In this document: piece after piece, positions 1 to 64,000 of the stretch | Layout: each line of letters opens with the position of its first letter | Position numbering within the stretch: the first letter of the stretch is position 1 | Assembly (NCBI RefSeq): GCF_017348835.2 | Contig: NZ_CP071375.1 | Length of the DNA: 64,000 bases | DNA from: Escherichia coli | GTDB lineage: Bacteria > Pseudomonadota > Gammaproteobacteria > Enterobacterales > Enterobacteriaceae | Strand: one strand, 5' to 3' | Position numbers and translations under genes: made by a program | Notes under the pieces: generated by a model | Database searches by the model: none | Told to the model about the DNA's origin: nothing | The model's input: the letters and a program-made list of their open reading frames with translations, nothing else

Positions 1-1749
1 TACGCTTAACGGCTCCCACGGTTTGAGAGTCATCCATGCGGTCATTGTCTGCGTTGGCAGATCGGTTATCTTGCCGATGTCTTTGCGTTTGGCGTCAGCG
101 TGGATCAGGGCGTAGCTCAATCCTACATCCAGTATATTGCTGATTTTCCCCTTAATACCGGCATCCAGACCGCTGTAATCCACCGTGCCGCTGTTCTGAT
201 TTTGAATGGTATCGGCATCAATATTGTGCGAGAGGATGGCATCACTCACCCGGTTATAGTAAACGCTGACCTCAAATCCCCAGTCGCGCGTGAAGGCACC
301 ATTCCAGGTTAAATCCACCCCGCGAGCGCGTTCCGGCTTGAGCTGCGGGTTAACAATCGCTATCTGGTTATACGCAGGTTTGGATGTGGTATAGCGTTCT
401 TTCAGCGTCGGAAAGCGTGTGCGGTCATAGTACGAAAGCGCCAGAGTGTCTTCATTGGCAAAGTGGTATTTCCCCATCACCTGCCAGTTAAAAGCTGACT
501 GATTGTTGTCGTCATAATGGGTGATGCTGCCATCTTTCTCATGTTTTTTCGCTTCTACGCTATCGCGCCAGTCATAGCTGATTCCAGCCACGACATCGAC
601 ATTATCGGCAGCAGCCCATTGATATTCACTGGCGAGCGACCAGGTACGATCTTCATAGCGATCGTAAGCGGCGTGCGGCGCACCTTTTTCCCGGTGTACG
701 TCATCTTTCCAGTTAACGGCAAACGACAGCAGATCGTTTTCACGCACATCGGCTGCCAGTTGTAATCCGGCACCGTCGCTGTAATCGGAATAATGGCTGT
801 AGCTGCCTTTTTTATTTTTCAAATCAGCCAGCGAGTTGTACATCATCAGCGTATTTTCAAAGGTGTCGCGATACAGCCGACTTTTCAGGGTAAAACGATC
901 GTTTAGTTGGGTCGTTCCCTGATAATAAAAACTTTCTTTGTCATACTCTGGCCACTGCCAGTAGCGTGATTTTTGACCACTATTTCCGCTGTATGGCGGG
1001 TTATCTTTTTCACCATCCTGCTTAATGTAAGTCAGTGTGTATTCATCGTTTTCACGTGGTGTAAATCCGAGCTTCACAATGCCGCGTTTATCATCAGCCG
1101 ATGAATTAATCATCTTGCCGTGGTTGCCTGCAATATCATTATTTACACCATGCGGCAGGCCGAGAAAATCCTGCTTTAGCTGGCTACCGCTGACTTGCAA
1201 ATACCCCAGATCGCTGCTGGCGGCAAATGAAGCATGCATATCGTAGGCATTGTCCTGGCTACGGCTCCATCCCTGGCGATATCCCAGACTTGCTTCCAGA
1301 GGTTTTGTTGGCTTCTGGGTGGTGATATTAATGGCTCCGCCCATCTGATTAGGCCCCTGAAGCAGCGACGAATACCCTTTGGAAACTTCGACTGCCCCCA
1401 GATTGTTGGTCAGAATCCGCGCCAGATCGAGGTTGCCGTCATAGGGAACATAAATGGGCACACCGTCGAAATAGACCGGCACCTGCCGACTATCAAAGCC
1501 ACGAACTTTTACCTGTTCTTCGTTGCGGCTGCCTGACTTTTGCAGCACCACGCCGGGGACGACACTTAATGCCTGAGCGACATTCTGTTTATCCAGGGCC
1601 TTCATGGTGGGTTGATCGAGAACGGTGGTCGTCGTCGATGATACCGGACTGGACCATACGGTCAGCGAGTCGCTCTCCTGAGCCGCTACGGCCTGCTGGG
1701 TAAAGGCAAGTGATAATGCTGTGCAGAGATAATGTTTTTTGAGTCTCAT
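1..1749 (-). CDS. TonB-dependent outer-membrane receptor (3' end beyond window start)
   Basis: Manual minus-strand translation from ATG at 1747-1749 reads MRLKKHYLCTALSLAFTQQAVAAQESDSLTVWSS... with no stop for 583 codons to position 1. Signal peptide, TonB-box-like DSLTVWS and plug-domain-like motifs (VRGFDSRQVPVYFDGVPI) are present. Absent from ORF track because there is no stop in the window. Confidence 0.75.
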   Translation of the reverse strand, partial: MRLKKHYLCTALSLAFTQQAVAAQESDSLTVWSSPVSSTTTTVLDQPTMKALDKQNVAQALSVVPGVVLQKSGSRNEEQVKVRGFDSRQVPVYFDGVPIYVPYDGNLDLARILTNNLGAVEVSKGYSSLLQGPNQMGGAINITTQKPTKPLEASLGYRQGWSRSQDNAYDMHASFAASSDLGYLQVSGSQLKQDFLGLPHGVNNDIAGNHGKMINSSADDKRGIVKLGFTPRENDEYTLTYIKQDGEKDNPPYSGNSGQKSRYWQWPEYDKESFYYQGTTQLNDRFTLKSRLYRDTFENTLMMYNSLADLKNKKGSYSHYSDYSDGAGLQLAADVRENDLLSFAVNWKDDVHREKGAPHAAYDRYEDRTWSLASEYQWAAADNVDVVAGISYDWRDSVEAKKHEKDGSITHYDDNNQSAFNWQVMGKYHFANEDTLALSYYDRTRFPTLKERYTTSKPAYNQIAIVNPQLKPERARGVDLTWNGAFTRDWGFEVSVYYNRVSDAILSHNIDADTIQNQNSGTVDYSGLDAGIKGKISNILDVGLSYALIHADAKRKDIGKITDLPTQTMTAWMTLKPWEPLSV

Positions 1750-1774
1750 AGAATAAATTCCGTTTAACAAAGAA

Positions 1775-2629
1775 TTAAATAGAGGCTGCGGGTTGCAGAC
1801 TGACTTTAATGTCAGCCGGTGCCGCGTAATAAGGCGCGGAGGTAATAAAGAGGCGAATGCCGCAGTCGAGGTAATTTTTGAGTGTCGTCAGATTAATTCC
1901 GCCGGTCAGAGCCAGCGTGCAGTGGGGAGCCAGCGACGGCGCTATTTGCGCAATTTCAGTTGCCTGTTGCGGACTAAATTTGTCGAGCTGAAGTACGTCT
2001 GGTTGCGCGCGTAACGCGGCGATTGCCTCTTTCGGCGTGTCGGCTTCAACAACAATTTTCTTCTCGGGTGCGTGGCGACGTAACTGATTGATTGCGCCTG
2101 ACCAGTCCTGATTGTCATGAAGAAAATGGCGGTGGTTGGCAAACAATAATATGGTTTCCGCACATCCGGCACGATGAATCAGTCCTCCGGCAGCCAGAAT
2201 TGCCTGCGAGGCCAGTAAGCGGGTGCCCGGAATTGCTTTTCGGGTGCAGGCGATATTGCCATCAGGATAACGTTCACGAAGTAACGCCAGCATTTGAGCG
2301 AGATAATCAGAAACACCGCAACTCCACTCCAGCACATTCTGGACTGCCTTCCATCCCTGATGAAGTGCTGCGGCATTACCCTGCGCACGGATTAGCCGTT
2401 GACCCGCGTTCGCTTGTGAACCGTCGCTGACCGCGTCCTCAATAGTTAATCCCAGCGTAGTTAACATCTTACACGCGATAGAAACGCCGCTGACGCAGCC
2501 GCCCTGACGGAGAAAAAACTCTATATAGCCATGCTGGTGTCCAATATTTAATGCTCTCGTGGTCAGGTCACCGCCCTGGATATCTTCCAGAAGTAACGCA
2601 TCGATTTGTGCCTGAGAAAGGAAAATCAT
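1775..2629 (-). CDS. ModD-like protein (quinolinate/nicotinate-nucleotide phosphoribosyltransferase paralog)
   Basis: 284 aa ORF; N-terminus MIFLSQAQIDALLLEDIQGGDLTTRAL resembles NadC/ModD family; start overlaps upstream gene stop (ATGA). Confidence 0.65.
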   Translation of the reverse strand: MIFLSQAQIDALLLEDIQGGDLTTRALNIGHQHGYIEFFLRQGGCVSGVSIACKMLTTLGLTIEDAVSDGSQANAGQRLIRAQGNAAALHQGWKAVQNVLEWSCGVSDYLAQMLALLRERYPDGNIACTRKAIPGTRLLASQAILAAGGLIHRAGCAETILLFANHRHFLHDNQDWSGAINQLRRHAPEKKIVVEADTPKEAIAALRAQPDVLQLDKFSPQQATEIAQIAPSLAPHCTLALTGGINLTTLKNYLDCGIRLFITSAPYYAAPADIKVSLQPAASI

Positions 2630-3438
2630 CGCAGTGCCTCCTGCGGTACGCTATCCCACCAGATGAGCGCCCAGTCGCGGCTGGCAGGGGCGAGGGCACG
2701 AGCATCTTGTTGTTGATACCAGCGATATAACCGCTCACGCTCATCGTCGTTAAGCGCGCCAAGACTCCAGCTGACGTTCTGCTCAAAACGTTCCCAGGTG
2801 CTGTTATCCTGTTGGCAATTTTGTCCACGGATAAAATCAACGTGGGCATAAATTCCCATCTGATACAGGACGTTGAGCGCAAAGATATAGTTGGGTAATT
2901 CGATCACTTCCCGACCAGCCGCCCGCTGAATGGCTGGAGAGACGAACGAGGTGCTGACCAGATGAGTCGTATAGACGCGAAGCCGTGCCTGATTATTCAG
3001 TTTGCTCATTGCCTGGCGCATATCAGCCACCAGAGTGGAGCGGGAAGCCACGGCAATATCGCAGCGTGGCAGGTCACTCCAGTCCTCTTCCCAGGCGCGC
3101 TGGATCCAGTGGACATTGTCTGCCTTCAGCGCGGCGGCGCGACGGGCGGCAACGTTCAGCATCCCCTGACTGTAATCAACGCCATAAATCGTCGTGAGTT
3201 TGTCAGCCAGCGCCAGCGATACGGTACCCGGTCCGCAGCCCATATCGAATAAGGTCTGAGCGCCTTGCAGGTCAATTTTAGAGATCAGTTGTTGCAGGTA
3301 GCTGTCCGTTGGCGAGGCGCAATTTTCCGCCATTTTCTCCGCCCGTTGATCCCAGTGATCGGGCGTTTTTTCTGTGCGGTGAGCCAGTTTGAGTTGCTGC
3401 AGATAAAGGTCTGCAAAATCAATATCATCAATGAGCAT
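2626..3438 (-). CDS. class I SAM-dependent methyltransferase
   Basis: 270 aa ORF with motif I LFDMGCGPGTVSLALA and downstream acidic motif YGVDYS. Confidence 0.7.
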   Translation of the reverse strand: MLIDDIDFADLYLQQLKLAHRTEKTPDHWDQRAEKMAENCASPTDSYLQQLISKIDLQGAQTLFDMGCGPGTVSLALADKLTTIYGVDYSQGMLNVAARRAAALKADNVHWIQRAWEEDWSDLPRCDIAVASRSTLVADMRQAMSKLNNQARLRVYTTHLVSTSFVSPAIQRAAGREVIELPNYIFALNVLYQMGIYAHVDFIRGQNCQQDNSTWERFEQNVSWSLGALNDDERERLYRWYQQQDARALAPASRDWALIWWDSVPQEALR

Positions 3439-3447
3439 GATTGTTCC

Positions 3448-4206
3448 TTAGCGGCTAATTGCAGAGAGGTGATGATGAATTTGGTCGGCAGAAACCCGAT
3501 ACAGGGCCGCCAGTTTGTTCGTTGTTAACTGTTCGGTCGGTAAGCCTTGTGTTACTCGTCCATCTGGCTCTACCTGGATAATGCTGTCGGCAATGGCGTT
3601 GGCATGGAGCGGATGGTGAGTCGACATTAACATTGTCATGCCGTTATTTTTGAGCTGCGCCAGCGTGTCCAGTAGTTGGATCTGATGACCGAAATCGAGG
3701 CTGGAGTCAGGCTCATCCAGTAACAACAAGCGCGGTTGCTGGACGAGTGCACGGGCGATTAAAGCCAGCTGACGTTCACCGCCGCTAAGCGTATTCCAGC
3801 GTCGTGCCGCCAGATGCAAAATACCCAGCTTTTCCAGTTGCTCCGTGGCTTTCAGGCGTTCTTGCTTACCGGGAACGGAAAAAGCGCCTATGGTGGGGGC
3901 CAGGCCCATCAACACCATATCCAGCAAACTAAAAGCAAAAATACCGTCGTGCGCCTGCGGCACCCAGGCAATAGCCTGCGCGCGCTGGCGATGGCTGAGT
4001 GTCTGCACAGGGAGGCTATCCAGTAAGACCTCGCCTTTTAATAACGGTATAACGCCAAGAATGGAGCGCATGAGTGTGGTTTTGCCGCAACCATTGGCTC
4101 CTAACAGACAACAAATTGTTCCTTGCGACAGGGTGAAGGACACGTCGCGTAGCACCGGATGGCGGGAGTAACCCAGAGACGCATGACGGACGGCAAGCAA
4201 AGTCAC
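3448..4206 (-). CDS. ABC transporter ATP-binding protein (metal-chelate type importer)
   Basis: Walker A GANGCGKTT, ABC signature LSGGERQ, Walker B LLLDEP. ORF track start at 4344 gives an N-terminal extension overlapping the permease; GTG at 4204-4206 overlaps permease stop (GTGA) and is the more likely start. Confidence 0.85.
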   Translation of the reverse strand: MTLLAVRHASLGYSRHPVLRDVSFTLSQGTICCLLGANGCGKTTLMRSILGVIPLLKGEVLLDSLPVQTLSHRQRAQAIAWVPQAHDGIFAFSLLDMVLMGLAPTIGAFSVPGKQERLKATEQLEKLGILHLAARRWNTLSGGERQLALIARALVQQPRLLLLDEPDSSLDFGHQIQLLDTLAQLKNNGMTMLMSTHHPLHANAIADSIIQVEPDGRVTQGLPTEQLTTNKLAALYRVSADQIHHHLSAISR

Positions 4207-5183
4207 TGGCGACCTCCGCGTAACAACAAAAGCAGGAAAAACGGTGCGCCAACAAAAGCGGTCAGAATGCCAAGTGGGATTTCTGTTGTTCCAATGCTGC
4301 GTGCCAGCGTATCGGTAAGCAGGAGCAGAATCGCGCCAGTACACATTGCCATGGGCAACAGCTGCTGATGGTTATGACCGGTCAACAAGCGGGCAATGTG
4401 CGGAACGACCAGGCCGACCCAACCAATTATGCCCGCTATTGCTACCGAACTGGCGGTGATTAGTGTGGCGCAGACAATCAATCCAAAGCGCAGACGCGTC
4501 ACGTTCAGTCCCAGCGAACGGGCTTCGTCGTCGGAAAGCGTGAGTAAATTCATGCGCCAGCGGAGAAAAAACAGGGGCAAGGAGCCTATGAGAATGATCG
4601 GTGCAGCATAACAGAGATCGCGTAAGGTCACGGTAGACAGTCCCCCCAGCAACCAGAAGGTAATTGACGGTAACTGGGTGTAAGGATCGGCCAGCGTTTT
4701 AATTAGCGATATCCCCGCTCCGCACAACGTTCCTAACGCAATGCCTACCAGCACCAGGGTTAAGATCGGATCGTGGCGGGTCACCCGACGCGTAATCAAC
4801 CAGACGCCCGCGACCACCATCAGCCCGCCGCAAAATGCGTACAGCTGGATGTAAACAATGGATAATCCCCACAGAATTGCCGTGCAGGCACCAAGTCCGG
4901 CACCGGCGGAGACGCCTAAAATATCCGGTGAAACTAAGGGATTACGCAATATTCCCTGATAGGTGGTTCCGGCTCCTGCCAGCGCCGCGCCCAGTAACAG
5001 CGCAGCAAGAATACGCGGCACGCGGATTTGCCAGAAGACAATTTGTTCCTGCACAGGAACATTTTCTTGACGAAGAATTAGCGCCAGCAGTTGCTGCATA
5101 TCGAGATGATAAGCCCCACTTACGGCGGCAAAAGTGATACTGATAGCTGCCAGCAGCAAAATACATCCGTTTGCGATTCTCAT
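4203..5183 (-). CDS. FecCD-family ABC permease
   Basis: 326 aa highly hydrophobic ORF with multi-TM pattern typical of FecD/BtuC permeases; start overlaps upstream gene stop. Confidence 0.8.
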   Translation of the reverse strand: MRIANGCILLLAAISITFAAVSGAYHLDMQQLLALILRQENVPVQEQIVFWQIRVPRILAALLLGAALAGAGTTYQGILRNPLVSPDILGVSAGAGLGACTAILWGLSIVYIQLYAFCGGLMVVAGVWLITRRVTRHDPILTLVLVGIALGTLCGAGISLIKTLADPYTQLPSITFWLLGGLSTVTLRDLCYAAPIILIGSLPLFFLRWRMNLLTLSDDEARSLGLNVTRLRFGLIVCATLITASSVAIAGIIGWVGLVVPHIARLLTGHNHQQLLPMAMCTGAILLLLTDTLARSIGTTEIPLGILTAFVGAPFFLLLLLRGGRQ

Positions 5184-6205
5184 TAGCTCGCCACCAATTT
5201 TTGATAGTCGGCGTCACTGAGTGAACAATGCCAGAACAGTTGGGCGTAATGCTGCATGTCACTTTTAAACTGGCGATTGATGGCGGGATCCAGCCAGGCG
5301 TGAAGTCTGCGTAATCCCAGAAGACGGTTGATTCCCGGCGGGGCATCCAGCCAGCCAAAGGGCAAGCCACTTAAAAATAAGATGCGTTGTTCCGCAACGG
5401 CTTTCACGCCCTGCCAGAGAGGATCACGACGAATAAAATCTGCAGTAACGGCCTCCTGAACCAGAATAATATCCGGCTGCCAGCGCAGGAGATTTTCCAT
5501 GGAAACCTGTGTCAGGCCGTGGCGATCGGCTATTTGCGCGACGTTGTGCAAACCTAATAATTCCGCCGCCTCGGTATGCAACGAACCCTGTAAGCCCGTT
5601 TCCAGCCCTTGAGGACCGCGCGCAGCATAAAAGCGGAGGTTAGCGGCGGGTGAGGTGGCGAATGCCTGAGCTTCACCAACGAAGCGGCTGGCGAGATTGG
5701 CTTGTTCTGCGGCGCGATGCTCTTCGCCTAACGTTTTGCCAAGCGTTGTTAACTGTTCTGCTGATTGCTCCAGTTTCCCGTTAAGCAATAACCAGGGTAT
5801 TTGTGTCTGTTCGCTAACCTGCCGTGCCTGGGAGATCCAGGTTTCATCCGTATTGCCGCAATCAACGACCAAATCGGGATGTAACGCCATAAGCCCTTCC
5901 AGCGAGAGTGTGCTGGCGCGCCCGGCGAGTCGTCCCAGCCTGGGTAACTGGCGAATGTGCTCTGACAATGGAATTAATGCCTGACGGGCAAAATCAAAAG
6001 AGGAAAAACCGACCATTTTTTCTGGCGCGACAGCCAGCAATAGCAAATCGGCGGGCGCACCTGCGCTGACGATGCGTGTAATGTTTTGGGCTTCGGGAAG
6101 CGTCAGTGAGGCCCAGAAATTGACTGATTGTGCAAAGGACGGCAGATGATGCAGGAACAATGTTGACGCAAGAATCTGTGTAAACCTCCGTCTGGTTAGT
6201 GACAT
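5183..6205 (-). CDS. periplasmic substrate-binding protein (FecB/BtuF-like), possible Tat-type signal
   Basis: 340 aa ORF; N-terminus MSLTRRRFTQILASTLFLHHLPSFAQ has RR motif followed by hydrophobic stretch and AxA-like cleavage site; first gene of minus-strand operon. Confidence 0.75.
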   Translation of the reverse strand: MSLTRRRFTQILASTLFLHHLPSFAQSVNFWASLTLPEAQNITRIVSAGAPADLLLLAVAPEKMVGFSSFDFARQALIPLSEHIRQLPRLGRLAGRASTLSLEGLMALHPDLVVDCGNTDETWISQARQVSEQTQIPWLLLNGKLEQSAEQLTTLGKTLGEEHRAAEQANLASRFVGEAQAFATSPAANLRFYAARGPQGLETGLQGSLHTEAAELLGLHNVAQIADRHGLTQVSMENLLRWQPDIILVQEAVTADFIRRDPLWQGVKAVAEQRILFLSGLPFGWLDAPPGINRLLGLRRLHAWLDPAINRQFKSDMQHYAQLFWHCSLSDADYQKLVAS

Positions 6206-6480
6206 AAGTTATATCCTGATAATTAAAACCGCTATATATTTACATATATATATCGAAAAAAATCATGTTTGATGTCAAAATTTGTCTAAAGAGACAGAAT
6301 GATTTGCTTGTTGCTTAAATAACACTTTGTTCCACAAGAAAATTGTCAGGGAGAATGGCGGAGTGGCGAAAAATATAAATAGAGGTGTAATGATTAACAA
6401 ATTGATAAAATAAAATTAAAATCTTCTCTGATAAAAGAAAATAAAGGCATAGACCGTAGAATGGGGGGCATTTCGTGGCG

Positions 6481-6523
6481 AAAAAAGAGCAATGCCAATT
6501 TTATGCACATAATGGCATTGCTC
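6481..6523 (-). terminator. rho-independent terminator downstream of treA
   Basis: Inverted repeat gagcaatgcc/ggcattgctc (6487-6496, 6514-6523) followed on minus strand by T-run (6481-6486). Confidence 0.5.
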
Positions 6524-6550
6524 GATATACAGCCTCGATATACAGCAAAG

Positions 6551-8248
6551 TTAAGGCGTAGGTTCCGCCTCTTTTTGTTTTACCGGCTGTGTTGTTGATT
6601 CACTGAGTGGACGCGTCGCCGGAACATTGTCACACGGTTGCTCTTTCGGGCAGATCAAATCCAGCATTTTCAGCGTCACGCCATTGGTCCAGCCAAAGCC
6701 ATCCTGTAATGGATATTCGCCACCGCCGCCCCCCGTTCCGGTGGTGCTGACATCATATTTTTCCACCAGCTTTTTCTCCCGGTCATAGGTGTGCTGAACA
6801 TTGGTCAGGAAGTGCCAGCTAATGTCCATCGCCACCTCTTTTTGCCCGTAGTTTTGTAATCCTTCTGTCGCGACCCACTGTAACGGTGCCCAGCCATTTG
6901 GCGCATCCCATTGTTGCCCACTTTTCACCGACGTGGTGTTCAGGCCGCCGGGTTGCAGCAGATGTGTTTTCGTCGCCGTCGCCATTTTGTTGGCGCGATC
7001 TTTCGCTGCCGCATTGACGTACAGCGGGAACAGGGCGGCAGCGGTTAACTGATTGCGCACTTTATGACTTTTCAGGTCGTAATCGGCATACCAGCCTTGT
7101 TGATCGTTCCACAGGTATTTTTCGATCCCTTTTTGACGGGCATTTGCCAGCGTTTCGTACTGGTTTGCCATCGCGTTATCTCCGGCAACTTTGCTGGCGC
7201 GGGCGAGAATTTTTTCCATTTTAAACATCAGGCTGTTCAGATCGACCGGTACGATGCTGGTGGTGCGTATGGTATTTAACTGCTGCGGATTGTCCATCCA
7301 GCGCGAGCTGAAATCCCAGCCAGACGCAGCGGCAGAGCGCAAGTCGCGGTAAATTTCAGTGGCAGGTCGATTCGGATTGCTTTTGGCGGTGGCAATATCT
7401 TCCACCCATGACTCTGGTCGTGGCGTATCGCGATCGTCCCAGTAGCGGTTGAGAAGGGTACCATCCTGAAGTTTTACAACGCGTTTTTCCTGTTGTCCGG
7501 CTTGCAGGTTTTCAACACCGTCCATCCAGTAAGCATATTCTTTTTGCATTTGCGGCAGGTATTGCTTCAATGCAGCATCGCCTTCATGCTGCGCCAGTAA
7601 CTCTACCATCATGGCAAAGAAGGGCGGCTGCGAGCGGCTTAAATAGTAACTGCGGTTGCCGTTGGGAATATGACCGTAAGTGTCTATTTCATGAGCAAAA
7701 TTGGCCACCATATCCGCGACCTTATCCCAGTGACCGCTTTCGGCAAGTCCTAACATGGTGAAGTAACTGTCCCAGTAATATACCTCGCGAAAACGTCCGC
7801 CTGGCACGACATAAGGTTCCGGCAGCGGTAACAGAGAATCCCATTTTTCGGTGTTTTCGGTAGAACGCGTTAATACCGGCCAAAGTCCGTCAATATGTTC
7901 GCGCAGTGACTGTCCCTCTGGCGGAACATATTTCTCTCCCTCTTTCGGCAGGGTGAAATTGACGTTAACGAAATGGCGCAGATCAAATCCGCTCTGGTTT
8001 TGCTGCATCCGATAATCAGCAAGGATCATCAGCGGATCGCTGTTCGGCACGGCATCGGCAAAGGTTTTTTGGTCCGGAAAAAGCTTGGCGTTTTGCACAT
8101 CATTAAACAGCGGCCCTAATAAAATATCAGGCGGCTGTGGCGTTACCGGTGTTTCTTCTGCCTGCACCGATAGCGCAGCGAAACACAAAAAGATGCAGGC
8201 TGGAATTAACGCCATTTTTTGCGGGCGAGAAGGTGCGGGGGATTTCAT
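6551..8248 (-). CDS. treA: periplasmic trehalase
   Basis: Translation [30 protein letters not shown]... matches TreA throughout; ORF track starts one Met earlier (8251). Confidence 0.95.
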
Positions 8249-8567
8249 CAATCATTCTCCTTAGGCGAAACCGAATAAAACGGTATTCAAGTATCAGAAA
8301 ACCTTAGTTCAGGATCGCACTAGCTGCATGATCGAAATCTCATTCTGCGAACTGTCAGGCATTTTAGAAAAGGGAATTAAAGGGATAAATAACGGCGAAA
8401 TAGAGTGATCAAATAACGTCTGTTTATTAGCCAGCCAGCGGCGTTTGGTTCGCGATTAGCGAAGAAAAATCATCATAAATTGGTGAAAAATATAACAGGT
8501 AGTTAAAAAACATTAGTGCTGAGTAAATTGCCGGATGACATCAGAACGATGCCATCCGAACGGTGGC

Positions 8568-9986
8568 TTAACCCTGACGGTTGAAACGTTGCGTTTTAAC
8601 GTCCAGCGTTAGCTTTTCTTCTGGTTGTATCGCATACAGTTTCTCACCCTGCTGGCAAATCCAGCCAATCCCCAGTTCACGGGCGATCAGGGCGCTGTGG
8701 GATACCGGACTTCCGGCGCTAAGGCAGATACCTTTTACAACCGCCGGATCCAGTTGCAGTACTGTGGAAGGATAAATGTTCTCCGCCAGTAGAATAGTTG
8801 GCGAGTTAAACTGCGGGAGTTCTTCTTTCGTTTGGGTCAGGTGGACCAGGGCGCGATGCAGAAGATCGTCCACATCAATATAGCGAGCTTGTAGATATTC
8901 ATCATCCAGTTGCTGGTATTGCTGGCTAAGTTCTTTAAGAACTTGCTGCCAGGCATATTCTGCCGTGCAATGTTCGTGCTGAAGGAGTTCGCTTGCCGCC
9001 GCCAGCAGTTCCGGATCATCTAACAGTGTATGGTGACCAGAAAAGATTGCGGCAATATCGTCAAGCCCGCTGGCTTCTGCTTTCGCTGTTAACGTCATCA
9101 GATCTAATAACGTGAAGTCAATGGCCTGGCGTAATCGTTCTTGTTCTTCTTCCACGGTCAGGGTTGATTTGGCCTGTACCGTACATAAAACCGGTTGATA
9201 ATAAAAGGCTTTACCCGAAACAGGCGGAACGGGACGCAGAGTAGGTGGAGCAACTTCCTCCGTTTCACCAAAGTTATCTTCAGCCAGCTGACGGAAAGCG
9301 ATCAGTGCCTCTTCAGCTTCTGGCCCTTTCGCAATCAGGCGCAGCGTATCGTTATAGCGAACTTGTAATAACGCAATCTGGTTAATACTCTCCGGTGTGA
9401 CGCATTTGCCGTTTTTCTCCAACAACATATCGGCATTAAATGTCGATAAGGTATAAACCAGCCGGGAGGCTGGACGTACATGCAGGCCGTTACGGTTCTT
9501 TATGACCACCGCCAGAGAACGGGCTTCTTCATCGTACGGAGGACATGTGTCAGAGATTTCAGTGTCGGAGGACGGTAAACCCAGTTGTTCACGTTTGGCT
9601 TCCAGCGCATGCATGGCGTCAAAGATAACTTTGTCGATATCCGCCCCCGAGGCCGCGCTGACCGTTGCTGCCAGTGTACCTTCGACCAACGGCGCAGCAC
9701 ACAAACGTACTTTTGCGGCGATCTCGGGAGCCAGCAATTCCAGCGCAGTTTCAGCACTCAATAATGCGCTACCCATATCCATCATGACCAGCACATGGTC
9801 GGCATCAGCAACAGATTCGATGGCCTCCATCACTTTGACGGCATCGGTACCAATGGGATTTTGTGGATCGTCAATTCCCGCGGCAATGGCGATTTTACAA
9901 CTATCACTCATTAACATCTGACGGGCTAATTCACCGACACCTTCTCCCAGTCGGCTGCTATGTGAAACTATGACCAGGTTTACCAT
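8568..9986 (-). CDS. dhaM: dihydroxyacetone kinase phosphotransferase subunit (PTS EI/HPr/EIIA-like)
   Basis: Translation MVNLVIVSHSSRLGEGVGELARQ... matches DhaM; ORF track start at 9992 adds 2 aa. Confidence 0.93.
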   Translation of the reverse strand: MVNLVIVSHSSRLGEGVGELARQMLMSDSCKIAIAAGIDDPQNPIGTDAVKVMEAIESVADADHVLVMMDMGSALLSAETALELLAPEIAAKVRLCAAPLVEGTLAATVSAASGADIDKVIFDAMHALEAKREQLGLPSSDTEISDTCPPYDEEARSLAVVIKNRNGLHVRPASRLVYTLSTFNADMLLEKNGKCVTPESINQIALLQVRYNDTLRLIAKGPEAEEALIAFRQLAEDNFGETEEVAPPTLRPVPPVSGKAFYYQPVLCTVQAKSTLTVEEEQERLRQAIDFTLLDLMTLTAKAEASGLDDIAAIFSGHHTLLDDPELLAAASELLQHEHCTAEYAWQQVLKELSQQYQQLDDEYLQARYIDVDDLLHRALVHLTQTKEELPQFNSPTILLAENIYPSTVLQLDPAVVKGICLSAGSPVSHSALIARELGIGWICQQGEKLYAIQPEEKLTLDVKTQRFNRQG

Positions 9987-9996
9987 CACCAATTCC

Positions 9997-10629
9997 TTAC
10001 TCTTTTGCGGCTAACGCCAACATTTGCATCATAAACATCACCGAGGTCGCGCCGGGATCCTGGTGACCAATACTGCGTTCACCGAGATAACTGGCGCGGC
10101 CTTTGCGGGCTTGCATCGTAATCGTACTTTGTGCAGCGGATTCGGCGATGCTACTGGCAGCTTCGAGCGCCGCCGGAACAGAGAGATTTTGCTCGCTGGA
10201 CTGACGTAACGATTCCACCACCGGCACCCACACATCACACATGGTTTTATCGCCAGGTTCGGCTTTCCCGCGACTGATTACGCCGTCCGCACCATCGCGG
10301 AACATCTGATAAAGCTCTTCCAGCGTCAGGCTTTGCCGTGCCTGGGTCGCCTGTGCTGCGCGGATAAAGAAGGTGCCGAACAGCGGACCACTGGCACCAC
10401 CGACGCTGGAAAGCAGCGTCATACCGGTATTCTTGAGAATGAAACCGATATCTTTATCTGCGATAGCAGGGAGTTTTTCCACCACTTTGCTAAAGCCTCG
10501 GTTCATATTTAGCCCGTGGTCAGCGTCGCCAATTTCGCGATCCAGTCCGGTAAGATACTCGCTCTCGGTGCTGAAAATATCGCCACAACGAGTGAGCCAG
10601 TTAACAATTTGAGTTCTGCTCAGTGACAT
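9997..10629 (-). CDS. dhaL: dihydroxyacetone kinase ADP-binding subunit
   Basis: MSLSRTQIVNWLTRCGDIF... matches DhaL (210 aa); ORF track entry has 26-aa N-terminal extension. Confidence 0.93.
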   Translation of the reverse strand: MSLSRTQIVNWLTRCGDIFSTESEYLTGLDREIGDADHGLNMNRGFSKVVEKLPAIADKDIGFILKNTGMTLLSSVGGASGPLFGTFFIRAAQATQARQSLTLEELYQMFRDGADGVISRGKAEPGDKTMCDVWVPVVESLRQSSEQNLSVPAALEAASSIAESAAQSTITMQARKGRASYLGERSIGHQDPGATSVMFMMQMLALAAKE

Positions 10630-10639
10630 TGCTTTCTCC

Positions 10640-11710
10640 TTATTTACCCCAGTTAAGGGCCGGGGTGTGGACCGGGGCGTCCCAGAGTGCCAGCGTTTCG
10701 TCATCAACTTTCAGTAAGGTGATTGAGAAACCGGTCATATCCAGTGAGGTGCAGTACGCGCCAATTAAATTACGCTCGATAGTCAATCCCGCTTGCTGGC
10801 AACGTGTGGTCAGGCGGTTATAGACGCCGTACAGCTCAGAAAGTGGAGTTGCGCCAAGATTGTTAACCAGCGCAATCACCCTATCGCCAGACTGGAGCGG
10901 TTGTTTGGTTTGTGGTTCTTCCTGCCAGTTGCCTTGTTGATAATCCCAGAAACGCAAAGTGCGATGGTATGAGCCATTTTCCAGCAGGGTGTCGAACATT
11001 TCATCGACGGTTTGATCAAGGGAAGAGAAGGGGCGGCGGTCAATACCTGGCTCACCATGAATGCCGACGCCAAACTCCATCTCATTGTCCGCCAGGGTAA
11101 AAGAAGGTTTGCCCGCGGCAGGAACGGTACAGGCACCGAGAGCGATACCTATTGAGTGGCCTTGATTATTCAACTTACGCCCCAGTTCCGCACAGGCGTC
11201 CAGTGAGTCGCCACGCTCCGCCGCTGCGCCTACGAGTTTTTCAATTAATACGGTGTTGGCAACGCCGCGTCGCCCGGCGGTATAAAGACTGTCTTTTACT
11301 GCAACGTCGTCATCAATGACCACAGTGGTCACTTTTACGCCGCTATCGTGCAGTAACTCGGTTGCTGTTTCGAAGTTAAGAATATCGCCGGTGTAATTTT
11401 TGATAATCAACAGTACACCTTCGCCGCCATCAACTTGCATGGCGCATTCAAAGATTTTATCGGGCGTCGGTGAGGTGAAAATTTCGCCCGGACAGGCCCC
11501 CGAAAGCATCCCCTGACCGATATAACCACAGTGCATCGGCTCGTGTCCGCTGCCGCCACCCGACAGCAGGGCGACTTTTCCTGTAACGGGGGCATCAGCT
11601 CGGGTGACATACACCGGATCCTGATGCAGTGTCAGCGATGGATGTGCTTTCGCCAGTCCTGCCAGTTGTTCGTCCAGTACGTCTTGCACATCATTGATCA
11701 ATTTTTTCAT
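10640..11710 (-). CDS. dhaK: dihydroxyacetone kinase DHA-binding subunit
   Basis: MKKLINDVQDVLDEQLAGLAKAHPSLTLHQDPVYV... matches DhaK (356 aa); ORF track start 11740 is an extension. Confidence 0.93.
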   Translation of the reverse strand: MKKLINDVQDVLDEQLAGLAKAHPSLTLHQDPVYVTRADAPVTGKVALLSGGGSGHEPMHCGYIGQGMLSGACPGEIFTSPTPDKIFECAMQVDGGEGVLLIIKNYTGDILNFETATELLHDSGVKVTTVVIDDDVAVKDSLYTAGRRGVANTVLIEKLVGAAAERGDSLDACAELGRKLNNQGHSIGIALGACTVPAAGKPSFTLADNEMEFGVGIHGEPGIDRRPFSSLDQTVDEMFDTLLENGSYHRTLRFWDYQQGNWQEEPQTKQPLQSGDRVIALVNNLGATPLSELYGVYNRLTTRCQQAGLTIERNLIGAYCTSLDMTGFSITLLKVDDETLALWDAPVHTPALNWGK

Positions 11711-11937
11711 TATTTTGCTCCAGCAATTACGGTAGGGCATGGATGATGTTCAACGACACGGCGACCACTGACTGCCGATGAATCCATTGTGCATCAGGCA
11801 AGGGAAAAGAAAATTAGCCCAAATTATGTTTCATAGTGAAACATATGCTTTAATGAATGTTCCATATTGAAACTTATACGTGTATTAATACTTAAAATTG
11901 CGAGCCGGAACACCTTTTGTCATAAGGGATGCGGGAT

Positions 11938-13857
11938 ATGAGTGGCGCTTTTAACAACGATGGTCGGGGCATATCTCCCTTAATTGCAACCTCCTGGGAG
12001 AGATGCAATAAACTGATGAAACGGGAGACATGGAACGTACCACATCAGGCCCAGGGCGTGACATTTGCTTCTATTTATCGGCGTAAGAAAGCGATGCTGA
12101 CGCTCGGGCAGGCTGCGCTGGAAGATGCCTGGGAATATATGGCACCGCGAGAGTGTGCGCTGTTTATTCTCGATGAAACCGCCTGCATTCTCAGCCGTAA
12201 TGGCGATCCGCAAACCTTGCAGCAGCTAAGTGCACTGGGATTCCATGACGGCACGTATTGCGCCGAGGGAATTATTGGTACTTGTGCGCTATCGTTAGCG
12301 GCTATCTCTGGTCAGGCCGTGAAAACGATGGCCGATCAACATTTCAAACAGGCACTCTGGAACTGGGCCTTTTGTGCAACGCCGTTGTTTGACAGCAAGG
12401 GCCGATTGACGGGAACAATAGCGCTGGCGTGTCCGGTTGAGCAAACTACCGCAGCTGATTTGCCGTTGACGTTGGCAATCGCCCGCGAGGTCGGTAATTT
12501 ACTGCTGACGGACAGTTTGCTCGCTGAAACTAACCGTCATTTAAATCAACTTAATGCCCTGTTAGAAAGTATGGATGATGGCGTGATTAGCTGGGACGAG
12601 CAGGGTAATTTGCAATTTATTAATGCCCAGGCGGCGCGGGTCTTGCGCCTTGACGCGACGGCAAGTCAGGGACGGGCAATCACTGAACTCTTAACGTTAC
12701 CCGCCGTATTGCAACAAGCAATAAAACAGGCACATCCGCTCAAACACGTAGAAGCAACCTTTGAAAGTCAGCACCAGTTTATTGATGCGGTGATAACCCT
12801 TAAACCGATAATAGAAACGCAGGGAACCAGCTTTATTTTGTTGCTCCATCCTGTGGAACAGATGCGGCAGTTAATGACCAGTCAATTAGGAAAAGTCAGC
12901 CATACCTTCGCTCATATGCCACAGGACGATCCGCAAACCCGCCGCTTGATTCATTTTGGTCGCCAGGCGGCGCGCAGTAGCTTTCCTGTCCTGCTTTGTG
13001 GAGAAGAGGGCGTGGGCAAGGCACTGCTAAGTCAGGCAATTCATAATGAAAGCGAGCGTGCTGCAGGTCCTTATATCGCCGTCAATTGTGAGTTATATGG
13101 TGATGCGGCACTGGCGGAAGAATTTATTGGTGGCGATCGCACGGACAATGAAAATGGCCGTCTGAGTCGGCTGGAACTGGCGCACGGCGGCACGCTGTTT
13201 CTTGAAAAGATTGAATATCTGGCGGTGGAGTTACAGTCTGCTTTGCTTCAGGTTATCAAGCAGGGTGTTATCACGCGACTGGATGCGCGGCGTTTAATAC
13301 CAATTGATGTCAAAGTGATTGCTACAACGACCGCGGACCTCGCAATGCTGGTGGAACAAAATCGTTTTAGTCGCCAGCTGTATTACGCGCTGCATGCATT
13401 TGAAATTACCATCCCGCCTCTGCGTATGCGGCGTGGCAGCATTCCGGCTCTGGTGAATAACAAATTACGCAGTCTTGAAAAACGCTTCTCTACGCGGCTG
13501 AAAATTGATGACGATGCCCTCGCTCGCCTGGTTTCCTGTGCATGGCCTGGCAACGATTTTGAACTTTACAGCGTCATCGAGAATCTTGCTCTGAGTAGTG
13601 ATAATGGGCGCATTCGCGTCAGTGATTTGCCGGAACATCTGTTTACCGAGCAGGCAACAGATGATGTCAGCGCCACACGCCTTTCCACCAGTCTGTCATT
13701 TGCGGAAGTTGAAAAAGAGGCAATTATTAACGCAGCCCAGGTCACAGGCGGTCGCATTCAGGAAATGTCGGCTTTACTTGGAATCGGCCGCACTACACTG
13801 TGGCGGAAAATGAAGCAACATGGCATTGATGCAGGGCAGTTTAAGCGCCGGGTATGA
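11938..13857 (+). CDS. dhaR: sigma-54-type transcriptional activator of dha operon
   Basis: MSGAFNNDGRGISPLIATSWERCNKL... matches DhaR; AAA+ and C-terminal HTH features present. Confidence 0.93.
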   Translation: MSGAFNNDGRGISPLIATSWERCNKLMKRETWNVPHQAQGVTFASIYRRKKAMLTLGQAALEDAWEYMAPRECALFILDETACILSRNGDPQTLQQLSALGFHDGTYCAEGIIGTCALSLAAISGQAVKTMADQHFKQALWNWAFCATPLFDSKGRLTGTIALACPVEQTTAADLPLTLAIAREVGNLLLTDSLLAETNRHLNQLNALLESMDDGVISWDEQGNLQFINAQAARVLRLDATASQGRAITELLTLPAVLQQAIKQAHPLKHVEATFESQHQFIDAVITLKPIIETQGTSFILLLHPVEQMRQLMTSQLGKVSHTFAHMPQDDPQTRRLIHFGRQAARSSFPVLLCGEEGVGKALLSQAIHNESERAAGPYIAVNCELYGDAALAEEFIGGDRTDNENGRLSRLELAHGGTLFLEKIEYLAVELQSALLQVIKQGVITRLDARRLIPIDVKVIATTTADLAMLVEQNRFSRQLYYALHAFEITIPPLRMRRGSIPALVNNKLRSLEKRFSTRLKIDDDALARLVSCAWPGNDFELYSVIENLALSSDNGRIRVSDLPEHLFTEQATDDVSATRLSTSLSFAEVEKEAIINAAQVTGGRIQEMSALLGIGRTTLWRKMKQHGIDAGQFKRRV

Positions 13858-13956
13858 AAGACAGAAACGATTTCTGATACATCAGAGTGATCTATATTTC
13901 ATTCCGGCGCACGCTAACATTTTTCAGCATCGTTTAAGGGCTTGTCTATCCCGCAC

Positions 13957-16842
13957 TTAAAAGCTGAAGCGATATCCTCCGTTGACTTGCTTCTGATCAA
14001 AGAGGTTACCCTGCGTGTAATCCGCTTCGAGGTAGAATGTGTGCTGTTTGTTATACTGTGCACTGACTCCCACGCCGTTATTCCAGCCATTACCTTTGAA
14101 ACTGTACTTCTCCCGGGAGTTGTTCAACAGATATTCTGTATCCCCTGAAAACTCGCGGATAGCGCCAGTCTTCACATACATATTCAGCTGGCTGTTGCCT
14201 GCGGTGATGTCATATCCCAGTATCATACTGGCACGCCCCAGCAGCGATTCGTAGTGATTCAGATGTATATTGAGGCCATTACTCGCCTTCATAGCCATCT
14301 CATTCTGGTGGCTGTATGTGAGCTGGGTTTGCGGCTCTATATAGAACCCATAACCAGTAGGGGTCAGGTTGAATCTCTGCCCGGCTTCCAGGGAGATGCT
14401 CAATCCATTCGCAGTGCCGTTGGCGTTAACGCCGTTGTTCTGACTGTCCCGTACGTGGAAACTATTTTTCTGGCGCGATGCTTTTACAACGAGATCGCTG
14501 TAAAAACCGCTGTGTGCCATGTAACTGGCGTACATTCCCATATAGTCTGAACGTGCGGTACCGTCGCCTCCGCTATAGTCCGGCGATGCATGTGTTGAGC
14601 CAATATACAGACCGACATACAACGGCATTTCATCAGAGAGACGTTTATCCCCACCAAACTGGATACCGCTGTAACCCATGTCAAAGCCGCTCAGTTTGCC
14701 ACTGGCGAAGGAGTCCAGGCTTCCCCCATAACTGCGCAGCCAGATATTACCGTCTTTACTCTGATTTCGCAGGTCACCCATCCGTTGCATCAGCGTACGG
14801 TTTTCAACATAGTTCAATAAGTAACCAACATTGAGATAATTGCCGCCAGCATCTGCGGTCGTGGTGGGTTTAGGTGTGGGCGTGGGGGTAGGCGTAGGAT
14901 CGGGTTCAGGCGTAGGATCGGGGTTGACTATGGGAGGCTGAGCGGGAGCCGGCGTTGGTTCAGGATTTGGAGTCGGCTCCGGAATTGTCCCGGAAGCATA
15001 AAGCTCCCAGTTAGTGCCATTTTTACGCACATCGTACAGATATCCTCCCAACTCAACCTGAGAAGACGCGCTGAACGAGGCCGCGCCGTCAGTGGTTTTT
15101 ACCACTGTCAGAACTTCATTTCCCGTTGTGGCTTCGCTGCCCTGGTTACGGATAGCCAATACATGATTACCAGCACTACTCCCGCTGATATTCAATAAAT
15201 CCCCTTTATTATTAACGCCATTACCCTCGCCAACAACATCAGCACGCATAATAAAGGTACTGTTACCGCTCAGGTTCTCTACGTTTAATGTGGTAAATGT
15301 GCCGGCAGTTGATGCGTGGCTGGCAAAATCGACAGTTGAATGGCTCAGCGCCAGCGTGTCGAGATTAGAATTACTTGTTACGTTCCAGACGCTGTTATTC
15401 ATTGCAACGTCCAGTTTCCCGTCATTGACATTATCGCTAAGGGAGGAACCTGTCCAAGCCGACCCAGGGTGCATATCCAGATTGATTAGCCCACCTTTGG
15501 AGAGAACGCTACCGTTGATAAGCATACGACCCGAAGCGTTGATGCGGCTGGCGGCATAACCATCGTCATGTTGCGTTGCGATGGCCATCTGGTCGGGTGT
15601 ACTCATATCAATGACCAGATCGCTCGTGAGGTCGATCTGGCTGTTGGTCATGGCATAAATCCCCCTGGCTCCTGCCGCGCCGGTGATAGCCAAACTGTCT
15701 CCGGTTATTCTACCGCCGCTGAGCGCCCACAAACCCAGCGCCAGACTGCCATTACGATCAACCGTAATATCGGTATTTTGCATGTTGATAACAGCCGTTG
15801 CCGTCTGGGCCGAGGCACCATAAGAACCGCCGGAAAAGATGCTGTTTCGTTGCGCTGCCGTGCCAGAAAAATTGATTGTCGCGTCTGAACCACTGGCTAC
15901 GAGACCACCGCCCTGCGCGGAAGAAATATGGCTATCTGCACCGATAGTGGTTGTACCACCACGAACTTCGACGCCATTGGCCGCGGCTCCAGTTACATCA
16001 ACAGTGAGTGCATTCGCGCTAACCTGGCCAAAGCTCCAGAGGCCGTGTGCATTATCGCCACTGGTTTTAATGGAACTGTTTGTTCCGAGATCGACAACAG
16101 AGTTTTTCTGTACGTTTATCCCCATGGCGCTGTAACCCTGAACATCGATTGTCAGGTCTGTCGCCGTAAAACGCGCAGCACCATTGGCGTTATTGCCGTT
16201 GAGACCACCGATATAAACACCTGTACTTCCATCGGTCTTGATTTTACTTCCGCTTCCAAGATCGACACTGGTGCCATAGTCATTGATGGTTAGGCCTATA
16301 CCGTTCGAGTTTTCAATGGTGAATTGAGTGGCTGTTAGTGTTGAGCTATGCCCAATAATGATGCCGTCATCGTTACTCTTAATGGTGCTGCCTGTGCCTA
16401 AGTCAGCATGGGTATAGTCACCAATTAAATTAATGCCGATGGCAGAGGTTTGACCAACAACATCTACTGTGAGTCGGTTAGCTGTCAGGGAGCTGTTTTT
16501 GCCCTGAATAATGATTCCTTTTGCATATCCAGAGGCGTCGTTGACATTGACGGTGACATCATTACCCAGGTTGATATTGCCAGGCGTGTTTCCTGCTGGG
16601 GTCATTACACCATAGAGGTTTCCTGATGGATCGGCGGTATCTCCTGTAATTCTGTCACCATCATTAATAGTAATATTGGTGCCATATTGACTTCCTGTAT
16701 CAGCAGCTATCAGCAGGGGGGAAAAGATAATTGCATTCAAACCAATAGCGCCAAATTTTATCAGTTGAATTGAGGGCGAACGGATTTTTAATTCAGCGAG
16801 ACGATCGGCTTTGGTATTCCCATTGTGTTGTTTGATGCCCAT
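13957..16842 (-). CDS. ycgV: AIDA-like autotransporter adhesin
   Basis: 961 aa; Gly/Thr/Asn-rich passenger repeats, Pro/Thr-rich linker PEPTPNPEPTPAPAQPP...TPTPTPTPKP, C-terminal beta-barrel ending ...GYRFSF. Confidence 0.9.
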   Translation of the reverse strand: MGIKQHNGNTKADRLAELKIRSPSIQLIKFGAIGLNAIIFSPLLIAADTGSQYGTNITINDGDRITGDTADPSGNLYGVMTPAGNTPGNINLGNDVTVNVNDASGYAKGIIIQGKNSSLTANRLTVDVVGQTSAIGINLIGDYTHADLGTGSTIKSNDDGIIIGHSSTLTATQFTIENSNGIGLTINDYGTSVDLGSGSKIKTDGSTGVYIGGLNGNNANGAARFTATDLTIDVQGYSAMGINVQKNSVVDLGTNSSIKTSGDNAHGLWSFGQVSANALTVDVTGAAANGVEVRGGTTTIGADSHISSAQGGGLVASGSDATINFSGTAAQRNSIFSGGSYGASAQTATAVINMQNTDITVDRNGSLALGLWALSGGRITGDSLAITGAAGARGIYAMTNSQIDLTSDLVIDMSTPDQMAIATQHDDGYAASRINASGRMLINGSVLSKGGLINLDMHPGSAWTGSSLSDNVNDGKLDVAMNNSVWNVTSNSNLDTLALSHSTVDFASHASTAGTFTTLNVENLSGNSTFIMRADVVGEGNGVNNKGDLLNISGSSAGNHVLAIRNQGSEATTGNEVLTVVKTTDGAASFSASSQVELGGYLYDVRKNGTNWELYASGTIPEPTPNPEPTPAPAQPPIVNPDPTPEPDPTPTPTPTPKPTTTADAGGNYLNVGYLLNYVENRTLMQRMGDLRNQSKDGNIWLRSYGGSLDSFASGKLSGFDMGYSGIQFGGDKRLSDEMPLYVGLYIGSTHASPDYSGGDGTARSDYMGMYASYMAHSGFYSDLVVKASRQKNSFHVRDSQNNGVNANGTANGLSISLEAGQRFNLTPTGYGFYIEPQTQLTYSHQNEMAMKASNGLNIHLNHYESLLGRASMILGYDITAGNSQLNMYVKTGAIREFSGDTEYLLNNSREKYSFKGNGWNNGVGVSAQYNKQHTFYLEADYTQGNLFDQKQVNGGYRFSF

Positions 16843-17012
16843 ACCACTCCTATATAGTACCCAGGCTATGGGTCTATGGATTTTGTCATTTTGTTTAAGT
16901 CAATGAATAATATCCTCTTATCATCATGATATTTGTATGGTGCAATCATGATGAGCTTTGAACCGCCCCGGAAATCCTGGAGACTAAACTCCCTGAGAAA
17001 GAGGTAAACAGG

Positions 17013-17339
17013 ATGACTAAAAATACTCGTTTTTCCCCCGAAGTCCGTCAGCGGGCGATTCGTATGGTTCTGGAAAGTCAGGATGAATATGACTCACAGT
17101 GGGCGGCAATTTGTTCCATTGCCCCAAAGATTGGCTGTACGCCGGAGACTCTGCGTGTCTGGGTTCGCCAGCATGAGCGGGATACCGGGAGTGGTGATGG
17201 TGGACTCACCACCGCTGAACGTCAGCGTCTGAAAGAGCTGGAACGTGAAAATCGTGAACTGCGCCGCAGTAACGATATCCTTCGCCAGGCTTCCGCTTAT
17301 TTTGCGAAGGCGGAGTTCGACCGCCTCTGGAAAAAATAA
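17013..17339 (+). CDS. IS3-family transposase OrfA (HTH/leucine zipper)
   Basis: 108 aa [22 protein letters not shown]... recalled as IS629 OrfA; ends in A-rich slippery run ggaaaaaataa. Confidence 0.88.
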
Positions 17340-18226
17340 TGCCACTGCTGGATAAGCTGCGTGAGCAGTACGGGGTCGGACCGGTATGCAGCGAACTGCA
17401 TATTGCCCCGTCAACGTATTACCATTGTCAGCAACAGCGACATCATCCGGATAAACGCAGTGCCCGTGCGCAGCACGATGACTGGCTGAAGAAAGAGATA
17501 CAGCGCGTATACGATGAAAATCACCAGGTATACGGTGTGCGTAAAGTCTGGCGTCAGTTGTTACGGGAAGGTATCAGAGTGGCCAGATGCACTGTGGCAC
17601 GTCTCATGGCAGTTATGGGACTTGCCGGTGTTCTCCGGGGTAAAAAGGTCCGCACTACCGTCAGCCGGAAAGCCGTTGCCGCATGCGACCGCGTAAACCG
17701 TCAGTTCGTGGCAGAACGTCCAGACCAGTTGTGGGTGGCTGATTTTACCTGGGTAAGCACATGGCAGGGCTTCGTTTATGTGGCGTTCATCATTGATGTG
17801 TTCGCCGGATACATCGTGGGATGGCAGGTCTCATCATCCATGGAAACAACATTCGTGCTGGATGCACTGGAGCAGGCGTTGTGGGCCCGTCGGCCGTCCG
17901 GCACAATCCATCACAGTGATAAAGGTTCTCAGTATGTATCGCTGGCCTACACGCAGCGGCTTAAGGAAGCCGGATTACTGGCATCAACAGGGAGTACTGG
18001 CGACTCGTATGACAACGCGATGGCTGAGAGCATCAATGGTCTTTACAAAGCGGAGGTAATACACCGTAAGAGCTGGAAAAACCGTGCAGAAGTGGAACTG
18101 GCCACACTCACGTGGGTGGACTGGTATAACAATCGACGATTGCTGGAAAGGCTGGGCCATATTCCTCCGGCAGAAGCAGAAAAAGCTTATTATGCTTCCA
18201 TCGGAAATAATGATCTGGCAGCCTGA
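17339..18226 (+). CDS. IS3-family transposase OrfB (DDE catalytic domain), expressed as OrfAB by -1 frameshift
   Basis: 295 aa [15 protein letters not shown]... in -1 frame relative to OrfA; DDE-type motifs (HSDKGSQY, DNAMAES). Confidence 0.88.
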   Translation: MPLLDKLREQYGVGPVCSELHIAPSTYYHCQQQRHHPDKRSARAQHDDWLKKEIQRVYDENHQVYGVRKVWRQLLREGIRVARCTVARLMAVMGLAGVLRGKKVRTTVSRKAVAACDRVNRQFVAERPDQLWVADFTWVSTWQGFVYVAFIIDVFAGYIVGWQVSSSMETTFVLDALEQALWARRPSGTIHHSDKGSQYVSLAYTQRLKEAGLLASTGSTGDSYDNAMAESINGLYKAEVIHRKSWKNRAEVELATLTWVDWYNNRRLLERLGHIPPAEAEKAYYASIGNNDLAA

Positions 18227-18911
18227 GTTCACAGATAAAACACTCTCCAGGAAACCCGGGGCGGTTCACTTCTCTGAGAATAATTCTCTATTACCGGGCA
18301 AAATCAGGAACACAGGAATTAATATATATTTAACATCCCCCTTACAAAGGTGAGTTTATATCGAGTTATTCCCTAAGTTGTCGTTACTTATTCCAATTCG
18401 TTACTATGAATATGGCAAAAATATTACAACAAACAGCGGTTAAAAAATTTGGTGAAGATTTTTGTAATAATCCTAATTAGTTATGGGATTTTCGCTTGAT
18501 GTATCTGCATAACAAAAACAATATGCGCCATTTTTGCATTACTAATAAGAAAAAGCAAAAAACATCGATATTCATTTTTGGTCAATGGGTTTTCTGGCCT
18601 ATCGTTGTTATTGTGCTACTGGTTATCATTTTCATCTTGCCAGGATCGCACGTAATCACGTTATTCGGGGACTTTATCTGCGGGATATTACCCTTCAGGT
18701 AAGTCCTTTTCTCGCCAGCATATTGGAGCGTGATCAATATTGATCAGCTGTGAAGGGGGCTGATGTGTAGTGGAACAAAAACTGACGTTATATCACTGCT
18801 AATGAGATATCCGTCATCTGAACACTTATGTCTTTAATTATTTTGGTGGTCACTGTAGGCAATAAGCACAAAAGTGTAGGATGTTACAAGAATGATTAGG
18901 ACTCGGTGAAA

Positions 18912-18937
18912 TGAAAAATCCACGCAATTGCGTGGAT
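18912..18937 (-). terminator. rho-independent terminator downstream of ychF
   Basis: Hairpin atccacgc-aatt-gcgtggat (18918-18936) followed on minus strand by T-run. Confidence 0.6.
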
Positions 18938-18996
18938 TTTATATACTTTTGCGCTCTTCATGAGATTTAGCGAAACCTCATGAGACAATAAATTAA

Positions 18997-20088
18997 TTAG
19001 ACGTTGAAAAGGAAGTTCATCACATCGCCATCTTTCACGATGTAATCTTTACCTTCTGCACGCATTTTGCCTGCTTCTTTCGCGCCTTGTTCACCTTTGT
19101 AAGTGATGAAATCTTCAAACGAGATGGTTTGTGCACGGATAAAGCCTTTTTCAAAATCAGTATGGATTTTGCCCGCTGCCTGCGGCGCGGTTGCTCCAAC
19201 CGGAATGGTCCATGCACGCACTTCTTTCACCCCAGCGGTGAAGTAAGTTTGCAGGTTCAGCAGCTTATAACCGGCACGGATCACACGGTTCAGGCCCGGC
19301 TCTTCCAGCCCAAGCTCCTGCATAAACTCGTCACGTTCTTCGTCGTCCAGTTCGGCAATGTCTGCTTCAACAGCAGCACAAACCGGAACCACAACAGAAC
19401 CTTCTTTCGCCGCGATTTCACGCACCTGGTCAAGATATGGGTTGTTTTCAAAACCGTCTTCGTTGACGTTGGCGATGTACATTGTTGGTTTCAGCGTCAG
19501 GAAGCTCAGGTAACGAATAGCCGCTTTCTCTTCAGCGCTTAAATCCAGCGCGCGCAGCATACCTGCGTTTTCCAGCTGGGGCAGGCATTTTTCCAGGACC
19601 GCCAGCTCAGCTTTCGCGTCTTTATCGCCACCTTTGGCTTTCTTCTGTACGCGATGAATCGCACGTTCGCAGGTGTCGAGGTCTGCCAGCGCCAGTTCGG
19701 TGTTGATAACTTCAATATCGTCAGCCGGGTTAACTTTGCCGGAAACGTGAATGATGTTGTCATTTTCAAAGCAGCGAACAACGTGACCGATCGCTTCGGT
19801 TTCACGGATGTTAGTCAGGAACTGGTTACCCAGACCTTCGCCTTTCGATGCGCCTTTTACCAGACCGGCGATATCGACAAATTCCATGGTCGTGGGAAGC
19901 GTACGCTGCGGTTTTACGATTTCAGCCAGTTGATCCAGGCGAGGGTCAGGCATTGGTACGACGCCTGTGTTCGGCTCAATGGTGCAGAATGGAAAGTTGG
20001 CCGCTTCAATACCGGCTTTGGTCAGCGCGTTGAACAGGGTAGATTTCCCGACGTTGGGCAAACCGACGATACCGCATTTGAATCCCAT
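18997..20088 (-). CDS. ychF: ribosome-binding ATPase YchF (Obg-family)
   Basis: 363 aa [23 protein letters not shown]... G1 motif and TGS domain; matches YchF. Confidence 0.95.
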
Positions 20089-20204
20089 GATTTAAATCAC
20101 CTTAATATCTTAATAATCAACCTGTTATTGCTAACAGATTGCAGAAATGGAAATAACTTTGCCTATTATACACGGCACTCGGCAAAAATGCCGCAGACAA
20201 CGAC

Positions 20205-20789
20205 TTATTGCGCTTTAAAGGCGTGCAATCGGTTCGTTGCTTTGGTCAAGCCATCTGTAAACCACATTTCAGTACAACGCGCCGCTTCGTCGATGGCTTC
20301 ATCAATTAACTTCTGTTCACTAACAGGCGGTTTGCCTAACACAAAACCGACAACTTTATTTTTATCGCCCGGATGACCGATTCCGATGCGTAAACGGTGA
20401 AAGTTAGGGTTATTACCCAATTTACTGATGATGTCTTTCAGTCCATTGTGACCACCATGGCCACCGCCCAACTTAAATTTGGCGACGCCAGGAGGCAGAT
20501 CCAGTTCGTCGTGGGCCACCAGAATTTCGTCCGGATTAATGCGGAAAAAACTGGCCATCGCCGCAACGGCTTTGCCGCTGAGATTCATAAATGTAGTCGG
20601 GACTAACAGGCGGACATCTTCGCCTCCAAGGGTGACTCGCGAAGTATAACCAAAGAATTTAGCCTCTTCGCGCAGCGGAGCGCGCAAACGCTCTGCCAGT
20701 AAGTCAACGAACCAGGCACCAGCATTATGTCGCGTTGCGGCGTATTCAGCACCGGGGTTCGCCAGGCCGACAATCAATTTAATCGTCAC
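20205..20789 (-). CDS. pth: peptidyl-tRNA hydrolase
   Basis: 194 aa [27 protein letters not shown]... matches Pth. Confidence 0.95.
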
Positions 20790-21066
20790 GTTTTTTTGTC
20801 CTGAGTGTGTACATAACTGGCGCGTAGTTTACTGGTTGCGGCCCCGCTTGACAAAAAACTGCGTATCAAATGCAGATAACGTAATAATTGCCTGAGTGGA
20901 CTATTAGAAAGTCAAGGTGTTCAGGCGTTTATTTGTAAAGTTTTGTTGAAATAAGGGTTGTAATTGTGATCACGCCCGCACATAACCCACAGGGTGTTGT
21001 CTATACTTTACACATAAGGAAGAGGGGTATTCCCTGTTACAACCCAGAAAGTTCCGGAGGTGACAT

Positions 21067-21345
21067 ATGAAACGCAAAAACGCTTCGTTACTCGGTAACG
21101 TGCTCATGGGGTTGGGTCTGGTGGTAATGGTGGTCGGCGTGGGGTATTCAATCCTCAACCAGTTACCACAGTTTAATATGCCCCAGTATTTCGCACATGG
21201 TGCAGTGCTAAGTATTTTCGTCGGTGCCATTCTCTGGCTGGCGGGTGCCCGTGTTGGCGGGCATGAACAGGTGTGCGACCGTTACTGGTGGGTTCGCCAC
21301 TATGACAAACGTTGCCGCCGTAGCGATAATCGCCGTCATAGCTAA
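21067..21345 (+). CDS. ychH: small inner-membrane stress-induced protein YchH
   Basis: 92 aa MKRKNASLLGNVLMGLGLVVMVVGVGYSILNQL... matches YchH. Confidence 0.85.
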   Translation: MKRKNASLLGNVLMGLGLVVMVVGVGYSILNQLPQFNMPQYFAHGAVLSIFVGAILWLAGARVGGHEQVCDRYWWVRHYDKRCRRSDNRRHS

Positions 21346-21399
21346 CAAATAATGCAGTTTGCTGACCAGTCAGTTTGCGCTGACTGGTCAATCTCGTAC

Positions 21400-23079
21400 T
21401 TATAAATCCGCCATCGCCGCGCGACGATTCGGGAAGAACGCGAGGCGTCCCGGGATCGGTTGAATGCCTGCGCGAGCCATAGTGCGCAGTGGCTGGAATT
21501 CCACGTTGCACACGCGCAGTTCACATCCTTCGGGCAGACGCTTCACAAAACGCTGGAACGCATCAAGACCACCAGCATCAAGTACCGGAACGGCATCCCA
21601 CTTCAGAATCACAATCCGTTTGCCTTCAAGACGTGACTCCAGGTCCGTGAACAAGCCTTCAGCGGCAGCAAAAAACAGCGGGCCAATAACGCGCAGAACC
21701 AGGACATCGTCTGGAACATCTACGACTACCGGTGCCAGGCGAGTCATACGTGCGATACGACGCATAAACAGCAGCGATGCCAGCACGATCCCCACGCTGA
21801 TGGCAATAACCATATCAAACAGCACGGTCAGCGACATGCACAGCAGCATGACGATGATGTCATCTTTCGGCGCATGACGCAGCAAGTCGACCACTTTATG
21901 CGCTTCACTCATGTTCCACGCCACCATCAACAGCAGGGCTGCCATAGCGGAAAGCGGCAGCCAGGAGAGCAGCGGTGCCAGTACCAGCAGGGCAAGAATA
22001 ACCAGAATAGAGTGGATCACCGCCGAGATAGGGGAAGTTGCCCCGGCACGGACGTTAGCGGCAGAACGCGCGATGGCAGCTGTAGCGGTAATACCACCAA
22101 AGAACGGAGCGATAATATTCCCCAGTCCCTGGCCAACCAGCTCGCTGTTCGCCTTGTGTTTCGTCCCGGTCATACCATCCAGCACCACGGCGCAGAGCAG
22201 AGATTCGATTGCGCCGAGCATTGCCATTGAGAATGCCGCAGGCAGCAGTGTGCGAATAGAATCCCAGGTTAGCGTGAATTCTGAATTAGGCAGATCCCAC
22301 GGCAGCACCAGTTGCGGCAGCAGTTGCGGAATACCGTTACCCTGAGAACCATCGGCCAGGACGTAGTGGAATTGCGAACCGATGGTAGCAACATGTCCGC
22401 CGAGCAGGTTAACAATCCCCATCACCGCGCAACCAGCCAGCAAGGCCGGAAGGTGACCGGGTAAACGAATGCCCAGACGCGGCCAGAAAACAAGAATACC
22501 TAGCGTCACAATGCCAATGGCAGCATCACCCACATTAATGGTCGGCAGCGCCATAAATAATGCGCCGACTTTTTGTAGATAATGTTCCGGGACATGGGCC
22601 ATTTGCAGACCGAGAAAATCTTTAATCTGCATGGTACCGATGGTGATCCCGATACCCGAGGTGAAACCTAAGGTGACGGAAACCGGAATATACTCAATCA
22701 GGCGACCAAAGCGTGCCAGACCCATCAGAATCAAAAAGATCCCCGACAGCAAGGTCGCAACCAGCAGTCCTGCCAGTCCAAACTGTTGCGACACGGGATA
22801 GAGAATTACCACAAATGCCGCAGTCGGACCGGAAACGCTAAAGCGTGATCCACCCGTCAGAGCAATGACAATCCCCGCAACAGCTGCAGTATATAAACCG
22901 TACTGGGGTGCCACACCACTACCAATAGCCAACGCCATCGCCAGCGGGATAGCAATAATCCCGACGGTTATCCCGGCAATCAGGTCACGGGTAAACCGTG
23001 CGGCAGTATATTTTTCTTTCCAGCAAGCGTCGATCAGAGCGCGGAAAGGCATCACATGTGAGGAAAATATTTTGTTCAC
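21400..23079 (-). CDS. dauA: SulP-family C4-dicarboxylate transporter with STAS domain
   Basis: 559 aa multi-TM protein with C-terminal STAS domain; matches DauA (YchM). Confidence 0.92.
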
Positions 23080-23163
23080 AATAATGTTTCATCCGTGAGC
23101 GCATCATCTGTCAACTAAATGGCAGGTGAAGGAGGCATAGGTCATACAAATGGATATTACAGA

Positions 23164-23188
23164 CAAAAAAACCCGCCGCAGCGGGTCT
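23164..23188 (-). terminator. rho-independent terminator downstream of prs
   Basis: Minus strand reads gacccgctgcggcgggttttttt (GC hairpin plus T-run). Confidence 0.65.
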
Positions 23189-23203
23189 TTGAGCCGGGTT
23201 CGA

Positions 23204-24277
<1,074 letters not shown>

Positions 24278-24301
24278 TCACCGAAACTCAGCTTGCCCGG
24301 C

Positions 24302-25152
24302 TTAAAGCATGGCTCTGTGCAATGGGGAAAGATTAACGCCTTTCGCCACAAAGCCATTGAGCCATTCCGGGGCTTGCTCTAGCACCTGGCGGGCTTCAGA
24401 CTCTGTATCAAATTCAGCAAAGACACAGGCCCCTGTCCCAGTCAGGCGCGACGGGGCGTATTCTAACAGCCAGGAAAGCACCGCATCAACCTCGCGAAAA
24501 CGTTTTCTTGCGATAACCTCGCAATCATTGCTGAATTCACATTTTAGCAACGTTTCTATTGACCTTTTTGGCGTATTGCGCGGGAGTTCAGGATCTTTAA
24601 AAATCACCGGAGTCGGAATACTTACACCAGGGTGCGCCACCAGATACCACTTCTCTGGCGGAGCCACCGGCGTTAGTATTTCACCAACTCCTTCGGCAAA
24701 CGCGGCATGCCCCCGAACAAAGACAGGAACATCTGCGCCCAGCGTCAGCCCCATTTCCGCCAGCTCATCCATGCTTAGTCCGCATTGCCAGAGATGATTT
24801 AACGCCACCAGAACCGTCGCGGCATTGGATGAACCACCGCCGAGACCGCCGCCCATCGGCAAACGCTTGTCAATGCTGATATCCGCACCGCTTCCCGTCG
24901 GAAGACGCCCGCTGTCTGCCGCAGTTTTCATCAATAACCGCGCTGCGCGAACGATCAGGTTATCTTCATGTTCCACGCCTTCAACGGGCGTTAACAGACG
25001 AATATCCCCATCGTCACGAAGCTCAATGCTGATGGTGTCGCCGTAATCAAGAAACTGAAACAGCGTTTGCAGCGTGTGGTAACCATCCGCACGCTGACCG
25101 GTAATGTATAAAAACAGATTAAGTTTTGCCGGAGAGGGCCACTGTGTCCGCA

Positions 25153-25153
<1 letters not shown>
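24302..25153 (-). CDS. ispE: 4-diphosphocytidyl-2-C-methyl-D-erythritol kinase
   Basis: 283 aa [26 protein letters not shown]... GHMP kinase motifs; matches IspE. Confidence 0.95.
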
Positions 25154-25845
<692 letters not shown>

Positions 25846-25989
25846 CTATGTTCAAGTTGTCTTAATTGCCAGAATCTAACGGCTTTCGGCAATTACTCCA
25901 AAAGGGGGCGCTCTCTTTTATTGATCTTACGCATCCTGTATGATGCAAGCAGACTAACCCTATCAACGTTGGTATTATTTCCCGCAGAC

Positions 25990-27246
25990 ATGACCCTTTT
26001 AGCACTCGGTATCAACCATAAAACGGCACCTGTATCGCTGCGAGAACGTGTATCGTTTTCGCCGGATAAGCTCGATCAGGCGCTTGACAGCCTGCTTGCG
26101 CAGCCGATGGTGCAGGGCGGCGTGGTGCTGTCGACGTGCAACCGCACGGAACTTTATCTTAGCGTTGAAGAGCAGGATAACCTGCAAGAGGCGTTAATCC
26201 GCTGGCTTTGCGATTATCACAATCTTAATGAAGAAGATCTGCGTAAAAGCCTCTACTGGCATCAGGATAACGACGCGGTTAGCCATTTAATGCGTGTTGC
26301 CAGCGGCCTGGATTCACTGGTTCTTGGGGAGCCGCAGATCCTCGGTCAGGTTAAAAAAGCGTTTGCCGATTCGCAAAAAGGCCATATGAAGGCCAGCGAA
26401 CTGGAACGCATGTTCCAGAAATCTTTCTCTGTAGCGAAACGCGTTCGCACTGAAACAGATATCGGTGCCAGCGCTGTGTCTGTCGCTTTTGCGGCTTGTA
26501 CGCTGGCGCGGCAGATCTTTGAATCGCTCTCTACGGTCACAGTGTTGCTGGTAGGCGCGGGCGAAACCATCGAGCTGGTAGCGCGTCATCTGCGCGAACA
26601 TAAAGTACAGAAGATGATTATCGCCAACCGCACTCGCGAACGTGCCCAAATTCTGGCAGATGAAGTCGGCGCGGAAGTGATTGCCCTGAGTGATATCGAC
26701 GAACGTCTGCGCGAAGCCGATATCATCATCAGTTCCACCGCCAGCCCGTTACCGATTATCGGGAAAGGCATGGTGGAGCGCGCATTAAAAAGCCGTCGCA
26801 ACCAACCAATGCTGTTGGTGGATATTGCCGTTCCGCGCGATGTTGAGCCGGAAGTTGGCAAACTGGCGAATGCTTATCTTTATAGCGTTGATGATCTGCA
26901 AAGCATCATTTCGCACAACCTGGCGCAGCGTAAAGCCGCAGCGGTTGAGGCGGAAACTATTGTCGCTCAGGAAACCAGCGAATTTATGGCGTGGCTGCGT
27001 GCACAAAGCGCCAGCGAAACCATTCGCGAGTATCGCAGCCAGGCAGAGCAAGTTCGCGATGAGTTAACCGCCAAAGCGTTAGCGGCCCTTGAGCAGGGCG
27101 GCGACGCACAAGCCATTATGCAGGATCTGGCATGGAAACTGACTAACCGCTTGATCCATGCGCCAACGAAATCACTTCAACAGGCCGCCCGTGACGGGGA
27201 TAACGAACGCCTGAATATTCTGCGCGACAGCCTCGGGCTGGAGTAG
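25990..27246 (+). CDS. hemA: glutamyl-tRNA reductase
   Basis: [23 protein letters not shown]... matches HemA (418 aa); ORF track entry starts 66 codons upstream. Confidence 0.93.
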
Positions 27247-27287
27247 CAGTACATCATTTTCTTTTTTTACAGGGTGCATTTACGCCT

Positions 27288-28370
27288 ATGAAGCCTTCTA
27301 TCGTTGCCAAACTGGAAGCCCTGCATGAACGCCATGAAGAAGTTCAGGCGTTGCTGGGTGACGCGCAAACTATCGCCGACCAGGAACGTTTTCGCGCATT
27401 ATCACGCGAATATGCGCAGTTAAGTGATGTTTCGCGCTGTTTTACCGACTGGCAACAGGTTCAGGAAGATATCGAAACCGCACAGATGATGCTCGATGAT
27501 CCTGAAATGCGTGAGATGGCGCAGGATGAACTGCGCGAAGCTAAAGAAAAAAGCGAGCAACTGGAACAGCAATTACAGGTTCTGTTACTGCCAAAAGATC
27601 CTGATGACGAACGTAACGCCTTCCTCGAAGTCCGAGCCGGAACCGGCGGCGACGAAGCGGCGCTGTTCGCGGGCGATCTGTTCCGTATGTATAGCCGTTA
27701 CGCCGAAGCCCGCCGCTGGCGGGTAGAAATCATGAGCGCTAGCGAGGGTGAACATGGTGGTTATAAAGAGATCATCGCCAAAATTAGCGGTGATGGTGTG
27801 TATGGTCGTCTGAAATTTGAATCCGGCGGTCATCGCGTGCAACGTGTTCCTGCTACGGAATCGCAGGGTCGTATTCATACTTCTGCTTGTACCGTTGCGG
27901 TAATGCCAGAACTGCCTGACGCAGAACTGCCGGACATCAACCCAGCAGATTTACGCATTGATACTTTCCGCTCGTCAGGGGCGGGTGGTCAGCACGTTAA
28001 CACCACCGATTCGGCAATTCGTATTACTCACGTGCCGACCGGGATTGTTGTTGAATGTCAGGACGAACGTTCACAACATAAAAACAAAGCTAAAGCACTT
28101 TCTGTTCTCGGTGCTCGCATCCACGCTGCTGAAATGGCAAAACGCCAACAGGCCGAAGCGTCTACCCGTCGTAACCTGCTGGGGAGTGGCGATCGCAGCG
28201 ACCGTAACCGTACTTACAATTTCCCGCAGGGGCGCGTTACCGATCACCGCATCAACCTGACGCTCTACCGCCTGGATGAAGTGATGGAAGGTAAGCTGGA
28301 TATGCTGATTGAACCGATTATCCAGGAACATCAGGCCGACCAACTGGCGGCGTTGTCCGAGCAGGAATAA
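27288..28370 (+). CDS. prfA: peptide chain release factor 1
   Basis: 360 aa with GGQ motif ([14 protein letters not shown]); matches RF1. Confidence 0.96.
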
Positions 28371-29203
28371 TGGAATATCAATACTGGTTACGTGAAGCAA
28401 TAAGCCAACTTCAGGCGAGCGAAAGCCCGCGGCGTGATGCTGAAATCCTGCTGGAGCATGTTACCGGCAGAGGGCGTACTTTTATTCTCGCCTTTGGTGA
28501 AACGCAGCTGACTGACGAACAATGTCAGCAACTTGATGCGCTACTGACACGTCGTCGCGATGGTGAACCCATTGCTCATTTAACCGGGGTGCGAGAATTC
28601 TGGTCGTTGCCGTTATTTGTTTCGCCAGCGACCTTAATTCCGCGCCCGGATACGGAGTGTCTGGTGGAGCAGGCACTGGCGCGGTTGCCTGAACAACCTT
28701 GCCGTATTCTCGATCTCGGGACGGGTACCGGGGCGATTGCGCTTGCGCTGGCTAGCGAGCGCCCGGACTGCGAAATTATCGCTGTAGATCGTATGCCTGA
28801 TGCTGTCTCCCTGGCACAACGTAATGCCCAGCATCTGGCGATCAAAAATATCCACATTCTGCAAAGCGACTGGTTTAGCGCGCTAGCCGGGCAGCAGTTT
28901 GCGATGATTGTCAGCAATCCGCCGTATATTGACGAGCAGGACCCACATCTTCAACAAGGCGATGTCCGCTTTGAGCCGCTCACTGCGCTGGTTGCGGCAG
29001 ACAGTGGAATGGCAGACATCGTGCATATCATCGAACAGTCGCGTAACGCGCTGGTATCCGGCGGCTTTCTGCTTCTGGAACATGGCTGGCAGCAGGGCGA
29101 AGCGGTGCGACAGGCATTTATCCTCGCGGGGTATCATGACGTCGAAACCTGCCGTGACTATGGTGATAACGAGCGCGTAACGCTCGGCCGCTATTATCAA
29201 TGA
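28370..29203 (+). CDS. prmC: release-factor glutamine N5-methyltransferase
   Basis: 277 aa with NPPY motif (VSNPPYI); start overlaps prfA stop. Confidence 0.94.
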   Translation: MEYQYWLREAISQLQASESPRRDAEILLEHVTGRGRTFILAFGETQLTDEQCQQLDALLTRRRDGEPIAHLTGVREFWSLPLFVSPATLIPRPDTECLVEQALARLPEQPCRILDLGTGTGAIALALASERPDCEIIAVDRMPDAVSLAQRNAQHLAIKNIHILQSDWFSALAGQQFAMIVSNPPYIDEQDPHLQQGDVRFEPLTALVAADSGMADIVHIIEQSRNALVSGGFLLLEHGWQQGEAVRQAFILAGYHDVETCRDYGDNERVTLGRYYQ

Positions 29204-29592
29204 CAAGTTTTTCTACACTGCTTAGTGTTCATCTTATTAGTATCGCGCTTTCTGTTGGGCTATTAACCTTACGTTTCTGGCTACGTTATCAGAAGCATCC
29301 ACAGGCATTTGCTCGCTGGACGCGCATTGTGCCGCCGGTTGTCGATACGGTGTTATTGTTAAGCGGCATTGCGTTGATGGCTAAAGCGCACATCCTGCCA
29401 TTTTCCGGGCAGGCACAGTGGCTGACTGAAAAGCTGTTTGGAGTTATCATTTATATCGTTTTGGGTTTTATTGCTCTCGATTATCGTCGTATGCACAGTC
29501 AGCAGGCGCGCATTATTGCCTTCCCGCTGGCGTTGGTGGTGCTGTACATCATCATTAAACTCGCCACCACAAAAGTACCGTTACTGGGGTAA
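29200..29592 (+). CDS. sirB2: inner-membrane protein SirB2 (YchQ)
   Basis: 130 aa hydrophobic protein in conserved position after prmC. Confidence 0.85.
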   Translation: MTSFSTLLSVHLISIALSVGLLTLRFWLRYQKHPQAFARWTRIVPPVVDTVLLLSGIALMAKAHILPFSGQAQWLTEKLFGVIIYIVLGFIALDYRRMHSQQARIIAFPLALVVLYIIIKLATTKVPLLG

Positions 29593-29595
29593 GTC

Positions 29596-30405
29596 ATGAG
29601 ATCGTTAGCTGATTTCGAATTTAATAAAGCGCCATTGTGCGAAGGCATGATCCTGGCTTGCGAAGCAATCCGCCGCGATTTTCCCTCGCAAGATGTTTAC
29701 GACGAACTGGAGCGTCTCGTTAGTCTGGCGAAGGAAGAAATCAGCCAGCTTCTGCCTTTAGAAGAGCAGCTGGAAAAACTGATCGCGCTGTTTTACGGCG
29801 ACTGGGGATTTAAAGCCTCACGCGGCGTTTATCGTCTTTCCGATGCATTATGGCTGGACCAGGTGTTAAAGAATCGACAGGGCAGTGCGGTATCATTAGG
29901 TGCGGTTTTATTATGGGTCGCGAATCGTCTCGATTTGCCGCTGCTGCCGGTGATTTTCCCTACGCAGCTGATATTGCGCATTGAATGTCCGGATGGCGAA
30001 ATTTGGCTGATTAATCCTTTTAACGGTGAATCGTTAAGCGAACATATGCTGGACGTATGGTTAAAGGGAAATATCAGCCCGTCGGCGGAACTGTTTTATG
30101 AAGACCTTGATGAAGCTGATAACATTGAGGTAATCCGCAAATTGCTGGATACACTCAAAGCCTCGTTGATGGAAGAAAATCAGATGGAGCTGGCGTTACG
30201 CACCAGCGAAGCTTTATTACAATTCAACCCGGAAGATCCCTATGAAATTCGCGATCGCGGGTTGATTTATGCGCAACTGGATTGCGAACACGTTGCGTTG
30301 AACGATTTAAGTTATTTCGTTGAACAGTGTCCGGAAGACCCGATCAGCGAAATGATCCGTGCGCAAATAAATAACATCGCGCATAAACATATTGTGCTGC
30401 ATTAA
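29596..30405 (+). CDS. sirB1: SirB1 (YchA) transglutaminase-like/TPR protein
   Basis: 269 aa; conserved position and sequence. Confidence 0.85.
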   Translation: MRSLADFEFNKAPLCEGMILACEAIRRDFPSQDVYDELERLVSLAKEEISQLLPLEEQLEKLIALFYGDWGFKASRGVYRLSDALWLDQVLKNRQGSAVSLGAVLLWVANRLDLPLLPVIFPTQLILRIECPDGEIWLINPFNGESLSEHMLDVWLKGNISPSAELFYEDLDEADNIEVIRKLLDTLKASLMEENQMELALRTSEALLQFNPEDPYEIRDRGLIYAQLDCEHVALNDLSYFVEQCPEDPISEMIRAQINNIAHKHIVLH

Positions 30406-30431
30406 TTAATCGACATTTTACTCAAGATTAA

Positions 30432-31295
<864 letters not shown>

Positions 31296-31315
31296 TCTTT
31301 TTTGCTTGAAAAATA

Positions 31316-31347
31316 AAGTCTTAGCGTTCTGCGTTAAGACTTTTTTC
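31316..31347 (+). terminator. rho-independent terminator after kdsA
   Basis: Hairpin gtcttagcg-ttct-gcgttaagac followed by tttttt. Confidence 0.65.
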
Positions 31348-31360
31348 ATGGGTGCCGGAT

Positions 31361-31895
31361 ACAAAAAAGGCCGCAGGCTGTTACCCTGCGGCCGGTTTCG
31401 GGCGCATATTGCCATCACGGCAGCCTGACGCCCGTTTTCGCCTTACTTCCGGTTACGCCACCAGCCGACAATCGCTGCGGTAATAATTCCCGCCAGGATC
31501 GGTGCTGCCAGGTCGTGCCAGAAAATCATGGCAAACTGCGCGAGCGTCATATAGCCGCCTTGTTGTAATGACAACATTTTGCGGCTATTCTTGAATTGTT
31601 GATGGTTCAAGATTAGCCCCCGTTCTGTTGTCAGGTTTTACCTCTCAACGTGCGGGGGTTTTCTCTTTCCAGCAACCAATGCCACCAGGGATAAAGCCCC
31701 CGCAACATTGCGCCTCACCGGATAACGCCGGCTTGGTGTGGATACTACGACTCAATTCATCTTCACTTCATCCCTGAAATGTTTGCAATGAAGAGTGCAT
31801 TCCGGTTTTTCAACAGCTGTTACAGTCGTTTCATGAGTGCTCTGGATGATGCTTCCAGCTCGGGTTGCCAATATTTACTTGTGGAAGTGATAAAG
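31361..31895 (-). repeat. LDR (long direct repeat) copy 1, ldr/rdl type I toxin-antitoxin unit (~535 bp)
   Basis: About 535-bp unit repeated in tandem (copy 2 begins 31896) with few mismatches; contains 35-aa Ldr ORF. Confidence 0.85.
31443..31550 (-). CDS. ldr: Ldr-family type I toxin peptide (35 aa)
   Basis: Minus-strand translation MTLAQFAMIFWHDLAAPILAGIITAAIVGWWRNRK; too short for ORF track; matches Ldr toxin family. Confidence 0.85.
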   Translation of the reverse strand: MTLAQFAMIFWHDLAAPILAGIITAAIVGWWRNRK

Positions 31896-32190
31896 ACAAA
31901 AATGGCCGCAGGCTGTTACCCCTGCGGCCGGTTTCGGGCGCATATTGCCATCACGGCAGCCTGACGCCCGTTTTCACCTTACTTCCGGTTACGCCACCAG
32001 CCGACAATCGCTGCGGTAATAATTCCCGCCAGGATCGGTGCCGCCAGGTCGTGCCAGAAAGTCATGGCAAACTGCGCGAGCGTCATATAGCCGCCTTGTT
32101 GTAATGACAACATTTTGCGGCTATTCTTGAAGTGTCTGGTTTCAAGATTAGCCCCCGTTCTGTTGTCAGGTTTTACCTCTCAACGTGCGG
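31896..32190 (-). repeat. LDR copy 2, proximal part (interrupted by IS4)
   Basis: Near-identical to 31361-31655; continues after IS4 at 33617. Confidence 0.85.
31979..32086 (-). CDS. ldr: Ldr-family type I toxin peptide (35 aa), copy 2
   Basis: Minus-strand translation MTLAQFAMTFWHDLAAPILAGIITAAIVGWWRNRK (I9T relative to copy 1). Confidence 0.85.
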   Translation of the reverse strand: MTLAQFAMTFWHDLAAPILAGIITAAIVGWWRNRK

Positions 32191-33616
32191 TAATGCCAGT
32201 CAGTTAAGCAACTGACTGGCTCTTTTTCGGGGCTGTGGGGTATTTCCAGGGCCTCTCCTTTACCACTCTCGGGAAGGCCCTTTCCCTTCTTGTCGGTAAT
32301 TTCACAAGTTGTCCCATACTTGCAAGATCGCGCATCAGCTCCGGTATACGTCCCGGTGAAGCGCCCTGCAATGTCATCAGCATTCTCATCACCATTCCGC
32401 ATGATTCTGAGAAGCTCAGTTGATTTGGCCAGTAACCTTTCAGATGTTCCGCCATTTTAATCATCTGATATCTCACCAGATTATAAGCCAGTAAGACACC
32501 CCACAGCTCTTGCTCCACAAGCTCAGGCTTTTTACTTCTCAGCGTCAGCCTGCTCAGTTGCATCGTCTGTTTTATCTCCCTGTATCCCAGTTCGATTTCC
32601 CAGCGATGACTGTACAGATCCGCCATTTCTCCTCCGGGGAAGCGCATGGCGTCCGTCATCGACGTCAGCAGATGGCAGACTTTTCCTTTGCGCGTCACGG
32701 TCAGCAGGCGGGCTGTCACCTCATTTCCCAGTCCCGGCCACTTTTTTCGTGCCTGCGGGCTGGTTTTCAGCTTCACCAGATGATCGCCTTTACCCAGTTT
32801 TCTGATCTCTTCATATTGCGCTCCCTTTCTGAGAGGGATCATCCAGTGGCGGTGTTCTCCCGCCAGGCTCCAGGCATTTAACAATCCCAGTGAGTAATAA
32901 CCTTTATCCATTAACGTCAGAGTGTTATCGCCGGTTTGTTCTATAAGTTGCTCAGCAAGCTCATTTTCGCTGTTCTTCATCGTGCCGAAGGCTGCAGCCG
33001 TCAGCAGATGGCTGGTCAGTTCCATCTGGCAGACCATTTTGACCTGCGGGTAGAGCGCCGGGGTCCCGGCATGTGTCTGGCGAGGGAAGGCTGCATCGTT
33101 CTCTGGTGTATCCGGTGTGCGCCAGAACACACCATCGATGGCCAGCAGGGTCAGGCCGCACCAGTGCGGATGCGGCGTGGCGTTATGCCAGAGCTGCGCT
33201 GTTTTCGTGAACACGCGGCGGACAGCCTCACTTCCCAGGCGCTGGCGGGCCTGAATAACAGCACTGGGGGCAACGAAGGTGCGATTGCCCGGCAGCATGA
33301 TGTCCAGGCGATTCACAATCTGGTGAAGAGGTTCTTTACGCTCAAGCGCCATGCCAACAATACACCAGACCATCATTTCGAGGGGAAGACGGCGCTTGCG
33401 TAGCGTTACAGTACCTGATTCGGCAAGGCAACGAGAGATGAGTTCGGGGTCGAGGTAATCTCCCAGAGAAGTCAGTGGGTTACGCAGAGAATCGTAACGG
33501 GATACCAGATCAAGAGCCTGTCCAATGTGCATAAAAAAATCCGGAAACGAGTGAGCGTTTCCGGATTCTTACACAGCCACTGGATCGGTCAACTGATCCT
33601 TAACTGATCGGCATTA
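32191..33616 (-). mobile_element. IS4-like insertion sequence, copy 1 (1426 bp)
   Basis: 18-bp imperfect terminal inverted repeats taatgccagtcagttaag / cttaactgatcggcatta; single 442-aa transposase; flanked by 12-bp direct repeats ctcaacgtgcgg (32179-32190 and 33617-33628). Confidence 0.9.
32204..33532 (-). CDS. IS4-family transposase (DDE)
   Basis: 442 aa [33 protein letters not shown]...; length and sequence consistent with IS4 transposase. Confidence 0.88.
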
Positions 33617-33795
33617 CTCAACGTGCGGGGGTTTTCTCTTTCCAGCAACCAATGCCACCAGGGATAAAGCCCCCGCAACATTGCGCCTCACCGGATAACG
33701 CCGGCTTGGTGTGGATACTACGTCTCAATTCATCTTCACTTCATCCCTGAAGTGTTTGCAATGAAGAGTACATTCCGGCTTTTCAACAGCTGTTG
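33617..33795 (-). repeat. LDR copy 2, distal part (ldr leader/promoter and rdl region) displaced by IS4
   Basis: Matches 31644-31825 of copy 1 then diverges. Confidence 0.8.
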
Positions 33796-33928
33796 CAGTG
33801 GTTTCGTGCAGGTTGTGGTACAGGCTCGCAATTCTGATTAACGACCTGTCCAGGTAGTATGAAGAAATACAATAAGCAGGAATTTATATTATCTCCCCCG
33901 ATTTCCGTCATCGGAGGAGATATAACTG

Positions 33929-35029
33929 TCAGGCAAATATCGTCATCAAATAGGCGGCAAACAGTGCCAGATGCGCTGCGCCATTGAGCACGTTAGTACG
34001 TCCGGTGGAGAAGGAGATATGGCACAGCACTAAAGAGGCCACCATCACCACCATTTCTGGCGCACCAAGTGCAAACTGCAATTCGTTACCCGTCATAAAG
34101 GCAATTAGCGTGACGACAGGTACGGTAAGCGAAATTGTTGCTAACACTGAACCAAAGAACAGATTCATCGCGCGCTGGACCTGGTTGTTCAACACTGCTT
34201 TTAATGCACCTAAACCTTCCGGCGACAGAATCAACAGTGCCACCAGGAAGCCAGTAAAGGCGACAGGGGCATTCATGCTGTCGAGCAAAGTCTCCAGCGG
34301 GCTGGCGTTCATTTTGGTGACTGCAATAACGGCAATCAGGTGGATAATCAACCAGATAGCATGCCACAGGCTGCTATGGGCAGATGGTTTACCGTGATGC
34401 GGGTCGTCATCATCACTGTCATCTTCGTGCTCGTAGACAAACAAACTTTGATGCGTTTTGGTCTGGATCAGCAAAAATACGCCATACATTGCCGCAGAAA
34501 TTAATGCTACCAGTAACGCCTGACCGGTTGAAAAATTCGCCGCAGGCAGAGCCATTGGAAATACCAGTACGATTATCGCCAGGGGGAACAGCGCAATTAA
34601 ATACTGCTTGATACCAAACAGATTCATATATTGGGTGGCAAACTTACGACCGCCCAACAATAATGAAAAGCCAACCAGCCCACCGGTAACAATCATAATG
34701 ATTGAATAGAGCGTATCACGCATTAGCGTTGGCGCGGCGTCGCCGGTTGCCATTAAAGCTGAAATCAAACTGACTTCAAGAATAACCACTGAAAGGCTAA
34801 GAATAAGCGAACCGTAAGGTTCTCCCAGGCGATGGGCTAATACGTCCGCATGACGGACAACACTAAAGGCGCTACTTAAAATACCAATAAGCGCAAGAAG
34901 ATTGATGGCAATGACCACTGGTAGTGTCTGGCTGCTTCCCCACAGGAACAGCACTACCAGCGCCAGAACCGGGAAAATAAGCGAAGTCTCCTTGTGGCGG
35001 GTTTTTACCGCCTCTTGAGCATTTGACAT
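33929..35029 (-). CDS. chaA: Na+(Ca2+)/H+ antiporter
   Basis: MSNAQEAVKTRHKETSLIFPVLALVVLFLWG... matches ChaA (366 aa); ORF track entry has 29-aa upstream extension. Confidence 0.93.
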   Translation of the reverse strand: MSNAQEAVKTRHKETSLIFPVLALVVLFLWGSSQTLPVVIAINLLALIGILSSAFSVVRHADVLAHRLGEPYGSLILSLSVVILEVSLISALMATGDAAPTLMRDTLYSIIMIVTGGLVGFSLLLGGRKFATQYMNLFGIKQYLIALFPLAIIVLVFPMALPAANFSTGQALLVALISAAMYGVFLLIQTKTHQSLFVYEHEDDSDDDDPHHGKPSAHSSLWHAIWLIIHLIAVIAVTKMNASPLETLLDSMNAPVAFTGFLVALLILSPEGLGALKAVLNNQVQRAMNLFFGSVLATISLTVPVVTLIAFMTGNELQFALGAPEMVVMVASLVLCHISFSTGRTNVLNGAAHLALFAAYLMTIFA

Positions 35030-35298
35030 TATGGTTATCCCTTTGCAGATGAATTTATCGAAAATGTAAAAAATAGGTAGGAAAAATAACAGAAAGTGTC
35101 TGGATATCGGTAACATTTTACGAATTTTTACCCCGCTGTCGATTTTTTACTCATTGGGACATAAAAATAAGTAATACGTTTAGACAATGTTTGTTTTAGC
35201 GTTTCTTAAGAACAGTCTGACATGAAAATTCTCATGTTTTGGCAAGAGTAGATATTGTTGACCACACTTAATGTTCAACTTTGTAAAAGGAGTCAACG

Positions 35299-35529
35299 AT
35301 GCCGTATAAAACGAAAAGCGATCTGCCGGAAAGCGTAAAGCACGTTCTACCGTCTCATGCCCAGGATATCTATAAAGAAGCGTTCAACAGCGCATGGGAT
35401 CAATATAAAGATAAAGAAGATCGGCGTGATGACGCCAGTCGCGAAGAAACCGCGCATAAAGTGGCCTGGGCTGCTGTGAAACATGAATATGCCAAAGGGG
35501 ATGATGATAAATGGCATAAAAAATCGTAA
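35299..35529 (+). CDS. chaB: cation transport regulator ChaB
   Basis: 76 aa MPYKTKSDLPESVKHVLPSHAQDIYKEAFN... matches ChaB. Confidence 0.92.
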   Translation: MPYKTKSDLPESVKHVLPSHAQDIYKEAFNSAWDQYKDKEDRRDDASREETAHKVAWAAVKHEYAKGDDDKWHKKS

Positions 35530-35686
35530 AACCGGTAGCTTAGTTAAAGCTATTCGTGCGGTGTTGCCTTGCAAGTGGTCCGTGGATTGCATATTGTCCC
35601 GTTAGTGGTTTCAAAATGAGCAGTAAAAATGTCCGGAAGACACCAAAAAGTTGTCGCAGGGAAGTATGCAGTGGCGGAGGTGTAAG

Positions 35687-36382
35687 GTGATAACGCGTGA
35701 TTTCTTGATGAATGCCGATTGTAAAACGGCATTTGGTGCCATTGAAGAATCACTCTTATGGTCAGCAGAACAACGGGCGGCTTCGCTGGCGGCGACGCTG
35801 GCTTGTCGACCTGATGAGGGACCAGTGTGGATCTTCGGTTATGGATCGTTGATGTGGAATCCGGCACTGGAGTTTACCGAATCGTGCACCGGTACACTGG
35901 TTGGATGGCATCGCGCGTTTTGCCTGCGCCTGACCGCCGGGCGCGGGACTGCGCACCAGCCGGGACGGATGCTTGCACTGAAAGAGGGCGGACGCACCAC
36001 AGGCGTCGCCTATCGACTGCCTGAAGAGACGCTGGAGCAGGAACTAACCCTGTTGTGGAAGCGAGAGATGATTACCGGCTGTTATCTGCCAACCTGGTGC
36101 CAGCTTGATCTTGATGATGGACGCACAGTAAACGCCATTGTGTTTATTATGGACCCGCGACATCCAGAATATGAATCTGACACTCGCGCTCAGGTCATAG
36201 CGCCGTTGATTGCGGCGGCGAGCGGTCCGCTGGGAACCAACGCACAATACCTGTTTTCACTGGAACAGGAGCTTATCAAACTGGGAATGCAGGACGATGG
36301 GCTGAATGATTTGCTGGTATCGGTAAAAAAACTGCTGGCGGAGAATTATCCGGATGGTGTGTTAAGGCCGGGATTCGCCTGA
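35687..36382 (+). CDS. chaC: glutathione-specific gamma-glutamylcyclotransferase
   Basis: Conserved ChaC sequence from VITRDFLMNADCKTAFG...; start uncertain (ORF track start 35651). Confidence 0.88.
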   Translation: MITRDFLMNADCKTAFGAIEESLLWSAEQRAASLAATLACRPDEGPVWIFGYGSLMWNPALEFTESCTGTLVGWHRAFCLRLTAGRGTAHQPGRMLALKEGGRTTGVAYRLPEETLEQELTLLWKREMITGCYLPTWCQLDLDDGRTVNAIVFIMDPRHPEYESDTRAQVIAPLIAAASGPLGTNAQYLFSLEQELIKLGMQDDGLNDLLVSVKKLLAENYPDGVLRPGFA

Positions 36383-36425
36383 GTAAACTTCCCTCATAGT
36401 GGGGCGTCAGACGCCCCCTCAAACA

Positions 36426-36779
36426 TTAAAATGTGAGCACTTTATCGGCTGACAGCGTCCATTGCGCCAGTTCCACAAGAGCACCGATTTCCACCCCATC
36501 AATAAGAGGAAGTGTGCTAATCCCGCGCCCGTCGGTACAGGTTTTGCACAATTTCACCGGTACATTCTGAGCGGTAAGGATCTCCAGCATTTGCTGAATG
36601 TTGTAGCCTTCCCCTGGTTTTTGCCCGCGCAACCCGGCTGTGACCGCATCAGACATCAGGAACAGACGCAGATCCAGATTGCTCTCCTGCTCTCGTAACG
36701 CAATGGCCAGCCGCAAGCTGTTAAACAAGGATTCGCTCCCGTAAGGTGCGCCATTGGCAACGATCACGATTTTTTGCAT
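36426..36779 (-). CDS. ychN: DsrE/DsrF-like protein YchN
   Basis: 117 aa MQKIVIVANGAPYGSESLFNSLRLAIAL... matches YchN. Confidence 0.9.
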   Translation of the reverse strand: MQKIVIVANGAPYGSESLFNSLRLAIALREQESNLDLRLFLMSDAVTAGLRGQKPGEGYNIQQMLEILTAQNVPVKLCKTCTDGRGISTLPLIDGVEIGALVELAQWTLSADKVLTF

Positions 36780-36796
36780 TATTTACTCCTGTATTC

Positions 36797-36900
<104 letters not shown>

Positions 36901-36901
36901 T

Positions 36902-38359
<1,458 letters not shown>

Positions 38360-39010
38360 TCAGAAAATGCGCTCCTGATGCACCCATACCGCTGCTTCCA
38401 CGCGAGACTTGAGCTTCATTTTCTTCAGCATGTGCTTGACGTGCACTTTTACTGTGCTTTCGGTGATGTCCAGGCGGCGGGCAATCATCTTGTTCGGCAA
38501 ACCCTGGGCAATCAGCTTGAGAATATCGCGCTCGCGTGGGGTTAACTGGTTAACATCGCGCTCAGTCGTGGCACGGTTAGCGCGCAAGCTGGCGGCCAGA
38601 ACAGGCGTTAATGCTTCGCTTAATACCATTTCGCCAGCAGCTGCCTGATGCAATGCTTTCAGCAGATCTTCCGGTTCCATATCTTTTAACAGATAGCCAT
38701 CCGCGCCGCGTTTCAGTGCGGTGACCACATCTTCTTCATGGTTAGAGACGCTGAATACCACAATGCGCCCTGAGAGAGACTTTTCGCGCAGTTTATCCAG
38801 CGTTTCCAGACCGTTCATGCCGGGCATATTGAGATCTAACAGGATCAGATCGGGATCAAGAGATTCCGCCAGTTCAATACCCTGTTCGCCATTACTCGCT
38901 TCGCCAACCACGGTGATATCTGGTGCCATACTGATAAGCTGTTTTACGCCAGTTCGCAACATCGGGTGATCGTCGATCAGCAGGATAGTAGCCGGTTCCT
39001 GATTACTCAT
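38360..39010 (-). CDS. narL: nitrate/nitrite response regulator
   Basis: [31 protein letters not shown]... matches NarL (216 aa); ORF track entry extends into narX. Confidence 0.95.
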
Positions 39011-40799
39011 GGGTATCTCCTTGGACGTCTGTGAAAGTTTTTTCGGGAATAAAGGTGACCACCACTTCGGTGCCACCTGATTCACGACGGCGGACGCGGC
39101 AATCGCCTCGTAAACTTTGCGCACGGTCGCGCATTATTATCATGCCGTAGTGATTGCTGCGGATGGCATTTTCAGGCACGCCGCAGCCGTTATCCTGGAC
39201 GGTCAATTTGACCTGATTATCGTTTTGCGCCACCGTCACCACGACCTCACTCGCTTGCGAATGTTTGAGGGCGTTACTTAATGCCTCACGGGCAATTTGC
39301 AACAAGTGGATTGCCTGATGCGAAGGCACCAGACGAGGCGGCAATTGATAATCCAGCTTCACCGGGAAGCCAAATTTGGCGCTGTACTCTTCGCAACTCG
39401 CCTCCAGCGCCGGACGTAATCCAGGCTCGGTGAGCTGCAAGCGGAATGTGGTGAGCAATTCACGCAACTGCGCCCAGGATGCATTCAGTTCGTTACGGAT
39501 CTGACTTAACAGTTCGCGGCTGCTTTCTGGCAGCGCATCGCCCTGCATCTGTAAACAACTCACCTGCATCTTCATGCAAGAGAGAGATTGGGCAATAGAA
39601 TCATGCAGTTCGCGCGCAATGGTGGCACGCTCTTCCATCACGATCAACTGTTGCTGACGTTCCTGATGCCGATCCAGCGCCAGCGTGGCGGTGAGTTGTT
39701 CAACCAGGGTATCCACCAGTTGTTGTTGATCATGGCTAAGATGACGCCCCTGCGGCAGGGTCGCCAGCAAAATACCGTACTGCGTATGAGAGTCAGCCAG
39801 CCGCCACTTCAGGGTCGTGCCGCGATCACCAACGGGTAATACGCCGCGCGGGCAGAGCTGGCAGCCTTTATCATCACAAGTCATATCTGGCTGGCAGGTA
39901 AACTCCTGATGATTCTCTTCATCATCAGTGTCATACACCCGCAGTTCGATATCACGTAGCAGGGTTAAATTCTGTAAGCCGTTGAGTACAGGTGACAGGC
40001 GTTCACACAGCGGGGCGCGGGAATGCAAACGGCGGTTAGCCTGCCATAAAAAAGAGAGGATCTGATTTTTATGCTCCAGCCCGGCGGTTTTCTCCTGAAC
40101 CCGCTGCTCAAGTACGGCATAACTTTCGGCCAGTTCTGCAGACATATTGTTCAATGCAGTTCCAAGCATCGCCATTTCGTTGCGCCCGCTGATGTTTGCG
40201 CGTTGGGTAAAATCGCGATGGCTGACGGCACTCGCCATTGCCAGCAGTTGCCGCCACGGTTGTAGCAGTCGCGCCCGCAACCAGATAATAGTGAACACCA
40301 GTAAAAGTGCCATAAATACCGCCATTACCCGATGGACCAGTACCACTGTCTCAATGCGCATTTCCGTGGTGCGGTCAAAACCAGATACCAGCTGATCAAG
40401 CCCGGCAACAAACTGGCTGACATCCGCTGACACCGTTTCTCGGTTTTGTGCACGCATCAGCGCAGGGATCAGTTCATTACGCCAGTAATCTTGTAAACCC
40501 TGTAATTGCGCCAGTTGTCCGTCTCGTTCTGCTGCTCGAGTCAACTCGGCGCTAAATGCCGTTTGTTCCATCTCTTTAATTAAGGGCTTGTCTTTCTCGC
40601 TTAATGGCACTGCTGCCAACAGACGGTAACTTTGCATGCGCAGCGATCCCGCTTTGTTGATCGCATGGGCACTGCCCTGAACGCCTTGCACCAGCCAGCC
40701 AGAAACCGCCATCCCTGCCAGTCCAATAGCAGTAGAAAGCAACACAATAAGCGCAACCTGATTAACCAGGGTGAGCGGAGAGAGACAACGTTTAAGCAT
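39003..40799 (-). CDS. narX: nitrate/nitrite sensor histidine kinase
   Basis: 598 aa; HAMP, H-box ([11 protein letters not shown]) and ATPase motifs; matches NarX. Confidence 0.95.
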
Positions 40800-40914
40800 G
40801 TAAACCTCTTCCTTCTGGCTTTAAATGAGCAATAACCTTAATGAATGTGACGATACATTCTGGAATGGCAGTATTCTCGGCTATTGGCTGAAGTATACCC
40901 ATACCCGGAAAGAG

Positions 40915-40921
40915 TTACTCC
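40915..40921 (+). promoter_or_regulatory. candidate NarL heptamer (TACTCCT) in narX-narK intergenic region
   Basis: Sequence tactcct fits TACYYMT consensus; position relative to narK promoter plausible but not established. Confidence 0.3.
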
Positions 40922-41064
40922 TTATTTGCCGTGTGGTTAGTCGCTTTACATCGGTAAGGGTAGGGATTCTACAGCACCGTGAAAAATCTCATAATTTTTA
41001 TGAAATCACTGTACTCACTATGGGTAGTGATAAATATCAATGATAGATAAAGTTATCTTATCGT

Positions 41065-41078
41065 TTGATTTACATCAA
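41065..41078 (+). promoter_or_regulatory. FNR binding site upstream of narK
   Basis: Perfect TTGAT-N4-ATCAA palindrome (ttgatttacatcaa) about 60 bp upstream of narK start. Confidence 0.8.
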
Positions 41079-41137
41079 ATTGCCTTTAGCTACAGACACT
41101 AAGGTGGCAGACATCGAAACGAGTATCAGAGGTGTCT

Positions 41138-42529
41138 ATGAGTCACTCATCCGCCCCCGAAAGGGCTACTGGAGCTGTCATTACAGATTGGCGACCGGAA
41201 GATCCTGCGTTCTGGCAACAACGCGGTCAACGTATTGCCAGCCGCAACCTGTGGATTTCCGTTCCCTGTCTGCTGCTGGCGTTTTGCGTATGGATGTTGT
41301 TCAGCGCTGTTGCGGTGAACTTACCGAAAGTCGGTTTTAATTTTACGACCGATCAGCTATTTATGTTGACTGCGCTGCCTTCGGTTTCTGGCGCGTTATT
41401 ACGTGTTCCATACTCCTTTATGGTTCCTATCTTCGGTGGTCGTCGCTGGACGGCGTTCAGCACCGGTATTCTGATTATTCCTTGCGTCTGGCTGGGTTTT
41501 GCCGTGCAGGATACCTCCACGCCTTATAGCGTCTTCATCATCATCTCTCTGCTGTGCGGCTTTGCTGGCGCGAACTTCGCATCCAGTATGGCAAACATCA
41601 GCTTCTTCTTTCCGAAACAGAAGCAGGGTGGCGCGCTGGGTCTGAATGGTGGTCTGGGCAACATGGGCGTCAGCGTCATGCAGTTGGTTGCTCCGCTGGT
41701 GGTATCACTGTCGATTTTCGCAGTATTTGGTAGCCAGGGCGTCAAACAGCCGGATGGGACTGAGCTGTATCTGGCGAATGCGTCCTGGATATGGGTGCCG
41801 TTCCTTGCCATCTTCACCATTGCGGCGTGGTTTGGCATGAACGATCTTGCTACCTCGAAAGCCTCCATCAAGGAGCAGTTGCCGGTACTCAAACGGGGTC
41901 ATCTGTGGATTATGAGCCTGCTGTATCTGGCAACCTTCGGCTCCTTTATCGGCTTCTCCGCGGGCTTTGCGATGCTGTCAAAAACGCAGTTCCCGGATGT
42001 TCAGATTCTGCAATACGCTTTCTTCGGGCCGTTTATTGGTGCGCTGGCGCGTTCTGCAGGTGGTGCATTATCTGACCGTCTGGGCGGAACTCGTGTCACG
42101 CTGGTGAACTTTATTCTGATGGCGATTTTCAGCGGCCTGCTGTTCCTGACCTTACCGACTGACGGGCAGGGCGGAAGCTTCATGGCGTTCTTCGCGGTCT
42201 TCCTGGCGCTGTTCCTGACAGCTGGGCTGGGTAGTGGTTCCACTTTCCAGATGATTTCAGTGATCTTCCGTAAACTGACAATGGATCGCGTGAAAGCAGA
42301 AGGGGGTTCTGACGAACGTGCGATGCGTGAAGCGGCAACCGACACGGCGGCGGCGCTGGGTTTCATCTCTGCGATTGGCGCGATTGGTGGCTTCTTTATC
42401 CCGAAAGCGTTTGGTAGCTCGCTGGCATTAACGGGTTCGCCAGTCGGCGCAATGAAGGTATTTTTGATTTTCTATATCGCCTGCGTAGTGATTACCTGGG
42501 CGGTATATGGTCGGCATTCTAAAAAATAA
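41138..42529 (+). CDS. narK: nitrate/nitrite antiporter (MFS)
   Basis: MSHSSAPERATGAVITDWRPEDPAFWQQ... matches NarK (463 aa). Confidence 0.95.
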   Translation: MSHSSAPERATGAVITDWRPEDPAFWQQRGQRIASRNLWISVPCLLLAFCVWMLFSAVAVNLPKVGFNFTTDQLFMLTALPSVSGALLRVPYSFMVPIFGGRRWTAFSTGILIIPCVWLGFAVQDTSTPYSVFIIISLLCGFAGANFASSMANISFFFPKQKQGGALGLNGGLGNMGVSVMQLVAPLVVSLSIFAVFGSQGVKQPDGTELYLANASWIWVPFLAIFTIAAWFGMNDLATSKASIKEQLPVLKRGHLWIMSLLYLATFGSFIGFSAGFAMLSKTQFPDVQILQYAFFGPFIGALARSAGGALSDRLGGTRVTLVNFILMAIFSGLLFLTLPTDGQGGSFMAFFAVFLALFLTAGLGSGSTFQMISVIFRKLTMDRVKAEGGSDERAMREAATDTAAALGFISAIGAIGGFFIPKAFGSSLALTGSPVGAMKVFLIFYIACVVITWAVYGRHSKK

Positions 42530-42653
42530 ATCTTAATATTTGATTATCCTTTGCGCGGCATGATGTCGCGCTTTTTTTATGCGTCATTTAGTTACAACAT
42601 ACTAACGTTATATGGTTTATTTCGCCGGATTTAATTAAGAGCCATTAATACGT

Positions 42654-42683
42654 TACCCATGGGGAATACTCCTTAATACCCAT
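42654..42683 (+). promoter_or_regulatory. NarL heptamer cluster upstream of narG
   Basis: tacccat (42654-42660), tactcct (42667-42673), tacccat (42677-42683), all fitting TACYYMT, about 200 bp upstream of the narG FNR site. Confidence 0.65.
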
Positions 42684-42816
42684 TTGCATAAAAATCTTAA
42701 TAGTTTAAATAACTACAGGTATAAAACATCTTAATTTACAGCATGTTATGCTGTAACTGTTAATTATCCTAAAGGGGTATCTTAGGAATTTACTTTATTT
42801 TTCATCCCCATCACTC

Positions 42817-42830
42817 TTGATCGTTATCAA
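42817..42830 (+). promoter_or_regulatory. FNR binding site of narG promoter
   Basis: Perfect TTGAT-N4-ATCAA (ttgatcgttatcaa) about 90 bp upstream of narG ATG. Confidence 0.85.
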
Positions 42831-42921
42831 TTCCCACGCTGTTTCAGAGCGTTACCTTGCCCTTAAACATTAGCAATGTCGATTTATCAGAGGGCCGACA
42901 GGCTCCCACAGGAGAAAACCG

Positions 42922-45900
42922 ATGAGTAAATTCCTGGACCGGTTTCGCTACTTCAAACAGAAGGGTGAAACCTTTGCCGATGGGCATGGCCAGCTTCTCA
43001 ATACCAACCGTGACTGGGAGGATGGATATCGCCAGCGTTGGCAGCATGACAAAATCGTCCGCTCTACCCACGGGGTAAACTGCACCGGCTCCTGCAGCTG
43101 GAAAATCTACGTCAAAAACGGTCTGGTCACCTGGGAAACCCAGCAGACTGACTACCCGCGTACCCGTCCGGATCTGCCAAACCATGAACCTCGCGGCTGC
43201 CCGCGCGGTGCCAGCTACTCCTGGTATCTTTACAGTGCCAACCGCCTGAAATACCCGATGATGCGCAAACGCCTGATGAAAATGTGGCGTGAAGCGAAGG
43301 CGCTGCATAGCGATCCGGTTGAGGCATGGGCTTCTATCATTGAAGACGCCGATAAAGCGAAAAGCTTTAAGCAGGCGCGTGGACGCGGTGGTTTTGTTCG
43401 TTCTTCCTGGCAGGAGGTGAACGAACTGATCGCCGCATCTAACGTTTACACCATCAAAAACTACGGCCCGGACCGTGTTGCTGGTTTCTCGCCAATTCCG
43501 GCAATGTCGATGGTTTCTTACGCATCGGGTGCACGCTATCTCTCGCTGATTGGCGGTACTTGCTTAAGCTTCTACGACTGGTACTGCGACCTGCCTCCTG
43601 CGTCTCCGCAAACCTGGGGCGAGCAAACTGACGTACCGGAATCTGCTGACTGGTACAACTCCAGCTACATCATCGCCTGGGGTTCAAACGTGCCGCAGAC
43701 GCGTACCCCGGATGCTCACTTCTTTACTGAAGTGCGTTACAAAGGCACCAAAACTGTTGCCGTCACACCAGACTACGCTGAAATCGCCAAACTGTGCGAT
43801 CTGTGGCTGGCACCGAAACAGGGCACCGATGCGGCAATGGCGCTGGCGATGGGCCACGTAATGCTGCGTGAATTCCACCTCGACAACCCAAGCCAGTATT
43901 TCACCGACTATGTGCGTCGCTACACCGACATGCCGATGCTGGTGATGCTGGAAGAACGCGACGGTTACTACGCTGCAGGTCGTATGCTGCGCGCTGCTGA
44001 TCTGGTTGATGCGCTGGGCCAGGAAAACAATCCGGAATGGAAAACTGTCGCCTTTAATACCAATGGCGAAATGGTTGCGCCGAACGGTTCTATTGGCTTC
44101 CGCTGGGGCGAGAAGGGCAAATGGAATCTTGAGCAGCGCGACGGCAAAACTGGCGAAGAAACCGAGCTGCAACTGAGCCTGCTGGGTAGCCAGGATGAGA
44201 TCGCTGAGGTAGGCTTCCCGTACTTTGGTGGCGACGGCACGGAACACTTCAACAAAGTGGAACTGGAAAACGTGCTGCTGCACAAACTGCCGGTGAAACG
44301 CCTGCAACTGGCTGATGGCAGCACCGCCTTGGTGACCACCGTTTATGATCTGACGCTGGCAAACTACGGTCTGGAACGTGGCCTGAACGACGTTAACTGT
44401 GCAACCAGCTATGACGATGTGAAAGCTTATACCCCGGCCTGGGCCGAGCAGATTACCGGCGTTTCTCGCAGCCAGATTATTCGCATCGCCCGTGAATTTG
44501 CCGATAACGCTGATAAAACGCACGGTCGTTCGATGATTATCGTCGGTGCGGGGCTGAACCACTGGTATCACCTCGATATGAACTATCGTGGTCTGATCAA
44601 CATGCTGATTTTCTGCGGCTGTGTCGGTCAGAGCGGGGGCGGCTGGGCGCACTATGTAGGTCAGGAAAAACTGCGTCCGCAAACCGGCTGGCAGCCGCTG
44701 GCGTTTGCCCTTGACTGGCAGCGTCCGGCGCGTCACATGAACAGCACTTCTTATTTCTATAACCACTCCAGCCAGTGGCGTTATGAAACCGTCACGGCGG
44801 AAGAGTTGCTGTCACCGATGGCGGATAAATCCCGTTATACCGGACACCTGATCGACTTTAACGTCCGTGCGGAACGCATGGGCTGGCTGCCGTCTGCACC
44901 GCAGTTAGGCACTAACCCGCTGACTATCGCTGGCGAAGCGGAAAAAGCCGGGATGAATCCGGTGGACTATACGGTGAAATCCCTGAAAGAGGGTTCCATC
45001 CGTTTTGCGGCAGAACAACCAGAAAACGGTAAAAACCACCCGCGCAACCTGTTCATCTGGCGTTCTAACCTGCTCGGTTCTTCCGGTAAAGGTCATGAGT
45101 TTATGCTCAAGTACCTGCTGGGGACGGAGCACGGTATCCAGGGTAAAGATCTGGGGCAGCAGGGCGGCGTGAAGCCGGAAGAAGTGGACTGGCAGGACAA
45201 TGGTCTGGAAGGCAAGCTGGATCTGGTGGTTACGCTGGACTTCCGTCTGTCGAGCACCTGTCTCTATTCCGACATCATTTTGCCGACGGCGACCTGGTAC
45301 GAAAAAGACGACATGAATACTTCGGATATGCATCCGTTTATTCACCCGCTGTCTGCGGCAGTCGATCCGGCCTGGGAAGCGAAAAGCGACTGGGAAATCT
45401 ACAAAGCCATCGCGAAGAAATTCTCCGAAGTGTGCGTCGGCCATCTGGGTAAAGAAACCGACATCGTCACGCTGCCTATCCAGCACGACTCTGCCGCTGA
45501 ACTGGCGCAGCCGCTGGATGTGAAAGACTGGAAAAAAGGCGAATGCGACCTGATCCCAGGCAAAACTGCACCGCACATTATGGTCGTAGAGCGCGATTAT
45601 CCGGCAACTTACGAACGCTTTACCTCTATCGGCCCGCTGATGGAGAAAATCGGTAACGGCGGTAAAGGGATTGCCTGGAACACCCAGAGCGAGATGGATC
45701 TGCTGCGTAAGCTCAACTACACCAAAGCGGAAGGTCCGGCGAAAGGCCAGCCGATGCTGAACACCGCAATTGATGCGGCAGAGATGATCCTGACACTGGC
45801 ACCGGAAACCAACGGTCAGGTAGCCGTGAAAGCCTGGGCTGCCCTGAGCGAATTTACCGGTCGTGACCATACGCATCTGGCGCTGAATAAAGAAGACGAG

Positions 45901-46665
45901 AAGATCCGCTTCCGCGATATTCAGGCACAGCCGCGCAAAATTATCTCCAGCCCGACCTGGTCTGGTCTGGAAGATGAACATGTTTCTTACAACGCCGGTT
46001 ACACCAACGTTCACGAGCTGATCCCATGGCGTACGCTCTCTGGTCGTCAGCAACTGTATCAGGATCACCAGTGGATGCGTGATTTCGGTGAAAGCCTGCT
46101 GGTTTATCGTCCGCCGATCGACACCCGTTCGGTGAAAGAAGTGATAGGCCAGAAATCCAACGGCAACCCGGAAAAAGCGCTCAACTTCCTGACGCCGCAC
46201 CAGAAGTGGGGTATCCACTCCACCTACAGCGACAACCTGCTGATGCTGACTTTAGGTCGCGGTGGGCCGGTGGTCTGGTTGAGTGAAGCCGATGCCAAAG
46301 ATCTGGGTATCGCCGATAACGACTGGATTGAAGTATTCAACAGCAACGGTGCTCTGACTGCCCGTGCGGTTGTCAGCCAGCGTGTTCCGGCAGGGATGAC
46401 CATGATGTACCACGCGCAGGAACGTATCGTTAACCTGCCTGGTTCGGAAATTACCCAACAGCGTGGTGGTATCCATAACTCGGTCACCCGTATCACGCCG
46501 AAACCGACGCATATGATCGGCGGCTATGCCCATCTGGCATACGGCTTTAACTACTACGGCACCGTAGGTTCTAACCGCGATGAGTTTGTTGTAGTGCGTA
46601 AGATGAAGAACATTGACTGGTTAGATGGCGAAGGCAATGACCAGGTACAGGAGAGCGTAAAATGA
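42922..46665 (+). CDS. narG: respiratory nitrate reductase A alpha subunit
   Basis: 1247 aa; N-terminal FeS motif HGVNCTGSCSWKIY; matches NarG. Confidence 0.97.
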   Translation: MSKFLDRFRYFKQKGETFADGHGQLLNTNRDWEDGYRQRWQHDKIVRSTHGVNCTGSCSWKIYVKNGLVTWETQQTDYPRTRPDLPNHEPRGCPRGASYSWYLYSANRLKYPMMRKRLMKMWREAKALHSDPVEAWASIIEDADKAKSFKQARGRGGFVRSSWQEVNELIAASNVYTIKNYGPDRVAGFSPIPAMSMVSYASGARYLSLIGGTCLSFYDWYCDLPPASPQTWGEQTDVPESADWYNSSYIIAWGSNVPQTRTPDAHFFTEVRYKGTKTVAVTPDYAEIAKLCDLWLAPKQGTDAAMALAMGHVMLREFHLDNPSQYFTDYVRRYTDMPMLVMLEERDGYYAAGRMLRAADLVDALGQENNPEWKTVAFNTNGEMVAPNGSIGFRWGEKGKWNLEQRDGKTGEETELQLSLLGSQDEIAEVGFPYFGGDGTEHFNKVELENVLLHKLPVKRLQLADGSTALVTTVYDLTLANYGLERGLNDVNCATSYDDVKAYTPAWAEQITGVSRSQIIRIAREFADNADKTHGRSMIIVGAGLNHWYHLDMNYRGLINMLIFCGCVGQSGGGWAHYVGQEKLRPQTGWQPLAFALDWQRPARHMNSTSYFYNHSSQWRYETVTAEELLSPMADKSRYTGHLIDFNVRAERMGWLPSAPQLGTNPLTIAGEAEKAGMNPVDYTVKSLKEGSIRFAAEQPENGKNHPRNLFIWRSNLLGSSGKGHEFMLKYLLGTEHGIQGKDLGQQGGVKPEEVDWQDNGLEGKLDLVVTLDFRLSSTCLYSDIILPTATWYEKDDMNTSDMHPFIHPLSAAVDPAWEAKSDWEIYKAIAKKFSEVCVGHLGKETDIVTLPIQHDSAAELAQPLDVKDWKKGECDLIPGKTAPHIMVVERDYPATYERFTSIGPLMEKIGNGGKGIAWNTQSEMDLLRKLNYTKAEGPAKGQPMLNTAIDAAEMILTLAPETNGQVAVKAWAALSEFTGRDHTHLALNKEDEKIRFRDIQAQPRKIISSPTWSGLEDEHVSYNAGYTNVHELIPWRTLSGRQQLYQDHQWMRDFGESLLVYRPPIDTRSVKEVIGQKSNGNPEKALNFLTPHQKWGIHSTYSDNLLMLTLGRGGPVVWLSEADAKDLGIADNDWIEVFNSNGALTARAVVSQRVPAGMTMMYHAQERIVNLPGSEITQQRGGIHNSVTRITPKPTHMIGGYAHLAYGFNYYGTVGSNRDEFVVVRKMKNIDWLDGEGNDQVQESVK

Positions 46666-48200
46666 AAATTCGTTCACAAGTCGGCATGGTGCTGAATCTC
46701 GATAAGTGCATCGGCTGCCACACCTGTTCAGTTACCTGTAAAAACGTCTGGACCAGCCGTGAAGGCGTGGAATACGCGTGGTTCAACAACGTGGAAACCA
46801 AGCCGGGCCAGGGCTTCCCGACTGACTGGGAAAACCAGGAAAAATACAAAGGCGGCTGGATCCGTAAAATCAACGGCAAACTGCAGCCGCGCATGGGTAA
46901 CCGTGCCATGCTGCTGGGTAAAATCTTCGCTAACCCGCATCTGCCGGGGATCGACGATTATTACGAGCCGTTCGATTTTGACTATCAGAACCTGCATACC
47001 GCGCCGGAAGGCAGCAAATCACAGCCGATTGCCCGTCCGCGTTCGCTGATTACCGGGGAACGGATGGCGAAAATCGAAAAAGGGCCGAACTGGGAAGATG
47101 ACCTGGGCGGTGAGTTTGACAAGCTGGCGAAAGACAAGAACTTCGACAACATCCAGAAGGCGATGTATAGCCAGTTCGAAAACACCTTCATGATGTATTT
47201 GCCGCGCCTGTGCGAACACTGCCTGAACCCGGCATGTGTGGCGACCTGCCCGAGCGGTGCGATTTACAAGCGTGAAGAAGATGGCATCGTCCTGATCGAC
47301 CAGGATAAATGCCGTGGCTGGCGTATGTGCATCACCGGATGCCCGTACAAAAAAATCTACTTCAACTGGAAGAGCGGTAAGTCTGAGAAGTGCATCTTCT
47401 GCTATCCGCGTATTGAAGCGGGTCAGCCGACCGTGTGCTCAGAAACCTGTGTCGGTCGTATCCGTTATCTTGGCGTGCTGCTGTACGATGCCGACGCGAT
47501 TGAACGTGCAGCCAGCACCGAGAACGAGAAAGATCTCTACCAGCGTCAGCTGGAGGTGTTCCTCGATCCGAACGATCCGAAAGTCATCGAGCAGGCGATT
47601 AAAGACGGTATTCCGCTGAGCGTTATTGAAGCTGCACAGCAGTCGCCGGTTTATAAAATGGCAATGGAATGGAAACTGGCGCTGCCGCTGCATCCAGAAT
47701 ATCGCACACTGCCGATGGTCTGGTACGTGCCGCCTCTGTCTCCGATTCAGTCTGCAGCAGACGCGGGTGAGCTGGGTAGCAACGGCATTCTGCCAGACGT
47801 CGAAAGCCTGCGTATTCCGGTACAGTATCTGGCGAATCTGCTGACCGCCGGTGATACCAAACCGGTACTGCGCGCGCTGAAACGTATGCTGGCGATGCGT
47901 CATTACAAACGTGCTGAAACCGTTGACGGTAAAGTTGATACCCGTGCGCTGGAAGAGGTCGGTCTGACCGAAGCCCAGGCACAGGAGATGTACCGTTATC
48001 TGGCGATTGCTAACTACGAAGATCGCTTTGTGGTGCCGAGTAGTCATCGTGAACTGGCACGGGAAGCCTTCCCGGAGAAAAATGGCTGCGGCTTTACCTT
48101 TGGTGATGGCTGCCACGGTTCAGATACCAAATTCAATCTGTTCAACAGCCGTCGTATCGATGCCATCGATGTGACCAGCAAAACGGAGCCGCATCCATGA
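46662..48200 (+). CDS. narH: nitrate reductase A beta subunit
   Basis: 512 aa with multiple Cys clusters (CIGCHTCSVTC...); matches NarH. Confidence 0.97.
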   Translation: MKIRSQVGMVLNLDKCIGCHTCSVTCKNVWTSREGVEYAWFNNVETKPGQGFPTDWENQEKYKGGWIRKINGKLQPRMGNRAMLLGKIFANPHLPGIDDYYEPFDFDYQNLHTAPEGSKSQPIARPRSLITGERMAKIEKGPNWEDDLGGEFDKLAKDKNFDNIQKAMYSQFENTFMMYLPRLCEHCLNPACVATCPSGAIYKREEDGIVLIDQDKCRGWRMCITGCPYKKIYFNWKSGKSEKCIFCYPRIEAGQPTVCSETCVGRIRYLGVLLYDADAIERAASTENEKDLYQRQLEVFLDPNDPKVIEQAIKDGIPLSVIEAAQQSPVYKMAMEWKLALPLHPEYRTLPMVWYVPPLSPIQSAADAGELGSNGILPDVESLRIPVQYLANLLTAGDTKPVLRALKRMLAMRHYKRAETVDGKVDTRALEEVGLTEAQAQEMYRYLAIANYEDRFVVPSSHRELAREAFPEKNGCGFTFGDGCHGSDTKFNLFNSRRIDAIDVTSKTEPHP

Positions 48201-48907
48201 TCGAACTCGTGATTGTATCGCGTCTCCTTGAATATCCGGATGCTGCCTTATGGCAGCATCAACAAGAGATGTTTGAGGCGATTGCCGCGTCGAAAAATCT
48301 GCCAAAAGAGGATGCCCATGCGCTGGGCATTTTCCTGCGCGATTTAACGACGATGGATCCGCTCGATGCCCAGGCGCAGTACAGCGAACTGTTCGACCGT
48401 GGCCGCGCCACGTCACTGTTGCTGTTTGAACATGTGCACGGCGAATCCCGCGACCGCGGCCAGGCGATGGTGGACCTGCTGGCGCAGTACGAGCAGCACG
48501 GCTTGCAGTTAAACAGCCGCGAATTGCCGGATCATCTGCCGCTGTATCTGGAGTACCTGTCGCAGCTGCCGCAAAGCGAAGCCGTGGAAGGTTTGAAAGA
48601 TATCGCGCCGATTCTGGCATTGCTGAGCGCGCGTCTGCAACAGCGTGAAAGCCGTTATGCCGTGCTGTTTGATCTGCTGCTGAAATTGGCCAATACCGCT
48701 ATCGACAGCGACAAAGTGGCGGAAAAAATTGCCGACGAAGCGCGCGATGATACGCCGCAGGCGCTGGATGCTGTCTGGGAAGAAGAGCAGGTTAAATTCT
48801 TTGCTGACAAAGGCTGCGGTGATTCAGCAATCACTGCTCATCAGCGTCGCTTTGCCGGTGCCGTCGCGCCGCAATATCTGAATATCACCACCGGAGGACA
48901 GCACTAA
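48197..48907 (+). CDS. narJ: nitrate reductase assembly chaperone
   Basis: 236 aa [27 protein letters not shown]...; matches NarJ. Confidence 0.95.
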
Positions 48908-49584
48908 TGCAATTCCTGAATATGTTCTTCTTTGATATCTACCCGTACATAGCCGGGGCGGTCTTCCTGATTGGTAGCTGGCTGCGTTATGACTACGGGC
49001 AGTACACCTGGCGCGCGGCGTCCAGCCAGATGCTGGATCGCAAAGGGATGAACCTGGCGTCGAACCTGTTCCATATCGGTATTCTGGGGATTTTTGTCGG
49101 TCACTTCTTCGGTATGTTGACGCCGCACTGGATGTATGAAGCCTGGCTGCCGATTGAAGTGAAACAGAAAATGGCGATGTTTGCTGGTGGTGCCAGCGGC
49201 GTGCTGTGTCTGATTGGCGGCGTGCTATTGCTCAAACGCCGCCTGTATAGCCCGCGCGTGCGTGCAACCACTACCGGAGCGGATATCCTGATCCTGTCGC
49301 TGCTCGTTATCCAGTGCGCGCTGGGCCTGCTGACCATTCCATTCTCCGCTCAGCATATGGACGGTAGCGAGATGATGAAACTGGTTGGCTGGGCGCAGTC
49401 GGTGGTGACCTTCCACGGTGGCGCTTCTCAACACCTCGATGGTGTGGCGTTTATCTTCCGTCTGCACCTGGTGCTGGGGATGACGTTATTCCTGCTGTTC
49501 CCATTCTCGCGTCTGGTACACATCTGGAGCGTACCGGTGGAGTATCTGACACGTAAGTACCAGCTGGTGCGCGCTCGTCACTAA
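48907..49584 (+). CDS. narI: nitrate reductase A gamma subunit (cytochrome b)
   Basis: 225 aa membrane protein; matches NarI. Confidence 0.95.
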
Positions 49585-49605
49585 GCGAATTTTAGTTCAC
49601 ATAGA

Positions 49606-49628
49606 CCCTGCTTCGGCGGGGTTTTTTT
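49606..49628 (+). terminator. rho-independent terminator after narI
   Basis: ccctgcttcggcgggg hairpin followed by ttttttt. Confidence 0.7.
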
Positions 49629-49644
49629 ATGGGCACGGTGCGGG

Positions 49645-49705
49645 GTGAGTTGTCGGATGCGCTTCGCTTATCCGACCTACAGGGGAGGATATTGTAGGTC
49701 CGGTA
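49645..49705. repeat. REP/BIME-like palindromic element
   Basis: gtcggatgcgcttcgcttatccgacctaca ... tgtaggtccgg resembles REP palindromic units. Confidence 0.5.
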
Positions 49706-49766
49706 AACGTGGTGCCATCGGGCAAAATTAGCTCGGAGTAACAGGTTTTGATTATTTCAGGAAGCG

Positions 49767-49945
49767 ATGGTGGTGGGGGAAGGATTACTCAGCGCTGCGC
49801 GCTTCGCCCTTCGGGTCGTTGCCTGCGGCAACGCTCTCTCGCTGGCGCTCGAGTCGAACCTTGGTCGAAGCTTCTCGTCCTTCCCCGCTTGGGCAGAATA
49901 TTAATTTACGGATTCGCTTGAGAGTTCAGGTACTTTTGAAAGTGA
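49767..49945 (-). repeat. tyrT-distal repeat unit (about 179 bp) carrying a copy of the tRNA-Tyr 3' end
   Basis: tggtggtgggggaaggatt at 49767 repeats the tRNA 3' end found at 49946; spacing 179 bp; corresponds to the repeat family downstream of tyrT (rtT/tpr region). Confidence 0.6.
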
Positions 49946-50030
<85 letters not shown>

Positions 50031-50064
50031 AGGGGTAATTCAAATTTCGAGGTAATGCTTGAGA

Positions 50065-50149
<85 letters not shown>

Positions 50150-50192
50150 ACGGGGTAATGCTTTTTACTGGCCTGCTCCCTTATCGGGAAGC

Positions 50193-50235
50193 GGGGCGCA
50201 TCATATCAAATGACGCGCCGCTGTAAAGTGTTACG
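50193..50235 (-). promoter_or_regulatory. tyrT promoter (-35 TTTACA, -10 TATGAT, GC-rich discriminator)
   Basis: Minus strand reads TTTACAgcggcgcgtcatttgaTATGATgcgccccgcttccc with 16-bp spacer, about 41 nt upstream of mature tRNA 5' end. Confidence 0.8.
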
Positions 50236-50308
50236 TTGAGAAAAATGAACTGGTTGCGTAATTTTCATCCGTAACGGATTAAAGGTAACCAGTTATTTTT
50301 GCTGGCGA

Positions 50309-51151
50309 TTAAAGAATAATCGTCCGATTACCGTAAACAAAGACGCGCTGCGCCAGTACTTTGTAGAGCGCGCGACTTAAGACGTTTTTCTCGACGTCAC
50401 GACCTGCGCGCATCATATCTTCAGCTGTGTAGGTATGATCGACATGAATAACGTCCTGCATGATGATTGGGCCTTCGTCCAGATTGTCATTCACATAGTG
50501 AGCGGTTGCGCCAATAATCTTCACGCCACGTTCATAGGCCTGGTGATAAGGACGTGCGCCGATAAACGCTGGCAGGAAGGAATGGTGAATATTGATGATC
50601 TTATTCGGGAAGCGTGACACAAATTCCGGTGTTAATACCCGCATATACTTCGCCAGCACCACGTAGTCAGGTTGATAAGCATCAATGGCATCCGCCATCT
50701 TTTGATCGTGCTCGTTGCGGCTTAACCCTTCATGGCTTACCAGCTCAAACGGAATATTAAAACGCTCAACCAGAGAACGCAAAGTATCGTGGTTACCAAT
50801 AACTGCCGCGATTTCGACATCCAGGCCGCCGTAATTGGCTTTCATCAACAAATCGCCAAGGCAATGAGCCTCTTTAGTGACCAGAATCACTATCCGGCGA
50901 CGACCGGCAGGATTCAGCTCACGCACGGAGCCTTCTGGCAATGCGCTATCGAGATCCGCCAGCAGGGTGGAATCATTAAAAATCCCTTCCAGTTCCGTGC
51001 GCATAAAAAAGCGCCCGGTACGGTGATCAACAAATTCATTGTTCTGTACGATATTTAACTCGTGCTTGTAGCAAATATTGGTAATACGTGCGATCAGACC
51101 TTTTTGGTCCGGACAAATAGTACGCAGAACTTTACGTTGGAGTGAATGCAT
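50309..51151 (-). CDS. purU: formyltetrahydrofolate deformylase
   Basis: 280 aa MHSLQRKVLRTICPDQKGLIARITNICYKHELNIV...; matches PurU. Confidence 0.95.
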   Translation of the reverse strand: MHSLQRKVLRTICPDQKGLIARITNICYKHELNIVQNNEFVDHRTGRFFMRTELEGIFNDSTLLADLDSALPEGSVRELNPAGRRRIVILVTKEAHCLGDLLMKANYGGLDVEIAAVIGNHDTLRSLVERFNIPFELVSHEGLSRNEHDQKMADAIDAYQPDYVVLAKYMRVLTPEFVSRFPNKIINIHHSFLPAFIGARPYHQAYERGVKIIGATAHYVNDNLDEGPIIMQDVIHVDHTYTAEDMMRAGRDVEKNVLSRALYKVLAQRVFVYGNRTIIL

Positions 51152-51200
51152 TGCTGGAAAAACCTTGTTGAGAGTGTTTGCTAAACCGTACCGTCAACCA

Positions 51201-51659
51201 TTATTGGCCGCAGCACTTTTTAAATTTTTTACCTGAACCACAAGGGCAGGGATCGTTGCGGCCAAACTGCGGACGTGTACCGTCAATATAGTACCATTGA
51301 CCGTTTTCTTTCAAAAATCGCGAACGTTCAATTATTGCACCTGTTTTGCCACCTTCGGTAAATCGCGCAACAAAACTAACAAATCCGATATTGTCGGCGT
51401 CCTGCCAACAATGTTCAAATACGGTCAATCCCAACCATTCAGTATGCGCAAATCCGGCAATCAATTCGGCACGTAACGCCGCTGCTCCACAAGATGGATG
51501 CCAGGTCTTTATTAAATAATCTGCGTCTTGCATCACAAAAGCGCAGTAACGCGAACGCATGAGATGTTCTGGATCAGGTGCAACCTTTTCACCAGACACA
51601 TAAGGGTGGCAACATAGGCTATACTCGACAGCACTACCACAGGGACAAAGCTGAGACAC
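51201..51659 (-). CDS. ychJ: SEC-C motif protein YchJ
   Basis: Conserved YchJ sequence from [19 protein letters not shown]...; C-terminal [14 protein letters not shown]; start inferred (GTG) within ORF track entry. Confidence 0.85.
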
Positions 51660-51771
51660 AAATAATCTCCCTGGAAACAATAACGGCGTATTAACCGCCT
51701 GAGTAGCACTATGTTAACCGAGCAGTAGCGATGTGGCTACGATTGCATTCCAGGGGAATCTTGCGGGAATA

Positions 51772-52677
51772 ATGAGAAAGATAAAAATAGGGCTGGCGCT
51801 GGGATCTGGCGCGGCGAGAGGTTGGTCGCATATTGGCGTTATTAATGCGCTAAAAAAAGTGGGTATTGAAATTGATATCGTTGCAGGATGTTCAATTGGT
51901 TCGCTGGTGGGCGCGGCCTATGCATGCGATCGATTATCTGCGCTGGAAGATTGGGTAACCTCTTTCAGTTATTGGGATGTTTTACGCCTGATGGATCTCT
52001 CCTGGCAGCGCGGTGGGTTACTGCGCGGCGAGCGTGTCTTCAATCAATACCGCGAAATAATGCCGGAAACAGAGATCGAAAATTGTTCCCGTCGCTTCGC
52101 GGCTGTTGCCACCAATTTAAGTACGGGGCGTGAATTATGGTTTACTGAAGGCGATCTCCATCTTGCTATTCGCGCATCATGCAGTATTCCAGGACTCATG
52201 GCACCCGTTGCGCATAACGGCTACTGGCTGGTTGATGGGGCAGTCGTTAACCCAATTCCTATTTCGCTCACGCGTGCATTGGGTGCTGATATTGTGATAG
52301 CGGTCGACCTGCAGCACGATGCTCATTTGATGCAACAAGATTTGCTCTCCTTTAATGTCAGTGAAGAAAATAGCGAGAATGGTGATTCTCTGCCGTGGCA
52401 TGCGCGTCTGAAAGAAAGGTTAGGCAGCATAACGACACGTCGGGCGGTGACAGCACCAACGGCAACAGAGATTATGACCACTTCTATCCAGGTGCTGGAG
52501 AACCGCCTTAAAAGGAACCGCATGGCAGGTGATCCGCCCGATATTCTGATTCAACCTGTTTGCCCGCAAATATCTACGCTTGATTTCCATCGCGCGCACG
52601 CTGCCATTGCGGCCGGACAGCTGGCAGTGGAAAAGAAAATGGACGAACTTTTGCCGTTGGTACGCACCAACATTTGA
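51772..52677 (+). CDS. rssA: patatin-like phospholipase RssA
   Basis: MRKIKIGLALGSGAARGWSHIGVINALKK... with GxSxG (GCSIGS); ORF track start 51733 is an extension. Confidence 0.9.
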   Translation: MRKIKIGLALGSGAARGWSHIGVINALKKVGIEIDIVAGCSIGSLVGAAYACDRLSALEDWVTSFSYWDVLRLMDLSWQRGGLLRGERVFNQYREIMPETEIENCSRRFAAVATNLSTGRELWFTEGDLHLAIRASCSIPGLMAPVAHNGYWLVDGAVVNPIPISLTRALGADIVIAVDLQHDAHLMQQDLLSFNVSEENSENGDSLPWHARLKERLGSITTRRAVTAPTATEIMTTSIQVLENRLKRNRMAGDPPDILIQPVCPQISTLDFHRAHAAIAAGQLAVEKKMDELLPLVRTNI

Positions 52678-52768
52678 CCAGAATTTTTATCTACACTTAA
52701 GTTAATTCTGACAGGCGCAGGTGGCAATAGCATGCCACTATTGAGTAAAGCCAGTCAGGGGAGAGAAC

Positions 52769-53782
52769 ATGACGCAGCCATTGGTCGGAAAACAGATTCT
52801 CATTGTTGAAGATGAGCAGGTATTTCGCTCGCTTCTGGATTCGTGGTTTTCCTCATTGGGAGCGACAACGGTACTGGCGGCTGATGGGGTGGATGCCCTT
52901 GAGTTGCTGGGAGGTTTCACTCCAGACCTGATGATATGTGATATCGCGATGCCACGAATGAACGGGCTTAAACTGCTGGAACATATACGCAACAGAGGTG
53001 ATCAGACACCGGTTCTGGTGATATCTGCCACCGAAAATATGGCAGATATTGCCAAAGCGTTACGTCTGGGCGTTGAAGATGTTTTGCTGAAACCAGTTAA
53101 AGATCTGAATCGCTTGCGCGAGATGGTTTTTGCCTGTCTCTATCCCAGCATGTTTAATTCGCGCGTTGAGGAAGAGGAAAGGCTTTTTCGCGACTGGGAT
53201 GCAATGGTTGATAACCCTGCCGCAGCGGCGAAATTATTACAGGAACTACAACCGCCGGTTCAGCAGGTGATTTCCCATTGCCGGGTTAATTACCGTCAAT
53301 TGGTTGCCGCGGACAAACCCGGCCTGGTGCTTGATATTGCCGCACTTTCGGAAAACGATCTGGCATTTTATTGCCTTGATGTAACCCGAGCTGGACATAA
53401 TGGCGTACTTGCTGCCTTGTTATTACGCGCATTGTTTAACGGATTATTACAGGAACAGCTTGCACACCAAAATCAACGGTTGCCAGAGTTGGGCGCGTTA
53501 TTGAAGCAGGTAAACCATTTACTCCGTCAGGCCAATCTGCCGGGGCAGTTTCCGCTATTAGTTGGCTATTATCATCGCGAACTGAAAAATCTCATTCTGG
53601 TTTCTGCGGGTCTGAATGCGACGTTAAATACCGGCGAACACCAGGTGCAAATCAGTAATGGTGTTCCGTTAGGCACTTTAGGTAACGCTTATTTGAATCA
53701 ATTGAGCCAGCGATGCGATGCCTGGCAATGCCAAATATGGGGAACCGGTGGTCGACTGCGCTTGATGTTGTCTGCAGAATGA
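52769..53782 (+). CDS. rssB: RpoS-degradation adaptor response regulator
   Basis: 337 aa; receiver domain (ILIVEDEQ...DIAMPRMNG) plus PP2C-like domain; matches RssB. Confidence 0.95.
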   Translation: MTQPLVGKQILIVEDEQVFRSLLDSWFSSLGATTVLAADGVDALELLGGFTPDLMICDIAMPRMNGLKLLEHIRNRGDQTPVLVISATENMADIAKALRLGVEDVLLKPVKDLNRLREMVFACLYPSMFNSRVEEEERLFRDWDAMVDNPAAAAKLLQELQPPVQQVISHCRVNYRQLVAADKPGLVLDIAALSENDLAFYCLDVTRAGHNGVLAALLLRALFNGLLQEQLAHQNQRLPELGALLKQVNHLLRQANLPGQFPLLVGYYHRELKNLILVSAGLNATLNTGEHQVQISNGVPLGTLGNAYLNQLSQRCDAWQCQIWGTGGRLRLMLSAE

Positions 53783-53983
53783 GCAAACGATAACGCGGGC
53801 TAAATTTGCATTACCTGCTAATGTCGGCTGGTGGTACTATCGTCGCCATTCGTATAAGTAATTGTCTTAATTATGCTAACTCGCCTCCTTTTCAGAACTT
53901 AGCCCCTTCGGGGTGCTGATATACTGGGATGCGATACAGAAATATGAACACGTTCAAAACACGAACAGTCCAGGAGAATTTAA

Positions 53984-54892
53984 ATGGCTGCCATTAATAC
54001 GAAAGTCAAAAAAGCCGTTATCCCCGTTGCGGGATTAGGAACCAGGATGTTGCCGGCGACGAAAGCCATCCCGAAAGAGATGCTGCCACTTGTCGATAAG
54101 CCATTAATTCAATACGTCGTGAATGAATGTATTGCGGCTGGCATTACTGAAATTGTGCTGGTTACACACTCATCTAAAAACTCTATTGAAAACCACTTTG
54201 ATACCAGTTTTGAACTGGAAGCAATGCTGGAAAAACGTGTAAAACGTCAACTGCTTGATGAAGTGCAGTCTATTTGTCCGCCGCACGTAACTATTATGCA
54301 AGTTCGTCAGGGGCTGGCGAAAGGCCTGGGACACGCGGTATTGTGTGCTCACCCGGTAGTGGGTGATGAACCTGTGGCTGTTATTTTGCCTGACGTTATT
54401 CTGGATGAATATGAATCCGATTTGTCACAGGATAACCTGGCAGAGATGATCCGCCGCTTTGATGAAACGGGTCATAGCCAGATCATGGTTGAACCGGTTG
54501 CTGATGTGACCGCATATGGCGTTGTGGATTGCAAAGGCGTTGAATTAGCGCCGGGTGAAAGCGTACCGATGGTTGGCGTGGTTGAAAAACCAAAAGCGGA
54601 TGTTGCGCCGTCTAATCTCGCTATTGTGGGTCGTTACGTACTTAGCGCGGATATTTGGCCGTTGCTGGCAAAAACCCCTCCGGGAGCTGGTGATGAAATT
54701 CAGCTCACCGACGCAATTGATATGCTGATCGAAAAAGAAACGGTTGAAGCCTATCATATGAAAGGGAAGAGCCATGACTGCGGTAATAAATTAGGTTACA
54801 TGCAGGCCTTCGTTGAATACGGTATTCGTCATAACACCCTTGGCACGGAATTTAAAGCCTGGCTTGAAGAAGAGATGGGCATTAAGAAGTAA
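53984..54892 (+). CDS. galU: UTP-glucose-1-phosphate uridylyltransferase
   Basis: 302 aa [35 protein letters not shown]...; matches GalU. Confidence 0.96.
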
Positions 54893-54916
54893 CATCCGTA
54901 TCGGTGTTATCCACGA

Positions 54917-54947
54917 AACGGCGTTGAGCAATCGACGCCGTTTTTTT
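54917..54947 (+). terminator. rho-independent terminator after galU
   Basis: aaacggcgttgagcaatcgacgccgttttttt. Confidence 0.7.
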
Positions 54948-54984
54948 ATAGCTTATTCTTATTAAATTGTCTTAAACCGGACAA

Positions 54985-55012
54985 TAAAAAATCCCGCCGA
55001 TGGCGGGATTTT
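54985..55012 (-). terminator. rho-independent terminator after hns (potentially bidirectional)
   Basis: aaaaaatcccgccgatggcgggatttta: GC hairpin with A-run on one side and T-run on the other. Confidence 0.7.
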
Positions 55013-55035
55013 AAGCAAGTGCAATCTACAAAAGA

Positions 55036-55449
55036 TTATTGCTTGATCAGGAAATCGTCGAGGGATTTACCTTGCTCATCCATTGCTTTTTTGATTACAG
55101 CTGGAGTACGGCCCTGGCCAGTCCAGGTTTTAGTTTCGCCGTTTTCGTCAACGTAGCTATATTTTGCCGGACGCTGAGCACGTTTAGCTTTGGTGCCAGA
55201 TTTAACGGCGGCAAGGCTATTCAGCAGCTCGTTCGGGTCAATACCGTCAGCGATCAGCATTTCGCGATATTGCTGCAGTTTACGAGTGCGCTCTTCAACT
55301 TCAGCAGCAGCCGCGCTTTCTTCTTCGCGACGTTCGTTAACAACAACTTCTAATTTTTCCAGCATTTCTTCCAGCGTTTCAAGTGTACATTCTCTTGCCT
55401 GCGCACGAAGAGTACGGATGTTGTTCAGAATTTTAAGTGCTTCGCTCAT
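55036..55449 (-). CDS. hns: nucleoid-associated protein H-NS
   Basis: 137 aa [41 protein letters not shown]...; matches H-NS. Confidence 0.97.
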
Positions 55450-56052
55450 TGTAGTAATCTCAAACTTATATTGGGGTGGTTTGTTGAGGTAATAATAGAG
55501 CCTTAAATTCAGTTGTGCAATAGCCAGGAATGTAAGGAATTCAAAATTGTTCTTTATTTTGTGCCGCCAATAAATATCTTTTCATAAAATTAGCCAGAAA
55601 AGACGCGGCATATAGCCCTATTTGTACCGATGATTTCGCAGCACGTGAGGTTAAAACTTCCTGATTCATGTCACATTTTATGGGGAGATTATCGTAGGCT
55701 GACGACCTTTCAGTCTTCTGTATTAGTCGTGTTTACGAGAATTCCCTATTAAGCGAATGATGAAAAGTAGAACAGTCGCAATAAGAGCAGGGACTTAGTA
55801 TTGCACTATCTCCTGGAGGTCAACAGAGGGCTATTACTTGCGCAACAGGTTAAAGATTGTGAATAGTTACCAGCAGTCATTTACCCGCTTATAACAAGCG
55901 AGGCAGTTGTAATGATAGCTCAGAAGGATTATGCAAGGCTTCGTAAGGGAGAACGCATATACCACTTCTGTGCATACTGTTGAGCTGAAAAACTGACGAA
56001 TTATGATAAACTCCAGCCAACTTTATTTCATATCATTGAGGGCCTGTGGCTG

Positions 56053-56670
56053 ATGGCACAGCTATATTTCTACTATTCCGCAATGAATGCGGGTAAGTCT
56101 ACAGCATTGTTGCAATCTTCATACAATTACCAGGAACGCGGCATGCGCACTGTCGTATATACGGCAGAAATTGATGATCGCTTTGGTGCCGGGAAAGTCA
56201 GTTCGCGTATAGGTTTGTCATCGCCTGCAAAATTATTTAACCAAAATTCATCATTATTTGATGAGATTCGTGCGGAACATGAACAGCAGGCAATTCATTG
56301 CGTACTGGTTGATGAATGCCAGTTTTTAACCAGACAACAAGTATATGAATTATCGGAGGTTGTCGATCAACTCGATATACCCGTACTTTGTTATGGTTTA
56401 CGTACCGATTTTCGAGGTGAATTATTTATTGGCAGCCAATACTTACTGGCATGGTCCGACAAACTGGTTGAATTAAAAACCATCTGTTTTTGTGGCCGTA
56501 AAGCAAGCATGGTGCTGCGTCTTGATCAAGCAGGCAGACCTTATAACGAAGGTGAGCAGGTGGTTATTGGTGGTAATGAACGATACGTTTCTGTATGCCG
56601 TAAACACTATAAAGAGGCGTTACAAGTCGGCTCATTAACGGCTATTCAGGAAAGGCATCGCCACGACTAA
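56053..56670 (+). CDS. tdk: thymidine kinase
   Basis: 205 aa [30 protein letters not shown]...; matches Tdk. Confidence 0.95.
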
Positions 56671-56684
56671 TAAGAATTTCTTTA

Positions 56685-56727
56685 CTGACAGGGTGAGCAG
56701 GGCACTTTTATCCTGTCAGTTCGTTTT
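56685..56727 (+). terminator. candidate terminator after tdk
   Basis: Inverted repeat ctgacagg ... cctgtcag with 19-nt loop followed by ttcgtttt. Confidence 0.4.
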
Positions 56728-56941
56728 ACGCACTTCTTCCGGGCTATACACCCTTCTCGGCAGTTTTTTAACGCCGCTATACGCCTCACAGGGCTCTTAA
56801 GCACCGACGTTGACTTGTGACCTGTAAAGTACAGTATCCTGTGTTTAGGCGTTATACATCGTCGCAAATATGATGAAGGCTAATGCTGTCGGTTTATGGA
56901 AAAGTTGCTTTGGGTAAACAAAAAAACGGCCCCAGAAGGGG

Positions 56942-58367
56942 TAATGCCAGTCAGTTAAGCAACTGACTGGCTCTTTTTCGGGGCTGTGGGGTATTTCCAG
57001 GGCCTCTCCTTTACCACTCTCGGGAAGGCCCTTTCCCTTCTTGTCGGTAATTTCACAAGTTGTCCCATACTTGCAAGATCGCGCATCAGCTCCGGTATAC
57101 GTCCCGGTGAAGCGCCCTGCAATGTCATCAGCATTCTCATCACCATTCCGCATGATTCTGAGAAGCTCAGTTGATTTGGCCAGTAACCTTTCAGATGTTC
57201 CGCCATTTTAATCATCTGATATCTCACCAGATTATAAGCCAGTAAGACACCCCACAGCTCTTGCTCCACAAGCTCAGGCTTTTTACTTCTCAGCGTCAGC
57301 CTGCTCAGTTGCATCGTCTGTTTTATCTCCCTGTATCCCAGTTCGATTTCCCAGCGATGACTGTACAGATCCGCCATTTCTCCTCCGGGGAAGCGCATGG
57401 CGTCCGTCATCGACGTCAGCAGATGGCAGACTTTTCCTTTGCGCGTCACGGTCAGCAGGCGGGCTGTCACCTCATTTCCCAGTCCCGGCCACTTTTTTCG
57501 TGCCTGCGGGCTGGTTTTCAGCTTCACCAGATGATCGCCTTTACCCAGTTTTCTGATCTCTTCATATTGCGCTCCCTTTCTGAGAGGGATCATCCAGTGG
57601 CGGTGTTCTCCCGCCAGGCTCCAGGCATTTAACAATCCCAGTGAGTAATAACCTTTATCCATTAACGTCAGAGTGTTATCGCCGGTTTGTTCTATAAGTT
57701 GCTCAGCAAGCTCATTTTCGCTGTTCTTCATCGTGCCGAAGGCTGCAGCCGTCAGCAGATGGCTGGTCAGTTCCATCTGGCAGACCATTTTGACCTGCGG
57801 GTAGAGCGCCGGGGTCCCGGCATGTGTCTGGCGAGGGAAGGCTGCATCGTTCTCTGGTGTATCCGGTGTGCGCCAGAACACACCATCGATGGCCAGCAGG
57901 GTCAGGCCGCACCAGTGCGGATGCGGCGTGGCGTTATGCCAGAGCTGCGCTGTTTTCGTGAACACGCGGCGGACAGCCTCACTTCCCAGGCGCTGGCGGG
58001 CCTGAATAACAGCACTGGGGGCAACGAAGGTGCGATTGCCCGGCAGCATGATGTCCAGGCGATTCACAATCTGGTGAAGAGGTTCTTTACGCTCAAGCGC
58101 CATGCCAACAATACACCAGACCATCATTTCGAGGGGAAGACGGCGCTTGCGTAGCGTTACAGTACCTGATTCGGCAAGGCAACGAGAGATGAGTTCGGGG
58201 TCGAGGTAATCTCCCAGAGAAGTCAGTGGGTTACGCAGAGAATCGTAACGGGATACCAGATCAAGAGCCTGTCCAATGTGCATAAAAAAATCCGGAAACG
58301 AGTGAGCGTTTCCGGATTCTTACACAGCCACTGGATCGGTCAACTGATCCTTAACTGATCGGCATTA
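56942..58367 (-). mobile_element. IS4-like insertion sequence, copy 2 (1426 bp)
   Basis: Same terminal repeats and identical transposase ORF as copy 1; flanked by 12-bp direct repeats ccccagaagggg (56930-56941 and 58368-58379). Confidence 0.9.
56955..58283 (-). CDS. IS4-family transposase (DDE)
   Basis: 442 aa, identical in the ORF track to the 32204-33532 protein. Confidence 0.88.
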
Positions 58368-58408
58368 CCCCAGAAGGGGCCGTTTATGTTGCCAGACAGC
58401 GCTACTGA

Positions 58409-61084
58409 TTAAGCGGATTTTTTCGCTTTTTTCTCAGCTTTAGCCGGAGCGGCTTCTTTTTTCGCTGCAGTTTCACCTTCTACATAATCACGACCGTAGT
58501 AGGTATCCAGCAGAATCTGTTTCAGCTCGGAGATCAGCGGGTAACGCGGGTTAGCGCCGGTGCACTGGTCATCGAATGCATCTTCAGACAGTTTATCCAC
58601 GTTCGCCAGGAAGTCTGCTTCCTGAACGCCAGCTTCACGGATAGATTTCGGAATACCCAGTTCAGCCTTCAGCGTTTCCAGCCATGCCAGCAGTTTCTCG
58701 ATCTTAGCAGCAGTACGGTCGCCCGGTGCGCTCAGACCCAGGTGGTCGGCAATTTCAGCATAACGACGGCGAGCCTGCGGACGGTCATACTGGCTGAATG
58801 CAGTCTGCTTGGTCGGGTTGTCGTTCGCATTGTAGCGAATAACGTTACAAATCAGCAGGGCGTTTGCCAGACCGTGCGGAATATGGAACTGGGAACCCAG
58901 TTTGTGCGCCATTGAGTGACATACACCCAGGAAGGCGTTCGCAAACGCGATACCCGCGATAGTCGCTGCACTGTGAACACGTTCACGCGCTACCGGATTT
59001 TTAGACCCTTCGTGGTAGGACGCTGGCAGATATTCTTTCAGCAGTTTCAGTGCCTGCAGAGCCTGACCATCAGAGAACTCAGATGCCAGTACAGAAACAT
59101 AAGCTTCCATGGCGTGAGTTACTGCGTCCAGACCACCGAAAGCACACAGGGACTTCGGCATGTCCATAACCAGGTTGGCGTCGACAATCGCCATATCCGG
59201 GGTCAGTGCATAGTCCGCCAGCGGGTATTTCTGACCAGTAGCGTCGTCAGTTACAACCGCAAACGGAGTGACTTCAGAACCTGTACCAGAAGTGGTGGTG
59301 ACAGCGATCATTTTCGCTTTCACGCCCATTTTCGGGAACTTGTAGATACGTTTACGGATATCCATAAAGCGCAGCGCCAGCTCTTCGAAGTGAGTTTCCG
59401 GATGTTCGTACATAACCCACATGATCTTCGCGGCGTCCATCGGGGAACCACCACCCAGCGCGATAATCACGTCTGGTTTGAAGGAGTTTGCCAGTTCTGC
59501 ACCTTTACGAACGATGCTCAGGGTCGGGTCCGCTTCTACTTCGAAGAAGACTTCAGTTTCAACGCCTGCTGCTTTCAGTACGGAAGTGATCTGATCAGCA
59601 TAACCATTGTTGAACAGGAAGCGGTCAGTCACGATGAGCGCACGTTTGTGGCCATCAGTAATCACTTCATCCAGCGCGATTGGCAGGGAGCCACGGCGGA
59701 AGTAGATAGATTTCGGAAGTTTGTGCCACAACATGTTTTCAGCTCGCTTAGCAACGGTTTTCTTGTTGATCAGGTGTTTCGGACCAACGTTTTCAGAGAT
59801 GGAGTTACCACCCCAGGAACCACAACCCAGAGTCAGGGAAGGTGCGAGTTTGAAGTTATACAGGTCACCGATACCACCCTGAGAAGCCGGGGTGTTAATC
59901 AGGATACGAGCCGTTTTCATTTTCTGACCGAAGTAAGAAACGCGAGCCGGTTGGTTATCCTGGTCAGTGTACAGGCAAGAGGTATGACCGATACCACCCA
60001 TAGCAACCAGTTTCTCTGCTTTTTCTACCGCGTCTTCGAAATCTTTAGCGCGGTACATTGCCAGAGTCGGGGACAGTTTTTCATGTGCGAACGGTTCGCT
60101 TTCATCAACAACGGTCACTTCACCGATCAGAATCTTGGTGTTTTCTGGTACAGAGAAGCCTGCCAGTTCAGCAATTTTATAGGCTGGCTGACCAACGATA
60201 GCCGCGTTCAGCGCACCGTTTTTCAGGATAACGTCCTGAACAGCTTTCAGCTCTTTACCCTGCAACAGATAGCCGCCGTGGGTTGCGAAACGTTCACGTA
60301 CTGCGTCATAAACAGAGTCAACAACAACAACGGACTGTTCAGAAGCACAGATTACGCCGTTGTCGAAGGTTTTGGACATCAGTACAGATGCAACTGCACG
60401 TTTGATATCAGCAGTTTCATCAATAACAACTGGAGTGTTACCCGCGCCTACACCGATAGCTGGTTTACCGGAGCTGTATGCGGCTTTAACCATGCCCGGA
60501 CCACCAGTCGCGAGGATCAGGTTGATGTCTGGGTGGTGCATCAGTGCGTTAGAAAGTTCAACAGAAGGTTGATCGATCCAGCCGATCAGATCTTTCGGAG
60601 CACCGGCAGCGATAGCAGCCTGCAGAACGATATCAGCCGCTTTGTTGGTGGCATCTTTTGCACGCGGGTGCGGGGAGAAGATAATGGCGTTACGGGTCTT
60701 CAGACTGATCAGCGATTTGAAGATAGCAGTTGAAGTCGGGTTAGTGGTCGGAACGATACCGCAAATAATACCGATTGGTTCAGCGATAGTGATGGTACCA
60801 AAAGTGTCGTCTTCAGACAGAACACCACAGGTTTTTTCATCTTTATAGGCGTTGTAGATATATTCAGAAGCAAAGTGGTTTTTGATCACTTTATCTTCGA
60901 CGATACCCATGCCGGATTCGGCAACGGCCATTTTCGCGAGTGGGATTCGAGCATCTGCAGCAGCCAGAGCGGCGGCGCGGAAGATTTTGTCTACTTGCTC
61001 TTGAGTGAAACTGGCATATTCACGCTGGGCTTTTTTTACACGCTCTACGAGTGCGTTAAGTTCAGCGACATTAGTAACAGCCAT
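58409..61084 (-). CDS. adhE: bifunctional acetaldehyde-CoA/alcohol dehydrogenase
   Basis: 891 aa [42 protein letters not shown]...; matches AdhE. Confidence 0.97.
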
Positions 61085-61560
61085 AATGCTCTCCTGATAA
61101 TGTTAAACTTTTTTAGTAAATCATCTGCTCGAATACGAGAGTATAGTCAGTGCGATGATGATTTGCTTAACCGATGAAAATCAAAAGCTTACTCGCGCTC
61201 ACACTCACTGTGATTTACTAAAAGAGTTTAAACATTAGAGTTATTATCTCTAATGCGTCACTTCCAGGTGGCGTAAGCAAGATTACTCACTTCTGGGTAC
61301 TGATTGCGTGATCCAAATCAAATTTTTGCAAAGCTGACACCTTTCAGCATCGCTTTTCGCCATTATAGCTAACAGTTAATAAATTGTAGTATGATTTGGT
61401 GGCTACATTAGCATGTTTTGCACAACTAGATAACAATAACGAATGATAGCAATTTTAAGTAGTTAGGAGGTGAAAAATGCTGTCAAAAGGCGTATTGTCA
61501 GCGCGTCTTTTCAACCTTATTTATGGCTAACATTATCCGGCTTTTGCTTCGGAGCTAACC

Positions 61561-62208
61561 GTGATTCAGACCCTTTTTGATTTTCCCGTTTACTTCAAAT
61601 TTTTCATCGGGTTATTTGCGCTGGTCAACCCGGTAGGGATTATTCCCGTCTTTATCAGCATGACCAGTTATCAGACAGCGGCAGCGCGAAACAAAACTAA
61701 CCTTACAGCCAACCTGTCTGTGGCCATTATCTTGTGGATCTCGCTTTTTCTCGGCGACACGATTCTACAACTTTTTGGTATATCAATTGATTCGTTCCGT
61801 ATCGCCGGGGGCATCCTGGTGGTGACGATAGCGATGTCGATGATCAGCGGCAAGCTTGGAGAGGATAAACAGAACAAGCAAGAAAAATCAGAAACCGCGG
61901 TACGTGAAAGCATTGGTGTGGTGCCACTGGCGTTGCCGTTGATGGCGGGGCCAGGGGCGATCAGTTCTACCATCGTCTGGGGTACGCGTTATCACAGCAT
62001 TAGCTATCTGTTTGGTTTCTTTGTGGCTATTGCATTGTTCGCTTTATGTTGTTGGGGATTGTTCCGCATGGCACCGTGGCTGGTACGGGTTTTACGCCAG
62101 ACCGGCATCAACGTGATTACGCGTATTATGGGGCTATTGTTGATGGCACTGGGGATTGAATTTATCGTTACTGGTATTAAGGGGATTTTCCCCGGCCTGC
62201 TTAATTAA
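61561..62208 (+). CDS. ychE: MarC-family inner-membrane protein
   Basis: 215 aa; GTG start; matches YchE. Confidence 0.9.
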   Translation: MIQTLFDFPVYFKFFIGLFALVNPVGIIPVFISMTSYQTAAARNKTNLTANLSVAIILWISLFLGDTILQLFGISIDSFRIAGGILVVTIAMSMISGKLGEDKQNKQEKSETAVRESIGVVPLALPLMAGPGAISSTIVWGTRYHSISYLFGFFVAIALFALCCWGLFRMAPWLVRVLRQTGINVITRIMGLLLMALGIEFIVTGIKGIFPGLLN

Positions 62209-62221
62209 TTCCTTTCAAATG

Positions 62222-62252
62222 AAACGGAGCTGCCATGCTCCGTTTACTTTGT
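62222..62252 (+). terminator. rho-independent terminator after ychE
   Basis: aaacggagc-tgccat-gctccgttt followed by T-rich tract. Confidence 0.65.
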
Positions 62253-62945
62253 CATTATTTTTACTTTGTTCCTGCGCAGTTATCAAAAGCAAAAGGAATA
62301 GGTAAAAATATTCTTCTCAAATTACAGTTAGTTATAAGGATTTCCTTAACTGCTTCTCTTCACCATCATGTTAATTTCGCCACATCATAATCCTGGGCTT
62401 GCTGAAGAATAATTGAAATGATATTAGTAATTCCACTGCCTTTGGTAGAGGAAAGTGCTAAATAATAATCAATTGTTAAATTATTGTGCATTTCACTACC
62501 GGAACTGTAATCAGAAAAGATAGACATGCTTAACCAATCTCTATTTGATTGAATTGAAAGATGTTTGTTAAGACATGGATGCAAGCTATAGATTCTGATA
62601 CGGTCAATAAAAGAGAATTGCTTAACAATTTTGCAAAATGTATTGGCGAGTAAGAAGCGCATTTGGTACTTTCCGGGCAACCGCCAGGCGATTCTTTATT
62701 GGTAATGAGAATAATTAACAATTAAAGAGCGTCGCGAAAGAATAATGTGTCTCGACAGGGGAGACACAGTACGAATCGACATAAGGTGATCGTCTGAATC
62801 ACCAGAATAAATAAAGTCGGTGATAGCAATCCGTAACGATAAAGTAACCTGACAGCAGAAAGTCTCCGAGCCTGTGCAGGGTCCCATTCCGGGATTACAC
62901 ATGCTGGTTAATACCAGTAATTATAATGAGGGAGTCCAAAAAACA

Positions 62946-64000
62946 ATGACCAACATCACCAAGAGAAGTTTAGTAGCAGCTGGCGTTCTGGCTGCGCTAA
63001 TGGCAGGGAATGTAGCGCTGGCAGCTGATGTACCCGCAGGCGTCACACTGGCGGAAAAACAAACGCTGGTACGTAACAATGGTTCAGAAGTTCAGTCATT
63101 AGATCCGCACAAAATTGAAGGTGTTCCGGAGTCTAATATCAGCCGAGACCTGTTTGAAGGCTTACTGGTCAGCGATCTTGACGGCCATCCGGCACCTGGC
63201 GTCGCTGAATCCTGGGATAATAAAGACGCGAAAGTCTGGACCTTCCATTTGCGTAAAGATGCGAAATGGTCTGATGGCACGCCAGTCACAGCACAAGACT
63301 TTGTGTATAGCTGGCAACGTTCTGTTGATCCGAACACTGCTTCTCCGTATGCCAGTTATCTGCAATATGGGCATATCGCCGGTATTGATGAAATTCTTGA
63401 AGGGAAAAAACCGATTACCGATCTCGGCGTGAAAGCTATTGATGATCACACATTAGAAGTCACCTTAAGTGAACCTGTTCCGTACTTCTATAAATTACTT
63501 GTTCACCCATCAACTTCACCGGTGCCAAAAGCCGCTATCGAGAAATTCGGCGAAAAATGGACCCAGCCTGGTAATATCGTCACCAACGGTGCCTATACCT
63601 TAAAAGATTGGGTCGTAAACGAACGAATCGTTCTTGAACGCAGCCCGACCTACTGGAACAACGCGAAAACCGTTATTAACCAGGTAACCTATTTGCCTAT
63701 TGCTTCTGAAGTTACCGATGTCAACCGCTACCGTAGTGGTGAAATCGACATGACGTATAACAATATGCCGATCGAATTGTTCCAGAAGCTGAAAAAAGAG
63801 ATCCCGGACGAAGTTCACGTTGATCCATACCTGTGCACTTACTATTACGAAATTAACAACCAGAAACCGCCATTCAACGATGTGCGTGTGCGTACCGCAC
63901 TGAAACTAGGTATGGACCGCGATATCATTGTTAATAAAGTGAAAGCGCAGGGCGACATGCCCGCCTATGGTTACACTCCACCGTATACTGATGGCGCAAA
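62946..64000 (+). CDS. oppA: oligopeptide ABC transporter periplasmic binding protein (5' part; continues beyond window)
   Basis: Manual translation from ATG 62946 MTNITKRSLVAAGVLAALMAGNVALAADVPAGVTLAEKQTLVRNNGSEVQSLDPHKIEGVPESN... matches OppA; no stop within window. Confidence 0.95.
   Translation, partial: MTNITKRSLVAAGVLAALMAGNVALAADVPAGVTLAEKQTLVRNNGSEVQSLDPHKIEGVPESNISRDLFEGLLVSDLDGHPAPGVAESWDNKDAKVWTFHLRKDAKWSDGTPVTAQDFVYSWQRSVDPNTASPYASYLQYGHIAGIDEILEGKKPITDLGVKAIDDHTLEVTLSEPVPYFYKLLVHPSTSPVPKAAIEKFGEKWTQPGNIVTNGAYTLKDWVVNERIVLERSPTYWNNAKTVINQVTYLPIASEVTDVNRYRSGEIDMTYNNMPIELFQKLKKEIPDEVHVDPYLCTYYYEINNQKPPFNDVRVRTALKLGMDRDIIVNKVKAQGDMPAYGYTPPYTDGA

What the first reader, a model, noticed from the sequence alone, without database searches (positions are those of the whole stretch)
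1..6205. Accessory TonB-dependent import operon with embedded ModD-like and methyltransferase genes, abutting treA
Six co-directional minus-strand genes with 4-bp or 1-bp start/stop overlaps (SBP-permease, permease-ATPase GTGA, MTase-ModD ATGA) form one operon: periplasmic binding protein, FecCD permease, ABC ATPase, SAM methyltransferase, ModD-like phosphoribosyltransferase paralog, TonB-dependent receptor. From my recollection of the K-12 map this position is occupied by different small genes, so this appears to be strain-variable content. Pairing an outer-membrane/ABC uptake route with two cytoplasmic modifying enzymes suggests import followed by chemical processing of a small molecule (metallophore or pyridine-type compound), not a plain siderophore system. 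I do not know of a characterised function for this gene combination.
Basis: partly seen in the sequence, partly recalled or inferred. Interest (0 to 1): 0.75.

Follow-up and report, generated by a model that had tools for sequence, protein, structure and literature searches.

The report
Molybdenum-regulated TonB-dependent uptake operon
This strain-variable six-gene E. coli operon, annotated as an iron transporter, carries a conserved binding site for the molybdenum sensor ModE and most resembles the Haemophilus MolBC-A molybdate importer, so it is probably a molybdenum-starvation uptake route whose two enzymes (ModD and a methyltransferase) have no known function.

Summary
Six co-directional minus-strand genes (binding protein, FecCD permease, ATPase, SAM methyltransferase, ModD, TonB-dependent receptor) have the stated overlaps and the predicted Pfam families. 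The receptor gene runs off the window start.

The operon is in 2150 of 5426 complete E. coli genomes. K-12 has ycgY at this site but keeps about 24 nt of the receptor gene's 3' end, so K-12 lost the operon.

The main new result is regulatory. A ModE operator (ATCGnTATATA-N6-TATATAnCGAT) lies 30-50 bp upstream of the first gene. It scores at least 16/20 in 41 of 46 orthologous operons across Enterobacterales, and 22 have a second box before the receptor gene. No Fur box or riboswitch was found.

The permease's best solved relative is MolB (HI1471), and the binding protein's nearest characterised fold is MolA, the H. influenzae molybdate/tungstate importer that also sits next to modD. Elsewhere ModD follows modABC or Fe-only nitrogenase genes, so it probably handles intracellular molybdenum rather than an imported ligand.

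Best reading: a ModE-repressed, TonB-powered Mo/W acquisition system, which is a new variant of a known kind. The substrate and the enzyme chemistry remain unknown. I found no paper on this operon.

The parts
1..1749 (-). TonB-dependent outer-membrane receptor gene. It is truncated by the window start; the full gene encodes 656 aa and its last 74 codons lie upstream of position 1.
   Evidence: PGAP CDS L001:7779-9749. Pfam Plug and TonB_dep_Rec barrel. C-terminal ...GVEYTF and a TonB-box-like DSLTVWS. No NCBIfam equivalog cut-off is reached: BtuB, haem and siderophore receptor models are all far below cut-off.
1775..2629 (-). ModD, a paralogue of quinolinate phosphoribosyltransferase (284 aa)
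   Evidence: TIGR01334 at 503 bits, cut-off 179. The NadC model scores 136 bits, below its cut-off of 198. In the alignment to M. tuberculosis QAPRTase (PDB 1qpn), R139/K140, H161/R162, E201 and D222 are kept, while R105 becomes K94 and K172 becomes F163. These positions are invariant in 15 ModD orthologues.
2626..3438 (-). Class I SAM-dependent methyltransferase (270 aa). Its stop overlaps the ModD start (ATGA).
   Evidence: Pfam Methyltransf_25/31/12/11. SAM motif LDMGCGPG is invariant. The AlphaFold model has pLDDT 87.7. Foldseek finds only generic small-molecule methyltransferases at TM about 0.5. The gene lies directly upstream of ModD in 53 of 79 ModD loci.
3448..4206 (-). ABC transporter ATPase (252 aa). 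Its GTG start overlaps the permease stop (GTGA).
   Evidence: NCBIfam ABC ATPase families. The best single-domain PDB match is HI1470 MolC at 124 bits, against FhuC at 118.
4203..5183 (-). FecCD/BtuC-type (type II) ABC permease (326 aa)
   Evidence: The best PDB match is HI1471 MolB (2nq2) at 222 bits, E 1e-64, against FhuB 173, HmuU 163 and BtuC 142.
5183..6205 (-). Periplasmic substrate-binding protein (340 aa) with a twin-arginine-like signal (TRRRF)
   Evidence: Pfam Peripla_BP_2. The AlphaFold model has pLDDT 86.6. Foldseek ranks 4PAG (uncharacterised) first and then 3PSA, H. influenzae MolA, at TM 0.67-0.70. By sequence, MolA matches at E 5e-8 over residues 206-287 only. The RRxF motif is conserved in orthologues.
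6228..6257 (.). ModE operator, the palindrome CGATATATA-N8-TATATAGCG. In this strain it carries one extra TA; all other E. coli examined have the canonical N6 spacing.
   Evidence: Sequence. The consensus ATCGNTATATA-N6-TATATANCGAT is taken from PMC545781. Four other E. coli strains have the N6 form and score 17-18/20. Boxes of at least 16/20 occur in 41 of 46 orthologous operons. The K-12 modA operator scores 16/20.
6273..6278 (-). TTGACA, a candidate -35 hexamer. The ModE box lies where the -10 element would be.
   Evidence: Read and conserved in the five E. coli strains aligned. No canonical -10 was called by the promoter scan, so the promoter assignment is an inference.
6487..6523 (-). treA terminator hairpin, which marks the upstream boundary of the operon's regulatory region
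   Evidence: GAGCAATGCC...GGCATTGCTC followed by a T run.

Best explanation
The operon is a member of the ModE regulon. When intracellular molybdate is plentiful, ModE-molybdate binds the palindrome over the promoter and shuts the operon off. When molybdenum is scarce the operon is expressed.

Its transport half then works in three steps:
1. The TonB-dependent receptor captures a molybdenum (or tungsten) species at the outer membrane. I think free or loosely complexed molybdate is most likely.
2. A MolA-like periplasmic binding protein, exported with a Tat-type signal, receives it.
3. A MolBC-like type II ABC importer carries it into the cytoplasm.

The translationally coupled methyltransferase-ModD pair is a separate ModE-controlled cytoplasmic module. 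It acts on intracellular molybdenum handling through a PRPP-dependent (ModD) and a SAM-dependent step, not on an imported organic ligand.

Shown here: gene content, homology, the operator sequence and its conservation and position, and the ancestral status of the locus. Inferred: repression by ModE, the identity of the substrate, and the chemistry of ModD and the methyltransferase.
For: 1. Operator.
- A 28-bp match to the E. coli ModE consensus lies 30-50 bp upstream of the first gene.
- 41 of 46 orthologous operons score at least 16/20, and many score 18-20/20. The K-12 modA operator itself scores 16/20.
- As a control, the same pattern with a 7-bp spacer gives 0 hits of at least 17/20 in 1.38 Mb, against 69 with the 6-bp spacer.
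- In 22 genomes where ModD and the receptor gene are separated by 98 bp or more, a second box precedes the receptor gene.

2. No competing signal. Fur-box matches are 13/19 or less in 45 of 46 loci, and there is no Rfam hit.

3. Homology.
- The permease is closest to MolB HI1471 (222 bits).
- The binding protein's nearest characterised fold is MolA.
- MolBC-A transports molybdate, and molB transcription is repressed by molybdate (PMC4031551).
- MolBC-A lies beside modD, HI1473 (PMC3928620).

4. ModD context points to molybdenum.
- modA-modB-modC-modD operons occur in 5 loci.
- ModD lies next to Fe-only nitrogenase anfHDK, Mop and a WtpA-like gene in 5 loci.
- G. sulfurreducens has modDABC with a ModE site.
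- The Z. mobilis nif cluster holds modD, modE and TonB-dependent transporters.
- A MOSC/YiiM-like Moco-enzyme gene follows the receptor gene in 10 loci.
Against: - No experiment was done here, and no paper on this operon was found.
- MolA is only a distant relative of the binding protein: 20% identity, and the sequence match covers only residues 206-287. I could not check its oxyanion-binding residues.
- Molybdate is small enough to cross porins, so the need for a TonB-dependent receptor is unexplained unless the substrate is a larger complex or is extremely scarce.
- H. influenzae MolBC-A is a low-affinity system (Kd about 100 uM), which is odd for a starvation-induced route.
- In the window strain the operator has N8 spacing, so ModE control may be weakened in this strain.
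- ModE can also activate transcription, and the promoter was not mapped.
Confidence: 0.6

Rival explanations
1. Molybdophore piracy with ligand processing. The receptor, binding protein and ABC importer bring in molybdate bound to an organic chelator made by other organisms or the host diet (a catecholate or an N-heterocyclic carboxylate). ModD (phosphoribosylation of a ring nitrogen) and the methyltransferase then modify the ligand to release Mo or to detoxify and recycle the ligand. This is essentially the first reader's idea, made specific to molybdenum.
For: - TonB-dependent receptors and type II ABC importers normally carry chelates or large cofactors (family knowledge; NCBIfam neighbours).
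- ModD keeps the cationic quinolinate-binding residues and the PRPP/Mg residues of QAPRTase, with two changes. This suggests an altered anionic N-heterocycle substrate.
- The low affinity of MolA for free molybdate could mean that free molybdate is not the true ligand.
- No chelator-biosynthesis genes flank the operon in any of the 46 loci, which fits use of a foreign compound.
Against: - ModD is also found directly after modABC, which imports free molybdate.
- ModD is found in Fe-only nitrogenase clusters, as a methyltransferase-ModD pair without any transporter, and as a solitary gene.
- Its substrate therefore cannot in general be an imported ligand.
- The methyltransferase has no specific structural relative that would suggest catechol or carboxyl methylation.
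Confidence: 0.22
2. Salvage of a molybdenum-sparing or Mo-cofactor-related organic nutrient. Under Mo starvation the system imports a pterin or Moco-type compound, or a metabolite whose synthesis needs a molybdoenzyme, and ModD and the methyltransferase convert it.
For: - ModE control is consistent with any Mo-starvation response.
- The transporter classes fit large cofactors such as B12 or haem.
- A Moco-dependent MOSC gene is adjacent in 10 loci.
Against: - No pterin or Moco biosynthesis genes are linked.
- The closest characterised transporter carries the oxyanion itself.
- The ModD-modABC linkage points to molybdate.
Confidence: 0.08
3. An ordinary iron-chelate, haem or cobalamin uptake system, as the database names imply ('iron ABC transporter', 'TonB-dependent siderophore receptor'). 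On this reading the ModD annotation and the TATATA palindrome are incidental.
For: - PGAP product names.
- Weak NCBIfam similarity to siderophore, haem and B12 receptor and permease families.
Against: - Every one of those NCBIfam models scores far below its curated cut-off.
- No Fur box occurs in 45 of 46 promoters, and there is no cobalamin riboswitch.
- The palindrome is conserved across genera at the same position and appears again before the receptor gene in 22 genomes, which is not incidental.
Confidence: 0.05

Closest known systems
Haemophilus influenzae MolBC-A (HI1470-HI1472) molybdate/tungstate type II ABC importer, with adjacent modD (HI1473)
   Same: - The permease is the best solved relative (HI1471, 222 bits).
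- The ATPase's top single-domain PDB match is HI1470.
- The binding protein has the same Peripla_BP_2 fold, and MolA is its nearest characterised structure.
- modD is a neighbour.
- molB expression falls when molybdate is added, which matches the ModE box predicted here.
   Different: - The E. coli-type operon adds a TonB-dependent receptor and a SAM methyltransferase that is translationally coupled to ModD.
- The binding protein is only about 20% identical to MolA.
- The regulator of the H. influenzae operon was described as unknown, whereas here a canonical ModE operator is present.
- Binding of molybdate by the E. coli protein is untested.
ModABC(D) high-affinity molybdate transporter and the ModE regulon (E. 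coli modABC; modABCD/modDABC in Rhodobacter, from my own knowledge, and Geobacter)
   Same: - The same predicted repressor and operator: the modA operator scores 16/20 on the consensus, and this operon scores 17-18/20 in other E. coli.
- ModD is shared, and modABC-modD operons occur in 5 of the fetched loci.
   Different: - ModABC is a type I importer with a ModA-type binding protein and no outer-membrane component.
- The transporter proteins are not homologous to those here.
TonB-dependent receptor plus BtuCDF/FhuBCD/HmuTUV-type uptake systems for cobalamin, siderophores and haem
   Same: - The same three-compartment architecture: a Plug and barrel receptor, a cluster-A binding protein and a type II ABC importer.
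   Different: - No Fur box and no B12 riboswitch.
- No equivalog cut-off is reached.
- Two cytoplasmic enzymes are embedded in the operon.
- Regulation is by the molybdate sensor.
Quinolinate phosphoribosyltransferase (NadC)
   Same: - ModD has the QRPTase_N/C fold.
- It keeps R139/K140, H161/R162, E201 and D222 in M. tuberculosis numbering.
   Different: - It scores below the NadC equivalog cut-off (136 against 198 bits).
- R105 is replaced by Lys, and K172 by an invariant Phe.
- Its genomic context is molybdenum, not NAD synthesis.

Membership tests
ModE regulon (molybdate-responsive) | Operator matching ATCGNTATATA-N6-TATATANCGAT at the promoter | tested here: met
   Other E. coli strains score 17-18/20 with N6 spacing. 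41 of 46 orthologous operons score at least 16/20, centred about 30-50 bp upstream of the start codon, and 22 have a second box before the receptor gene. The spacer-7 control gives 0 hits of at least 17/20 in 1.38 Mb. The window strain itself has an N8 variant.
ModE regulon (molybdate-responsive) | ModE-molybdate binds the site and changes transcription | not testable with these tools
   This needs EMSA or footprinting and reporter fusions.
MolBC-A type II molybdate/tungstate ABC importer | Permease homologous to MolB (HI1471) | tested here: met
   2nq2_A is the best PDB match at 222 bits, E 1e-64, ahead of FhuB, HmuU and BtuC.
MolBC-A type II molybdate/tungstate ABC importer | ATPase homologous to MolC (HI1470) | tested here: inconclusive
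   HI1470 scores 124 bits and FhuC 118 bits. ABC ATPases are too conserved for this to discriminate.
MolBC-A type II molybdate/tungstate ABC importer | Cognate cluster-A binding protein related to MolA, with an oxyanion site | tested here: inconclusive
   The fold matches: 3psa is rank 3, the second distinct protein, at TM 0.67-0.70 and 20% identity. The sequence match at E 5e-8 covers only residues 206-287. The ligand residues of MolA could not be checked because the paper is not held.
MolBC-A type II molybdate/tungstate ABC importer | Transports molybdate or tungstate | not testable with these tools
   This needs uptake assays or ITC.
ModD (TIGR01334) | Score above the curated family cut-off | tested here: met
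   503 bits against a cut-off of 178.85.
NadC quinolinate phosphoribosyltransferase | Equivalog cut-off reached and full set of quinolinate-binding residues present | tested here: not met
   TIGR00078 scores 135.9 bits, below its cut-off of 198.4. K172 is replaced by Phe and R105 by Lys.
Fur-regulated siderophore or haem uptake | Fur box at the promoter, and a receptor or binding protein reaching a siderophore or haem equivalog cut-off | tested here: not met
   The best Fur-box match is 13/19 or less in 45 of 46 loci. All NCBIfam siderophore and haem models are far below cut-off.
BtuB/BtuCDF cobalamin uptake | Cobalamin riboswitch leader, and the BtuB equivalog score | tested here: not met
   No Rfam match at E up to 1 in positions 1-9000. 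BtuB models score 71-79 bits against cut-offs of 600-836.
TonB-dependent receptor | Plug domain, 22-strand barrel domain and a C-terminal aromatic residue | tested here: met
   Pfam Plug (E 7e-21) and TonB_dep_Rec barrel (E 4e-33). The protein ends in ...EYTF and has a TonB-box-like DSLTVWS.

The most novel reading that the evidence does not exclude
The receptor is the first dedicated TonB-dependent outer-membrane transporter for molybdenum in Enterobacterales. It would take up a molybdate complex or scarce molybdate under ModE control. The conserved methyltransferase-ModD pair would carry out a previously unknown PRPP- and SAM-dependent step of cellular molybdenum handling, which would finally give ModD a function.
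Probability: 0.3. Interest if true: 0.85.

Novelty: new variant of a known kind. Interest (0 to 1): 0.62.

Why it matters
Molybdenum enzymes (nitrate, DMSO and TMAO reductases, formate dehydrogenases) underpin anaerobic respiration by E. coli in the inflamed gut and urinary tract.

In the literature I searched, the only dedicated E. coli molybdate importer is ModABC, backed up by the low-affinity sulfate system CysUWA and an unidentified non-specific importer. [quoted passage not shown]

This operon would add a second route that is ModE-controlled and TonB-powered. It is present in about 40% of complete E. coli genomes, including O157:H7, ST131 and ST95 strains, and is absent from K-12, which may explain why it has not been studied.

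The finding also gives concrete experiments for ModD, a family that NCBIfam still lists only as a hypothetical equivalog and whose function, to my knowledge, has never been established. Finally, it corrects a systematic 'iron transporter' annotation.

Tried and rejected
- **Rfam scan.** A scan of positions 1-9000 at E up to 1 found nothing.
- **Promoter and terminator scan.** It gave no more hits than shuffled sequence and did not call the operon's promoter.
- **Fur box.** A weak Fur-like match near 6400 (12/19 by eye) was dropped after the 46-locus scan showed no conserved Fur box.
- **Literature.**
  - Searches by O157 locus tags returned only unrelated papers.
  - Searches combining ModD, TonB, ModE, molybdate, E. 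coli and molybdophore found no paper on this operon.
  - Studholme & Pau 2003 and Tirado-Lee 2011 are not held. I therefore took the ModE consensus from Rodionov et al. 2004, and could not check MolA's ligand residues.
- **ModD structure.** There is no solved ModD structure, only QPRTases.
- **Methyltransferase fold search.** It gave only generic class I small-molecule methyltransferases at TM about 0.5, with no substrate clue.
- **Solitary ModD neighbours.** In Neisseriaceae, Snodgrassella, Ferrimonas and Photobacterium the neighbours are RecG, GyrA, DsbD and a TehA-like transporter, which are uninformative.
- **Insertion hypothesis.** I considered that the operon is an inserted island. I rejected this because G+C is about 50-56% through the genes, like the flanking treA/dha region (about 45-55%), no mobility genes are present, K-12 keeps a remnant of the receptor gene, and synteny with treA holds in other genera.

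Full report
**1. The observation**

The window is E. coli, 100% identical over positions 1-6600 to strain PE164. Six minus-strand genes fill 1-6205:
- binding protein (SBP) 5183-6205
- FecCD permease 4203-5183
- ABC ATPase 3448-4206
- SAM methyltransferase 2626-3438
- ModD 1775-2629
- a TonB-dependent receptor that starts at 1749 and runs off the window. Its last 74 codons lie before position 1; the full length is 656 aa in L001.

The junctions are TAATG, GTGA and ATGA overlaps, followed by gaps of 9 and 25 nt.

- ModD: TIGR01334 at 503 bits (cut-off 179) and QRPTase_N/C
- methyltransferase: Methyltransf_25/31/12/11
- SBP: Peripla_BP_2
- receptor: Plug and TonB_dep_Rec
- permease and ATPase: FecCD/BtuC-type and ABC families.

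**2. Distribution and history**

The operon is in 2150 of 5426 complete E. coli genomes. These include O157:H7, ST131 JJ1886 and an ST95 strain, always between ymgE and treA.

K-12 has ymgE-ycgY-treA at this site. A blastn comparison shows that K-12 homology continues 24 nt into the 3' end of the receptor gene and resumes at the treA stop. In K-12, 622 bp containing ycgY replace 6747 bp.

The same six genes in the same order occur in 46 species-level genomes across Enterobacterales. In E. albertii, Citrobacter, Raoultella and Enterobacter they also sit next to treA.

The operon is therefore ancestral at this locus and was lost in K-12-like lineages. It is not an island inserted in this strain. 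Base composition is unremarkable.

**3. Regulation: the main new finding**

The 345-bp region between treA and the SBP gene contains the treA terminator, a perfect TTGACA, and then the palindrome CGATATATA-N8-TATATAGCG at 6255-6230.

The E. coli ModE consensus is ATCGNTATATA-N6-TATATANCGAT (Rodionov et al. 2004, PMC545781). The K-12 modA operator, read directly from L002, scores 16/20 on it.

Four other E. coli strains carry the N6 form of the site and score 17-18/20.

I scanned 80 genome loci fetched with a ModD alignment:
- 41 of 46 six-gene operons have a box of at least 16/20, usually centred 30-50 bp upstream of the SBP start.
- 22 have a second box immediately upstream of the receptor gene. 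These are the genomes in which the ModD-receptor gap is 98 bp or more (Proteus, Providencia, Morganella, Pectobacterium, Serratia H1w).
- As a control, the same half-sites with a 7-bp spacer give no hit of at least 17/20 in 1.38 Mb, against 69 for the 6-bp spacer.
- The consensus of the recovered sites is nTCGnTATATA-N6-TATATAnCGAT.

A Fur-box scan of the same promoters gives 13/19 or less in 45 of 46 loci. Rfam finds no riboswitch.

I conclude with high confidence that the operon belongs to the ModE regulon. Because the box lies over the likely -10 region, it is most likely repressed by ModE-molybdate in the same way as modABC. Binding and repression are inferred, not shown.

**4. What the transporter resembles**

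| Component | Evidence |
|---|---|
| Permease | Best solved relative is HI1471 MolB (222 bits), against FhuB 173, HmuU 163 and BtuC 142 |
| ATPase | Top single-domain match is HI1470 MolC (124 bits) |
| SBP model | pLDDT 86.6. Most similar to an uncharacterised Sulfurospirillum protein (4PAG), then to H. influenzae MolA (3PSA, TM 0.67-0.70) |
| SBP sequence | MolA matches at E 5e-8 over only 80 residues |

MolBC-A is a type II ABC importer. Its binding protein binds molybdate and tungstate, it contributes to molybdate uptake in vivo, and molB transcription falls when molybdate is added (PMC4031551). Its genes lie in a cluster modA-molCBA-modD (HI1469-HI1473; PMC3928620).

The closest characterised system is therefore a molybdate importer that also has ModD as a neighbour.

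The receptor reaches no curated cut-off for any known substrate class.

**5. What the enzymes suggest**

*ModD.* Aligned to M. tuberculosis QAPRTase, ModD keeps R139/K140, H161/R162, E201, D222 and the GG loop. It has Lys for R105 and an invariant Phe for K172. A PRPP-dependent reaction on an anionic substrate is plausible, but ModD is not NadC: the NadC model scores below its cut-off.

*Methyltransferase.* It is a distinct, well-conserved class I family with no informative structural neighbour. It lies directly upstream of ModD in 53 of 79 ModD loci, more often than any transporter gene does.

*ModD outside this operon.*
- In Edwardsiella and Leminorella the methyltransferase-ModD pair stands alone, and in Edwardsiella it has its own ModE box.
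- ModD directly follows modA-modB-modC in Yersinia, Cedecea, Pasteurella, Photobacterium and Gilliamella.
- ModD lies beside Fe-only nitrogenase genes (AnfD at 1078 bits, AnfK), Mop and a WtpA-like gene in Sodalis, Acerihabitans and related genomes.
- Published contexts agree: modDABC with a ModE site in Geobacter, and modD, modE and TonB-dependent transporters in the Zymomonas nif cluster.

ModABC imports free molybdate, so ModD's substrate cannot in general be an imported organic ligand. It favours a role for methyltransferase-ModD in intracellular molybdenum handling during Mo starvation.

**6. Explanation and rivals**

*Best explanation (0.6).* This is a ModE-repressed, TonB-powered acquisition route for molybdenum or tungsten, built on a MolBC-A-like importer, with methyltransferase-ModD as a co-regulated cytoplasmic module.

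The main unexplained point is why a porin-permeable oxyanion would need a TonB-dependent receptor. That point keeps the molybdophore rival alive.

*Rivals.*
- Molybdophore piracy with ligand processing: 0.22.
- Salvage of a Moco-related or Mo-sparing nutrient: 0.08.
- An ordinary iron, haem or B12 system: 0.05. This is contradicted by the absence of Fur boxes and riboswitches and by the conserved ModE boxes.

**7. Novelty**

I found no paper on this operon. The reviews and papers I read name ModABC, MolBC-A, sulfate transporters and the P. aeruginosa T6SS ModA/IcmP route for molybdate.

The parts belong to known families, and the ABC core has a characterised relative. I therefore class this as a new variant of a known kind: a MolBC-A-type system extended by an outer-membrane receptor and a methyltransferase-ModD module under a canonical ModE operator.

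Curated regulon databases that I could not consult (for example RegPrecise) may already list the site. That is the main risk to the novelty claim.

**8. Strain-specific detail**

The window strain's operator carries one extra TA, which changes the half-site spacing from 6 to 8 bp. Among 1827 E. coli records that match this 80-bp stretch, only this strain has it. It is either a private microsatellite slip that may loosen ModE control or an assembly error.

Noticed in passing
window 6230-6255 (minus strand): The ModE operator has one extra TA repeat unit, giving N8 half-site spacing instead of N6. Of 1827 E. coli records matching this 80-bp stretch, only this strain (PE164) has it. It may derepress the operon in this strain, or it may be a sequencing or assembly error.
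   Followed up: partly
window 6521-6546 (minus strand), just after the treA stop codon: There is a 13-bp tandem duplication, GCTGTATATCGAG twice. The four other E. coli strains aligned have a single copy.
   Followed up: no
L083:4126-4938 (E. coli O157:H7 strain Z1816): The methyltransferase gene of the operon is annotated as a pseudogene with an internal stop, while the other five genes are intact. I did not check whether this is fixed in the O157:H7 lineage.
   Followed up: no
L087:2033-2056 (K-12, between ymgE and ycgY): K-12 retains about 24 nt of the 3' end of the receptor gene (encoding ...GVEYTF plus the stop codon). This is a deletion or replacement scar showing that ycgY-containing DNA replaced the operon.
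   Followed up: yes
window 6191-6205 (SBP N-terminus) and orthologues in L004-L066: The binding protein's signal peptide has a conserved twin-arginine-like motif (TRRRF, SRRTF, HRRQF, NRRTF). This suggests Tat export of a folded protein.
   Followed up: no
L014, L016, L017, L018, L020, L021, L026, L027, L043, L044, downstream of the receptor gene: A MOSC-domain, YiiM-like gene (6-hydroxyaminopurine reductase family, a Moco-dependent enzyme) follows the receptor gene in 10 genomes.
   Followed up: partly
L067, L068, L071, L072, L074 (Sodalis, Acerihabitans and related genomes), around position 9000: ModD lies beside Fe-only nitrogenase genes (anfH, anfD, anfK), an AnfA/NifA-like activator, a di-Mop molbindin and a WtpA-like binding protein, with ModE boxes nearby. 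Fe-only nitrogenase in Enterobacterales relatives is itself notable.
   Followed up: partly
window 8568-9986 (minus strand), dhaM: RefSeq marks dhaM of this strain as a pseudogene with an internal stop. My translation of this interval shows only the terminal stop, 473 codons.
   Followed up: partly
L003 (contig JAIJJM010000374.1, labelled as a Collinsella sp. MAG): A 3.2-kb contig assigned to an actinobacterial MAG carries ATPase, methyltransferase and ModD genes 97-99% identical to E. coli. This is probably a binning error.
   Followed up: no
L001:1005-4818 (outside the window, upstream of ldcA): In this strain cvrA is annotated as a truncated pseudogene, next to hypothetical genes that include a 478-aa ORF. 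This suggests another local rearrangement.
   Followed up: no

What the first reader, a model, noticed from the sequence alone, without database searches (positions are those of the whole stretch)
1775..3438. ModD-like PRTase paralog translationally coupled to a SAM methyltransferase inside a transporter operon
The ModD-like ORF (NadC-type N-terminus) and the methyltransferase (DMGCGPG motif I) overlap by 4 bp and sit between the ABC importer and the receptor gene. ModD family proteins are named for mod-operon association but have, to my knowledge, no defined activity. A PRTase-like enzyme plus a methyltransferase implies the substrate is a heteroaromatic acid that becomes ribosylated and/or methylated after uptake.
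Basis: inference. Interest (0 to 1): 0.6.

Follow-up and report, generated by a model that had tools for sequence, protein, structure and literature searches.

The report
Molybdenum-regulated TonB uptake operon with ModD
The ModD-like gene and the methyltransferase gene do overlap inside a six-gene E. coli transporter operon, but the operon carries a conserved binding site for the molybdenum sensor ModE and sits with molybdenum-handling genes in other bacteria, so it is most likely a molybdenum acquisition system (not iron or pyridine-acid uptake) whose two enzymes still have no known reaction.

Summary
On the minus strand, a class I SAM methyltransferase (2626-3438) and a ModD protein (1775-2629) overlap by ATGA. 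They lie between a binding-protein/permease/ATPase importer and a TonB-dependent receptor. This is the E. coli "prrA-modD-yc73-fepC" cluster, present in about 40% of complete E. coli genomes and described in the literature only as putative iron uptake.

The interpretation needs changing. I found no convincing Fur box and no riboswitch. A ModE (molybdate sensor) operator lies 25-60 nt upstream of the first gene in 38 of 41 orthologous operons from about a dozen genera (81 sites observed against about 1 expected). The permease and ATPase are closest to MolBC, the Haemophilus type II molybdate/tungstate importer, whose locus also holds modD.

ModD without the methyltransferase sits beside ModA/ModB/short-ModC genes. 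It also occurs fused to a ModC-type ATPase and to NifQ. The methyltransferase follows the receptor/type II importer even where ModD is absent, often next to Mop molbindins.

ModD keeps most NadC ligand residues, but the lysine matching Mtb Lys172 is phenylalanine family-wide.

Best reading: a ModE-controlled, TonB-dependent Mo/W acquisition operon. The reactions of both enzymes remain unknown.

The parts
6230..6255 (-). ModE-type operator (inverted repeat CGATATATATATGTAAATATATAGCG), 24 nt upstream of the binding-protein start codon. This strain has a 26-nt form with an extra AT; other E. coli have the canonical 24-nt core.
   Evidence: Matches the E. coli ModE consensus ATCGNTATATA-N6-TATATANCGAT (PMC545781). 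Other E. coli show 2-3 mismatches and the window shows 5 because of the 2-bp insertion. The element is conserved at the same position in 38 of 41 orthologous operons. 81 sites observed against a mean of 1.1 in resampled DNA.
5183..6205 (-). Periplasmic binding protein (class III / Peripla_BP_2 type) with a twin-arginine-like signal peptide (LTRRRFTQ).
   Evidence: ORF. Best solved relative is 4pag_A (98.7 bits; Foldseek TM 0.76). MolA (3psa) scores only 35.9 bits and TM 0.65, rank 4. AF2 model pLDDT 87.8.
4203..5183 (-). FecCD-family type II ABC importer permease, MolB-like.
   Evidence: Best PDB match is HI1471 (MolB, 2nq2_A) at 222 bits, E 1e-64, ahead of FhuB (173), haem importers (166/163) and BtuC (142). 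NCBIfam hits.
3448..4206 (-). ABC ATPase (252 aa, no C-terminal regulatory domain), MolC-like. GTG start overlaps the permease stop (GTGA).
   Evidence: Junction. Best single-domain PDB match is HI1470 (MolC, 2nq2_C) at 124 bits.
2626..3438 (-). Class I SAM-dependent methyltransferase ('Yc73') of a small-molecule methyltransferase fold. Motif I DMGCGPG lies at 3226-3246.
   Evidence: Pfam Methyltransf_25/31/12/11. No NCBIfam family reaches its cut-off. AF2 pLDDT 89.8. Foldseek finds only generic small-molecule methyltransferases at 12-18% identity. The family holds 171 proteins and is always found in this kind of operon.
1775..2629 (-). ModD protein (NadC-like type II phosphoribosyltransferase fold). 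Its start overlaps the methyltransferase stop (ATGA, 2626-2629). Phe163 (2141-2143) replaces the NadC quinolinate-binding lysine.
   Evidence: TIGR01334 at 503 bits. Alignment to M. tuberculosis NadC 1qpn. Family conservation.
1..1749 (-). TonB-dependent outer-membrane receptor ('PrrA'); the first 583 of 656 codons, the rest lying beyond the window edge.
   Evidence: TonB-dependent receptor subfamily models at E 1e-36, all below cut-off. No solved relative at E<1e-8. 32% identical over its full length to the receptor of the Mop/NifQ-linked operon L089.

Best explanation
The methyltransferase-ModD pair is the cytoplasmic part of a six-gene, ModE-controlled molybdenum (or tungsten) acquisition operon.

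Shown in silico: a ModE operator precedes the operon. When cellular molybdate is sufficient, ModE-molybdate should sit on it and shut the operon off, as it does at modABC.

Inferred path of the metal: under Mo shortage the TonB-dependent receptor takes a Mo/W species across the outer membrane. The binding protein passes it to a MolBC-like type II ABC importer.

Inferred role of ModD: it acts at the cytoplasmic exit of molybdenum importers of either ABC type and passes Mo on to downstream acceptors (the Moco pathway in E. coli; NifQ and Mop in other bacteria). It probably still binds PRPP or another phosphoribosyl ligand, because the ribose, phosphate and anion-site residues of NadC are kept. 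Its base pocket is remodelled (Lys to Phe, plus new invariant Gln214, Lys217 and Trp93), so quinolinate is not its substrate.

Inferred role of the methyltransferase: it is specific to the receptor/type II branch and most likely methylates a small molecule that arrives with, or is needed to release, the imported Mo species.

The actual reactions of both enzymes are unknown.
For: (1) Operator. The consensus comes from PMC545781. It is found 25-60 nt upstream of the first gene in Escherichia, Citrobacter, Raoultella, Enterobacter, Klebsiella indica, Serratia, Proteus, Morganella, Providencia, Pantoea, Erwinia and Pectobacterium, although the flanking DNA does not align. A second box precedes the receptor gene in Proteus, Morganella, Providencia and Pectobacterium. 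81 sites with 4 or fewer mismatches in 1.55 Mb, against a mean of 1.1 in 20 local resamplings.
(2) A homologous operon in a 66%-GC organism (receptor 32%, binding protein 39%, ModD 37% identity) has a 1-mismatch ModE box 39 nt upstream. It encodes a NifQ::ModD fusion and a di-Mop molbindin.
(3) The permease and ATPase are closest to MolB and MolC. MolBC-A imports molybdate/tungstate and is repressed by molybdate (PMC4031551). The H. influenzae locus reads modA, molABC, modD-salX-cysU (PMC3928620).
(4) ModD without the methyltransferase lies beside ModA (TIGR01256), a NifC-like permease (TIGR01581) and a short ModC lacking the TOBE domain. It is also fused to that ATPase type, lies beside anfHDGK-like genes and Mop by sequence reading, and lies near MoaE/MoeB/FdhD in a methanogen.
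(5) ModD::NifQ fusions occur in both domain orders.
(6) The methyltransferase follows the ATPase in receptor-DUF2478-binding protein-permease-ATPase operons that lack ModD, with TOBE/Mop genes nearby.
(7) No Fur box better than 13 of 19 in the 410-nt scan around the promoter (6150-6560), about 1 such match expected by chance. No Rfam hit, which covers the cobalamin and Moco riboswitches.
Against: There are no experimental data; every link is comparative. The binding protein is only marginally similar to MolA (35.9 bits; Foldseek rank 4), so its ligand is open. No TonB-dependent receptor for a Mo species is described in the papers I could search, and a free oxyanion would not obviously need one. 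Published mentions of the cluster call it iron uptake, and RefSeq names the binding protein 'iron ABC transporter substrate-binding protein'. In this window's strain the operator is disturbed by a 2-bp insertion, and the simple promoter scan finds no clear sigma-70 promoter over it. The model gives the methyltransferase no specific chemistry. Six loci keep methyltransferase+ModD without the ABC genes, and one Shewanella methyltransferase is an orphan next to a transposase.
Confidence: 0.6

Rival explanations
1. The cargo is an organic heteroaromatic (pyridine- or quinoline-carboxylate) or catecholate chelator carrying Mo, a 'molybdophore'. After import, ModD phosphoribosylates the ring nitrogen and the methyltransferase methylates a hydroxyl or carboxyl group. 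This destroys the chelate, releases Mo and traps the ligand.
For: A TonB-dependent receptor plus a type II importer is the usual machinery for metal chelates and cofactors, not for free ions (established knowledge; nearest receptor families). ModD keeps the NadC PRPP-side residues and has an aromatic pocket where the second carboxylate of quinolinate would bind. The methyltransferase has a small-molecule methyltransferase fold with many invariant aromatic and arginine residues. The binding protein is not MolA-like. 8-hydroxyquinoline-2-carboxylic acid has been proposed as a molybdophore (title and abstract of PMC7356571).
Against: ModD occurs just as often with ModABC-type importers of bare molybdate and without the methyltransferase. 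The methyltransferase occurs in such operons without ModD, so the two do not form an obligatory two-step pathway on one ligand. No chelator biosynthesis genes lie in the operon or next to it.
Confidence: 0.15
2. ModD is not an enzyme. It is a NadC-derived anion-binding module that binds molybdate at the former PRPP/quinolinate site. It serves as a regulatory or hand-off domain for the importer ATPase, functionally replacing the TOBE domain of ModC.
For: Fusion proteins carry ModD exactly where ModC carries its TOBE domain (P0142 and P0147). ATPases next to ModD are short and match only positions 4-210 of the 353-position ModC model. There are fusions to NifQ and a truncated ModD fused to a di-Mop domain. 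The conserved residues are mostly cationic (R130, K131, H152, R153, K94, K217).
Against: The acidic residues that hold the ribose and Mg2+ in NadC (E195, D/E216) and the 5-phosphate glycine loop (G243-G244) are also nearly invariant. A plain oxyanion binder would not need these. The ModD::Mop protein has a truncated ModD and may be an assembly artefact.
Confidence: 0.3
3. The operon is what it is annotated as: a Fur-type iron, haem or siderophore uptake system, with ModD and the methyltransferase processing the iron chelate.
For: RefSeq product names. Published mentions as a putative iron-uptake cluster. The receptor hits siderophore and haem receptor subfamily models (E 1e-36, below cut-offs) and the importer is of the FecCD family. 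Several structural neighbours of the binding protein bind iron chelates or haem.
Against: No Fur box above chance. The conserved element in the promoter is a ModE box in every genus examined. The nearest solved permease and ATPase are the molybdate importer. Gene neighbours and fusions elsewhere are Mop, NifQ and ModABC, never iron genes.
Confidence: 0.07

Closest known systems
[quoted passage not shown]
   Same: This is the same locus: receptor (prrA), modD, methyltransferase (yc73), ATPase (fepC), plus the permease and binding protein. It lies between ymgE and treA.
   Different: The literature only names it and proposes iron uptake. No paper in the searched library mentions a ModE site, molybdenum, or a role for ModD or Yc73.
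MolBC-A (HI1470/HI1471/HI1472), the type II molybdate/tungstate ABC importer of Haemophilus influenzae, with the adjacent modD (HI1473)
   Same: The permease and ATPase are the best solved relatives (222 and 124 bits). It is a type II importer, it is repressed by molybdate (PMC4031551), and modD lies in the same locus (PMC3928620).
   Different: The E. coli binding protein is only marginally similar to MolA. The E. coli operon adds a TonB-dependent receptor and a dedicated methyltransferase, which the cited H. influenzae gene list does not include.
ModABC(D) molybdate transport operons and the ModE regulon
   Same: The same operator consensus in front of the operon. ModD is the protein first named from a mod operon. 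Many ModD genes lie next to ModA, ModB and short ModC genes.
   Different: ModABC is a type I importer of the free oxyanion with no outer-membrane receptor and no methyltransferase. Here the importer is type II.
NadC, quinolinate phosphoribosyltransferase (e.g. M. tuberculosis 1qpn)
   Same: The same two-domain fold and family (76 bits to 1qpn). The equivalents of Arg139, Lys140, His161, Arg162, Glu201, Asp222 and the Gly-Gly phosphate loop are conserved.
   Different: It scores below the NadC equivalog cut-off (136 against 198). Lys172 is Phe in 77 of 81 ModD proteins, and Arg105 is mostly Lys. ModD-specific invariants are Trp93, Gln214 and Lys217. Its genomic context is molybdenum, not NAD synthesis.
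NifQ, the molybdenum donor for nitrogenase FeMo-cofactor synthesis (role from established knowledge)
   Same: It is linked to ModD by gene fusion in both domain orders, which points to a shared step in Mo trafficking.
   Different: E. coli has no NifQ, so ModD must serve another acceptor there. There is no sequence similarity between ModD and NifQ.
TonB-dependent receptor plus BtuFCD/HmuTUV-type import systems for cobalamin, haem and siderophores
   Same: The same overall architecture: receptor, class III binding protein, and a homodimeric type II permease with its ATPase.
   Different: Regulation is by a ModE box rather than a Fur box or a B12 riboswitch. The cytoplasmic partners are ModD and a methyltransferase rather than reductases, esterases or haem oxygenases.

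Membership tests
ModD (NCBIfam TIGR01334) | Full-length match above the curated cut-off | tested here: met
   503.3 bits against a cut-off of 178.85, covering residues 2-278 of 284.
ModD (NCBIfam TIGR01334) | Genomic association with molybdenum transport or regulation | tested here: met
   ModE operator in front of the operon. Family members lie next to ModA/ModB/ModC and are fused to a ModC-type ATPase and to NifQ.
NadC / quinolinate phosphoribosyltransferase (TIGR00078) | Score above the equivalog cut-off | tested here: not met
   135.9 bits against a cut-off of 198.4.
NadC / quinolinate phosphoribosyltransferase (TIGR00078) | Complete set of cationic quinolinate-binding residues (Mtb Arg105, Arg139, Lys140, His161, Arg162, Lys172; residue roles recalled from the literature, positions checked on the alignment) | tested here: not met
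   Lys172 is Phe163 (Phe in 77 of 81 ModD proteins) and Asp173 is variable. The other residues are kept or conservatively changed.
NadC / quinolinate phosphoribosyltransferase (TIGR00078) | PRPP-side residues (Glu201, Asp222, Gly249-Gly250 loop) | tested here: met
   Glu195 in 78 of 81, Asp/Glu216 in 78 of 81, Gly243 in 79 of 81 and Gly244 in 75 of 81.
NadC / quinolinate phosphoribosyltransferase (TIGR00078) | Catalysis of quinolinate + PRPP to NaMN | not testable with these tools
   Needs an enzyme assay.
Class I SAM-dependent methyltransferases | Motif I (D/E-x-G-x-G-x-G) and an acidic residue after strand 2 | tested here: met
   D65-M-G-C-G-P-G71 and Asp88 are invariant in 21 homologs. Pfam Methyltransf_25/31.
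Class I SAM-dependent methyltransferases | Rossmann-like methyltransferase fold | tested here: met
   AF2 model pLDDT 89.8. Foldseek probability 1.0 to many methyltransferases, TM 0.5-0.6.
A named methyltransferase subfamily (CpaM, UbiE/MenG, BchM, TehB/ArsM and others) | Score above any curated family cut-off | tested here: not met
   The best hit is CpaM at 43 bits against a cut-off of 180. Structural neighbours share 12-18% identity.
MolBC-A type II molybdate/tungstate importer | Permease and ATPase closest to MolB and MolC among solved transporters | tested here: met
   222 bits to MolB against 173 or less for FhuB, haem importers and BtuC; 124 bits to MolC.
MolBC-A type II molybdate/tungstate importer | Binding protein orthologous to MolA | tested here: inconclusive
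   35.9 bits over 82 residues. Foldseek rank 4, TM 0.65, 20% identity, behind 4pag and TM0189.
MolBC-A type II molybdate/tungstate importer | Binding and transport of molybdate or tungstate | not testable with these tools
   Needs binding and uptake assays.
ModE regulon | Operator matching ATCGNTATATA-N6-TATATANCGAT in the promoter region, conserved in orthologs | tested here: met
   0-4 mismatches in most genera. E. coli O157 has 2 and the majority E. coli type has 3. 38 of 41 operons carry it. 81 observed against 1.1 expected.
ModE regulon | Intact operator in this window's own strain | tested here: inconclusive
   A 2-bp AT insertion moves the left CG out of register, giving 5 mismatches. 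It is unique among 2145 E. coli records.
ModE regulon | Molybdate- and ModE-dependent repression in vivo | not testable with these tools
   Needs expression and DNA-binding experiments.
Fur-regulated iron uptake operons | Fur box in the promoter | tested here: not met
   Best match is 12-13 of 19 in the 410-nt scan around the promoter (window 6150-6560), with about 1 such match expected by chance from the whole-window distribution.
TonB-dependent outer-membrane receptors | Plug plus 22-strand barrel family similarity | tested here: met
   E 1e-36 to TonB-dependent receptor subfamily models over the full length, all below subfamily cut-offs. RefSeq names it a 'TonB-dependent receptor plug domain-containing protein'. 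The homolog in L085 carries Pfam Plug + TonB_dep_Rec_b-barrel.

The most novel reading that the evidence does not exclude
The operon does not import free molybdate. It imports an organic molybdenum species through the TonB-dependent receptor and the type II importer: either a small 'molybdophore' chelate (for example a hydroxyquinoline- or pyridine-carboxylate, or a catecholate) or a pterin-type molybdenum cofactor scavenged from the gut. ModD (as a phosphoribosyltransferase) and the methyltransferase then act on the organic ligand to release or trap the metal. This would be the first dedicated chelated-Mo or Moco-salvage pathway in enterobacteria, and the first reaction assigned to ModD.
Probability: 0.15. 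Interest if true: 0.85.

Novelty: new variant of a known kind. Interest (0 to 1): 0.6.

Why it matters
Molybdenum enzymes (nitrate, formate, DMSO and TMAO oxidoreductases) drive anaerobic respiration of enterobacteria in the inflamed gut and urinary tract, so Mo supply affects fitness.

This cluster is carried by about 40% of complete E. coli genomes, including uropathogenic and O157 lineages, and by Proteus, Morganella, Providencia and Citrobacter. It is currently counted among iron-uptake or virulence genes.

If it is a ModE-controlled molybdenum system with an outer-membrane receptor, three things follow:
- A widespread annotation would be corrected.
- TonB-dependent uptake would be added to Mo biology.
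- ModD, unexplained since it was first named from a mod operon, would gain a tractable E. coli setting, a defined regulator, a defined partner methyltransferase, and fusion partners (ModC ATPase, NifQ) that say where in Mo trafficking to look.

Tried and rejected
- **Fur box:** only 12-13 of 19 matches upstream, at chance level. Iron regulation is not supported.
- **Rfam scan of 1-7000 at E<=1:** nothing, so no cobalamin or Moco riboswitch.
- **Cobalamin or haem cargo:** considered because of the BtuC/HmuU and CpaM hits. Rejected because MolB is clearly the closest solved permease and the gene context is molybdenum.
- **The E. coli fit iron system:** a different locus.
- **The search for related loci with divergent ModD alignments:** failed twice for lack of a conserved stretch. 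A closer alignment worked, so the genome survey is biased toward Gammaproteobacteria.
- **PDB sequence search with the receptor:** no hit.
- **Foldseek on the methyltransferase model:** only generic small-molecule methyltransferases, no functional assignment.
- **Foldseek on the binding-protein model:** does not settle the ligand.
- **DUF2478 protein of the non-enterobacterial operons:** no solved or curated relative.
- **Promoter scan:** no clear sigma-70 promoter over the operator in this strain.
- **The 'ΔmodD' mutant in an ExPEC Tat-system paper:** most likely a misprint for mdoD, since MdoD (not ModD) is in that paper's list of predicted Tat substrates. Irrelevant here.
- **Tirado-Lee 2011 (MolA) and Studholme & Pau 2003 (ModE sites):** not held in the library. 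I therefore could not check whether a ModE site at this cluster was already reported.
Full report
**What is in the window.** The window is E. coli chromosome, 100% identical to strain PE164, and the locus lies between ymgE and treA. Six genes sit on the minus strand, tightly packed:
- a periplasmic binding protein (6205..5183);
- a FecCD-type permease (5183..4203);
- an ABC ATPase (4206..3448, GTG start overlapping the permease stop);
- a class I SAM methyltransferase (3438..2626);
- ModD (2629..1775);
- a TonB-dependent receptor (1749..<1, cut by the window edge; 656 aa in the genome record).

The methyltransferase stop and the ModD start overlap as ATGA at 2626-2629. Motif I, DMGCGPG, is present at residues 65-71. 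ModD scores 503 bits on TIGR01334 (cut-off 179) and only 136 bits on the NadC model (cut-off 198).

**It is conserved, and already named.** The 6.6-kb block occurs in 2150 of 5426 complete E. coli genomes. A survey of one genome per species returned 80 loci that encode a ModD relative.
- 41 loci hold the complete six-gene order and 5 more are partial. They come from Escherichia, Citrobacter, Raoultella, Enterobacter, Klebsiella indica, Yokenella, Serratia, Symbiopectobacterium, Proteus, Morganella, Providencia, Pantoea, Erwinia and Pectobacterium.
- The 4-bp methyltransferase/ModD overlap is kept in 50 of 52 loci that have both genes.
- The literature calls this the prrA-modD-yc73-fepC cluster of CFT073 and O157:H7 and says only that it may mediate iron uptake.

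**Regulation points to molybdenum, not iron.** The region around the promoter (window 6150-6560) has no Fur box better than 12-13 of 19, about what chance gives. It has no Rfam family match. Lining up the 130 nt in front of the first gene from all orthologous operons showed one conserved element in otherwise unalignable DNA: an inverted repeat CGyTATAT-N8-ATATArCG.
- This is the E. coli ModE consensus ATCGNTATATA-N6-TATATANCGAT, as quoted by Rodionov et al. (PMC545781).
- Raoultella and Intestinirhabdus have perfect 28-nt matches, and most genera have 1-4 mismatches.
- The box lies 25-60 nt upstream of the binding-protein start in 38 of 41 operons.
- A second box precedes the receptor gene in Proteus, Morganella, Providencia and Pectobacterium. 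Boxes also precede methyltransferase-ModD pairs that lack the importer (Edwardsiella, Intestinirhabdus) and lone ModD or modA-like operons.
- Across 1.55 Mb of fetched loci there are 81 sites with 4 or fewer mismatches, against a mean of 1.1 in 20 local first-order resamplings.
- Typical E. coli carry the box with 2-3 mismatches.

**The importer resembles the Haemophilus molybdate system.** Among solved structures the permease is closest to HI1471 (MolB) at 222 bits. FhuB scores 173, the haem importers 166 and 163, and BtuC 142. The best single-domain hit of the ATPase is HI1470 (MolC).
- MolBC-A is a type II importer of molybdate and tungstate whose transcription is repressed by molybdate (PMC4031551).
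- Its locus in H. influenzae Rd reads modA, molABC, modD-salX-cysU (PMC3928620).
- The binding protein is the weak point. It is only marginally similar to MolA (35.9 bits). Its AF2 model (pLDDT 87.8) is closest to an uncharacterised Sulfurospirillum protein (4pag, TM 0.76), with MolA ranked fourth.
- The receptor has no close solved or curated relative.

**ModD follows molybdenum; the methyltransferase follows this transporter type.** In 28 of the 80 loci, ModD occurs without the methyltransferase.
- In Pasteurella, Cedecea, Yersinia alsatica, Gilliamella and an Alcaligenaceae genome it lies next to a small ABC system. In Pasteurella canis that system was identified as ModA (TIGR01256), a NifC-like Mo permease (TIGR01581) and a short ModC that matches only the nucleotide-binding half of the ModC model, so it lacks the TOBE domain.
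- Two representative proteins are fusions of such an ATPase with ModD in the place of the TOBE domain, one of them inside a modA-modB operon.
- ModD is fused to NifQ in both domain orders. One truncated ModD is fused to a di-Mop domain.
- An archaeal ModD lies near MoaE, MoeB and FdhD.
- The methyltransferase family is small, with 171 proteins. Its more distant members (40-49% identity) are the last gene of receptor-DUF2478-binding protein-permease-ATPase-methyltransferase operons that lack ModD. TOBE/Mop genes lie next to them in two of the three such contexts.
- One operon, from a 66%-GC organism, has everything: receptor, DUF2478, binding protein, permease, ATPase, methyltransferase, NifQ::ModD and a di-Mop protein. 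A 1-mismatch ModE box lies 39 nt upstream. Its receptor, binding protein and ModD are homologous to the E. coli proteins (32%, 39% and 37% identity).

**What ModD looks like as an enzyme.** I mapped the HMMER alignment to M. tuberculosis NadC (1qpn) onto 81 diverse ModD proteins.

| NadC residue (Mtb) | ModD position | Conservation in 81 ModD proteins |
|---|---|---|
| Arg139 | Arg130 | 80 |
| Lys140 | Lys131 | 79 |
| His161 | His152 | 79 |
| Arg162 | Arg153 | 79 |
| Glu201 | Glu195 | 78 |
| Asp222 | Asp/Glu216 | 78 |
| Gly249-Gly250 phosphate loop | Gly243-Gly244 | 79 / 75 |
| Lys172 | Phe163 | Phe in 77 |
| Arg105 | Lys94 | Lys 63, Arg 16 |

ModD also has its own invariants: Trp93, Gln214 and Lys217. 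The residue roles in NadC are recalled from the structural literature. The numbering was checked against the alignment and fits. The PRPP side therefore looks intact while the base pocket is remodelled. ModD is not a quinolinate enzyme, but it may still be a phosphoribosyltransferase. No solved structure is closer than NadC at 76 bits.

**What the methyltransferase looks like.** The AF2 model is confident (pLDDT 89.8). It resembles assorted small-molecule N-, O-, C- and S-methyltransferases at TM 0.5-0.6 and 12-18% identity, and none of them is specific. Family invariants beyond the SAM motifs include C126-D-I-x-x-A-S-R-S-T135, several Trp and Tyr residues, and Arg154. The substrate cannot be named.

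**Most likely mechanism.**
- Shown in silico: the operon belongs to the ModE regulon. Its inner-membrane importer is MolBC-like. ModD is a general companion of molybdenum importers and of NifQ. The methyltransferase is a specific companion of the receptor/type II branch.
- Inferred: under Mo shortage the receptor and importer bring in a Mo/W species. ModD works at the cytoplasmic exit of the importer and passes Mo on, probably using a phosphoribosyl ligand. The methyltransferase modifies a small molecule that comes with, or is needed to release, that species.
- Confidence: about 0.8 that this is a Mo/W system under ModE, and 0.6 for the statement as a whole. I cannot say which reactions the two enzymes catalyse.

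**Rival explanations.**
The separable distributions of the two enzymes, and ModD's association with bare-oxyanion importers, argue against it.
- A non-catalytic ModD that replaces the TOBE domain is a serious alternative for ModD alone (0.3).
- Iron uptake, the current annotation, is poorly supported (0.07).

**Novelty.** The genes and the cluster are known and annotated. Ten full-text searches found no paper linking this cluster to ModE or molybdenum, and none describing a TonB-dependent receptor in a Mo regulon (the most relevant were). Two key papers were not available to check. I rate it a new variant of a known kind: a MolBC/ModD-type Mo system extended by an outer-membrane receptor and a dedicated methyltransferase.

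Noticed in passing
window 6230-6255 (minus strand): The ModE operator of this strain (PE164) carries an extra AT dinucleotide in its left arm (26 nt instead of 24). Only 1 of 2145 E. coli records with this promoter has it; even strain F2_81, 99.9% identical across the 6.6-kb block, lacks it. It moves the left CG out of register and could derepress the operon, or it could be a sequencing error in an (AT)n run.
   Followed up: partly
window 6124-6205 (minus strand), first 27 codons of the binding protein: The binding protein has a twin-arginine-type signal peptide (MSLTRRRFTQILASTLFLHHLPSFAQS), which suggests export by the Tat pathway, possibly already folded or ligand-bound.
   Followed up: no
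L026-L035, L038, L041, L043, L044, L046-L048, L054, L055, L058 at about 10900-11100: In Proteus, Morganella, Providencia and Pectobacterium a second ModE box sits in a longer spacer between modD and the receptor gene, so the receptor may have its own Mo-regulated promoter. In E. coli the spacer is only 25 nt and has no box.
   Followed up: partly
L085-L087, L089, L090 (for example L089 4639-5190): Non-enterobacterial versions of the operon carry a DUF2478 gene (PF10649, 180 bits) between the receptor and the binding protein. It has no solved or curated relative. It is another uncharacterised protein tied to this molybdenum system.
   Followed up: partly
L022, L039, L040, L045 (Edwardsiella), L051 (Leminorella), L024 (Intestinirhabdus); protein P0382: Methyltransferase-ModD pairs that have lost the ABC importer still keep a ModE box upstream. 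An Edwardsiella tarda protein (P0382) is an ABC-ATPase remnant fused to the methyltransferase, which suggests the importer genes were deleted from an ancestral full operon.
   Followed up: partly
L061 and L062 (about 3300-10000): Here ModD lies next to genes that read as an alternative (anfHDGK-like) nitrogenase, a Mop protein and a modA-like operon, with perfect or near-perfect ModE boxes nearby. The gene identities were read from the sequence and not verified with a family search.
   Followed up: no
window 8568-9992 (minus strand): The matching RefSeq record annotates dhaM as a pseudogene with an internal stop. The window shows a 474-codon ORF that begins with TTG.
   Followed up: no
window 17339-18226: An IS3-family transposase ORF (295 aa) lies upstream of ychF, so the window contains at least one insertion sequence.
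   Followed up: no
window 62701-62719 and 18615-18633: The two best Fur-box-like matches in the whole window (15 of 19) lie here, far from the operon: one downstream of a MarC-family membrane-protein gene and one between the IS element and ychF.
   Followed up: no
L002 (contig JAIJJM010000374.1): A 3.2-kb contig assigned to a Collinsella MAG carries this operon at 98% identity to E. coli. It is most likely E. coli contamination of the bin.
   Followed up: no
summary (E. coli genomes): Eight of the 2153 copies of the operon lie on plasmids rather than on chromosomes.
   Followed up: no

Follow-up and report, generated by a model that had tools for sequence, protein, structure and literature searches.

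A six-gene cassette headed by a binding-protein gene

The window analysed here, a 64,000 nt stretch of an Escherichia coli chromosome, spans the ymgE–treA–dha region and contains, on the minus strand at positions 1–6205, a cassette in the order substrate-binding protein, FecCD permease, ABC ATPase, SAM methyltransferase, ModD and TonB-dependent receptor. The first gene (5183–6205), which adjoins treA and has identical coordinates in RefSeq, encodes a protein of 340 aa that was assigned by profile search to Pfam PF01497 (Peripla_BP_2; E-value 6.5e-17), the family of cluster A or class III fold. Its stop codon is overlapped by the start of the gene for the FecCD-family ABC permease (4203–5183, minus strand; Pfam PF01032, E-value 7e-89, and RefSeq), which is followed by that for the ABC transporter ATP-binding protein (3448–4206, minus strand, with the RefSeq start). 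For the latter, the longest ORF (3448–4344) opens with a GTG codon at 4344, which would give an overlap of 141 nt with the permease gene; the RefSeq start at 4206 leaves a 4 nt overlap and is a better fit to the homologs. Further members of the operon are a class I SAM-dependent methyltransferase (2626–3438, minus strand; profile and RefSeq) and ModD, of the quinolinate phosphoribosyltransferase family (1775–2629, minus strand; TIGR01334, E-value 1.8e-151, and RefSeq). The last gene, encoding the TonB-dependent receptor (1–1749, minus strand), has its 3′ end beyond the window start and was placed using the RefSeq annotation of strain PE164 (offset 4001).

The window is 100 % identical to strain PE164 across the query stretch (positions 5000–6550), which is present in ∼40 % of the complete E. 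coli genomes (2148 of 5426). Beyond E. coli, the six-gene order is shared by over 50 species (loci L003–L069), which belong to Enterobacterales, Morganellaceae, Shewanella, Wohlfahrtiimonas and some Neisseriaceae and Alcaligenaceae. A literature search with the N-terminal sequence of the binding protein and with the operon (ModD, TonB-dependent receptor and methyltransferase) returned nothing relevant. In the extraintestinal pathogenic (ExPEC) strain PCN033, the permease gene of the cassette (L082, 16472–17452) is a pseudogene according to its annotation, which records an internal stop, and the transporter may be inactive there. Separately, a 'modD' deletion mutant that the strain table of the paper on this strain (PMC7549933) counts among its Tat-substrate mutants looks, from Tables 2 and 3 of that paper, like a misprint for mdoD and does not appear to concern the ModD of the cassette. 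We also observed that dhaM of the identical strain PE164 (8568–9992, minus strand) is a RefSeq pseudogene with an internal stop, while the window contains an uninterrupted ORF of 474 codons.

The gap between the binding-protein gene and treA (6206–6550) comprises 345 nt with a G+C content of 32 %, and a hairpin is located at ∼6468–6543 (minus strand), just downstream of treA. Within this gap the best Fur box candidate matched at 13 of 19 positions, no better than shuffled sequences, no riboswitch or Rfam match above threshold was found, and promoter-like hexamers were weak ones only. A Shine–Dalgarno sequence, AGGA (6214–6217, minus strand), lies 8 nt 5′ of the ATG of the binding-protein gene. 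An in-frame TAA at 6209–6211, two codons 5′ of this ATG, excludes a longer N-terminus, and the ATG is the sole usable start, in agreement with RefSeq. An alternative start that would remove the paired arginines described below was rejected, as the upstream stop blocks any extension and the sole downstream candidate, a TTG at L16, leaves a hydrophobic stretch that is too short. Translation of 5183–6205 (minus strand) thus begins MSLTRRRFTQILASTLFLHHLPSFAQSV...

An AlphaFold2 model of the binding protein (pLDDT 92) has the class III fold, with two lobes and a long connecting helix. In this model residues 5–20 form a separate helix, residues 21–30 are of low confidence and the globular domain starts at around residue 30. 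The best PDB matches in a Foldseek search were the uncharacterised 4pag, which shares the class III binding-protein fold (E-value 5.8e-23, TM 0.77–0.81) at 26 % identity, and the molybdate/tungstate-binding Haemophilus protein MolA (HI1472; PDB 3psa/3psh), which shares it (E-value 1e-16) at low identity (∼20 %); YiuA, BhuT and BtuF were also found. The profile match and the fold, together with the neighbouring FecCD permease and ABC ATPase, place the protein in the PF01497 family. A ModD gene is linked in some loci, as in some of Haemophilus. The identification of the present system as Haemophilus MolABC was rejected, since MolA is just ∼20 % identical.

Anatomy of the signal peptide and its likeness to reference signals

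From the translation, the structural model and conservation, we predict a signal peptide of residues 1–25 (MSLTRRRFTQILASTLFLHHLPSFA; 6131–6205, minus strand), with the mature protein starting at Q26. The n-region (M1–R7) runs into a twin-arginine motif, T4-R5-R6-R7-F8-T9-Q10 (6176–6196, minus strand), in which the conserved pair R5R6 occupies nt 6188–6193 and R7 the variable 'x' position; the three arginines are encoded by AGA CGG AGG (6193–6185). TRRRFTQ fits the consensus S/T-R-R-x-F-L-K at five of seven positions, with T in place of L and Q in place of K. The h-region, F8–L21 (FTQILASTLFLHHL; 6143–6184, minus strand), is weakly hydrophobic (GRAVY 0.96, best 10-residue window 1.48), and is followed by a c-region, P22-S23-F24-A25 (6131–6142, minus strand), that ends in a predicted signal peptidase I site before Q26. 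With the −3/−1 rule applied by eye, this site has S at −3, A at −1 and P at −4. The first-pass annotation had described an N-terminal T-R-R-R-F followed by a hydrophobic core and a cleavage site, with which the translation agrees exactly, from the same start as in RefSeq.

Overall, the signal is rich in Leu, Ser, Thr and His and devoid of Gly. The E. coli allele has no basic residue (K/R) in the c-region before the cleavage site, where H19-H20 are found instead; such a residue is the usual 'Sec-avoidance' feature of Tat signals, being frequent although not obligatory (PMC5539426). The early mature region is likewise without basic residues. The signal measures 25 aa, whereas even the shortest of the 25 reference E. 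coli Tat signals has 26 (range 26–53 aa, mean 33.9); the mean for Sec signals is 22.6. No Cys occurs within residues 1–40 of the protein, and hence there is no lipobox.

In order to place these properties, we drew on two published sets: Table 2 of PMC7549933 supplied 25 Tat signal peptides of E. coli, and Table S1 of PMC5539426 its first 89 non-Tat signals (hereafter the Sec signals). The default pattern of TatP (RR.[FGAVML][LITMVF]), applied as a pattern alone, matched the binding-protein signal at residue 5 (RRRFT), and was present in 25/25 Tat and 0/89 Sec signals; among 244 probable Sec signal peptides of E. coli, paired arginines have been found in just five (PMC5539426). Hydrophobicity was equally distinctive. 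By GRAVY of the longest uncharged stretch, a measure that reproduces the published SufI value of 1.36, the query scored 0.96, vs 1.23 ± 0.24 for Tat (n = 25) and 1.84 ± 0.42 for Sec signals (n = 89), and its best 10-residue window of 1.48 compares with 1.83 ± 0.29 and 2.53 ± 0.40, respectively. On both measures it stands at the first percentile of the 89 Sec signals and within the range of the Tat signals, or towards or beyond its lower end; the strongly hydrophobic h-region of ∼10–15 residues after a K/R n-region that typifies Sec signals is thus not seen.

Scored with a position-specific matrix derived from the 25 Tat signals, the query reached 13.9 bits, compared with 16.2 ± 9.0 for the Tat signals themselves (leave-one-out) and a maximum of 1.4 for Sec signals, and with both Arg columns masked the query still ranked above 86 of the 89 Sec signals. 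Combining the base rate of paired arginines (5/244) with a hydrophobicity likelihood ratio of 8.3 in a naive-Bayes estimate gave P ∼0.98 for a Tat signal, a rough figure to be taken as an upper bound, the features being interdependent. As such, the occurrence of the RR motif in this signal exceeds chance expectation.

Curated profiles were less responsive. With the full protein or the N-terminus from E. coli as query, neither TIGR01409 nor Pfam PF10518 (TAT_signal) gave a match to the signal up to an E-value of 10. Among the controls, SufI and TorA passed TIGR01409, FhuD was missed by both models and TorA was missed by Pfam; given the low sensitivity that these controls reveal, the miss counts as weak negative evidence only. 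A homolog with 45 % identity to the query does pass Pfam TAT_signal (25.4 bits vs a cut-off of 22.7).

Among published lists, the genome-wide TatP-based one for ExPEC strain PCN033 omits the binding protein and contains only substrates known from K-12 (PMC7549933); PCN033 encodes an identical signal peptide, and the binding protein is intact there. A Tat study in C. freundii screened fitness genes alone. In Proteus mirabilis, PMI2675 is predicted by TatP 'with clear motif', with RRQFL at residue 5 and a cleavage site following residue 27 (S7 Table, PMC6497324). The P. mirabilis ortholog in our set (L038; MAIHRRQFLSYLTTLAALSALPRCARA) is 46 % identical to the E. coli protein and belongs to a six-gene operon as in E. 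coli, and to judge by the matching motif, position and annotation it is apparently PMI2675. Compared with the query, PMI2675 has an Arg in the c-region and the canonical RRQFL; its Tat status is itself a prediction.

The closest precedent for a Tat signal on such a binding protein is FhuD of E. coli and Salmonella (signal MSGLPLISRRRLLTAMALSPLLWQMNTAHA), which is listed as a Tat substrate in E. coli (PMC7549933, PMC5539426) and in Salmonella. Like the query, FhuD is a cluster A/Peripla_BP_2 binding protein of a FecCD-type ABC importer, has an S-R-R-R motif (SRRRLL) and an h-region of very low hydrophobicity (GRAVY 0.78, query 0.96), and goes undetected by TIGR01409 and Pfam TAT_signal. The two proteins differ, however, in that no meaningful sequence kinship exists beyond the fold (FhuD family models miss the query, the ferrichrome model giving an E-value of 0.09), in the length of the signal (30 vs 25 aa) and in the operon, which is fhuACDB as opposed to the order binding protein–permease–ATPase–methyltransferase–ModD–receptor. 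SufI (FtsP; MSLSRRQFIQASGIALCAGAVPLKASA) has a nearly identical n-region (MSL[ST]RRxFxQ, with RR at residues 5–6) and a signal of similar length (27 vs 25 aa). Unlike the Gly-free query, it has an h-region rich in Gly and Ala as well as a c-region Lys, and it passes TIGR01409 (21.8 bits), which the query fails; the passenger proteins are unrelated. ABC binding proteins with a predicted Tat signal are also common among other bacteria.

Conservation of the paired arginines and their loss in Sec-type orthologs

In an alignment of 23 sequences with 36–85 % identity, R5 and R6 were invariant, and were the sole invariant residues among the first 48 positions (before G49); P22 and A25, which would lie at −4 and −1 of the cleavage site, were ≥ 90 % conserved. 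Near and distant homologs almost all start M-x-[LIV]-[ST]-R-R-x-[FL], such that the F/L at +2 past the pair is also conserved, while position 7 is occupied by M, T, L, V, K, S, Q or R. We further scanned one genome per species, obtaining 80 loci with 78 callable N-termini, and found the pair kept in 58 of the 78 (59 with a longer ORF for one locus, L036). Across these loci it is encoded by 16 different pairs of Arg codons, and the selection therefore acts on the amino acids. A K/R in the c-region was present in 18/34 RR-bearing orthologs. Homologs below ∼35 % identity have mostly Lys-rich or lipoprotein signals.

The Citrobacter orthologs (Citrobacter and related loci, L005–L009, L015, L024 and L030) carry TRRMFAQ, in which RR and Phe are kept, and have an Arg in the c-region (LLLRHLPAFAQ); this motif fails the default TatP pattern because of the Ala at its fifth position. 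Some gene callers place the start of the Citrobacter ortholog at a Met past RR, whereby the motif is lost from the annotated protein (P0053 and P0055).

The pair is absent from Morganella morganii (MTMRLNRLCSGFLFCCALLLSFPALSA), where the gene is full-length and the six-gene operon identical in order, as well as from Aggregatibacter, Haemophilus and Glaesserella (MKKW... or MKKF...), Necropsobacter and two Shewanella species (KKR). Within the family, the best 10-residue hydrophobicity window was 2.57 ± 0.24 for RR-less vs 1.93 ± 0.32 for RR-bearing signals (Mann–Whitney p = 4.6e-5), values that fall together with the means of the Sec and Tat signals of E. coli, respectively. The Sec-type orthologs (Morganella and the Pasteurellaceae with MKKW...) have in common with the query the mature protein family, at 40–47 % identity, but lack RR and have best windows of 2.4–2.8, as opposed to 1.48. 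This pairing of RR loss with a gain in hydrophobicity is predicted by a switch of export pathway, and not by a chance occurrence of RR. Moreover, because full-length orthologs in Morganella and Pasteurellaceae bear Sec-type signals, the mature protein is evidently exportable in an unfolded state, and the presence of such orthologs in the six-gene operon argues against an obligatory insertion of cofactor or ligand in the cytoplasm.

Probable route of export and its implications

E. coli possesses tatABC and tatE. From the motif, composition, conservation and covariation of the signal, we infer that residues 1–25 are probably a genuine Tat signal and that export is mainly Tat-dependent, a reading to which we assign a probability of roughly 0.72; as a class, the signal is a probable Tat signal that may be promiscuous between Tat and Sec. 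The Tat-like signal proposed in the first-pass annotation is thus upheld by the motif, the hydrophobicity, the matrix score, the conservation among orthologs and the TatP-positive PMI2675, whilst the consequence drawn there, that Tat export would imply loading of a ligand or cofactor in the cytoplasm, does not follow: Tat substrates without a cofactor exist, such as SufI, AmiA/AmiC and the binding protein FhuD, as do the Sec-type orthologs described above.

Under the Tat reading, the precursor would fold in the cytoplasm and be bound by TatBC via T-R-R-x-F, R5R6 being the putative pair recognised by TatC. TatA would carry the folded protein across the inner membrane, driven by the proton-motive force, and signal peptidase I would cut after A25 (S-F-A25), so that the mature protein, starting at Q26, would be set free in the periplasm. 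Its role there would be to serve the neighbouring FecCD-type ABC importer, which would be fed by the TonB-dependent receptor. Nothing in the evidence calls for cytoplasmic loading of cofactor or ligand; most likely, Tat is used because the signal lacks the hydrophobicity needed for efficient targeting to Sec, because the protein folds fast, as is assumed for FhuD, or for both reasons. It is very improbable that the binding protein exits already folded and enclosing a small molecule that the ModD and SAM methyltransferase of the operon have made, i.e. that a protein-bound chelator or cofactor is exported, although if true this would amount to more than the placement of an empty receptor in the periplasm.

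The alternative that fares best, though still an unlikely one, is a promiscuous signal used by both Tat and Sec, with a substantial share of the protein normally exported unfolded via Sec. Of the Tat signals of E. coli that have been tested, over half engage Sec when given a Sec-compatible passenger (PMC5539426), and the Sec-type orthologs show the mature domain to be of this kind; the E. coli allele is, furthermore, short and lacks both the c-region 'Sec-avoidance' residue and basic residues in the early mature region. In disagreement with this, an h-region at the first percentile of Sec signals speaks against efficient capture by SecA or SRP, and RR is strictly conserved although K would be equally good for Sec.

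That the signal is an ordinary Sec signal, the n-region arginines of which make the resemblance to Tat coincidental, we consider distinctly improbable. Such a view could draw on the lack of a match to the curated Tat models, the absence from the PCN033 list, the Sec-like length, and the presence of RR in a few Sec signals, as well as on Sec-exported proteins of B. subtilis. It does not readily accommodate, however, an RR that stays invariant across orthologs despite changes of Arg codon, the conserved F/L at +2, a hydrophobicity far below that of Sec signals, the joint loss of RR and gain of hydrophobicity within the family, or a matrix score far above every Sec signal. Finally, we rejected as extremely improbable that the signal is of the lipoprotein type or stays uncleaved as an anchor tethering the protein to the membrane: many family members below 35 % identity, mostly Gram-positive-like, do have lipobox signals ending in Cys, but the first 40 residues here contain none, the conserved P22 and A25 form a site of the signal peptidase I type, and the weakly hydrophobic core has neither the length nor the apolar character of a stable anchor.

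The present case changes no principle, since a binding protein with a Tat signal is familiar from FhuD and many more are predicted in other bacteria. If confirmed, it would nevertheless add a strain-variable Tat substrate to E. coli, one that is missing from the usual K-12-derived substrate lists and that matters when tat-mutant phenotypes in pathogenic strains are to be explained. Beyond E. coli, the family, with its RR-bearing, weakly hydrophobic signals on the one hand and its RR-less, strongly hydrophobic signals on the other, offers a natural comparison that could help to show why a class III binding protein would favour Tat.

Follow-up and report, generated by a model that had tools for sequence, protein, structure and literature searches.

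The six-gene transporter operon located next to treA in Escherichia coli raises the question which metal it serves and which regulator acts on the AT-rich DNA in front of its first gene. In the literature the cluster is named prrA-modD-yc73-fepC and a role in iron uptake has been proposed (PMC1890555; PMC2323221), a 2026 paper describes it as "possibly mediating iron uptake" (PMC12928451), and RefSeq labels its genes as an iron ABC transporter. The original prediction, made by reading the sequence, described the treA-operon spacer as a control region with weak Fur-like hexamer arrays and with a 13-bp tandem duplication at the treA end that could be a junction scar. Here we analyze this spacer in its genomic context, the window being the whole stretch of 64,000 nucleotides, which is 100% identical over the query to the genome of the pig isolate PE164 (NZ_CP114128).

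Organization and distribution of the operon

Six genes make up the operon, for a substrate-binding protein, permease, ATPase, methyltransferase, ModD and receptor, and all of them are located on the minus strand, as is treA (Table 1). The N-terminus of the binding protein, MSLTRRRFTQ, looks like a twin-arginine signal. The same arrangement was found in approximately 2,143 of the 5,426 complete E. coli genomes (~40%), and the carriers include O157:H7, B2 ExPEC and APEC strains. The counterparts in O157 Sakai are ECs1693-ECs1699, with ECs1699 as the binding protein, and those in EDL933 are Z1961-Z1966 (S-loop#83/OI#55). In K-12, IAI1 and the other non-carriers the place of the operon, between ymgE and treA, is taken by the small gene ycgY. 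The "fit" iron system was considered as the identity of the operon and rejected, because fit possesses the regulator FitR and is given as a genomic region of its own.

Only the intergenic spacer is low in GC, with 31.9% compared with 50.4% for the whole window, while the coding DNA of the operon has 51-56%. Hence, the AT-richness is a property of the intergenic DNA and gives no sign of foreign origin. Furthermore, Citrobacter shows the gene order dhaKLM-treA-operon-ymgE-ycgR that is common to the E. coli carriers, with an unrelated treA-operon spacer. The shared synteny and the native GC content argue against a recent insertion and point to an old resident locus that was probably replaced by ycgY in K-12-like strains. 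The view of the spacer as an AT-rich control region of the operon was borne out, whereas its reading as typical of acquired DNA was not. The small open reading frames in the spacer (38-45 aa) were dismissed as spurious, because their frame is broken by indels among strains.

Table 1. Positions of the genes and sequence features discussed in the text.
Feature	Position	Strand	Description or basis
TonB-dependent receptor	1-1749	minus	gene truncated by window start
ModD	1775-2629	minus	TIGR01334 match, 503 bits
SAM methyltransferase	2626-3438	minus	
ABC ATPase	3448-4206	minus	
FecCD permease	4203-5183	minus	
Substrate-binding protein (Peripla_BP_2), operon gene 1	5183-6205	minus	RefSeq start, domain match
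treA-operon spacer, 345 bp	6206-6550	intergenic	
Shine-Dalgarno AGGA	6214-6217	minus	8 nt before ATG 6205-6203
ModE-type operator (predicted), 26 bp	6230-6255	minus	consensus match
Alternative promoter TTTAGA (6290-6285), 17-nt spacer, CATGAT (6267-6262)	6262-6290	minus	inferred, read from sequence
-35-like hexamer TTGACA, perfect	6273-6278	minus	first CG of the operator follows 17 nt downstream
Imperfect direct repeat TTTTTCGCCAC...CCATTCT	6486-6458 and 6373-6352	minus	flanks an 84-bp very AT-rich segment
Fur-like 19-mer of the original prediction, CAATTTGTTAATCATTACA, 12/19	6386-6404	minus	chance-level, absent outside E. coli
treA intrinsic terminator	6481-6523	minus	fold; 11-bp stem, 15-nt loop, T6 tail
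13-bp perfect tandem duplication, unit CTCGATATACAGC	6521-6533 and 6534-6546	treA 3' UTR, between stop codon and terminator	TRF and repeat search, 2.0 copies
Diverged allele, last 19 treA codons	6551-6608	minus	~58% identity, equal length; K-12 version ends PTVKSATTQPSTKEAQPTP, stop
treA	6551-8248	minus	

A predicted ModE operator upstream of the first gene

The original prediction had missed a palindrome at 6230-6255, which reads CGATATATA(TA)TGTAAATATATAGCG in the window. On the minus strand, from 6255 to 6230, it reads CGATATATATATGTAAATATATAGCG, i.e. CGATATATA-TATGTAAA-TATATAGCG. The E. coli consensus for ModE is ATCGNTATATA-N6-TATATANCGAT (PMC545781), which was scored on its 16 specified core positions and, in an extended version, on 20 positions. 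The window sequence matches all 16 core positions with a spacer of 8 bp. All other E. coli carriers examined have CGATATATA-TGTAAA-TATATAGCG with a spacer of 6 bp, two bases shorter than the window, and this population allele matches 16/16 core positions and 18/20 positions of the extended consensus; a B2-type allele reads CGCTATATG-TGTAAG-TATATAGCG. For comparison, the K-12 modA operator CGTTATATT-GTCGCC-TACATAACG, which ends 19 nt before the ATG, scores 14/16 and the K-12 moaA operator CGCTATATA-CATGAT-TACATAGCG scores 15/16 on the core. Among 5,000 simulated AT-rich 345-mers none exceeded 16/20 on the extended consensus, and a core score of 15/16 was reached in one of 20,000 simulations. 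In the entire 64-kb window, 6230-6255 was the sole site with a score of at least 14/16. The operator ends 24 nt before the ATG of the binding-protein gene and 12 nt before its Shine-Dalgarno sequence. ModE had been on the list of regulators for which the original prediction proposed a matrix scan, and its outcome was strongly positive at this site. Collectively, the core of the spacer appears as a near-perfect predicted binding site for the molybdate sensor ModE.

The cognate regulator is a core gene of the species, modE being present in 5,391 of the 5,426 complete E. coli genomes. It is not astonishing that a ModE box precedes an operon containing modD, and the box may already be listed in regulon databases. 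Our literature search revealed no paper linking ModE, ModD, TonB or molybdenum to the cluster, and a regulon paper on Shewanella, which included the ModE regulon, contained no text connecting ModE to the operon.

The additional TA in the operator of the window is private to strain PE164. Complete identity across 6206-6290 was found in this strain only among 2,115 genomes, all others being at least 2 bp shorter among the matches listed. Slippage from (TA)4 to (TA)5 widened the operator spacer of PE164 from 6 to 8 bp; alternatively, the insertion may be an assembly error in the TA run. When the window allele is read with a 6-bp spacer, its best registers score 14/16 on the core, which is reached in two registers, and 15/20 on the extended consensus. 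ModE may still bind the PE164 allele via these 14/16 registers, or it may bind poorly owing to the 8-bp spacer, and repression may then be weakened in this strain.

Conservation of the predicted operator across genera

The comparison was extended to 21 orthologous loci from about ten genera, of which 15 were obtained by genome scan (Escherichia sp., E. albertii, Enterobacter sp., 11 Providencia and one contig of a mislabelled MAG that belongs to E. coli) and six by protein look-up (Citrobacter, Salmonella, Shewanella, Serratia, Yersinia and Pantoea). Across these loci the identity of the binding protein goes down to 40-50%, and the gene order is kept as binding protein, permease, ATPase, methyltransferase, (ModD) and receptor. 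An equivalent ModE box was present in 21/21 loci with core scores of 13-16/16, a spacer of invariably 6 bp, and a position 26-69 nt upstream of the binding-protein start; one locus was printed at -144, where the protein match starts at residue 36, and corresponds to approximately -40 from the true ATG. In an alignment of 16 sequences the invariant columns cluster in the two half-sites and in the -35 hexamer, and the remainder diverges. In three genera, Shewanella, Serratia and Yersinia, a second ModE box immediately precedes the receptor gene within a short gap, and the boxes of these three genera are the sole matches of at least 13/16 in their 15-kb loci. The "n" positions of the palindrome do not covary, since A faces G in E. 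coli and C faces A in several Providencia; this speaks for a protein-binding site on DNA and against an RNA hairpin.

Promoter layout and proposed mode of control

The -10 region and the transcription start in Escherichia are ambiguous between two layouts. A TTGAyn hexamer equivalent to the perfect TTGACA is aligned in all genera; in Escherichia this hexamer has no good -10 at a distance of 17-18 nt, and poor -10 candidates lie within the left half-site. The alternative promoter TTTAGA-17-CATGAT, whose CATGAT is shared by E. coli, Escherichia sp. and E. albertii, would place the transcription start at approximately 6255, the first base of the operator. In Providencia the promoter reads TTGACT-17-TAATTT and is followed after 3 nt by the box, hence the box covers the transcription start there, and the alternative promoter of E. 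coli mirrors this layout. Since the box abuts the ribosome-binding site, the promoter has to overlap the box or to lie upstream of it; the geometry of 6205-6230 leaves no promoter that fits downstream of the operator. The motif is AT-rich and palindromic, and it could also serve as a promoter element.

We propose that function resides mainly in the final ~85 bp of the spacer (6206-6290), where the ModE operator would overlap the -10/start region of a sigma-70 promoter. If molybdate (or tungstate) is sufficient in the cytoplasm, a ModE-molybdate dimer would bind to CGnTATATA-N6-TATATAnCG and either occlude the RNA polymerase or block its escape, such that the six-gene operon would be repressed. 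Under molybdenum starvation the operon would become derepressed. A bound dimer would, as at modA, prevent initiation from either promoter layout. In contrast to an iron system controlled by Fur, we consider it likely that the operon represents a ModE-repressed, secondary and TonB-energised uptake system for molybdenum or tungsten of the MolBC-A type, as suggested by operator, protein relationships and gene linkage. The remainder of the spacer would consist of the treA terminator, AT-rich filler specific for E. coli, and a neutral 13-bp slippage duplication.

The closest precedent for such an arrangement is the modABC operator of K-12. Both sites have the inverted repeat CGnTATATA-N6-TATATAnCG in common, in both cases the first transporter gene has its ribosome-binding site directly behind the repeat (19 nt to the ATG at modA, 24 nt here), and in both cases the uptake system is expected to be off when cells are molybdenum replete. 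However, modABC encodes a type I ABC transporter, whereas the target here is a type II (FecCD/BtuC-like) ABC transporter together with a TonB-dependent receptor, ModD and a methyltransferase. The site described here, for which binding by ModE is predicted, is closer to the consensus than the modA operator; the window allele has the 8-bp spacer. The activating ModE site of moaABCDE shares the same recognition motif, but it is located ~180 nt upstream of the start codon and ahead of the promoter, whereas the box described here abuts the ribosome-binding site, which fits repression.

The treA end of the spacer

The opposite end of the spacer is occupied by the intrinsic terminator of treA, in which GAGCAATGCCA (6523-6513) pairs with TGGCATTGCTC (6497-6487) and is followed by T6 (6486-6481), with a folding energy of -24.6 kcal/mol (z = -3.0). 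An Rfam scan of 5900-6900 (E<=10) gave no riboswitch (B12, Moco), and the terminator hairpin alone matched miRNA models, by chance. Similarity to the ycgY-type strains stops right after the treA stop codon (6550/6551), and the adjoining diverged 3' allele of treA co-segregates with the operon. The operon-less strains are identical to the window only from 6609 on, hence the operon and ycgY haplotypes recombine inside treA.

The tandem duplication noted in the original prediction was found as two perfect copies, and its overlap with the terminator stem amounts to 3 bp only (6521-6523). There is no further exact copy of CTCGATATACAGC in the window, where the only 12/13 match lies inside the permease gene. 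A 64-bp probe across the duplication found the two-copy state in 29 of ~2,100 carriers; 731 genomes, these 29 included, share the terminator allele, and in the other 702/731 the match to the probe breaks off after the first copy, which is what a single-copy state would give. The 29 genomes stem from varied hosts and serotypes, e.g. ETEC O169:H41, O18ac:H14, pig, bovine, chicken and human, hence the duplication predates PE164, yet it marks a minority allele.

Alternative explanations

The usual annotation implies that the spacer contains degenerate Fur boxes, at 6386-6404 and elsewhere, and that the operon, encoding a transporter for iron or siderophores, would be switched on when iron is scarce. 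The iron labels in RefSeq and in the literature are in line with such a view. Moreover, subfamilies of siderophore and heme receptors are weakly similar to the receptor, a weak promoter predicted on the minus strand (TTGTTA at 6400-6395, 17-nt spacer, TATATT at 6377-6372) coincides in part with the 12/19 site, and one 13/19 match overlaps the Shine-Dalgarno region. The Fur-regulated fhu, fec and fep systems share with the operon a TonB-dependent receptor, a Peripla_BP_2 protein, a FecCD permease, an ATPase and an AT-rich upstream region. However, three Fur models, the 19-mer GATAATGATAATCATTATC, the 7-1-7 arrangement and a count of GATAAT hexamers, were compared with 5,000 composition-matched simulations, and no site rose above chance. 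The best 19-mer in the spacer reaches 13/19 (P(best>=13) = 0.27), the originally predicted site 12/19 (P(best>=12) = 0.71), the best 7-1-7 match 10/14 (P = 0.53), and nine GATAAT-like hexamers were observed versus 8.9 expected. A Fur-like site is conserved in none of the 21 orthologous loci examined (E. albertii, Escherichia sp., Enterobacter, Providencia, Citrobacter, Salmonella, Serratia, Yersinia, Pantoea and Shewanella). The segment 6386-6404 is missing or replaced in the Escherichia sp. and E. albertii loci, in which the sequence differs upstream of ~6380 (L013) and upstream of ~6290 (L014), respectively, and the other genera have nothing comparable. The receptor matches are all far below the curated cut-offs, the permease is nearer to MolB than to any iron-complex permease, and the operon differs from fhu, fec and fep by the ModE box and by modD. 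Hence, the original caution that a perfect Fur box is absent and iron regulation not established was justified, whereas the hexamer arrays are strings that exist in the sequence at the frequency given by its composition. Control by Fur via 6206-6550 is unsupported, and we regard an iron-starvation system as unlikely. The palindrome might instead be a generic feature of AT-rich promoters, for example -10-like TATA runs, an UP element or a site for H-NS, IHF or Fis, with a coincidental likeness to ModE boxes. The region has indeed 32% GC, TATATA resembles -10 hexamers, and the private TA insertion illustrates that the (TA)n tract is prone to slippage. Nevertheless, the CG...CG flanks and the 6-bp spacing are kept in 21/21 loci where spacer and flanks diverge freely, second copies precede the receptor gene in three genera, and the observed score was reached in no simulation, which makes a coincidence very unlikely. 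Even less probable is a function of the inverted repeat at the RNA level, as a 5' UTR hairpin that influences translation or stability, rather than as a DNA operator. Any transcribed palindrome can fold, and this one is located just upstream of the Shine-Dalgarno sequence; but besides the lacking covariation at the paired "n" positions, both arms are fixed in sequence without compensatory change, no Rfam family matched, and the left arm may lie outside the transcript, depending on where transcription starts.

It is hardly credible that the 13-bp duplication is a target-site-like scar dating from an insertion of the operon beside treA. The repeat is located 4 bp from 6550, where similarity to the ycgY-type strains ends, and it is absent from strains without the operon, in which the sequence at this place is unrelated. 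The unit is present as a single copy in 5/5 other operon-carrying lineages aligned (L004-L008, among them O157, a B2-like strain and an environmental isolate), and, as given above, it is doubled in 29 of the 731 seed-matching genomes only. In addition, the ymgE end of the operon yielded no copy, treA and the operon are likewise syntenic in Citrobacter, where the spacer between them is unrelated, and the allelic boundary at 6608/6609 lies inside treA. The junction-scar proposal was thus abandoned; the simplest explanation is a recent, neutral replication slippage. Fur-like arrays and duplication are ordinary features of this spacer. In contrast to an iron system controlled by Fur, we consider it likely that the operon represents a ModE-repressed, secondary and TonB-energised uptake system for molybdenum or tungsten of the MolBC-A type, as suggested by operator, protein relationships and gene linkage.

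Protein relationships and possible substrate

The relationships of the encoded proteins point in the direction of a molybdenum or tungsten system. The best solved relative of the permease is H. influenzae MolB/HI1471 (1e-64, 222 bits), which scores above FhuB (173 bits), HmuU (163 bits) and BtuC (142 bits), and the best solved type II relative of the ATPase is MolC/HI1470. The binding protein matched best to the solved structure 4pag (3.5e-27), for which a ligand is not stated, and H. influenzae MolA/HI1472 came second with a weak match (4.7e-8 over ~80 residues). In class III binding proteins a similar fold would not tell one ligand from another. The receptor had no NCBIfam family match above cut-off and no solved homologue at 1e-10. 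In Serratia and Yersinia a gene for a MOSC-domain protein is added downstream of the cluster.

In H. influenzae the molABC genes adjoin modD and are regarded as a secondary molybdenum transporter (PMC3928620), and molB is repressed by molybdate via a factor that the authors termed unknown (PMC4031551). The E. coli operon resembles this MolBC-A system (HI1470-HI1472) in the best solved relatives of permease and ATPase, in a class III binding protein and in the linkage to modD. However, the E. coli binding protein is distant from MolA, and the E. coli operon adds a TonB-dependent receptor and a SAM methyltransferase. Judged by these similarities, the cluster looks like a MolBC-A-type importer for molybdate or tungstate that is combined with a TonB-dependent receptor, ModD and a methyltransferase. 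Because the similarity to MolA is weak and the receptor is without a family or structure match, the substrate could be other than free molybdate, and both a free oxyanion and a complexed form come into consideration. More tentatively, and with less confidence than in the control by ModE as such, one might envisage a ModE-controlled, TonB-dependent molybdenum/tungsten pathway whose cargo is possibly a bulky complex, metallophore- or pterin-bound, that would depend on an energised outer-membrane receptor for entry and would then be processed by ModD and the methyltransferase.

Implications

Comparative-genomics literature up to 2026 files the cluster, which is common in EHEC O157, ExPEC and APEC, under iron uptake, and it commonly appears among putative loci for iron uptake or virulence. 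The consensus-grade ModE operator conserved from Escherichia to Shewanella, the MolB-like permease and modD would re-assign the operon to molybdenum/tungsten homeostasis. In this regard, the label "iron ABC transporter" on FecCD-type systems can mislead annotation, and look-alikes of Fur boxes in AT-rich DNA need composition-matched controls.

If the tentative TonB-dependent pathway outlined above is real, the operon would represent, to our knowledge, the first described case of TonB-dependent molybdenum uptake in Enterobacteria, and molybdenum nutrition would be linked to fitness in the host. Molybdoenzymes such as the reductases for nitrate and for S- and N-oxides as well as the formate enzymes drive enterobacterial blooms in the inflamed gut. 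Hence, these bacteria could gain real fitness from a high-affinity, TonB-energised route for molybdenum.

Alleles of the proposed operator and further ModE-type boxes

In strain PE164, to which the window belongs, the spacer of the predicted ModE box (operator at 6230-6255) is 8 instead of 6 bp long due to the insertion of a TA dinucleotide, which changes (TA)4 to (TA)5. Among 2,115 genomes the (TA)5 allele was found in PE164 only; the operator of this strain has mutated individually, or else the assembly is wrong at this point. Shewanella, Serratia and Yersinia each have a second ModE-type box immediately in front of the gene for the TonB-dependent receptor; the corresponding gap in E. coli comprises just 25 nt and contains no ModE-type box. 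The 13-bp unit that is duplicated near treA also resembles a ModE half-site (TGTATATCG versus TATATAnCG, 7/8), and its two copies together make up a pseudo-site that scores 13/16, with 5 bp between the halves. This similarity was judged to be coincidental, given the incorrect spacing and the lack of such a site in alleles other than the two-copy one.

Coordinates and state of features at the operon and at related loci
Feature	Sequence	Coordinates	Remark
TA insertion in the operator	window	6241-6252
ModE-like pseudo-site in the 13-bp duplication	window	6523-6545
Diverged treA 3' end	window	6551-6608
Direct repeat copies	window	6458-6486; 6352-6373	minus strand; imperfect
38-aa ORF	window	6394-6510	minus strand
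41-aa ORF	window	6275-6400	minus strand
ECs_5716	Sakai (L027)	14545-14745	66 aa
Binding-protein residues 1-10	window	6176-6205
Second ModE-type box	Shewanella (L030)	10759-10782
Second ModE-type box	Serratia (L031)	11491-11514
Second ModE-type box	Yersinia (L032)	9131-9154
MOSC-domain (YiiM-like) gene	Serratia fonticola (L031)	13556-14197
MOSC-domain (YiiM-like) gene	Yersinia enterocolitica (L032)	11205-11852
dhaM	PE164, window	8568-9992 (decay region)	annotated pseudogene, internal stop
treA	O157 strain 9000		frameshifted
treA	Sakai		shortened
ycgR	Sakai		IS629 disruption

Haplotype boundary and AT-rich spacer

The last 19 codons of treA form a diverged allele of equal length with approximately 58% identity to K-12/IAI1, which co-segregates with the operon. 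The operon and ycgY haplotypes are identical only from 6609 on, placing the recombination boundary of this polymorphism inside treA. Decay of neighbouring genes was also seen in some strains (see table). Inside the spacer, the direct repeat TTTTTCGCCAC...CCATTCT flanks a very AT-rich segment of 84 bp on both sides, in which the Fur-like strings are located, and B2-type alleles carry an additional 7-bp duplication at the repeat region. In Sakai the spacer is annotated with a hypothetical ORF. This ORF, ECs_5716, seems to correspond to the earlier entry ECs1700/Z1967. Its counterpart in the window is broken into two shorter ORFs by a 5-bp indel, therefore it is probably not a gene.

Regarding database records, the contig JAIJJM010000486.1, labelled 'MAG: Collinsella sp.', matches the operon and spacer of E. 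coli at 97% identity and is very likely a binning contaminant. The E. coli genome search with this chromosomal region also matched 8-12 places on records typed as plasmids.

Related loci and links to molybdenum

In the Providencia loci (L016-L026), the region some 100-300 nt ahead of the binding-protein gene harbors a divergently transcribed gene. Its product begins MKNKRPSLQDVAD..GITKMTVSRFLRNP, which, judged by eye, resembles a LacI-type helix-turn-helix. These loci also have in common a conserved block, GGATAGCAATnTTTGTTnCTGATTTACATCAC, located between this gene and the mol-like promoter, and a 15/19 Fur-like site occurs still further upstream in two Providencia species.

The N-terminus of the E. 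coli binding protein (MSLTRRRFTQILAS...) holds a twin-arginine-like motif, which suggests export via the Tat pathway. Finally, the MOSC-domain gene behind the receptor gene in S. fonticola and Y. enterocolitica provides one more tie to molybdenum.

Follow-up and report, generated by a model that had tools for sequence, protein, structure and literature searches.

The Pro/Thr-rich linker of the Escherichia coli autotransporter YcgV differs in repeat number among strains

Does the Pro/Thr-rich linker of the autotransporter gene ycgV, put forward in the original prediction as a length-variable hotspot whose short direct repeats are prone to slippage, differ in length among Escherichia coli strains, and how would such differences arise? 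The question was addressed starting from a stretch of 64,000 nucleotides of E. coli DNA (the window), in which the gene is found as follows:

13957-16842, minus strand: ycgV coding sequence, 961 aa, intact, predicted pertactin-type classical autotransporter (from the open reading frame list and translation)

This open reading frame has no internal stops, in agreement with the claim that the autotransporter is intact here, and its translation includes exactly the peptide PEPTPNPEPTPAPAQPPIVNPDPTPEPDPTPTPTPTPKP. The annotated ycgV of E. coli PE164 is 100% identical to it, and its neighbours in the window are ychF on one side and dhaR on the other, a position that agrees with ycgV identity; by this identity to PE164 and the order ychF - ycgV - dhaR, the gene can be regarded as the ycgV orthologue. 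The K-12 gene (b1202, 955 aa), which encodes a biofilm-associated autotransporter of the AIDA-I/Ag43 group, occupies the same locus with 97.4% nucleotide identity. An IS element lies 116 nt upstream of the ycgV start codon in the window. The original statement that some lineages carry a disrupted ycgV is borne out: the gene is frameshifted, truncated or missing in other strains, with frameshift pseudogenes annotated as such, a deletion in O157:H7 removes its 3' half plus dhaR, and about 24% of genomes are without any ycgV match. The inactivating frameshifts map outside the linker.

From a structural perspective, YcgV matches the Pfam profiles Pertactin and Autotransporter beta-domain as well as NCBIfam TIGR01414 (E=4e-107), and the linker and its surroundings are laid out as follows:

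14998-15363, minus strand: pertactin-like C-terminal passenger (autochaperone) domain, aa 494-615 (Pfam PF03212, E=6.7e-38)
14863-14982, minus strand: Pro/Thr-rich linker tract, aa 621-660, with 19 Pro and 8 Thr among 40 residues; predicted disordered spacer
14779-14862, minus strand: alpha-helical segment, aa 661-688 (AlphaFold helices, model residues 181-208), predicted to thread the pore of the barrel
13960-14745, minus strand: 12-stranded outer-membrane beta-barrel, aa 700-961 (Pfam PF03797, E=2.9e-37)

The domain at aa 494-615 aligns to the C-terminal part of the pertactin structures 1DAB and 2IOU, and in the AlphaFold model (pTM 0.76) beta-strands reach aa 616, followed by coil at aa 617-659 with pLDDT <50 at aa 621-653. 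On both sides of this coil the model is confident, with the beta-helix on one side and the helix and barrel on the other, and in the comparison with the PDB the linker likewise falls in the stretch that separates the pertactin-domain match from the matches to barrel and helix. The translocator constructs of Hbp, EspP and BrkA start aligning at aa 665-684, those of EspP and Hbp containing the helix, whose sequence TTTADAGGNYLNVGYLLNY... is kept across genera. The barrel itself is modelled with 12 long strands (pLDDT about 90), its PDB matches being the barrels of BrkA, EspP, Vag8 and Hbp. YcgV is thus predicted to have the traits of a classical (type Va) autotransporter, namely a 12-strand barrel, a pre-barrel helix and a beta-helical passenger with autochaperone. 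It has been grouped with the "biofilm-forming AT adhesins", with no structure published (PMC9289746). The signal peptide of K-12 YcgV is not predicted with confidence by SignalP 6.0, and an anchor made of YcgV without residues 1-621, hence starting at the linker, works for surface display (PMC13101318).

The predicted Pro/Thr-rich repetitive peptide, PEPTPNPEPTPAPAQPPIVNPDPTPEPDPTPTPTPTPKP, is indeed present at aa 621-659, corresponding to window positions 14866-14982; the interval originally given, 14830-14960, contains the repeat core but is about 25-35 nt off. The linker units were defined by codon alignment of alleles, and the core consists of three imperfect tandem units of 18 nt (6 aa each, P-x-P-T-P-x):

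14905-14922, minus strand: repeat unit 1, CCCGATCCTACGCCTGAA, encoding PDPTPE, aa 641-646; has an exact 15-mer in common with unit 2
14887-14904, minus strand: repeat unit 2, CCCGATCCTACGCCTACC, encoding PDPTPT, aa 647-652; missing from 2-unit alleles
14869-14886, minus strand: repeat unit 3 (degenerate), CCCACGCCCACACCTAAA, encoding PTPTPK, aa 653-658; placed by codon-level allele alignment

Units 1 and 2 share the exact 15-mer AGGCGTAGGATCGGG, which starts on the plus strand at 14890 and 14908; throughout the 64-kb window no other exact 15-mer recurs at a distance of up to 60 nt, and 20 shuffles gave none. Of the two short repeats originally named, ggcgtagg occurs twice on the plus strand (14891 and 14909), both times within this 15-mer, while ccacgcc occurs once only and is no repeat unit, the true unit being 18 nt long. 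Tandem Repeats Finder at score 30 reported no array in the linker, because only about two copies are near-identical and the repeat is too imperfect. In L012-type alleles the sequence CCCGCTCC is common to units 2 and 3 and is where the short allele of the K-12 type has its junction; the alignment gap of K-12-type alleles accordingly falls at window positions 14883-14900 or 14888-14905. Collapse between units 1 and 2 corresponds to the short-B and short-C alleles and to the deletion in strain LSU61, and duplication corresponds to the 4-unit allele. Two junction registers exist, a unit 1/2 collapse and a unit 2/3 collapse.

Comparison of linker length among alleles revealed polymorphism, the intact ycgV genes of 5426 complete E. 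coli genomes being of four lengths, 2826, 2868, 2886 and 2904 nt (941, 955, 961 and 967 aa). In the 23 E. coli ycgV alleles aligned in full, picked partly for linker divergence, all in-frame length differences lie inside the Pro-rich tract, at window positions 14883-14947; the other indels are 1-bp or 11-bp frameshifts only, in annotated pseudogenes. All linker length variants are in frame and annotated intact. Of the 5426 genomes surveyed, the linker was found in 3940, and identity bands separated about 1308 full-length from 2633 shorter copies. Since BLAST split and re-joined the alignments of longer queries, which confounded these bands, junction-specific queries of 34-45 nt were adopted, for which the 28-nt seed of megablast can come from the target junction alone. 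The 2-unit junction PDPTPE|PAPTPK of the K-12 type (short-A) was counted in this way in 2228 genomes, PDPTPN|PTPTPK (short-B, 2 units) in 302 and PDPTPA|PAPTPK (short-C, 2 units) in 31, with about 71 shorter alleles left unassigned to a junction type. Three-unit alleles are carried by about 1300 genomes and the 4-unit junction by 6, of which 2 were verified at 2904 nt (967 aa); the 941-aa allele comes from 1 isolate. A synthetic 4-unit allele of the L012 type had no match at >=99%, and the real 4-unit alleles were retrieved by a junction query built on the PDPTPE unit. The window allele has 3 units (961 aa) and that of K-12 has 2 (955 aa); the linker haplotype of the window is rare, only 3 records being >=99% identical over 211 nt.

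Several alleles reveal recent events. The allele of LSU61 (O157:H7) equals a typical O157:H7 allele minus exactly 18 nt, the gene being otherwise unchanged, and its junction has a direct repeat of 15 nt. The same junction is present in other short-B alleles, yet outside the linker these are 51-56 nt different from LSU61; the same 18-nt deletion has thus arisen at least twice, on unrelated allele backgrounds. Strain KK19-02 carries the short-C allele minus a further 42 nt, removed at a 12/13 direct repeat, and in HMDUC-17 (1 isolate), which shows no difference from K-12 outside the linker, unit 2 has been overwritten by a copy of unit 1. The linker both contracts and expands among strains, and the length-change junctions sit in direct repeats (15 nt exact, or 12/13), as expected under slippage or unequal exchange and as the original prediction of slippage-prone repeats implied. 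With regard to the old common alleles, no sampled allele minus one unit reproduces any of them exactly over the whole linker, because other linker SNPs are present, which could have been shuffled by E. coli recombination; for this reason no polarity is claimed between 2 and 3 units in these alleles. The outgroup scan, limited to a single genome for each species, yielded only one Citrobacter MAG, two paralogues from Leminorella and two contigs that were contaminants, and no other Escherichia species, so that it does not fix the ancestral unit number. With about 7 events inferred across about 3940 genomes, the population data suggest change on an evolutionary timescale; the term hotspot is apt relative to the rest of ycgV, but not in the sense of rapid switching. 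A phase-variable contingency locus was considered and rejected, the unit being 18 nt (not 1-8 nt), imperfect, present in 2-4 copies, in frame and apparently changing at a low rate.

Taken as a whole, these data are probably best explained by an unconstrained Pro-rich spacer whose imperfect 18-nt repeats recurrently gain and lose units. The spacer, or stalk, would join the beta-helical passenger of YcgV to the alpha-helix that is predicted to plug the outer-membrane barrel. Because imperfect tandem units of six codons, together with further direct repeats of short length, encode the segment, whole units may now and then be deleted, duplicated or overwritten through replication slippage or unequal exchange between repeats. 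Since the length of the unit is divisible by three and there is no fold for a change to disturb, the products would stay in frame and functional and could persist, changes of linker length being presumably tolerated in a near-neutral manner.

A different history, in which a single ancient indel was followed by point mutation and homologous recombination, leaving a stable dimorphism and no mutational hotspot, would agree with the two length classes that cover >99% of genomes and with the old alleles having no exact parent-minus-unit derivation, and the fairly close short-B and short-C backgrounds (19-27 differences) could share one event; it is nevertheless very unlikely, given the two different junction registers, the background of LSU61 (identical to long O157:H7 alleles and 51-56 nt from other short-B alleles) and the other events described above, namely the deletion of another 42 nt, the expansion to 4 units and the conversion of one unit. 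The LSU61, KK19-02 and O169:H41 alleles contradict this history unless they are assembly artefacts. Such artefacts, arising in sequencing or assembly of a repetitive, GC-rich stretch, are conceivable for the rarest variants, KK19-02, LSU61 and HMDUC-17, each known from a single assembly, but as the source of the length differences they are extremely improbable, since the main alleles recur with identical junctions in 31 to 2228 independent complete genomes, every variant is in frame and repeat-flanked, and an 18-nt unit in 2-4 copies poses no difficulty whatever the read length.

Selection on the linker has also to be weighed, either diversifying or antigenic or acting on stalk length in relation to O-antigen or capsule thickness, as proposed for pertactin repeats. 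The tract is surface-proximal, genome scans have flagged ycgV as positively selected (PMC9110714), and linker nucleotide diversity is 0.047 vs 0.015-0.017 elsewhere in ycgV, a 3-fold excess that is inflated by the sampling for linker divergence. Among the same divergence-chosen alleles, the linker has 0.15 nonsynonymous variants per codon vs 0.06-0.09 elsewhere; however, the synonymous excess is even larger (0.275 vs 0.08-0.10 per codon in these alleles), which points instead to relaxed constraint, mutation or sampling bias. Moreover, misaligned repeats can mimic selection signals and ycgV is often lost or inactivated, and selection on the variation is accordingly judged unlikely. The narrower proposal of adaptive tuning, in which 6-aa units adjust the reach of the passenger through O-antigen or capsule and recurrent indels are selected, is more doubtful still; if it were true, linker alleles would track surface-polysaccharide type. 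One 6-aa unit would span about 2 nm if extended.

The reading of the linker as an indel-tolerant spacer can be set beside homologues and known systems. In other genera, homologue linkers measure 14-80 aa between conserved anchors, with the flanks kept, and repeat-unit indels are found in Pragia (29 vs 45 aa), Gilliamella (14 vs 26) and Morganella (27 vs 45). The YcgV tract starts directly after the domain aligned to P.69 pertactin C-terminal residues 399-534, and we take pertactin region 2 (R2) to occupy the same position, just after the domain matching those residues. The YcgV tract resembles R2 as a Pro-rich tandem repeat that sits where the passenger ends C-terminally, beyond the folded beta-helix, with copy number differing among alleles (2, 3 or 4 units); it differs in its imperfect unit of 6 aa (18 nt) in 2-4 copies, the pertactin unit being the PQP triplet, in having no sequence homology to the pertactin repeats, and in the lack of a vaccine or immune-selection context, the expression and role of YcgV in natural isolates being poorly known. 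The (EP)n(KP)n region of TonB is another Pro-rich extended spacer. To judge from its position and predicted disorder, the YcgV tract, Pro-rich and of low complexity, is probably a polyproline-II-like, rigid or elongated spacer of the same sort, although it has no homology with TonB or with the stalk of Streptococcus mutans P1, also a Pro-rich extended spacer (PMC8931430). In pertactin (Prn) of Bordetella pertussis, the number of repeats in region 2, (PQP)n, and region 1, (GGXXP)n, differs among alleles (PMC3279416; PMC8931430).

The repeat-driven length variation of YcgV is thus real but of an ordinary kind, already known from pertactin; it supplies the R1/R2 paradigm with an example from E. 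coli and opens no new question. The spacer between passenger and barrel emerges, now with counts, as the only part of ycgV that tolerates indels and is driven by repeats, and identical deletions recur in it independently. YcgV protein length (941, 955, 961 or 967 aa) is therefore unreliable as a lineage marker, and alignments across the linker can yield spurious signals of positive selection for ycgV. For users of YcgV as a display anchor, the alleles are evidence from nature that spacings of 30-56 residues between these conserved anchors can be accommodated.

The ycgV gene of the window is an uninterrupted open reading frame of 961 codons (13957-16842, minus strand; ORF list and translation), intact as originally predicted, and matches the ycgV annotated in E. 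coli PE164, a pig isolate, at 100% identity. It is flanked by ychF and dhaR, the same position that it occupies elsewhere. YcgV is classed among the biofilm-forming autotransporter adhesins, and its structure is not published (PMC9289746). Pfam recognizes a pertactin domain at aa 494-615 and, at aa 700-941, an autotransporter beta-domain; NCBIfam recognizes an autotransporter barrel model. The Pro/Thr-rich peptide quoted in the original prediction is found exactly at aa 621-659, encoded at 14866-14982, about 25-35 nt away from the location proposed for it (14830-14960). The Pro-rich tract counts 19 Pro and 8 Thr among 40 residues, and the DNA core of this linker consists of three imperfect 18-nt units:

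14905-14922, minus strand: unit 1, CCCGATCCTACGCCTGAA, encoding PDPTPE
14887-14904, minus strand: unit 2, CCCGATCCTACGCCTACC, encoding PDPTPT
14869-14886, minus strand: unit 3, encoding PTPTPK

Units 1 and 2 have in common an exact 15-mer, the sole one recurring at most 60 nt apart in the window (none in shuffles). Of the two short direct repeats that had been named, ggcgtagg lies inside this 15-mer, while ccacgcc occurs once only. The array was not detected by Tandem Repeats Finder because its copies are so few. The linker haplotype of the window (14800-15010) is rare, with only three records reaching 99% identity or more across 211 nt; other 3-unit alleles differ from it at about nine positions.

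Among 5426 complete E. coli genomes, ycgV was matched in 4118 (coverage of at least 80% in 3935), and a 211-nt query with the linker at its centre in 3940. About 1308 genomes showed at least 90% identity to this query (full-length linker), and 2633 fell into an 80-90% band that is 18 nt shorter; in all 59 full-coverage rows sampled, the span was 211 or 193 nt. Full reading of 23 E. coli alleles (the window and 22 fetched loci) placed all in-frame length differences at window 14883-14947, the remaining indels being 1-bp or 11-bp frameshifts in annotated pseudogenes. The linker thus varies in length among strains, as had been proposed.

Linker alleles of ycgV (genome counts from junction-specific seeds; 3-unit count from the 211-nt query; L-numbers are fetched loci)
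short-A, 2 units: PDPTPE-PAPTPK; K-12, BL21; 2228 genomes
short-B, 2 units: PDPTPN-PTPTPK; L013, L016, LSU61; 302 genomes
short-C, 2 units: PDPTPA-PAPTPK; L023, L024; 31 genomes
3-unit variants: PDPTPE-PDPTP(T/N/A)-P(T/A)PTPK and PDPTPE-PAPTPA-PAPTPK; window, typical O157:H7; about 1300 genomes
4-unit, 967 aa: PDPTPE-PDPTPE-PDPTPT-PTPTPK; O169:H41; 6 genomes, two verified
941-aa allele: further 42-nt deletion; KK19-02; 1 isolate

About 71 shorter alleles were assigned to none of these junction types. An 825-aa E. coli YcgV (P0003) has lost about 136 aa within the passenger by an in-frame deletion (DRNGSLA/LSHSTVDF), and therefore in-frame deletions outside the linker exist, at least once. Eight ycgV matches are on plasmid-labelled records; these may be chromosomal fragments with a wrong label or cases of genuine transfer.

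An assembly artefact is contradicted, since each of the main alleles occurs in tens to thousands of independent genomes. A single ancient indel plus recombination is likewise contradicted by three alleles. In LSU61 (O157:H7), ycgV is the typical O157:H7 allele minus 18 nt, the rest of the gene being identical; the deletion has 16 equivalent placements and is therefore flanked by a 15-nt direct repeat. Since the other short-B alleles differ from LSU61 by 51-56 nt outside the linker, this junction arose at least twice. KK19-02 is a short-C allele (background 4-6 nt apart) that has lost 42 nt at a direct repeat with 12/13 matching positions, CCAGC(T/C)CCCGCTC. The background of the 4-unit O169:H41 allele is nearest to the 3-unit type of the window (16-22 differences), and this allele is best read as an expansion. 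Furthermore, HMDUC-17 shows no difference from K-12 outside the linker, and three clustered substitutions have turned its second unit into a copy of the first (PDPTPE-PDPTPE), which we read as intra-array conversion or gain followed by loss. The common short alleles show two junction registers; no exact derivation of these old alleles was found among the sampled long ones. Altogether, the sequences point to no fewer than six or seven events, with loss, gain and conversion all represented. In Citrobacter, the sole near outgroup, the tract is still shorter and itself variable.

The likeliest explanation, which we hold with considerable confidence, is that short direct repeats undergo slipped-strand mispairing or unequal exchange. 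The encoded segment would have no fold to disrupt, and since each unit comprises six codons, the products stay in frame. The proneness to slippage originally suggested is supported by the repeat-flanked deletions of LSU61 and KK19-02 and by recurrence. That selection acts on stalk length or antigenicity is possible, if less likely, and finds no support in the present data. Phase variation was rejected: the array consists of a few long, imperfect units, the linker variants are all intact, and it is other lesions that inactivate ycgV.

From a structural perspective, the pertactin passenger structures 1DAB and 2IOU align to aa 479-616 and the Hbp, EspP and BrkA translocator constructs begin to align at aa 665-684 (PDB sequence matches), so that the tract falls in the unaligned gap. 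An AlphaFold model of aa 481-961 (29 homologues; mean pLDDT 83, pTM 0.76) shows beta-helix strands as far as aa 616, coil with pLDDT below 50 at aa 621-653, and helices at aa 661-688 followed by a confident 12-stranded barrel. The gap and the modelled coil together indicate that the tract is a predicted unstructured spacer linking the passenger to the pore-traversing helix. A display anchor without residues 1-621, hence starting at the tract, is functional (PMC13101318).

Among the sampled alleles, picked partly by linker divergence, nucleotide diversity is 0.047 in the linker vs. 0.015-0.017 in the rest of the gene, with 0.275 vs. 0.08-0.10 synonymous and 0.15 vs. 0.06-0.09 nonsynonymous variants per codon. 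Synonymous variation is elevated no less than nonsynonymous variation; given this and the choice of sample, we ascribe the excess to relaxed constraint together with sampling bias and do not take it as evidence for positive selection. The gene has been flagged by positive-selection scans (PMC9110714), a signal that repeat misalignment in the linker could inflate.

In homologues from other Enterobacterales and relatives, 14-80 aa separate the conserved anchors that flank the linker. Repeat-unit indels distinguish homologues within Pragia (29 vs. 45 aa), Gilliamella (14 vs. 26 aa, flanked by PITSS) and Morganella (27 vs. 45 aa), and one protein carries perfect PPDEKPT repeats. Leminorella grimontii (NZ_AUUA01000001, 864601-874108; L018, L019) has two ycgV-like paralogues in tandem, of 60% and 55% identity, whose Pro-rich linkers differ. 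Fragments 98-100% identical to E. coli ycgV in an Actinomycetes MAG contig (L020) and a 270-nt contig of Nocardioides malaquae (L021), both unrelated Actinobacteria, are most likely E. coli contamination of these public assemblies.

The originally stated disruption of ycgV in some lineages was also confirmed, by frameshifts, 3'-half deletion and absence. About 24% of the 5426 genomes show no match at all, and the inactivating lesions include 1-bp and 11-bp frameshifts. In pseudogenes, two distinct deletions of 11 bp were seen along with several single-base indels, all outside the linker (window-equivalent 14260-14270 in L003, 15258-15268 in L009, 16721 in L004, 15875 in L005); gene length is not divisible by three in about 3 of 38 sampled full-length genes. 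In O157:H7 Balcarce_24.2 (L006, 3001-4751), a deletion has taken away the 3' part of ycgV, from about nt 1630 onward, together with the whole of dhaR, the ycgV remnant being joined close to dhaK. The window carries an IS3-family element 116 nt upstream of the start codon of ycgV:

16959-18268: IS3-family element, 1310 nt, 3-bp target duplication
17013-17339, plus strand: transposase ORF, 108 aa, divergent from ycgV
17339-18226, plus strand: transposase ORF, 295 aa, divergent from ycgV

Its size and ORF lengths presumably resemble those of IS629/IS1203. Among the 5426 genomes this insertion site is found only in PE164, which has about 31 copies of the IS end; the insertion may alter ycgV expression.

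The literature search, of incomplete coverage, found no paper on ycgV linker polymorphism. Pertactin offers the nearest known parallel: the YcgV tract is found at the equivalent position, directly after the pertactin-like domain, and behaves in the same way, although the repeats are not homologous. The original observation is thus confirmed and its interpretation supported, and the linker variation is a further well-documented case of a known phenomenon.
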